A DNA stretch of 28,932 nt, from the IMG/VR virus record IMGVR_UViG_2740892230_000022; one strand, 5' to 3'. Position 1 is the stretch's first letter; each line of letters starts with the position of its first letter. Below, in pieces: positions 1 to 28,932 of the stretch. Source of the stretch: a virus. Lineage: Duplodnaviria > Heunggongvirae > Uroviricota > Caudoviricetes. The position numbers and the translations under genes were made by a program. Below the pieces are notes generated by a model that was given only the letters and a program-made list of their open reading frames with translations, was not told where the DNA came from and ran no database searches.

Positions 1-8348: not shown

Positions 8349-8541
8349 GCAACTCCGCGTGGAAAATCAGCAACGCAATCAGGACGGAGAGGCCAGACGT
8401 GAACAGCTACGCAACGATATTGCAAAAGATGAATGCGCCCACGCTTTGCCTGACGCTCGTTTTACTGACAGGTTGCGCAGGCACGCAGAACGCGCCACGG
8501 CCAGCGCCGTCAGTCCGGCTTATACCGCAGACGCTGACCAT
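8349..8541 (+). CDS. Rz/LysB-like i-spanin, internal fragment (second allele)
   Basis: QLRVENQQRNQDGEARREQLRNDIAKD... overlaps the LysB fragment at 6156..6389 (QLRAENQQRNQDGEV) with substitutions. Confidence 0.55.
8429..8541 (+). CDS. Rz1/LysC-like o-spanin lipoprotein, embedded in +1 frame of LysB (3' partial)
   Basis: MNAPTLCLTLVLLTGCAGTQNAPRPAPSV: signal peptide with lipobox LLTGC, proline-rich, fully inside the LysB reading frame. Confidence 0.6.
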
Positions 8542-8551
8542 NNNNNNNNNN

Positions 8552-8698
8552 TGGCGACAATTTCCCAAAGTGTGTCCAGTGGTTCGATAAAGGCGGATAA
8601 ATCCGCGTCGGCATCCGTCCCGGCCTGCGTCAGTACCGGGTTGCAGATTTCTTCGGTCAGTACCGTGGCAGCAGTACGGCCAAAGTTATCCGGCATGA
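8552..8698 (-). CDS. gpM-like terminase small subunit, internal fragment
   Basis: MPDNFGRTAATVLTEEICNPVLTQAGTDADADL resembles the recalled mid-region of P2 gpM (MPGKHRRTPPYMFTEEVALAA...). No start or stop within the contig. Confidence 0.35.
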
Positions 8699-8708
8699 NN
8701 NNNNNNNN

Positions 8709-8886
8709 ACCGGTAACGCCTCCCCCCTTCCCTGACACTCCCACATGGGGAAATCTCGGTATATGGGGCGACCGCCTTCTGGATGCACTGGAAACCTGTA
8801 ACGCGGATAAACGGGCCATTGAATTACTGGAACAGCGCAGGCTGCAAAGACTGAACAACGAGGACAACAACCATGCTGAAAACTGA
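8709..8886 (+). CDS. spanin (LysB or LysC) C-terminal fragment
   Basis: PVTPPPFPDTPTWGNLGIWGDRLLDALETCNADKRAIELLEQRRLQRLNNEDNNHAEN*; stop 8884-8886 overlaps the gpR start at 8873. Confidence 0.4.
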
Positions 8887-9448
8887 TTCCCTGCGTGAAG
8901 CCATGACCCGTTCATGCCGATGGTGTCAGGCCAACCCGGAAAAATTCACCATTTTCGTGGAGAGCGGCAACATTGAAACGACCGGAGAAACGCCCTCGTT
9001 TGTTTACCGCTATCAGATGGTGATGTTTGTCATGGATTACGCCGGAGAGCTGGACGACCTCACGCTGCCGCTGCTGGCGTGGTTATCCGAAAATCAGCCA
9101 CAGTTGTTGCTCAATCCGGAGCGTAATCAGGACATCAAATTTTCCGCCGTTATCAATGACGATGACAGCGCCGATCTCCTGTTTACGCTCCCCCTGCGGG
9201 AACGCGTTCGCATCACGCGCAGCAGTCAGGGCACACCGCAGGCAGAACACCTGCCGGAGCCAAAACCCCGCCTGCCATCTTCCGAAGGCGACTGGTCGCA
9301 TGTATTCCAGGNNNNNNNNNNTACGCGCAACAGTCAGGGGACACCGCAGGCAGAACACCTGCAGGAGCCAAAACCCCGTCTGCCCTCTTCCGAAGGCGAC
9401 TGGTCGCATGTATTCCAGGATGTGACGTGGGGTGAAAGCGATGGATAA
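8873..9448 (+). CDS. R: P2 gpR-like tail completion protein (composite across the N10 at 9312)
   Basis: MLKTDSLREAMTRSCRWCQANPEKFTIFVESGNIETTGE... resembles the P2 R N-terminus; position before S-V-W-J. The roughly 27-aa internal duplication is an assembly overlap. Confidence 0.65.
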   Translation: MLKTDSLREAMTRSCRWCQANPEKFTIFVESGNIETTGETPSFVYRYQMVMFVMDYAGELDDLTLPLLAWLSENQPQLLLNPERNQDIKFSAVINDDDSADLLFTLPLRERVRITRSSQGTPQAEHLPEPKPRLPSSEGDWSHVFQXXXXTRNSQGTPQAEHLQEPKPRLPSSEGDWSHVFQDVTWGESDG

Positions 9449-10076
9449 GGCATTCACCCGCGTGGATGAAACCTTTGAGGCCATCCGCGACAGCCTGAAT
9501 CAGCAGGCCATCAATAACATCGCCAGAAAGCTGGCACAGGATTTACGCCGCGCCCAGCAGGCGCGTATCCGGTCACAGAAAGCGCCGGACGGGACCGCAT
9601 GGACACCACGCAGACGCCGCGTAACCCGGATACAGGAACGTATTCGCTTTATCTGGAATAACGAAGCACGCACGCTGAAAAACTGGCATCACGACACGGG
9701 GAAATACGGGCGAACCATTACCGGGTGGGATGAGGATAAAAACAATATCCGCACGTTTTACCGGGATGACATCGACCGTTTTCTGGAAATACGCACCCGG
9801 CGCATCAACCAGGACAGCACAAAGCGCGTCCCCATGTTCGTAAAACTGCGCACCGCCCGCTACCTGAAAGCCGGTGCAGATGCTTCCGGTGTGACGGTGG
9901 GTTACAGCGGCGTGGCCGCACGTATTGCACGCGTTCATCAGTTCGGTGAGCGCGATCAGGTTTCGCCGGGCATTTTCACCGATTACCCGGTACGTGAGCT
10001 GTTGGGTATCAGCCAGGCAGATGAACGCCTGATTTATAACACCGTGCTGGGCCGGATTGCGGAGGCTGTACGGTGA
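9441..10076 (+). CDS. phage virion morphogenesis / tail completion protein (gpS-like), longer than P2 S
   Basis: ATG 9441 (alternative GTG 9432). IRSQKAPDGTAWTPRRRR resembles the Phage_tail_S core. Located between R and V. Confidence 0.55.
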   Translation: MDKAFTRVDETFEAIRDSLNQQAINNIARKLAQDLRRAQQARIRSQKAPDGTAWTPRRRRVTRIQERIRFIWNNEARTLKNWHHDTGKYGRTITGWDEDKNNIRTFYRDDIDRFLEIRTRRINQDSTKRVPMFVKLRTARYLKAGADASGVTVGYSGVAARIARVHQFGERDQVSPGIFTDYPVRELLGISQADERLIYNTVLGRIAEAVR

Positions 10077-10654
10077 GCGCAGAACTCATGCGACTGCTGA
10101 GCAACATCATCCGCACCGGAATCATCTCTGAAGTTGATGAGAAGTCCTGGCTCGTGCGCGTTCGCAGCGGCGAACTGGAAACAGGCTGGCTGCGCTGGAA
10201 CACCACGCGCGCGGGAGCCTTCAATGTGTGGCTGCCGCCATCACCAGGCGAACAGGTGGTAATTGCCTGCATTGGCGGCAACCCGGAAACCGCCATGATA
10301 ATCGGCAGCCTGTGGAGTGATGCCATTCCGGCACCCGGCAAAAGCCTGAAAGAAATCGTGGTCAGCGCGCCGGATGGCGCGGTGTTCCGCTACGACGCGG
10401 ACGCAGGCGCACTGAGCGCCAGCGGCATGAAAACAGCCACCCTGCAGGCATCCGTCAGCGTGACACTGGACACGCCCGTCGTGGAATGCACAGACCTTCT
10501 GAGAACTGCGATGCTTGACGTCACAAAAGGAGGAAAGATGAGCGGCAATATCACGCACAGCGGCGGCAACTTCACCTCAAACGGCATTACCGTGCATACG
10601 CATAAACACGGTGGCGTGAAAGGTGGCAGCGATTCGACAGGAGGCCCGCAGTGA
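10073..10654 (+). CDS. V: P2 gpV-like baseplate spike protein
   Basis: GTG 10073 overlapping the S stop. ...GNITHSGGNFTSNGITVHTHKHGGVKGGSDSTGGPQ* matches the gpV C-terminal pattern (HTHKH, Gly-rich tail). Confidence 0.8.
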   Translation: MSAELMRLLSNIIRTGIISEVDEKSWLVRVRSGELETGWLRWNTTRAGAFNVWLPPSPGEQVVIACIGGNPETAMIIGSLWSDAIPAPGKSLKEIVVSAPDGAVFRYDADAGALSASGMKTATLQASVSVTLDTPVVECTDLLRTAMLDVTKGGKMSGNITHSGGNFTSNGITVHTHKHGGVKGGSDSTGGPQ

Positions 10655-11001
10655 CAACCCGCTACACAGGAATGAATCCGGACGGGACGGGAAACCTGAA
10701 CGATATGGAGCACCTGAAACAGTCAGTCAGGGATATCCTGACCACCCCGCTGGCAAGCCGGGTTATGCGACGGGAATATGGCAGCCTTGTGCCTGATTTG
10801 ATTGACGAACCCATGAATAACACCACGCGTCTGCAATGCATGAGTGCTGCCGTGATTGCGCTGACACGATGGGAACCCCGCATTGCCCTGGATGCCATCG
10901 ACGTTGTCTGGAAAGCGGGAGGCCGCGCCGGGGTGACGCTGTCGGGCACTGTCATGCAGACCATGCAGAATGTTGAATTAACCATCACGCTAAGGGAGTA
11001 A
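10651..11001 (+). CDS. W: P2 gpW-like baseplate wedge protein (GPW/gp25 family)
   Basis: MTTRYTGMNPDGTGNLNDMEHLKQSVRDILTTPLASRVMRREYGSL... closely parallels P2 W (MTARYLGMNRSDG...RDYGSL). Confidence 0.8.
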   Translation: MTTRYTGMNPDGTGNLNDMEHLKQSVRDILTTPLASRVMRREYGSLVPDLIDEPMNNTTRLQCMSAAVIALTRWEPRIALDAIDVVWKAGGRAGVTLSGTVMQTMQNVELTITLRE

Positions 11002-11005
11002 ATCA

Positions 11006-12422
11006 TGCCCGCCGTTGACCTTTCACAGTTACCGGACCCCGCCATCATCGCGGAGCCTGACTTTGAGGCAATTCTGGCTGACACAAAGGCCATGANNNNN
11101 NNNNNGAGAGAGTAAATCATGCCTGCTGTTGACCTTTCCCAGTTACCGGAACCCGCCATCATCGCGGAGCCTGATTTTGAGGCAATTCTGGCTGACACAA
11201 AGGCCATGATGATTGCGTCCTATCCTGCCGAACAGCGTGAAGCCGTCTCCGCCGCGCTGGAGCTGGAATCGGAACCCCTGAACGTTATCGCTCAAACCAT
11301 GTCTTTTCGTGAAATGCTGTTACGCCAGCGGGTCAATGAGGGTGCACGCGCCTGCATGCTAAGCCACAGCGCCGGGACAGACCTGGACAACCTCGCGGGC
11401 AATATGAACACAAAGCGCCTGGTTATCACTCCGGCAACGGATACCACCGACGCAGTGATGGAAAGTGACACCTCGCTGAGACTACGGGCGCAACGGGCAT
11501 ATGACGGTCTGAGTGTTGCTGGCCCGTCAGGTGCATACGAGTNNNNNNNNNNAATTGCGGCTTATCCCGCCGAACAGCGTGAAGCCGTTTCCGCCGCGCT
11601 GGAGCTGGAATCGGAACCCCTTAACGTTATCGCTCAAACCATGTCTTTTCGTGAAATGCTGTTACGCCAGCGGGTTAACGAGGGGGCACGCGCCTGCATG
11701 TTAAGCCACAGCGCCGGGACAGACCTGGACAACCTAGCGGGCAATATGAACACAAAGCGCCTGGTTATCACTCCGGCAACGGATACCACCGACGCGGTGA
11801 TGGAGAGCGACACCTCGCTGAGACTGCGGGCGCAGCGGGCGTATGACGGCCTGAGTGTTGCTGGCCCGTCAGGTGCATACGAGTATTTTGCCCGCAGCGC
11901 CAGCGGTCTGGTACGCGATGCGCGGGCCATCAGCCCGTCTCCGGCCAACGTGACGGTTTCCATCCTGTCCACTGAGGGCGACGGCACGGCAACGGAGGCG
12001 TTGCTTAATACCGTTCGCGCCGTTCTGAATGCAGAGGATACCCGCCCGGTGGCCGACCGCTTGACCGTACAGAGTGCCAGAATCGTGACATGGCGGCTGA
12101 ATGCAAAACTGTACTNNNNNNNNNNCTGACGGTACAGAGCGCCAGCATCGTGACATGGCGGCTGAATGCAAAACTGTACTTTTATCCCGGCCCGGAATCC
12201 GAACCTATTCTGGCCGCGGCGGAATCGTCATTCAGGAAGTGGCTGGCTGAACAGGGGCTTATCGGTCAGGACGTGGCGTTGTCCGCCATTGCTGCCGCAC
12301 TGCATGTGCACGGTGTGCAACGCGTGGAGATAACCGAACCCACACAGAATATGGCCATCAGCGACATACAGGCGGCGCGCTGTGAGTCATTCACCATCAG
12401 CGAAGGTGGGCGCAATGAGTAA
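11006..12422 (+). CDS. J: P2 gpJ-like baseplate assembly protein J (composite across three N10 joins)
   Basis: MPAVDLSQLPEPAIIAEPDFEAILAD...RLTVQSA.IVTWRLNAKLYFYPGPESEPI... matches P2 J throughout. Duplicated blocks at 11006-11095, 11453-11542 and 12061-12115 are overlapping alleles. Confidence 0.8.
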
Positions 12423-13023
12423 TTCACTGTTACCACCATCAGCCAGCAATTTCATGCGTTGTGCCGAAGCCGTCGGAACACGCATTACAGACATTCCGGT
12501 AGACCTCAACACGCTGTGGTCGCCGGACACCTGCCCGGTGCATCTGCTGCCTTATCTCGCCTGGGCGTTTTCCGTTGACCGCTGGGATCGCAACTGGCCG
12601 GAAGAGACAAAGCGACAGGTGATTCGTGATGCATGGCTGACACACCGACACAAAGGGACCATCAGCGCACTGCGAAGAGCCGTGGAGCCTCTCGGCTACC
12701 TGATTGAAGTAAAGGAGTGGTGGCAACTCAACGAGGAGCCAGGAACATTTCGCATTGTTGTCGGAGTACTTGATCAGGGCATCACCGATGAAATGTATCA
12801 GGAACTTGAGCGCCTTATTGCGGATGCAAAACCAGTAAGTCGCCATCTGACGGGGCTGGCGATCAGCCTGAGTGTGAACGGAAAGATTTTCGTTGGTACG
12901 GGATGCTATCACGGCGATGCCCTGACGGTTTATCCCTACACCCCGGAGTCTATTATTGTCGAAGGGGATTATTTCCCTGCCCCGGCCATTCATTTAATTG
13001 ATAATCTGAGAGTAAACGCATGA
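12415..13023 (+). CDS. I: P2 gpI-like baseplate/tail protein I
   Basis: ATG 12415 overlaps the J stop. MSNSLLPP...LWSPDTCPVHLLPYLAWAFSVDRWD...ADAKPVSRHL parallels P2 I. Confidence 0.8.
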   Translation: MSNSLLPPSASNFMRCAEAVGTRITDIPVDLNTLWSPDTCPVHLLPYLAWAFSVDRWDRNWPEETKRQVIRDAWLTHRHKGTISALRRAVEPLGYLIEVKEWWQLNEEPGTFRIVVGVLDQGITDEMYQELERLIADAKPVSRHLTGLAISLSVNGKIFVGTGCYHGDALTVYPYTPESIIVEGDYFPAPAIHLIDNLRVNA

Positions 13024-13668
13024 CAGCGAAATACTACGCCATTCTGACTAATCAGGGCGCGGAACGACTGGCTAACGCGACGATGCTCGGCAGTAAGCTG
13101 AATTTGACGCAAATGGCCGTTGGTGATGCAAATGGTGTGTTACCAACACCAAACCCTGCACAAACAAAACTGATTAACCAGAAACGCATTGCACCGCTGA
13201 ATCTTCTGAATGTTGACTCTAACAATCAGAGCCAGATTATTGCGGAGCAAATCATCCCTGAAGACGAGGGAGGATTCTGGATCCGTGAGATTGGTCTTTA
13301 TGATGATAAAGGTGTACTCATTGCGGTGGCAAACTGCCCGGAAACGTACAAACCGCAGTTGCAGGAAGGCAGTGGACGCACCCAGACTATCCGCATGATT
13401 CTGGTTGTCACGAACACCAAAGCCATCACGCTGAAAATCGACCCGTCTGTGGTTCTGGCAACCCGCAAATATGTGGATGATAAAATCTCAAAGCACGAGC
13501 AGTCACGACGTCACCCGGACGCCTCGCTGACCGCAAAAGGCTTTGTTCAACTCAGTAGCGCCACTAACAGCGATTCTGAAACGCTGGCTGCAACGCCGAA
13601 AGCGGTTAAGGCCGCGTATGACCTTGCTAACGCAAAATATACCGCTCAGGACGCCACGACGGCACGAA
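13020..13668 (+). CDS. H: P2 gpH-like tail fibre protein, conserved N-terminal domain (3' truncated by N10)
   Basis: ...GGFWIREIGLYDDKGVLIAVAN...EHEQSRRHPDASLTAKGFVQLSSATNSDSETLAATPKAVKAAYDLANAKYTAQDATTAR matches the conserved P2 H N-terminus. Confidence 0.8.
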
Positions 13669-13774
13669 NNNNNNNNNNGCCGGTAACGCCTCCCCCCTTC
13701 CCTGACCCACCCACATGGGGAAACCTCGGAATATGGGGCGACCGCCTTCTGGATGCACTGGAAANNNNNNNNNN

Positions 13775-13994
13775 TGAGGTTGTGACGGACCACATATGCA
13801 CCAATACGCAGCGCCAGCGGAAGATCGCCGCAGTCAATCGCCCACACCATCAGCGTGGCAATTACTTCGTCCTGTTGCCCGCCGTCAGTCTCCAGCGTTC
13901 CCTCAATCCAGCCGGAAAAGTCCNNNNNNNNNNCACTTCATCCTGCTGCCCGCCGTCAGCCTCCAGCGTTCCCTCAATCCAGCCGGAAAAGTCC
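13775..13994 (-). CDS. gpM-like terminase small subunit, two overlapping internal fragments
   Basis: Minus-strand DFSGWIEGTLE(T/A)DGGQQDEVIATLMVWAIDCGDLPLALRIGAYVVRHNL resembles the recalled P2 gpM core (LPWVNGVLELGKGAQDDILMTVMLWRLDTGDIAGALEIARYALKYGL). Separated by the N10 at 13924. Confidence 0.4.
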
Positions 13995-14056
13995 NNNNNN
14001 NNNNCTGAACTGGATAAGAGAATAGCCGAACTGACACACCAGACGGGAGTAACACA

Positions 14057-15299
14057 ATGACCAGTAAGAACTTTGCACTGATTACAGCCATGACACAGGC
14101 TGAACTGACCCGGAAAGTGAATGAATATCTTGCGAAGGGGTGGCATCTTCAGGGGGACACACGGGTAGCTTACGAGCCCGGCACCCCGTGGTATCTCATG
14201 CAGGCCATGGTGGCCGATGGTGCCACCGAGACGCCCTCTGAGCCATTACCAAACAACAAGACGCCGGAATGGTACTACGTGGTTGTGCTTGCCGGGCAGT
14301 CCAACGGCATGGCTTACGGTGAAGGGCTTCCGTTACCGGATTCTTACGATGCTCCGGATCCGCGCATTAAACAGCTGGCGCGCCGCAGTACGGTAACCCC
14401 GGGTGGAGAGGGTTGTACGTATAACGACATCATCCCGGCTGACCACTGTCTGCATGATGTGCAGGATATGAGTACGCTGAATCATCCGAAGGCGGACCTG
14501 AGCAAAGGTCAGTACGGCTGTGTGGGACAGGGACTTCATATTGCCAAAAAACTACTCCCGTATATCCCGAATAACGCGGGGATCCTGCTGGTACCATGCT
14601 GTCGTGGTGGTTCGGCATTCACTCAGGGCGCGGAGGGAACATTCAGTACGACCACGGGGGCCAGCCAGGATTCGGCGCGCTGGGGTNNNNNNNNNNCGGG
14701 TAAGCCGTTATATCAGGACCTGATCGCACGCACCAAAGCGGCATTACAGAAGAACCCGAAAAATGTGTTGCTGGCGGTGTGCTGGATGCAGGGCGAATTT
14801 GACATGAGCGCTGCCACCTACGCACAGCATCCGGACCTGTTCACGGCCATGCTGAAGCAGTTCCGTACTGACCTTTCCGGATTTAACGCGCAGTGCCATG
14901 GCGGCAGTGCTGCAGTTTTACCGTGGATTTGTGGCGACACGACGTATTACTGGAAAAACACATACGGCACACAGTATGACTCCGTCTACGGCGCGTACAA
15001 AAACAGGGAGAGCGACAACGTTTTCTTTGTGCCGTTCATGACCGACGGTAACGGCAACAACACGCCCACCAACTTACCGGCAGAAGACCCGGATATTGCT
15101 GATGCAGGTTATTACGGCGCGCAATCCCGTAGTAATGGTAATTGGGTATCGTCAAATCGTCCGACACATTTCAGTTCATGGGCGCGCAGGGGCATTATTT
15201 CGGATCGCCTGGCAACCGCTATTCTGAACGCAGTTGGTCGAACCAGCGCCTTCATCAGCGGTACCGCACCGGAAATCAAACCCTCGCCCGGCGGCGACA
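14057..15299 (+). CDS. nanS-p: NanS-p-like sialate O-acetylesterase paralog (DUF1737 + SASA), 3' partial
   Basis: ATG 14057 overlaps the stop of the preceding fragment. MTSKNFALITAMTQAELTRKVNEYLAKGWHLQG..., then YVVVLAGQSNGMAYGEG and the same esterase core as 3447..5814, with many substitutions. Confidence 0.8.
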
Positions 15300-15309
15300 N
15301 NNNNNNNNN

Positions 15310-15500
15310 GGCAACAACTCTTTTTTGATGGCGGCTTTCGCGCTTCTGGCCTGTACGCCCTTTAGCCTGGCCTGTGCCAGACGCAGACGATACAGCACCT
15401 CTTCATGCGCGGTACGCGCGGCGTGGTCCACACCTTCATTCGCCCGGCCTGCGCGCTGTGCCATCACGTTCTGCCAGTGTTGTTGTGCAGGAGTAATCAT
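15310..15500 (-). CDS. M: P2 gpM-like terminase small subunit, N-terminal fragment
   Basis: ATG 15498-15500 after GGAGAG. MITPAQQHWQNVMAQRA...SAKAAIKKELL resembles the P2 M start (MTSPAQRHMMRV...KELKAAKKRELL). Directly downstream of gpN. Confidence 0.6.
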
Positions 15501-15545
15501 TTTTTCTCTCCGTTACAGGCGGGCATGATGCCCGCCGTGAGTTGA

Positions 15546-17167
15546 TTAGCTGTCGGCGAACTTCAGGCCAGTGATCATCGCGCACTTGCCATAGTCTTCA
15601 ACGACATAAGCGTCATTGATGGACTGGTAGGTGGCGATGCGGTTGTATTCCGGCTCGTCTTTCATCAGGCGACGCATTGAACCTTTCTGCCAGTAAATCG
15701 ACAGGTTGTTGAACGAGGTGATAAGCATCGTTGCATCCGGGAAGAACGGCGCAAGGAACACGCCCAGCNNNNNNNNNNTTCGTCTTTCATCAGACGACGC
15801 ATTGAACCTTTCTGCCAGTAAATTGACAGGTTGTTGAATGAGGTGATCAGCATCGTTGAATCCGGGAAGAACGGCGCAAGGAACACGCCCAGCCCGCCAA
15901 TGGTGCGCGATGACAGGATGAGCTGCCCGGCAAGTAATTCCGCATTGGGATTCTGGCCGCTGATGCTGTTCAGCACGGGCAGACGCAGCGAGTTAAACAG
16001 GTTGCGCCCCATAATCACCGCGAGGTCGTCAGCTTCCTTGTGCCATTCATCCAGCAGGGATGAGCGCGCATCCTGTACCAGAGCATCGGCATTCGCATAC
16101 TTACCCACGTGCGCCACAGTGTTGTCCATGTTGCGGGAGGTCAGCGTCACGTCATTCATTACGCGCTCGCTGGCATCGGTTCTGATGTGCTCCAGCCAGC
16201 CCACGTTAACGTCCTGAAGCAGCTTGTTGGTGTGAAAATCAGACTCGTAGGCGTGGGATGTGCCGTTAAAGCCAATCATGATGCGATCAAGCGCTACCTG
16301 CCGGGCGATCTGTGTACTGATACGGGACTGAAAATCGCTGTGGGCCGCCCAGGTATCAAGCTGTGGGTACGAAATAAAGGTATCGTAGTTCACCTGTTCG
16401 CACTGGTACTGACGAGACTTCATATCGATCACGTTATTCGGGTTACGGCGTTTGATGCCGTCATAACTGCTATTCGTGCGCGCAATTGGCCCGGTGGTGT
16501 CCGGGAGGATTTTTTCGCCTTTCTGGTCGGTCACGCCNNNNNNNNNNCTGAAGTTGGACTCATCCGCGTGAGACGTGCCGTTGAAACCGATCATGATGCG
16601 ATCAAGTGCCACCTGTCGGGCAATCTGTGCGCTGATGCGGGACTGAAAATCAGGGTGTGCCGCCCAGGCATCAAGCTGCGGATATGAAATAAACGTGTCG
16701 TAGTTCACCTGTTCGCACTGGTATTTGCGGTTTTTCAGATCAACCACGTTATTCGGGTTACGGCGTTTTGTGCCGTCATAACTGGTATTCGTGCGCGCAA
16801 TCGGCCCGGTGGTATCCAGGAGGATTTTTTCGCCTTTCTGGTCGGTCACGCCGATCACGTTAATTCTTTTCGTAAATTCGGTACTTTCCTTTGAGGCGTT
16901 TTCAAAACGCTGCTGCACCGCGGGTTCCACGGTAAATCGCGATACCAGTGCAGATACCGGGATATTGTTAAGCGACGCCTGCTGCGCCANNNNNNNNNNT
17001 GTAAATTCGGTGCTTTCCTTTGAGGCGTTTTCAAAACGCTGCTGTACCGAGGGTTCCACGGTAAATCGCGATACCAGTGCGGAAACCGGGATATTGTTAA
17101 GCGACGCCTGCTGCGCCATATAGCAACCCAGCTTGTTGCGGGTAATATCTGACATCACCAGATTCAT
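15546..17167 (-). CDS. N: P2 gpN-like major capsid protein (composite across three N10 joins)
   Basis: ...SRFTVEPSVQQRFENASKESTEFT...GFNGTSHA...LLQDVNVGWLEH...FFPDSTMLITSFNNLSIYWQ...YVVEDYGKCAMITGLKFADS* matches P2 N. Start ATG 17165-17167 after AAGGAG. Confidence 0.85.
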
Positions 17168-17190
17168 AAAAAATTTGCTCCTTTGTCTTA

Positions 17191-18027
17191 TCAGAAGTCA
17201 GCCAGCTGGTCGGAGGCTGCGCCTGTTGCGGTGAAGCGGTTCTGCGGATCGCCGTCCTGCGTGCGCAGTTTTTCCTTCAATGCTGTCAGCTCTGTGGTCA
17301 GTGACGTGATTTTCTGGCGGTCCTGCTGATGGTGGGTTTCCAGCACATTAAAACGGTCGATAATGTCGGCCTGTGACGTTGCAACGCCTTCCACCGCTTC
17401 CTGAATTCGGGAAAAACTGGCGTCATCCGCTTTGCGGCCACGACCAATAATCCCCATTACGCGGTTAAACCACTGGGTGCCTTCTTCCTGGCGTTGTTCT
17501 GCCATTTCGATGATTTCAGACTCGATGGCTTCGGAGATAAGCGGTGCTTCACCCTGGATACTGTTGAACGTCATCACCGCCTGACGTTGCTGTGCCGTGA
17601 ATTTCAGGCGCTCAGTGCCCAGGCTTGCCGGGGTGTCGGTCATCGCCAGCCCGACCAGATAGGCGCGCCCGTTAACGGAGAACTGCGGGTGCAGTTCGAT
17701 ACTGGAATAGATTTTCTTGCCGTCAGCGACAAGCTGCTTCATGCGCTCGGTCGGTTCGATTTCTGCATACAGCGCAGTACGTCCGGCCAGCGGGCCTTCC
17801 GTAATATCTTCCGTACTCAGCGCGGTGACATCGCCCATTGCGGAAAATTCGCTTGACGGGCATGGCGAGAGATAGTGCTCAACGTTCACGCGGGCAGCGT
17901 AAACATCCGGGTTGAAGTTCTCGGCGGCTTCACGCAGATGTACCTGGCTGATTTCGCGGCCATCAACAGTTGATCCGGAGACAGCCACGCGAAACTTTTT
18001 GCGGGATGTCTTTTTTTCATTAGCCAT
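17191..18027 (-). CDS. O: P2 gpO-like capsid scaffolding protein
   Basis: ATG 18025-18027 after GAGGGG. MANEKKTSRKKFRVAVSGSTVDGREISQVHLREAAENFNP...YLVGLAMTDTPASLGTE parallels P2 O. Confidence 0.8.
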   Translation of the reverse strand: MANEKKTSRKKFRVAVSGSTVDGREISQVHLREAAENFNPDVYAARVNVEHYLSPCPSSEFSAMGDVTALSTEDITEGPLAGRTALYAEIEPTERMKQLVADGKKIYSSIELHPQFSVNGRAYLVGLAMTDTPASLGTERLKFTAQQRQAVMTFNSIQGEAPLISEAIESEIIEMAEQRQEEGTQWFNRVMGIIGRGRKADDASFSRIQEAVEGVATSQADIIDRFNVLETHHQQDRQKITSLTTELTALKEKLRTQDGDPQNRFTATGAASDQLADF

Positions 18028-18181
18028 AGTTTTTGCCCCTCTGACTGGTTCTTCAGTCATGATGGCAAAGCGTAACAGGCTGATACAAAGGGCTTTTGTT
18101 GTAAGAAAACGGCCAGAACAGGGGGTTAAGGAGAACGGTTTCGCGCGCGGGTAATCTTCCTGTAATTACTCAGGGGGAGCA

Positions 18182-19933
18182 ATGATTCAGGACGCTTTTG
18201 TGCGCCAGCGTGCGCGGCAACTTTACTGGCAGGGTTATCCGCCCGCAGAAATATCACGTCTGATGGGAATAAACCCGAACACGATTTATGCGTGGAAAAA
18301 ACGCGACCAGTGGGATGAAACGCCACCCGTGCAGCGTGTCACGCAGTCCATCGATGCGCGCCTCATCCAGCTTACTGAAAAACAGAATAAAACAGGCGGT
18401 GACTTTAAGGAAATAGACCTGCTGACCCGGCAGCTTAAAAAGCTGCATGATGGCCAGCCGGATGTGATGGCCGCAGGAAAGAAAGGCCGGGCGAAAAAAC
18501 TCAAAAATCATTTCACGCCGGAACAGATTGCCGCACTGCGGGAAAAAATCATCAGCAGGCTGGAGTGGCATCAGCGGGGCTGGTTTGACTCCCTGACCCT
18601 TTGCAGGGAAGCCGGGATACGTAACAGGATGATCCTGAAATCCCGACAGATTGGCGCGACCTGGTATTTTGCACAGGAAGCACTGCTGATGGCGCTGCGT
18701 GACGATGTGGCGCAACCTTACCAGCGTAACCAGATTTTTTTGTCTGCGTCGCGTCGTCAGGCGTTCCAGTTTAAAAGCATTATTCAGAAGGCCGCGGCTG
18801 AAGTTGATGTGGAGCTGAAAGGGGGCGATAAAATCATCCTCTCCAACGGCGCAGAGCTGCATTTTCTCGGCACTTCTGCTGCGTCGGCGCAGTCCTATAC
18901 GGGCAATTTTTATTTTGATGAATTTTTCTGGGTCAGTCGCTTTGCTGAACTGCGCAAGGTGGCTGGCGCTATGGCAACCCTCAGCGGATTGCGGCGCACC
19001 TACTTCTCCACGCCATCCACCGAAACGCACGAAGCATACGCCTACTGGAACGGCGACCGCTGGAACGAGAAAAAGGCCACGCATAAACGCCAGCGTTTTT
19101 CTGTGGACTGGAAAACGCTGCATAACGGGCTTATCTGCCCTGACCGGACGTGGCGGCAAATTGTCACGCTGGAAGATGTGGTTAATCACGGCTGGAAACA
19201 CACCGATATCGACGAAATTCGTGATGAAAACACCGAAGACGAGTTCCTCAATCTCTATATGTGTGAGTTTGTCCGCGAAGGGGAATCGGCATTTAACCTG
19301 AATATCCTGATTGGCTGCGGTGTTGACGGATACGACGACTGGAAAGACTGGAAACCTTTTGCTCCCCGCCCGATGGGGAATCGTCCGGTATGGATTGGGT
19401 ATGACGCAAACGGCAGCAGTGGCAACGGCGACAGCGGCGCTGTGTCCGTGGTGGTTCCTCCGGCTGTTCCTGGGGGCCGTTTTCGAACGGTGGAGACGCG
19501 ACGCGTTCAGGGGCTGGAGTTTGAAGAACAGGCCAGAGTCATTGAAGATTTCACGTATCGCTACAACGTGGAACACATCGGCATTGATGTGACGGGCGGG
19601 AACGGGGAGGCTGTTTATCAGATAGTGAAACGGTTTTTCCCTGCAGCTATTCCGTACACCTTCACGCTGTCATCAAAACGGTCGCTTGTACTGAAAATGC
19701 TGCAAATAATGCGTGCCGGGCGGTGGGAATACGATCGCGCCGAACGCGAGCTGGTCGCGGCCTTTAACGCCGTGCGTAAGGTGAAAACACCGGGCGGCTT
19801 TATCACTTACGAAACGGACCGCGCGAGGGGGAGCAGCCACGGCGACCTTGCGTGGGCAACCATGCTTGCTGTCATTAACGAACCAATTGGCGGCGAAGGA
19901 GAAAACGAGCGTTTCACAGTTATGGAGTTCTGA
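18182..19933 (+). CDS. P: P2 gpP-like terminase large (ATPase) subunit
   Basis: 583 aa. RARQLYWQGYPPAEISRLMGINPNTIYAWKKRDQWD...GGDFKEIDLLTRQLKKL matches the P2 P N-terminus. Divergent from O across 18028-18181. The 440-aa antisense ORF 18254..19576 is treated as spurious. Confidence 0.85.
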   Translation: MIQDAFVRQRARQLYWQGYPPAEISRLMGINPNTIYAWKKRDQWDETPPVQRVTQSIDARLIQLTEKQNKTGGDFKEIDLLTRQLKKLHDGQPDVMAAGKKGRAKKLKNHFTPEQIAALREKIISRLEWHQRGWFDSLTLCREAGIRNRMILKSRQIGATWYFAQEALLMALRDDVAQPYQRNQIFLSASRRQAFQFKSIIQKAAAEVDVELKGGDKIILSNGAELHFLGTSAASAQSYTGNFYFDEFFWVSRFAELRKVAGAMATLSGLRRTYFSTPSTETHEAYAYWNGDRWNEKKATHKRQRFSVDWKTLHNGLICPDRTWRQIVTLEDVVNHGWKHTDIDEIRDENTEDEFLNLYMCEFVREGESAFNLNILIGCGVDGYDDWKDWKPFAPRPMGNRPVWIGYDANGSSGNGDSGAVSVVVPPAVPGGRFRTVETRRVQGLEFEEQARVIEDFTYRYNVEHIGIDVTGGNGEAVYQIVKRFFPAAIPYTFTLSSKRSLVLKMLQIMRAGRWEYDRAERELVAAFNAVRKVKTPGGFITYETDRARGSSHGDLAWATMLAVINEPIGGEGENERFTVMEF

Positions 19934-21154
19934 TGAGCAGAAAAAATAAAAAAGTGCGCATGAGTTCACGCATTGATCTCGCTGATGCGCTCAGGAAAGA
20001 ATCGTCGCTCAGTGCATTCACATTTGATGGTCCTTACCGCCTGACCGGGCATGACCTGCTGGACAATATGTACTGTGCTGATAACGGGCGNNNNNNNNNN
20101 TTTTGATGGTCCTTATCGCCTGACCGGGCATGATTTGCTGGACAATATGTACTGTGCTGATAACGGGCGGTGGTATGAAACCCCGGTGGACTGGTACGGT
20201 CTGGCAAGAGCCGCCCGGCAAACGTCCTGGCATCAGTCTGCGCTTTACTTTAAGCGCAACGTATTGCTCGGGTGCTACATCCCGCACCCGCTGCTTTCCC
20301 GGCAGGATTTCTCGGCGCTGGCGCTGGACTGGTTTGTGTTCGGTAACGCATTTCTTGAGCTTAGAAGCAATATGCTCGGCGAACCGCTTAAATTACGGCA
20401 CGCACTGGCGAAATACATGCGACGCGGAAGCGATCTTGNNNNNNNNNNCCTTGAGCTTCGAAGCAATATGTTCGGCGAACCGCTTAAATTACGGCACGCC
20501 CTGGCGAAATACATGCGACGCGGAAGCGATCTTGAATCATGGTGGTATGTGCAGGATGGCAAGGATGCGTTTCAGTTTCGCCCTGGCAAAGTGTGCCACC
20601 TGATGAATCCGGACATTAACCAGGAAATTTACGGCATGCCGGAATATCTTGGCGCATTACTCTCGGCCAGCCTGTCTCATTCGGCGGACATGTTCAGAAA
20701 ACTGTATTACGACAATGGATCCCACGCCGGGTGCATCATCTACATCGGTGCAGCGCAGGTAAACCGCGAAAGCATGGACTCCCTGAAAGAAACGTTACAG
20801 GGTGCGCGTGGTGGTGGCGCGTTTAAAAACGTGCTCATCCATGCGCCCAACGGGGGCAAAGAGGGGGTGCAAATTTTGCCGTTCCAGCAGATCACCGCAA
20901 AGGATGAGTTCATGAATGTTAAGGCGGCATCCCGTGATGATGTGCTGGCTGCGCACCGCGTTCCGCCGCAACTGATGGGGGCGATGCCGGGCGAAAAAAG
21001 TGCGTTTGGTGATGTGGAGAAGGCCGCGCGGGTTTACGCAATTAACGAGCTGATGCCCGTCATGGAGGCCATGAAGCACATCAATGACTGGCTTGGCGAA
21101 GAGGTGATCCGCTTTAACCCTTACGCACTGTTAGACACCCAACCCACATCCTGA
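19933..21154 (+). CDS. Q: P2 gpQ-like portal protein (composite across N10 joins at 20091 and 20439)
   Basis: ATG 19933 overlaps the P stop (ATGA). Portal-sized product immediately after the terminase, ending next to the intergenic region 21155-21665. Confidence 0.75.
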
Positions 21155-21483
21155 CGCGCTTCGCTTGTCTGCTGCTTCGCTGGGGCATAAAAAATTTATG
21201 CCCCGACTCTCCAGCTCCTGTATCAATCAGATAATTTCACGACGCTTTCCTGCTTATTGCCATCATCGACAGTCAGACTCTTACGCAATCCCACCGCGTT
21301 GATTGCATGTTCTCGCCGTCTCAGTGCGATTTTGACGGCCTTACCTTTCACCTCATCAAATCAAAAGCCCTCACGTCTTTTTCACGCTCAGCGTGAGAAA
21401 TACAGCCATTCTGTTGTGTCGCTGCGACATCGTTCAGGGGATGCTATTTACCCCCTGAAACGCGGGCTGTTCCCCCGTCACCT

Positions 21484-21508
21484 GCGCGCAGAAAAAGCGC
21501 GTTTTTTT
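21484..21508 (+). terminator. candidate intrinsic terminator after the P-Q operon
   Basis: CGCGC-AGAAAAA-GCGCG hairpin followed by TTTTTTT. Confidence 0.45.
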
Positions 21509-21580
21509 GTGCACGCACGGATCCTTGACGGATCCAGCCGCCATACGGGCCGGAAGGGTAAAAAGTCGTTCAAAAAAATT

Positions 21581-21610
21581 GTGCAAATTTGTGCACTTTT
21601 GTGCAAACAA
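21581..21610. repeat. three GTGCA motifs at exact 10-bp phasing with A/T tracts
   Basis: GTGCAAATTT / GTGCACTTTT / GTGCAAACAA starting at 21581, 21591 and 21601. Confidence 0.5.
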
Positions 21611-21631
21611 AAAGCGCCCCTGAGGCGCTTT
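21603..21631 (-). terminator. candidate intrinsic terminator ending the leftward accessory operon
   Basis: On the minus strand: AAAGCGCC-TCAGG-GGCGCTTT hairpin (8 bp) followed by TTGTTTGC. Confidence 0.5.
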
Positions 21632-21665
21632 AGTGTTTTATAGGTTGTGTATATTTGCTGGGTCC

Positions 21666-21929
21666 TTATCCTGCTGTGCTTTCAACTGATGAGGGGAACA
21701 AAATCTTTTCATCAAACCCTGCATTCATATCATGGACAGCAACACACCAATCCATTGACGAACGATTATCAAGAGCCTCCATGATTTCATCCATGCGGCG
21801 TAGGTCATACAGGTAAATGCTTTTATCGCCAATGGTGTAAAAACCAATTTTTTTCGGTGATGGACAGCGATCAAGAACGTCCTGTAATTCGTTCAACCAT
21901 GCCTGTTCTTTTTTTGTCAAAGTTGCCAT
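21666..21929 (-). CDS. hypothetical protein, 87 aa
   Basis: ATG 21927-21929 after AAGGAAA. MATLTKKEQAWLNELQDVLDRCPSPKK... Low-GC context; no family recognised. Confidence 0.5.
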   Translation of the reverse strand: MATLTKKEQAWLNELQDVLDRCPSPKKIGFYTIGDKSIYLYDLRRMDEIMEALDNRSSMDWCVAVHDMNAGFDEKILFPSSVESTAG

Positions 21930-21930
21930 A

Positions 21931-22074
21931 TCAGTTTTCCTTATACGGATTAATTTTATTGTGCAGTGTGTTGAACGGAGCCCATACCACGTCGTTATAC
22001 AATTCAATAACTGGCTCAATTATTTTTCCGATTCCCCATACCAGAATTAACGGGGATATCGGTATCATCAACAC
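21931..22074 (-). CDS. possible small hydrophobic peptide, about 47 aa
   Basis: GTG 22072-22074 or ATG 22066-22068; (VL)MIPISPLILVWGIGKIIEPVIELYNDVVWAPFNTLHNKINPYKEN*, stop 1 nt before the next ATG. No clear SD. AT-rich DNA gives hydrophobic codons in any frame, so this is weakly supported. Confidence 0.2.
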   Translation of the reverse strand: MLMIPISPLILVWGIGKIIEPVIELYNDVVWAPFNTLHNKINPYKEN

Positions 22075-22180
22075 GATAAACAGAATGAGAAACAGAAATT
22101 CTGTTGTTCTACTCTTTCGCGGATATTTTTTCTAAATAATGTGACCATTCATTACCGCCCTTTCGGGCGGCCTCCTGACA

Positions 22181-22393
22181 TTAATCGTTGTGATAACTCA
22201 TAGCTTCATTTGCAGCATCAACTGGATCAACCTCCCTCCAGCAATAATTTGGGTCGGCTCCTTCAGGCGTCCACGGTTCTAATTCATTTTTTGCCGCATT
22301 CTCATCGCCAGTAATTTTAAAAATCTGCTCAGAGAATTTTCTTGCCCACTCGTTATATTTTTCCGCATTAATGGCTTTCTGTGTATTTAACAT
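22181..22393 (-). CDS. hypothetical protein, 70 aa
   Basis: ATG 22391-22393 after GGAGGTG at good spacing. Acidic product MLNTQKAINAEKYNEWARKF... Confidence 0.55.
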   Translation of the reverse strand: MLNTQKAINAEKYNEWARKFSEQIFKITGDENAAKNELEPWTPEGADPNYCWREVDPVDAANEAMSYHND

Positions 22394-22443
22394 AAATACA
22401 CCTCCAGTTAAGGATTAGATTTTATTTACAGCGCTAAATTTAT

Positions 22444-22800
22444 TTATTCAGTTCTGGATTTTGTCACCCTGCGTATCCGCGCTTTCGCGTTACGCTCAAT
22501 CTGAATTAACTTTTCTATATTTTTCCGCCTTTCCTGTTCCTCCTGGCGCAATAGCTTTACATCATCTGCCAGCCTAGTTTCTCTTTTCGCCACAGAGAGC
22601 ATCCAGTCAAATGGCTCCACAACTGCACCGCAGATTTTACAGCGGACCTGACGCTCTTTTTCGTCAACCCGGACAGAGGCGTGATGACAATATGGTCTTT
22701 CCGATGGCTCATAAAGAAAATTAACCTGATTACGAGGGTCATCCTCTTTTACCGGAAATAAAACGATATTGCTTAACTCATCCTCTGGTTTTATTTCCAT
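22444..22800 (-). CDS. hypothetical protein with putative zinc-ribbon (C-HH...CxxC), 118 aa
   Basis: ATG 22798-22800 after AGGAGAGG. YCHHASVRVDEKERQVRCKICGAV, then a basic coiled-coil-like tail. Overlaps the upstream gene by 23 nt. Confidence 0.55.
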   Translation of the reverse strand: MEIKPEDELSNIVLFPVKEDDPRNQVNFLYEPSERPYCHHASVRVDEKERQVRCKICGAVVEPFDWMLSVAKRETRLADDVKLLRQEEQERRKNIEKLIQIERNAKARIRRVTKSRTE

Positions 22801-23239
22801 GCTCCTCTCCTTTGATGCGAATGCCAGCGACGCGTAATGCGTGTTCTAGGTCAATCAGGTAAAGCCAACTGCCATTTTCTTTAGGTATCATGACATGTCG
22901 CTCATCTGCATTTATCGGGTGTCCATATCGAAGGTCGTAGCGAGTCGGTAATTGAACTTCCCGCGCATCCAGTTCAGCAATACGCTTGCTCCCATCAGAG
23001 ATAACGCCTTCGTAATACTCACGCTGCTCGTTGAGTTGTGATTTTGCTTCTTCCAGTCCATCCAGCAAACCAGCGATAATATCCGCTTCCCGATGACGGA
23101 TATGACGCTTAAACGCAGCAAGAGCCGCATCACAATCCCGTTCAGCATTTGGGCTGTCCGGGATAGCCTGATACCACGCCAGCGTCGACTGATAGTTTTG
23201 TGCTGCCTCACGAAGCGCCTCATAGTTAACCTCTCTCAT
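22778..23239 (-). CDS. Ead/Ea22-like family protein (coiled-coil)
   Basis: ATG 23237-23239 after AGGAGGTG. MREVNYEALREAAQNYQ...KRIAELDARE...AGIRIKGE resembles Ea22-like prophage early proteins; assigned from memory. Confidence 0.45.
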   Translation of the reverse strand: MREVNYEALREAAQNYQSTLAWYQAIPDSPNAERDCDAALAAFKRHIRHREADIIAGLLDGLEEAKSQLNEQREYYEGVISDGSKRIAELDAREVQLPTRYDLRYGHPINADERHVMIPKENGSWLYLIDLEHALRVAGIRIKGEEHGNKTRG

Positions 23240-23532
23240 TGAGCCACCTCCTGATAAATCACCGCATGCCCCAGTTTCTCCGCCAGTGCCAGCTCTGCCT
23301 TAGCGCCCGCTGACCGCTGCCAGCCATTCAGCATGTAAATCGCATCCACACAACGAATCATTGCCATGCAAATATCCATGTAGTGCGGCTGTGTCAGCCC
23401 GTCCGGAAGTACTGCCGGGGTTAAGACGGTATGCCCTTCCCGTTTCAGTTCCTCTTCCGCCTTGTGAAACGCCTCACGGTTGAAATTTTCATATCCCGTC
23501 ATTGGACCGGCAATATAAACTCTCACCCTCAC
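23236..23532 (-). CDS. DUF4406 (nucleoside 2-deoxyribosyltransferase-like fold) protein
   Basis: GTG 23530-23532 after AGGAGGTGA. MRVRVYIAGPMTGYENFNREAF... carries the YIAGPMTG N-terminal signature. Confidence 0.6.
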   Translation of the reverse strand: MRVRVYIAGPMTGYENFNREAFHKAEEELKREGHTVLTPAVLPDGLTQPHYMDICMAMIRCVDAIYMLNGWQRSAGAKAELALAEKLGHAVIYQEVAQ

Positions 23533-23951
23533 TCCATCACCTCCTGAAAGTTTCCCCGATAGAACGCCAGCACACGCTGCATAACTTCGCTCCTCCTGCT
23601 CTCACGACAAATTATGTTCTGGTGCCTGTCGTAGCGGCGTATTTCGCCGTCTGGTAACGACCAGATAAGGTCCGGATCAACCACTGCAGGTTTCTTCAGC
23701 TTTGCCCTTGAGAGCTTTTTACGGGCATTTTGCCAGTCCTTACGCGCCTGTTCAGACGGGAATAACCCGTAACCAGAGTTGTATACATCGCCACTGGCAA
23801 CCAGCTCTCTGGCCAGAACGCTCATCAGATATCTTGTTTCCCCAGTTTTAGCTTCCAGTTGTCGTAACGTCTCGCGCCCACTCTGGCGTACGAGTTCAAG
23901 AACCTGCCCTTTAATTTTTTCCCGCTCTTCTTGTGTAAAAACTTTTGCCAC
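23529..23951 (-). CDS. hypothetical prophage early protein, predicted winged-helix DNA-binding
   Basis: GTG 23949-23951 after AGGAGGG. MAKVFTQEEREKIKGQVLELVRQSGRETLRQLEAKTGETRYLMSVLARELVASGDV... Has a paralog at 24085..24413. Confidence 0.5.
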   Translation of the reverse strand: MAKVFTQEEREKIKGQVLELVRQSGRETLRQLEAKTGETRYLMSVLARELVASGDVYNSGYGLFPSEQARKDWQNARKKLSRAKLKKPAVVDPDLIWSLPDGEIRRYDRHQNIICRESRRSEVMQRVLAFYRGNFQEVME

Positions 23952-23995
23952 AAGCCCTCCTGAAAATTACCCCATGACCTGAAATCTGTTACCCT

Positions 23996-24039
23996 CTGAA
24001 TCCCGGCGGAATTTCGGTGTCCGGTTCAGAAATATGATT
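23996..24039. repeat. 44-bp palindromic intergenic element, copy 1
   Basis: CTGAATCCCGGCGGAATTTCGGTGTCCGGTTCAGAAATATGATT: arms CTGAA(T)CCGG and CCGGTTCAG flank the core. Lies 44 nt upstream of the GTG of 23529..23951; the contig ends 35 nt beyond it. Confidence 0.6.
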
Positions 24040-24084
24040 AACACAACGCTGGTTGTTCGTGCCGCTTACCGGGANNNNNNNNNN

Positions 24085-24413
24085 TGGCGGCACTCACGAC
24101 AAATTATGTTCTGCCGTCTGTTGTAACGACGTATTTCTCCGTCAGGTAACTTTCGAATCAGTGTCGGGTCAGCAGCCTTCTCCGGTGTCTTACGCCATAC
24201 GCGATACGCCTGCTCTGATGGAAATACCCCGCAACCAGAGAGCCAGACATCACCACTGGCCGCAAGCGCACCAGATAAACGACGAATAGCGGTCTTACTG
24301 ACACCCGTTTTATCTGCCAGTTGTCGAAAAGTTTCTCGTCCGCTCAGGCGCACGAATTCCACAATGCGCGCCTTCACTTCTTCCCGCTCTTCTGGTGTAA
24401 ATACTTTTGCCAT
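24085..24413 (-). CDS. paralog of the MAKVFT winged-helix protein (3' end off-contig)
   Basis: ATG 24411-24413. MAKVFTPEEREEVKARIVEFVRLSGRETFRQLADKTGVSKTAIRRLSGALAASGDV...PDGEIRRYNRRQNIICREC. Confidence 0.5.
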
Positions 24414-24428
24414 AAGCGCCTCCGGCAA

Positions 24429-25199
24429 TCACTTTTCCGATACAACACGGCGGGAAGAATCAGTAATCTGTCGAACAATATCCCGGTGCTTGTTCAGCTC
24501 CCGCAGCGCGGCGCAGACTCGCTCCCACTTCTGAACATCACTTTTCGCCCTGCGCAGCGCCAGGTTTGCCCTGCGAAGGGACGGAAAAATCAGCTCATCT
24601 GCTTGCGTTTCGGTAAACGATGGCAACGGCTGCACAATGTCCGCCACAGTTTCTGTTTTAATTTCTTCCTGTGTTGCGGCTTCCCGGACTGGTAACGCAG
24701 CACCTGCTGGCTGAGGAAAGGCCTTACCATCACTTTCCGTTACCAGCGCGGCTTTCGGCTCTGCTGGTAAATTATCGCCCGGCATGCAGTAACGAAATTT
24801 ACCGTTCTGATTAACGCGTGCCAGCCGCCCCGTTGCGGTTACCACCGCCAGCGTGGAGGCAACCTTGCGAGTACTGACGCCGAACTTACCCGCCAGTTCC
24901 TCACACGTTTTAGCACCATCCTGACCGATAAACTCAATCATCATGTCTGCGGTAACTTTTTGTTCGACCTCTCCGGTCAGCATATCCTGTGCTTCAGATT
25001 TTACTGGCCGCTCTTCGGTTACCCGGGATTCACCTTCGCCAGCCAGAAACCAGGTGTGACCAGTTTTATCAACGACGCCATTTCTTTTGAGTTCCCACAG
25101 CTCGTTGACAGCCTCTTCACGACTGATTCCAAGGCGAGCTGCCACCACATGTGAAGAGGCTTTTTTCAGTGCTTTCAGTGCGTCAGATACGGTTTCCAT
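24429..25199 (-). CDS. hypothetical protein, 256 aa, two winged-helix-like segments
   Basis: ATG 25197-25199 after GGAGGA. Downstream of the DnaC-like loader in the same operon; family not confidently recognised. Confidence 0.5.
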   Translation of the reverse strand: METVSDALKALKKASSHVVAARLGISREEAVNELWELKRNGVVDKTGHTWFLAGEGESRVTEERPVKSEAQDMLTGEVEQKVTADMMIEFIGQDGAKTCEELAGKFGVSTRKVASTLAVVTATGRLARVNQNGKFRYCMPGDNLPAEPKAALVTESDGKAFPQPAGAALPVREAATQEEIKTETVADIVQPLPSFTETQADELIFPSLRRANLALRRAKSDVQKWERVCAALRELNKHRDIVRQITDSSRRVVSEK

Positions 25200-25220
25200 T
25201 AAAATTTCCTCCGGACAAAA

Positions 25221-25967
25221 TTACTTCACAACCCTCATATTGCTGACATTTGGACGCCAGCTATCCCAGTTAAACGTCACCCATCGACCACCGTTCATGG
25301 TCATGCGGTCCATAATCCTCTCACCAAGAAGCGTACTCATTGCGGCATGATTCAGGTTTGTTAACATCCCGACACTGCACAGTGATGCTGTCCGGCGATC
25401 AATTATCTGGTGTAATACCACCTGCTCGTTTTTCGTCTCCCGCTGAACGCCTATTTCATCCAGGACCAGCAAATCAACACTGCAAAGCTCCTGTAAAAAT
25501 TTTTCCCCGGATTTGCCGTTGTCGTAGCTGTCATGCAACACGCTCATGACATCAGACACGGTGACGATAATCACGCTGCGCCCCTTCGCCATCAGCCGGT
25601 TACCCATCGCCGCTGCAAGGTGATTTTTCCCGGTGCCGGTTTTACCGCTGAACACAAAATTCGTGCACCCGGTCATCAGTTCGTCAGCTATGGATTTGGC
25701 CTGGCTCAGCGCGTATTTTTGCCCGTCGTTCTGCACCTGATAATTCGCAAACGAGCATTTGCTGTGCAGAGGCTGGATGCCCGAACGATTCAGGATTTTT
25801 TCCACCCGCAACTGGTGATTCTGGCGGTTAATCTCCTCGCTGCGTTTTCGTCCTTCAGCAAGTTGCCATTCCCGCCACTCCTCCACCGTCCGGTACGGTG
25901 GAACCGACGCCTGTGGTGCAAGTCTGCGAATACGTTCAAGAACCCCGGCTGCCGCAATGTTTTTCAT
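25221..25967 (-). CDS. DnaC/IstB-like AAA+ helicase loader (lambdoid P-position replication protein)
   Basis: Walker A GKTGTGKNHLAAA and Walker B DLLVLDEIG. ATG 25965-25967 after AGGGGGTGA. Confidence 0.85.
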   Translation of the reverse strand: MKNIAAAGVLERIRRLAPQASVPPYRTVEEWREWQLAEGRKRSEEINRQNHQLRVEKILNRSGIQPLHSKCSFANYQVQNDGQKYALSQAKSIADELMTGCTNFVFSGKTGTGKNHLAAAMGNRLMAKGRSVIIVTVSDVMSVLHDSYDNGKSGEKFLQELCSVDLLVLDEIGVQRETKNEQVVLHQIIDRRTASLCSVGMLTNLNHAAMSTLLGERIMDRMTMNGGRWVTFNWDSWRPNVSNMRVVK

Positions 25968-25980
25968 GCCACATCACCCC

Positions 25981-26024
25981 CTGAATCCCGGCGGAATTTC
26001 GGTATCCGGTTCAGAAATATGATT
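25981..26024. repeat. 44-bp palindromic intergenic element, copy 2
   Basis: Identical to 23996..24039 except one base (GGTATCC vs GGTGTCC). Lies 13 nt upstream of the ATG of the DnaC-like gene; the contig ends 2 nt beyond it. Confidence 0.6.
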
Positions 26025-26036
26025 CANNNNNNNNNN

Positions 26037-28932: not shown

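Follow-up and report, generated by a model that had tools for sequence, protein, structure and literature searches.

Genes at the locus

The window, that is, the whole 28,932-nucleotide stretch of viral DNA analysed here (IMG/VR record IMGVR_UViG_2740892230_000022), consists of 35 fragments patched together with N10 spacers; these joins are not physical, and the order of the fragments in the window is not their order in the genome. The pieces at 13679-13764, 14005-14686 and 14697-15299, which hold the end of a lysis gene, lysC, and much of an esterase gene, are each 100% identical to a prophage of E. coli 55989 (locus L001), whose genes run holin, endolysin, LysB, LysC, a 626-aa esterase, R, S and V. 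As the pieces are never physically joined in the window, their arrangement in the source was inferred from 100% identity to complete genomes; along the L001 reference path 27, 1, 1 and 21 nt are absent or mismatched in the window. The features are collected in Table 1. An earlier note on this DNA had proposed the order spanin, nanS-p, R, which is the true order in 55989 and its esterase-bearing relatives; that note had drawn on 5939-6145 for this order, and this piece does run from the last esterase codons through a 23-nt spacer into R. The terminase pieces at 13775-13994 were rejected as part of the lysC/esterase feature, having been put there by the patchwork order.

Table 1. Features of the lysC-esterase locus and associated capsid alleles in the window, with their counterparts in the E. 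coli 55989 prophage (L001).
Feature	Window position	Strand	Counterpart or support
LysC N-terminal part, signal peptide and lipobox LLTGC, within the 3' half of lysB (other frame)	8429-8541	+	exact match to L001 8741-8887
LysC residues 39-66, proline-rich, periplasmic	13679-13764	+	100% identical to L001 8888-8973
LysB (i-spanin), last 8 codons and stop, other frame	13679-13705	+	frames read in window and L001
LysC last 17 codons and stop (14007-14060)	14005-14060	+	100% identical to L001 9001-9056
Esterase codons 1-210: DUF1737 (aa 4-53), linker, first half of SASA with GQSN serine (S82)	14057-14686	+	100% identical to L001 9053-9682
Esterase codons 212-411: second half of SASA/NanS core including His368	14697-15299	+	100% identical to L001 9684-10286; Pfam SASA E 3.6e-7
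Esterase, about codons 412-479, on another paralog's fragment, at its 3' end	4955-5158	+	exact match to L001 10287-10490
Esterase, about codons 480-593, C-terminal lectin-like domain	5369-5709	+	exact match to L001 10491-10683 and 10685-10831, one mismatch
Esterase, last 26 codons and stop	5939-6019	+	100% identical to L001 10853-10933
Tail gene R, first 34 codons, 23 nt after esterase stop	6043-6145	+	100% identical to L001 10957-11059
Esterase-free variant: LysC residue 39 to stop (8884-8886), overlapping R start (ATG 8873)	8709-9311	+	same arrangement in 688 complete genomes
Terminase small-subunit gene gpM, two allelic fragments	13775-13923, 13934-13994	-	map to L001 6536-6388, 6447-6388
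Capsid gene gpN, A-type allele of variable segment	15779-16537	-	maps to L001 6042-5285, 99.3%; peptide ...ILPDTTGPIARTNSSYDGIK...
Capsid gene gpN, B-type allele	16548-16989	-	maps to L001 5580-5148, 90.5%; peptide ...ILLDTTGPIARTNTSYDGTK...

The 17-codon tail reads ELDKRIAELTHQTGVTQ followed by a stop (LysC residues 77-93), and the piece at 13680-13763, in the same frame, reads PVTPPPFPDPPTWGNLGIWGDRLLDALE. One continuous ORF of 55989 (L001 8775-9056) contains both at 100% identity, with a gap of only 27 nt between them that encodes TCNADKRAI and the first base of the next Ala codon. The full ORF matches Pfam PF23793 (LysC; E 2e-14) and PHROG 3001 / 456, 'Rz-like spanin' (7e-20); it has a lipoprotein signal peptide, MNAPTLCLTLVLLTG, ahead of the lipobox cysteine (from L001 8775 onward) and a short proline-rich periplasmic domain (PVTPPPFPDPP, from window 13680 onward). 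It also starts inside lysB, in another frame, and runs past the lysB end (lysB, L001 8507-8914), an overlap shared with the lysB/lysC spanin genes of P88/Xuanwuvirus and P2; LysB itself matches the spanin family PHROG 214 (4e-41). On these Pfam and PHROG matches, the lipobox and the lysB-overlapping frame, the tail is assigned to the C-terminus of LysC, an outer-membrane lysis protein of the Rz1-like o-spanin kind, whose predicted role, as for its family, is to disrupt the outer membrane jointly with LysB. The suggestion that the tail is a spanin C-terminus was therefore right and is narrowed to the o-spanin rather than the i-spanin LysB; the spanin-like fragment upstream belongs to the same ORF, and the gene at 8709-8886, which the tail had been said to resemble, is the same LysC from an esterase-free variant.

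The lysC stop (TGA, 14058-14060) overlaps the esterase start at 14057 as ATGA, just as the earlier note had read it, and a ribosome-binding site, GGGAG, lies inside lysC 7 nt before the ATG. A scan around the esterase for promoters and terminators gave no signal above chance, and its base composition is that of its flanks. Only one reference base is missing at the N10 spacer between 14686 and 14697, and 14057-15299 is, by its sequence, the first two thirds of an intact NanS-p-family sialate O-acetylesterase gene in the late operon of a P88-like prophage. Its product, of the WP_000202153 type, has a DUF1737 domain (PF08410; 27.5 bits for the full protein and 27.6 bits on 14057-14686, cut-off 24), followed by SASA (PF03629, E 6e-13) and DUF6645 (PF20350, E 2e-19), both above the Pfam cut-offs. 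The NanS structure 3PT5 matches aa 69-388 (E 1e-123) and the NanS-p C-domain 6YP6 matches aa 431-623 (E 4e-30), while Ser82 (GQSN) and His368 are kept and are invariant in the alignment. Neither a signal peptide nor a membrane segment is present.

Lambdoid NanS-p proteins (933W L0105/z1466; phi24B vb_24B_21, or gp84) have the same DUF1737, SASA and DUF6645 domains and the catalytic Ser and His in common with the esterase, and are likewise late genes adjoining the lysis cassette. The esterase studied here, however, is carried by a myovirus-type Peduoviridae prophage and lies between the spanins and R, whereas lambdoid NanS-p lies between Q/stx and the holin: a late region next to lysis genes in both, but in another phage family and at the cassette's opposite side. 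Chromosomal NanS (YjhS, 3PT5) is alike in its catalytic core but lacks DUF1737 and the lectin-like C-terminal domain; it belongs to the sialic-acid regulon and acts in the periplasm, unlike a phage late protein. Early genes of lambdoid type also occur in the window, as do lambdoid pieces of nanS-p (3381-5928); its first nanS-p paralog (from 3381-3655 onward) is itself lambdoid, its N-terminus being of the phage 434 type, and the ends of the fragment holding 5369-5709 belong to a lambdoid paralog.

Prophages with and without the esterase

The prophage has P2-type late gene order, with synteny from portal to tail fibre, and is 95.8% identical in DNA to P88 over 3.9 kb (95.8-96.1% to P88 and its named relatives from gpN to lysC), whereas its gpN matches that of P2 with an E of only 8e-81. 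These comparisons place it among the P88-like Peduoviridae (Xuanwuvirus), which bears out, and refines, the P2-like prophage setting that had been proposed for the paralog. The named Xuanwuvirus phages (P88, 503458, 520873, P884B11, Chuche and others) share its gene order minus the esterase, with lysC joined directly to R. Records that match the esterase-bearing prophage best (97.5%, gpN to lysC) number only three in the database, two vB_EcoM prophage predictions and one ST131 prophage, and the two whose junction was inspected are both cut within the esterase gene.

Position 14005 is the exact point at which esterase-bearing and esterase-free variants diverge, LysC of the latter (8709-8886) being identical through ...CNADKRAI and different thereafter. 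Among 5,426 complete E. coli genomes the lysC-esterase junction occurs in 376 and the direct lysC-R junction in 688, so that the presence or absence of the esterase between lysC and R, for which an alignment of variants had been proposed, is real and common: about a third of P88-like prophages carry it between their lysis and tail genes. The variant at 8709-9311, read earlier as a spanin followed directly by R, is just that, and its best complete-genome match is 99.7%, so that no complete genome contains all the window's fragments at 100%; R belongs to PHROG 65, a 'tail terminator' of the connector category. Wherever a complete genome or viral contig was examined, the esterase lay between lysC and R. 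The 33 IMG/VR loci found with the N-terminal domain all show the lysC-esterase junction in the same gene order, including seven from divergent P2-like lineages whose capsid protein is only 62-72% identical, as do three further complete genomes that were inspected. Recurring in 376 genomes and in every one of the 33 viral loci, the junction is not a product of chance.

That the paralog at 14057 came instead from a lambdoid (Stx-type) late region, with an unrelated or chance ORF joined to it by the patchwork and mistaken for a spanin tail, is extremely improbable. The lambdoid pieces elsewhere in the window and the 87% DNA identity of the SASA and C-terminal parts to lambdoid alleles speak for such an origin, but one uninterrupted fragment (14005-14686) spans the tail and 630 nt from the esterase start, similarity to lambdoid genes begins only about 207 nt into the esterase gene, and over its first 90 aa the product reaches 80-100% identity with Peduoviridae copies alone, against at most 42% with lambdoid ones. 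Moreover, all sampled matches covering at least 80% of the fragment are annotated as adjoining lysC or as part of a P2-like prophage. The locus is a P2-like late region and the gene upstream of 14057 is LysC, which answers both objections, a lambdoid location and a non-spanin neighbour, that the earlier note had raised against itself.

The N-terminal domain and the capsid allele

The DUF1737 domain is only 28-39% identical to lambdoid copies, whereas the SASA core (85-89%) and the C-domain (85-88%) are close to the phage 434 and PPyecE alleles. By these comparisons the N-domain follows phage type, forming a separate subfamily, and the catalytic and lectin domains are shuffled with lambdoid alleles; in three P2-like lineages the divergence of the N-domain parallels that of the phage backbone, whereas SASA and C-domains have been traded with lambdoid alleles. 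An AF2 model of the N-domain predicts a strand-helix-strand-strand order (E3-11, H14-26, E30-40, E43-55) and then a disordered linker. The beta2-beta3 loop, YEPGTPWY with aromatic W45/Y46, makes the hairpin four residues longer than in 434/1717-type lambdoid copies, and its sequence differs from both lambdoid types. A strict match between N-domain subtype and capsid type among lambdoid phages was considered and rejected: phage 434 (lambda C/Nu3/D/E head) and phage 1717 (HK97-like protease-capsid fusion) share one subtype at 75% identity on different heads.

A word-indexed protein search with the 68-aa N-domain returned truncated or frameshifted fragments only, and an exhaustive search of representative proteins gave just seven matches, because full-length proteins cluster with lambdoid representatives. 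A scan of GTDB species-representative genomes found no P2-type N-domain, which seems limited to prophages that vary between strains of E. coli and its close relatives. Searching the PDB by sequence with either N-domain type, and by Foldseek with the AF2 model, gave nothing significant and no solved DUF1737 structure (best E 0.15, to generic beta-alpha-beta-beta folds such as dodecin). One divergent P2-like locus (L037) had no megablast match in the phage collection; its host, identified through the protein database, is E. coli.

Esterase presence is almost perfectly linked to the A-type allele of a gpN segment covering aa 85-164 and lying 3.3 kb upstream, the B-type being that of esterase-free prophages, an association resting on totals (376/685 against 376/688 for esterase status), nine spot checks and 67 viral contigs. 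The B-type peptide also occurs in an esterase-free ST131 prophage. Linkage to esterase status reaches an r2 of 0.8 in this segment but falls downstream to below 0.1 within 150-300 nt of the junction and to about 0.02 at 3.3 kb; the background across the region is moderate (r2 0.2-0.6), and gpM and gpL, between gpN and the junction, contain many four-gamete sites. On P2 gpN the segment corresponds by alignment to the E-loop and spine helix and lies outside the A-domain pore.

Function of the esterase

We are highly confident in the overall explanation, a NanS-p esterase of a P88-like late operon, predicted to be released by lysis, with a sister variant that lacks the gene. The esterase would be made only in lytic growth, along with lysis and virion proteins, and, lacking a signal peptide, would be released only through lysis, after holin, endolysin and the LysB/LysC spanins have broken the cell. 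By analogy with lambdoid NanS-p, it would then remove 9-O-acetyl groups from mucus sialic acids. Esterase activity on Neu5,9Ac2 has been demonstrated for NanS-p enzymes, though only for lambdoid alleles, and their genes are late and strongly induced; the published model proposes a growth advantage on Neu5,9Ac2 (PMC8065619).

A further step, in which the phage-type-specific N-domain tethers the esterase to the capsid, is possible but not the outcome we expect. DUF1737 of phi24B gp84 has been described in a 2026 preprint as a capsid-binding domain whose anchor Tyr42 inserts in a hexon pore, the A-domain pore of the capsid (bioRxiv 10.64898/2026.04.10.717836), and the P2-like N-domain may bind its capsid in a similar way. 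The gp84 domain, in which a helix and three strands lead into a flexible linker, resembles the AF2 model here, and both proteins are encoded alongside virion genes; this precedent, the N-domain's tracking of phage type and the gpN-allele link all argue for tethering. Against it stand the single N-domain subtype on the different 434 and 1717 heads, the position of the gpN-linked segment in the E-loop and spine helix, unlike the A-domain pore bound by gp84, and the loop itself, whose putative counterpart here is longer than the 434/1717 type and of other sequence than either lambdoid type. phi24B is a T=9 podovirus, and its anchor loop reads STAGYGAEF. More speculative, and rather unlikely in our estimate, is the broader reading of DUF1737 as an exchangeable capsid-docking module, with the gene encoding a capsid-displayed esterase of a P2-like myovirus, its N-domain co-adapted to the surface-exposed E-loop/spine-helix allele of gpN and its catalytic and lectin domains freely swapped with lambdoid phages. 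If true, this would place a head-displayed enzyme in at least three E. coli phage groups (phi24B-like podoviruses, lambda-like siphoviruses and P88-like myoviruses) and explain why esterase and capsid allele are co-inherited despite intervening recombination.

We lean slightly towards a simpler account, in which the esterase is soluble cargo (a 'moron') set free at lysis to the advantage of lysogens that survive, the N-domain has no virion role in P2-like phages, and the gpN link reflects common descent of a sub-lineage unbroken by recombination. The growth advantage proposed for NanS-p fits this account, as do the dispensability of the gene, absent from the 688 genomes and from all named Xuanwuvirus phages, the sharing of one N-domain subtype by two unrelated lambdoid head modules, and the moderate background linkage. 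Harder to reconcile with it are the steep loss of linkage downstream beside an r2 of 0.8 in upstream gpN, the four-gamete sites in gpM and gpL, and the divergence of the N-domain with the backbone in three P2-like lineages while the other domains were exchanged. A role as an accessory in lysis, with the host envelope as target, would explain why the gene adjoins lysis genes in both phage types, after the spanins in P2-like and before the holin in lambdoid phages; we judge this very unlikely, given a catalytic core so close to the sialate esterase NanS, the lack of a signal peptide or membrane segment and the absence of the gene from two thirds of otherwise near-identical prophages. Nor is E. 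coli peptidoglycan known to be O-acetylated, which also speaks against such a role.

The strict pairing of the gene with one gpN allele and its phage-type N-domain together offer a concrete and cheap test of the claim that DUF1737 docks on capsids, in the well-understood P2-family capsid system, for which structures and genetics exist. In the library searched, no paper connects P2-like phages with nanS-p or any sialate esterase, or describes this P2-like location. NanS-p esterases have been discussed as fitness factors of Shiga-toxin phages, and the family proves here to be a standard, if optional, component of P88-like prophages, found in about 7% of complete E. coli genomes, with ST131 (JJ1886) and enteroaggregative 55989 among them, so that per-strain counts of nanS-p alleles do not equal counts of lambdoid prophages.

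Assembly of the window and the o-spanin upstream of the esterase

The window, 28,932 bases long, is made up of 35 fragments, with a run of exactly ten N at each join. When mapped onto L001, the P2-like (P88-type) prophage locus of E. coli 55989 (NC_011748.1 2151404-2170085), these fragments lie on both strands and are not collinear, and each 55989-type stretch is present once only, those common to another variant or paralog being housed within that other fragment; therefore, the N10 joins are not physical adjacencies, and some stand in for one reference base, as happens between 14686 and 14697. As a whole the window forms a de-duplicated patchwork: fragment order and strand do not follow the genome, and lambdoid prophages as well as two or more P88-like prophages contribute pieces.

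The earlier note had tentatively read the 17-codon tail whose stop overlaps the esterase start at 14057 as a spanin C-terminus, and had joined it, across N10 spacers, to a spanin-like fragment. Both readings are borne out, the two pieces forming one ORF in 55989 with a gap of just 27 nt, which encodes TCNADKRAI and the first base of the next Ala codon. The ORF, lysC, begins within lysB in a different frame, encodes a lipoprotein signal, lipobox cysteine included, followed by a proline-rich body, and matches Pfam LysC (PF23793, E 2e-14) and the PHROG 'Rz-like spanin' (7e-20); thus the tail represents residues 77-93 of the o-spanin. Its lipobox-bearing start (MNAPTLCLTLVLLTGC) lies 93 nt upstream of the RefSeq one.

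Features of the lysC-esterase region and related stretches
Feature	Window	L001	Description
lysB		8507-8914	product matches PHROG 214, 4e-41
lysC ORF		8775-9056	93 aa; MNAPTLCLTLVLLTG/CAGTQ...PVTPPPFPDPPTWGNLGIWGDRLLDALETCNADKRAIAELDKRIAELTHQTGVTQ
lysC, RefSeq/PGAP		8868-9056	62 aa; non-standard start codon, begins IPQTL, no signal peptide
Spanin-like fragment	13679-13764	8888-8973	100% identity; LysC residues 39-66 and, in another frame, last 8 LysB codons plus stop
Fragment with LysC tail and esterase start	14005-14686	9001-9682	100% identity
LysC tail	14007-14060		ELDKRIAELTHQTGVTQ and stop; TGA overlaps ATG as ATGA; GGGAG 7 nt upstream of the ATG
Esterase fragment	14697-15299	9684-10286	100% identity
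Esterase continuation	4955-5158, 5369-5709, 5939-6019		R starts at 6043
Esterase gene in 55989		9053-10933	626 aa; WP_000202153.1, 'DUF6645 domain-containing protein'
gpM alleles	13775-13923, 13934-13994		minus strand; unrelated to the lysC-esterase feature
Esterase-free variant	8709-9311		LysC ends ...ADKRAIELLEQRRLQRLNNEDNNHAEN and stop at 8886, overlapping R start codon at 8873
gpN, A-type (55989 type)	15779-16537
gpN, B-type	16548-16989
Lambdoid nanS-p paralog start	3381-3655 (and 3666-5928)		MSIKHYDVVRAASPSDLAEKLTHKLKEGWQPYGGPVAITPYTLMQAV...; N-domain matches that of phage 434
Lambdoid downstream region	5169-5928		3' end of this fragment
DNA-methylase variants	127-3321		upstream of the lambdoid paralog
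Holin 3' part and endolysin		7950-8400	second linkage island

The esterase, a NanS-p-type protein, has three Pfam domains exceeding curated cut-offs, DUF1737 (aa 4-53), SASA (75-271) and DUF6645 (477-587), and matches the NanS structure 3PT5 over aa 69-388 (E 1e-123) as well as 6YP6, the C-terminal domain of NanS-p, over aa 431-623 (E 4e-30), with S82 (the GQSN serine) and His368 invariant across aligned homologues. Its gene is contained essentially whole in the window, in pieces, with 1 + 21 nt missing and one mismatch relative to 55989, where 23 nt separate it from R, followed by S, V, W, J, I, H and G. We are highly confident of this identity and arrangement. Promoter-like or terminator-like sites around the esterase do not exceed chance level and its GC content does not differ from the flanking sequence, from which we infer that it would be co-transcribed with the late operon and translationally coupled to lysC. 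Close homology and published work on lambdoid alleles (PMC8065619) suggest that its product is a late-expressed, lysis-released sialate O-acetylesterase. The enzyme family is not new, and RefSeq already carries these genes, generically named; within the literature library searched, no paper placed nanS-p-type genes in P2-like phages or noted a link to a capsid allele.

A recurrent but optional occupant of the lysC-R site

Compared over gpN through lysC, P88 and its named Xuanwuvirus (Peduoviridae) relatives share 95.8-96.1% identity with the prophage, and the three closest database records share 97.5%; P2 gpN (PDB 7JW1) matches the prophage's capsid protein only at E 8e-81. Unlike the 55989 prophage, the named Xuanwuvirus phages lack the esterase, while vB_EcoM-705R2 and an ST131 prophage (two records whose junction was inspected) are prophage predictions ending inside the esterase gene. 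Searching IMG/VR for the P2-type N-domain yielded 33 loci, all with the order gpN-gpM-gpL-X-holin-endolysin-LysB-LysC-esterase-R-S-V. Seven belong to P2-like lineages much further removed (identity 62-72% for the capsid protein, ~56% for R and 25-29% for LysB), also E. coli prophages (P0016, 99% identical, is named 'sialate O-acetylesterase [Escherichia coli]'), with a lysozyme-type endolysin and an additional 54-aa ORF ahead of R. The shared position, distant lineages included, thus marks the esterase as an old, recurrent occupant of the site and no one-off insertion. In one such distant locus (L037) the 54-aa ORF, at 10036-10200, is hydrophobic, and 3 nt separate LysC from the esterase, with no overlap.

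That prophage variants exist with and without the esterase, as the earlier note proposed, is confirmed by complete E. coli genomes: 376 of 5,426 contain at least 80% of fragment 14005-14686, a threshold that demands the P2-type N-terminus because lambdoid similarity begins only at query base ~259, and 688 have the direct lysC-R junction. The esterase-free variant matches 55989-type lysC up to ...AACGCGGATAAACGGGCCATTG, diverging exactly where fragment 14005 begins, and likeness returns about six codons into R. Among P88-like prophages, that of E. coli ETEC1717 (B-type gpN) has a GH108 endolysin replacing the M15 peptidase (L170 9375-9920) and no annotated spanin genes between endolysin and R, and in the esterase-free one of O157:H7 strain F3113 the holin is listed as a pseudogene that contains an internal stop (L172 8997-9320).

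Association with the gpN allele

An esterase-free ST131 prophage has a capsid protein sharing 95% identity with the 55989 one, and 13 of their 18 differences fall at aa 85-164. In viral contigs, the 55989 signature (SIIMSQTASTYDH at 13 positions) occurs in 25/25 esterase-positive loci; of 42 esterase-free loci, 39 have the other signature, two a third and one the 55989 type (Fisher p 2e-17; 2e-14 on 58 distinct haplotypes). The sole exception is IMG/VR contig 2571042621_000028 (L074), an esterase-free junction with A-type gpN. In complete genomes the segment is bimodal, with 376 records at ≥95% identity (372 at ≥99%) and 685 at 80-95%, totals that compare with 376 genomes having the esterase and 688 lacking it. 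Spot checks found the esterase in 5/5 A-type genomes (55989, AVS0542, JJ1886, EH031, EC20) and in none of four B-type ones (ST131-86, ETEC1717, FHI_NMBU_03, F3113), and the window carries both alleles, matching its two junction variants.

Linkage to esterase status reaches r2 0.8 in gpN nt 5400-5850, falls to 0.13-0.41 in gpL and the 3' half of gpM, where four-gamete sites are many, is ~0.3 in lysB, and drops to less than 0.1 beyond the first 150 nt of R and to ~0.02 downstream at a distance equal to gpN's. A second, weaker island (mean r2 0.56-0.66 on distinct haplotypes) covers the holin 3' part and endolysin, set apart from the junction by the low linkage in lysB.

Domain modularity and possible capsid docking

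N-domains are 52-100% identical among P2-like copies and 75-88% among lambdoid ones, and 28-39% across groups. The SASA core of P88-type alleles (85-95% mutual identity) is 66-72% identical to distant P2-like copies and 85-89% to phage 434 and PPyecE alleles; for the C-domain the values are 34-41% and 85-88%. DNA similarity to lambdoid copies (87%) begins ~207 nt into the gene. An AF2 model of the N-domain (mean pLDDT 72) predicts strand, helix, strand, strand and a disordered linker, and places at the beta2-beta3 hairpin tip a 4-residue insertion, the P2-type hairpin (YEPGTPWY) being that much longer than TPYTLMQ of 434/1717-type copies; phi24B-type proteins differ, reading STAGYGAEF with Tyr42.

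In phi24B gp84, DUF1737 is reported in a 2026 preprint to form hexamers on capsid hexons with Tyr42 as anchor, the protein being processed (bioRxiv 10.64898/2026.04.10.717836). Docking of the esterase on the P88-type capsid through its N-domain is favoured by how closely this domain follows phage type and by the linkage island in gpN. Against it, phages 434 and 1717 share one N-domain subtype despite unrelated head modules, and the gpN segment, which by alignment to P2 gpN and fold description comprises the E-loop, spine helix and following P-domain, outside the A-domain capsomer centre, differs from the gp84 binding place. The association could also have arisen without selection, since patchy recombination can leave two rarely replaced markers associated. 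We consider docking less likely than not.

Two further esterases were noted. In ENA metagenome contigs (L041-L043; L041 9001-11070), P0083, a 689-aa SASA + DUF6645 protein without DUF1737, has a different N-terminus of ~110 aa and is encoded at the end of a Mu-like prophage, after genes for tail-fibre assembly and a Gin-type invertase. This adds another phage type, again with an N-terminal module particular to it. P0018, a phi24B-type NanS-p from E. coli (730 aa, nr), carries a ~85-residue internal duplication (TTYFWKQKNESTYQ...HFSSWARR twice), which could reflect either genuine tandem duplication or faulty assembly.

Follow-up and report, generated by a model that had tools for sequence, protein, structure and literature searches.

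The window, i.e., the complete stretch of 28,932 nucleotides analyzed here, carries at positions 21666–22800 a cluster of small ORFs that all lie on the minus strand and are tightly packed or overlapping. On the left it adjoins the cos-proximal end of a P2-like prophage, and on the right it continues into lambdoid early genes. The features of the locus are:

20051–21154, plus strand: P2-type portal gene gpQ, 99.9–100 % identical to the portal gene of the E. coli 55989 P2-like prophage
21155–21662, no strand: non-coding stretch of the P2-like prophage near cos, matching E. coli 55989 at 100 % identity
21611–21631, no strand: bidirectional intrinsic-terminator-like hairpin, GC-rich (AAAGCGCC...GGCGCTTT), with T-runs on both strands
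21666–21929, minus strand: 87-aa gene (phrog_1714, 'ST64T Orf-87' family), encoding an acidic small alpha/beta protein with a pI of 4.7
21676–21891, no strand: crossover interval, with P2-type alleles at 21669–21879 and lambdoid alleles from 21892 on in the SNP tables
21931–22148, minus strand: DUF4014 gene (PF13198, phrog_1832; Pfam E=7e-24), recognized by comparison with intact 72-aa alleles
22181–22393, minus strand: gene for a 70-aa protein (phrog_4659), acidic with a pI of 4.5
22444–22800, minus strand: gene for a 118-aa protein (phrog_1621) with a conserved N-terminal TETE-ELSNVV-FP motif and a putative C-x-H...C-x2-C zinc ribbon
22778–23239, minus strand: Ead/Ea22-like 153-aa gene (PF13935, E=2.7e-11, above cut-off)
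23236–23532, minus strand: DUF4406 gene, an upstream member of the same lambdoid early operon
23529–23951, minus strand: DUF977/Ren-like gene, likewise an upstream member of this operon
23990–24074, minus strand: final 85 nt of a lambdoid 'replisome organizer' gene, which the N10 gap at 24075 truncates

The small ORFs from which the original prediction started are laid out as described there, with 87 aa at 21666–21929, 47 aa at 21931–22074, 70 aa at 22181–22393, and 118 aa at 22444–22800. Its three SDs are also readable, namely AAGGAAA for the 87-aa ATG (at 21929), GGAGGTG for the 70-aa ATG, and AGGAGAGG for the 118-aa ATG, and 20449–24074 is one N-free block. The low G+C content was correctly noticed, with the figure of 30–40 % set slightly too low: the measured value for 21666–22800 is 41.0 %, the lowest among all 1135-bp windows of the stretch (mean 53.1 %, sd 3.9). 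An assignment of these genes to the low-GC, mosaic accessory genes is supported. They do not belong to unrecognized families, as had been assumed, but all fall into catalogued, function-unknown ones (phrog_1714, DUF4014, phrog_4659, and phrog_1621). The structure models of the cluster proteins gave no informative match, and profile searches against PDB sequences (both families and the 70-aa protein) returned nothing below E=0.5.

The 47-aa ORF, initially taken for a possible hydrophobic peptide, proved to be the C-terminal remnant (21931–22074) of a frameshifted DUF4014 gene and contains its transmembrane segment. The profile match of this gene reaches 84.5 bits against a cut-off of 23.2 and covers profile positions 7–72, while the loss of one nucleotide from an A-run (AAAAGAA to AAAAAA, 22126–22131) breaks the frame after codon 7; PGAP labels the same allele 'frameshifted'. 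The copy in the window is a member of the family by descent and probably a pseudogene. The term 'DUF4014' was absent from the papers in our literature search.

In the 118-aa protein, residues C38, H40, C54, and C57 are invariant across 32 homologues, and the C-terminus forms a long basic helix (NIEKLIQIERNAKARIRR) that is highly conserved (near-invariant). Its match to the TFIIB-type zinc ribbon PF08271 amounts to 21.5 bits, under the gathering cut-off of 29, and the AF2 model contains two short hairpins (pLDDT 60–78), for which the TFIIB N-terminal domain is the best, albeit weak, Foldseek match (E=0.3). A TraR/DksA-like identity, considered by analogy with lambda Orf73, was rejected on account of the missing PF01258 match, the different ligand pattern (C-x-H...C-x2-C), and the lack of an N-terminal helix with DxxDxA. 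The start of the 118-aa gene is overlapped by 23 nt by the Ea22-like gene, and the database holds fused Ea22 plus Zn-ribbon proteins (P0004, P0040), on the basis of which an interaction of the 118-aa protein with the Ea22-like protein is predicted. The 118-aa Zn-ribbon-like protein stands out as a well-conserved, putative early protein linked to Ea22. The 70-aa protein (phrog_4659) occurs among deposited phages only in Stx2a phages and in vB_EcoM-Ro157c2YLVW.

The original prediction regarded the leftward operon as cargo of a P2-like phage. This did not hold, as the sequence is lambdoid throughout once the 87-aa gene is passed to the right. The cassette order is Ea22-like, 118 aa, 70 aa, DUF4014, and 87 aa; the order of the DUF4406 and DUF977 genes next to it matches the lambdoid loci L001, L004, and L019–L028, and the replication genes comprise DnaC-like, DUF1627, and DUF977 genes. 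Proteins identical to the 87-aa protein are found in 11,187 blocks of the collection and those identical to the 118-aa protein in 6,718, and the contexts listed for them are lambdoid in 20 of 20 cases. In these 20 listed contexts the genes run from cI/Cro/YdaT via replication genes, DUF977 (with DUF4406 and Ea22), and the 118-aa gene to hok, DUF968, RusA, and Q, the cassette being followed in all 20 by DUF551 (or small ORFs) and then by the hok–DUF968–RusA–Q series. Among the public contexts sampled, the DUF4014, 70-aa, and 118-aa genes occur in lambdoid surroundings only and never as P2 cargo. In the Stx2a phage ArgO145, the 118-aa, 70-aa, and DUF4014 genes are located between exo/RecT and int. 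The cassette is a common and already catalogued early-gene cassette of lambda-like E. coli prophages.

The left side, in turn, is P2-type in its terminase and portal, both 99.9–100 % identical to the E. coli 55989 P2-like prophage. Here, gpQ is interrupted by two N10 gaps (20091–20100 and 20439–20448), each between duplicated sequence. The cos-proximal region contains three TTGTGCA repeats at approximately 21577–21606, and lambdoid references have unrelated sequence at the position of 21155–21662. A terminator was thought to close the operon; the hairpin does exist (21611–21631), but it belongs to the P2-derived side of the junction and is found identically in 55989 and PhiR44_2. The site as such was recognized correctly on one of its two sides. 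P2-like phages possess a hotspot between gpA and gpQ at the cos/portal side, the tin/old locus (Rousset et al. 2022, PMC9122126), and 20449–21933 is 99.9 % identical to the 55989 portal, cos flank, and 87-aa gene. The gpA side, however, did not withstand comparison: gpA is absent from the window, and DUF977, DUF1627, a DnaC-like gene, and a YdaT/Cro-type lambdoid early region lie upstream instead.

The two sides meet in the 87-aa gene, a 264-bp gene common to P2-like and lambdoid prophages at approximately 98 % identity, whose product is a full-length phrog_1714 member (E=6e-51) with a modeled fold that has no known relative in structure comparison. In true P2-like prophages, it is preceded by gpA, ParM, ParR, and a 143-aa gene (WP_000201254) and is the last gene of the gpA–gpQ hotspot; in 114 complete E. 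coli genomes, the P2 flank runs directly into the 87-aa gene, and the gene (WP_000224220) is listed among the hotspot arrangements in Table S5 of PMC9122126. The notion of a variable island in P2-like prophages applies to the 87-aa gene (114 genomes; Table S5), but not to the DUF4014, 70-aa, and 118-aa genes, which were found in lambdoid surroundings only. Members of the 87-aa family are also present in Chivirus and Vequintavirinae genomes, within arrays of small early genes. Both groups are virulent, which speaks against lysogen protection as its function. The 87-aa gene hence genuinely illustrates how a very small gene travels between phage types that are not related, and as a patch of homology it could in principle mediate rearrangements between prophages.

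Left of 21663, the sequence is 100 % identical to the 55989 P2-like prophage, and right of approximately 21930 it is 98.5–99 % identical to lambdoid prophages. Pinning the crossover to 12 bp (21880–21891), with strain 2013C-3342 as both parents, was considered and dropped, because the lambdoid alleles L004–L013 match the P2 allele over 90–216 bp; the L004-type allele is identical to it over this length within the crossover interval. The interval therefore does not separate recombination from chimera. The parental junctions are common, with the P2-type found in 114 and the lambdoid type in 581 complete E. coli genomes as well as in 6 and 97 IMG/VR loci, respectively. The hybrid junction, in contrast, was found in none of 5,426 complete E. 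coli genomes and had no match in IMG/VR, JGI metagenomes, or GTDB representatives. It is unique to the window. The scaffold itself contains 34 N10 gaps, of which 14 separate overlaps that are 4–7 % divergent, and its blocks are out of order relative to the 55989 prophage, occur in both orientations, and reuse segments two to three times. At least two P2-like variants are tiled in it in jumbled order. Across the gap at 24075, a second, C-terminally truncated DUF977 allele follows, which indicates that the scaffold switches between two lambdoid prophages there. Judged from these sequence comparisons, the P2–lambdoid join is quite probably an assembly chimera in a badly scrambled short-contig scaffold. 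The junction lies within an N-free block of 3.6 kb and not at a gap, which speaks against a chimera, and the SNP pattern is equally expected from RecA-dependent recombination.

The favored scenario for the whole locus is that 21931–22800 and the genes to its right form the distal part of an early operon, on the replication side, in a lambdoid prophage of the Rac/Stx type, with the cassette representing mosaic small accessory genes of the 'exo-xis/nin' kind. The genes are packed or overlapping, and no sigma-70-like promoter was detected on the minus strand inside the cluster by a simple consensus scan, which a real lysogenic promoter could escape; from this, we infer that the cassette and the replication genes are read from one early promoter in the lytic or early phase of development. 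The encoded proteins may then modulate phage development or host takeover as small early factors, similar to characterized exo-xis genes. Downstream of ea22, PMC8614690 describes early pL genes that vary in composition and influence the lysis–lysogeny decision. By analogy, a function as early modulators appears most likely, and a lysogen-expressed exclusion, abortive-infection, or toxin–antitoxin module less so. This assignment draws on position and analogy. The cassette would abut the P2-like portal/cos end only via the crossover inside the 264-bp 87-aa gene. Taken together, we assign a probability of roughly 0.6 to this explanation, i.e., a lambdoid early cassette with a presumed early-modulator role and a chimeric join to the P2 portal.

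Among the alternatives, the one that survives best is a genuine junction. Here, one chromosome would carry the 87-aa gene twice, in a P2-like and in a lambdoid prophage, and homologous recombination between these copies would have inverted a large segment or left a defective hybrid prophage, with the lambdoid early cassette truly placed beside P2 cos and the portal. Strain 2013C-3342 does carry such copies as inverted repeats approximately 244 kb apart (1.902 Mb and 2.146 Mb, opposite strands), and an inversion between them would be expected to yield terminase (+), portal (+), cos, 87 aa (−), DUF4014 (−), 70 aa (−), and 118 aa (−), which is the order in the window. The 90–216 identical bases would suffice for RecA, and the N-free block surrounds the crossover. 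Genomes with both parents are common, however, and still the hybrid is missing from all 5,426 complete E. coli genomes and the three further collections, while the neighboring scaffold holds many joins that cannot be real. We consider this scenario unlikely. More doubtful, and independent of the question of origin, is the idea that the small acidic proteins (70 aa, pI 4.5; 87 aa, pI 4.7) serve as early counter-defence proteins, for example, as inhibitors of restriction or immunity. A wide spread across unrelated phages is typical of anti-defence genes, and the 87-aa family extends across unrelated temperate phages as well as Chivirus and Vequintavirinae. Both proteins are small, acidic, and encoded in early operons, and the lack of known relatives of the fold would also be in line with such a role. 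On the other hand, neither protein resembles a known anti-defence protein, and acidity alone is weak evidence.

Still less survives of the reading originally put forward, in which a P2-like phage carries these small genes at its tin/old site as variable defence cargo, for superinfection exclusion, abortive infection, or as a toxin–antitoxin module with a membrane peptide. The site adjoins the documented P2 hotspot (PMC9122126), the 87-aa gene is among its arrangements, the region is low in G+C and mosaic, and a defence function has at times been found for function-unknown genes of P2 and P4 hotspots (bioRxiv 10.64898/2026.02.27.708500). Against this, only the 87-aa gene is known from P2 contexts and the other genes are lambdoid, gpA is missing on the other side, an own promoter was not detected in the simple consensus scan, and the 87-aa family reaches into Chivirus and Vequintavirinae phages. 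A layout typical of defence or toxin–antitoxin modules was likewise not borne out: the 87-aa, DUF4014, 70-aa, and 118-aa proteins had no family match in PADLOC-DB v2 at E≤0.1, no toxin or antitoxin domain was detected in the cluster with Pfam, NCBIfam, and PADLOC, and the 'membrane peptide' is the remnant of the frameshifted DUF4014 gene. We regard this reading as very improbable. Hardly to be expected, finally, is the combination of a genuine junction, with the 264-bp moron as a portable patch of homology through which unrelated prophages are fused or inverted and a lambdoid cassette is brought into the P2 hotspot, and at least one small protein (e.g., the 118-aa or 87-aa protein) that is a new anti-phage or anti-defence factor.

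With the lambdoid early cassette as the favored explanation, the biological consequence is small, given that the cassette is present in thousands of sequenced E. coli at 98–99 % identity and already included in PHROG and Pfam families. The locus also calls for caution, as a switch between prophages within one short gene common to both can, in a scrambled scaffold, give rise to an apparent 'hotspot cargo'.

Several known systems lend themselves to comparison. The cluster resembles the P2 gpA–gpQ hotspot in adjoining cos and the portal gene gpQ, and the 87-aa gene is catalogued there in the arrangement StbA(ParM) + Plasmid_stab_B(ParR) + hypothetical + hypothetical; it differs in that the window has neither gpA on the far side nor a defence domain, and in that the adjacency is unique to the window. 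The 87-aa protein is 60 % identical to the copies in Salmonella phage ST64T (Orf-87) and P22-like phages, with no difference of substance. In lambda, the nin region extends from ren to ninI between P and Q. The cassette corresponds to it in that its intact lambdoid relatives are located after the replication genes and before RusA/Q, and in that both are dispensable arrays of small genes, the one in the window being headed by the DUF977 'Ren-like' gene. No sequence kinship to ninA–ninI was found, however, and the content of the window consists of genes of the ea/exo-xis type. Compared with the exo-xis region of lambda and Stx phages (Phi24B, 933W; PMC8614690, PMC7093339), none of the four proteins equals Orf60a, Orf61, Orf63, Orf73, Ea8.5, or Ea22, and the cassette in the window and in Rac-type prophages lies downstream of the replication genes (nin-like, on the pR side) and not in the pL operon. 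What both share are tiny, packed, non-essential early genes of mosaic content after an Ead/Ea22-like gene; in the window, too, the cassette is located in a lambdoid early operon with an Ead/Ea22-family gene just before it.

The gene cluster at 21666-22800 is a common and already catalogued lambdoid early cassette, and it adjoins the P2 portal in a single scrambled scaffold only. It resides within the largest N-free block of the window (20449-24074), where ORF calling recovered all four minus-strand ORFs of the original prediction, together with the three Shine-Dalgarno sequences named therein. The low G+C content was likewise confirmed, 21666-22800 reaching 41.0% as the minimum among all 1135-bp windows of the sequence (mean 53.1%, sd 3.9), as was the terminator-like element, a GC-rich hairpin with T-runs on either side that was detected on both strands at 21611-21631. 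Promoter-like sites on the minus strand inside the cluster were not found by a simple scan. The small ORFs had been thought to be of unrecognised family, a view that does not hold given PHROG or Pfam matches for all of them:

21666-21929, minus strand: 87-aa ORF, phrog_1714 (E=6e-51)
21931-22074, minus strand: 47-aa ORF; the frame through it matches Pfam DUF4014 (84.5 bits vs a cut-off of 23.2) and phrog_1832
22181-22393, minus strand: 70-aa ORF, phrog_4659 (E=3e-50)
22444-22800, minus strand: 118-aa ORF, phrog_1621 (E=1e-55)
22778-23239, minus strand: 153-aa ORF, Ead/Ea22-like, PF13935 (E=2.7e-11), overlapping the 118-aa ORF by 23 nt in a different frame

Upstream of the 153-aa ORF lie genes for DUF4406, DUF977, DUF1627, and a DnaC-like loader. 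G+C is low once more (about 40-43%) at 27750-28932, the right end of the window, within the lambdoid immunity and early-left region. Just before the terminator, the P2 cos-proximal spacer carries three closely spaced TTGTGCA(A/C) direct repeats (21577-21606), which are kept in E. coli 55989 and PhiR44_2 and may represent a candidate protein-binding site.

A megablast search with 21100-23300 yielded matches in 2,985 of 5,426 complete E. coli genomes, the best of them 99% identical and starting abruptly at 21663. The matched locus of strain 2013C-3342 is a lambdoid prophage that starts with LexA-like repressor, Cro, YdaT, replisome organizer, DUF977, and DUF4406, continues with the Ea22-like, 118-aa, 70-aa, DUF4014 (frameshifted), and 87-aa genes, and proceeds to DUF551, hokD, DUF968, RusA, and Q. 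By exact-sequence look-up, the identical 87-aa and 118-aa proteins occur in 11,187 and 6,718 collection blocks, respectively, with a lambdoid context in 20 of the 20 displayed. In the Stx2a phage ArgO145, the Ea22-like, 118-aa, 70-aa, and DUF4014 genes are located between exo/RecT and int, that is, in the exo-xis region. For this region, PMC8614690 describes a variable gene set behind ea22 that is expressed very early from pL and shifts the lysis-lysogeny balance. Whether the junction is chimeric or real, the genes at 21931-22800 belong to a lambdoid early region rather than to P2 cargo.

The original prediction of a P2 accessory locus was borne out only in part: it had the right site and one genuine member, the 87-aa gene, but the cluster taken as a whole is a lambdoid early cassette. 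The 87-aa gene does belong to the P2 gpA-gpQ hotspot, as shown by the gene order of P2-like prophages: in 55989, 2013C-3342, and PhiR44_2 it is the last gene before terminator, cos, and portal, and is preceded by gpA, ParM, ParR, and a 143-aa (or other) gene. Over 20449-21933 the window matches the P2-like prophage of 55989 at 99.9% identity, with sole mismatches at 21892 and 21903, and Table S5 of Rousset et al. 2022 (PMC9122126) includes the 87-aa protein (WP_000224220) among its hotspot arrangements. Between gpA and the 87-aa gene, the P2-like prophages of 55989 and 2013C-3342 have a plasmid-partition pair, ParM/ParR (StbA + Plasmid_stab_B), an arrangement entered many times in the same table (PMC9122126).

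The P2-lambdoid join falls inside the 87-aa gene, whose P2-like and lambdoid copies are ~98% identical, with homology stopping sharply at both gene ends. Alleles of the window are P2-type at 21669-21879 and lambdoid from 21892 on; the P2 parent and lambdoid alleles of the L004 prophage type are identical across 90-216 bp of the crossover interval, so that the pattern fits recombination or an assembler path switch alike. While the P2 flank joined to the 87-aa gene was found in 114 complete E. coli genomes and 6 IMG/VR loci, and the 87-aa gene joined to DUF4014 in 581 and 97, the hybrid as in the window was present in 0 of 5,426 genomes and 0 IMG/VR loci, and was not found in GTDB species representatives or JGI metagenomes with strict and relaxed patterns. 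Since the hybrid is absent from these collections, the scaffold is untrustworthy, and alleles are mixed, we consider the join an assembly chimera with a probability of about 70-75%. The less probable alternative, a real junction formed by inversion between two prophage copies of the 87-aa gene, is not exotic: both copies in 2013C-3342 are inverted repeats 244 kb apart, and inversion between them would create exactly the junction of the window.

The chimera reading draws on the state of the scaffold, which contains 34 gaps of exactly 10 N each, 14 of them flanked by 54-149-bp overlaps with 4-7% of positions differing, suggesting that contigs from different variants were abutted. Mapped on the 55989 prophage, its blocks follow no consistent order or orientation, and several reference segments recur two or three times at 82-100% identity (e.g., 16792-16940, 19292-19404, and the DUF6645 gene, the last at both 82% and 99%). 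The P2-like late region (1-20448) is collinear with no P2-like prophage and resembles a graph path through two or more co-resident P2-like variants. At the gap at 24075, the 3'-terminal 85 nt of a replisome-organizer gene abut a C-terminally truncated second DUF977 allele (24085-24428) that differs from the DUF977 (Ren-like) allele on the other side (23529-23951); two different lambdoid prophages were therefore spliced there. Mismatches of the lambdoid part to its best reference are clustered at 21976-22045, with none thereafter until 23163, indicating further allele mixing.

The putative 47-aa hydrophobic peptide turned out not to be a separate gene but the out-of-frame C-terminal part of DUF4014. 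This gene starts at ATG 22148 (MVTLFRK...) and, compared with intact alleles of 72 aa (VPTLFRKEYPRKS...), has lost one base (AAAAGAA to AAAAAA at 22126-22131), which puts its transmembrane C-terminal part out of frame; the same allele is marked 'frameshifted' by NCBI's pipeline in complete genomes. It is widespread in lambdoid prophages of STEC (L001, L019-L028). In the upstream frame, the deletion yields the heptamer A AAA AAT (22125-22133, minus strand AGAAAAAAT), at which a -1 slip would give MVTLFRKK-YPRKS... and restore the full-length protein, although the heptamer may be a mere by-product of the deletion. On the minus strand at 22150-22180, some 22 nt separate a GGAGG from the DUF4014 start codon downstream of it, and a perfect CCGCCC-GAAA-GGGCGG hairpin occupies the space between. 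The hairpin could bring this Shine-Dalgarno site close to the start codon or, alternatively, attenuate expression internally, between the 70-aa gene and DUF4014.

A defence or toxin-antitoxin module, as originally envisaged, is not borne out: none of the four proteins matched PADLOC defence models or NCBIfam models, and toxin/antitoxin domains were found in none. The 118-aa family spans Enterobacterales (E. coli, Salmonella, Klebsiella, Serratia, Erwinia, Yersinia) and features a conserved N-terminal TETE-ELSNVV-FP motif, invariant C38, H40, C54, and C57, and an almost invariant C-terminal basic helix (NIEKLIQIERNAKARIRR). In its AlphaFold2 model, the N-terminus is disordered and is followed by a small ribbon and a single helix (residues 63-117; pLDDT 76), with no significant match in the PDB. 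In database proteins of ~200 aa (P0004, P0008, P0040), an Ead/Ea22-like N-terminus is fused with the 118-aa, putative Zn-ribbon protein, which, along with the 23-nt gene overlap, suggests that the 118-aa and adjacent Ea22-like proteins may work together; alternatively, the sequences suggest recurrent frameshift fusions. The 70-aa protein is acidic (pI 4.5) and among deposited phages is restricted to Stx2a phages and one other.

The 87-aa family shares a conserved core (RCPSPKKIGFYTIGD...LYDLRR) and is modeled confidently as a small alpha/beta protein (pLDDT 86), for which a search for structural relatives found none. P22-like phages carry a member named ST64T Orf-87, and homologues with 61-71% identity occur within arrays of small early genes in the Chivirus FSL SP-030 (beside NinC) and the Vequintavirinae phage Av-05 (beside 'eae'). 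Both groups are virulent, and the 87-aa gene travels between them and temperate phages. Taken together, these data argue against a cassette that protects the lysogen. Given the location and operon structure of the genes, the occurrence of 87-aa homologues in Chivirus and Vequintavirinae phages, and the analogy to the exo-xis genes, we favour a phage-centred early function, which would be to modulate development, to take over the host, or possibly to counter defence.
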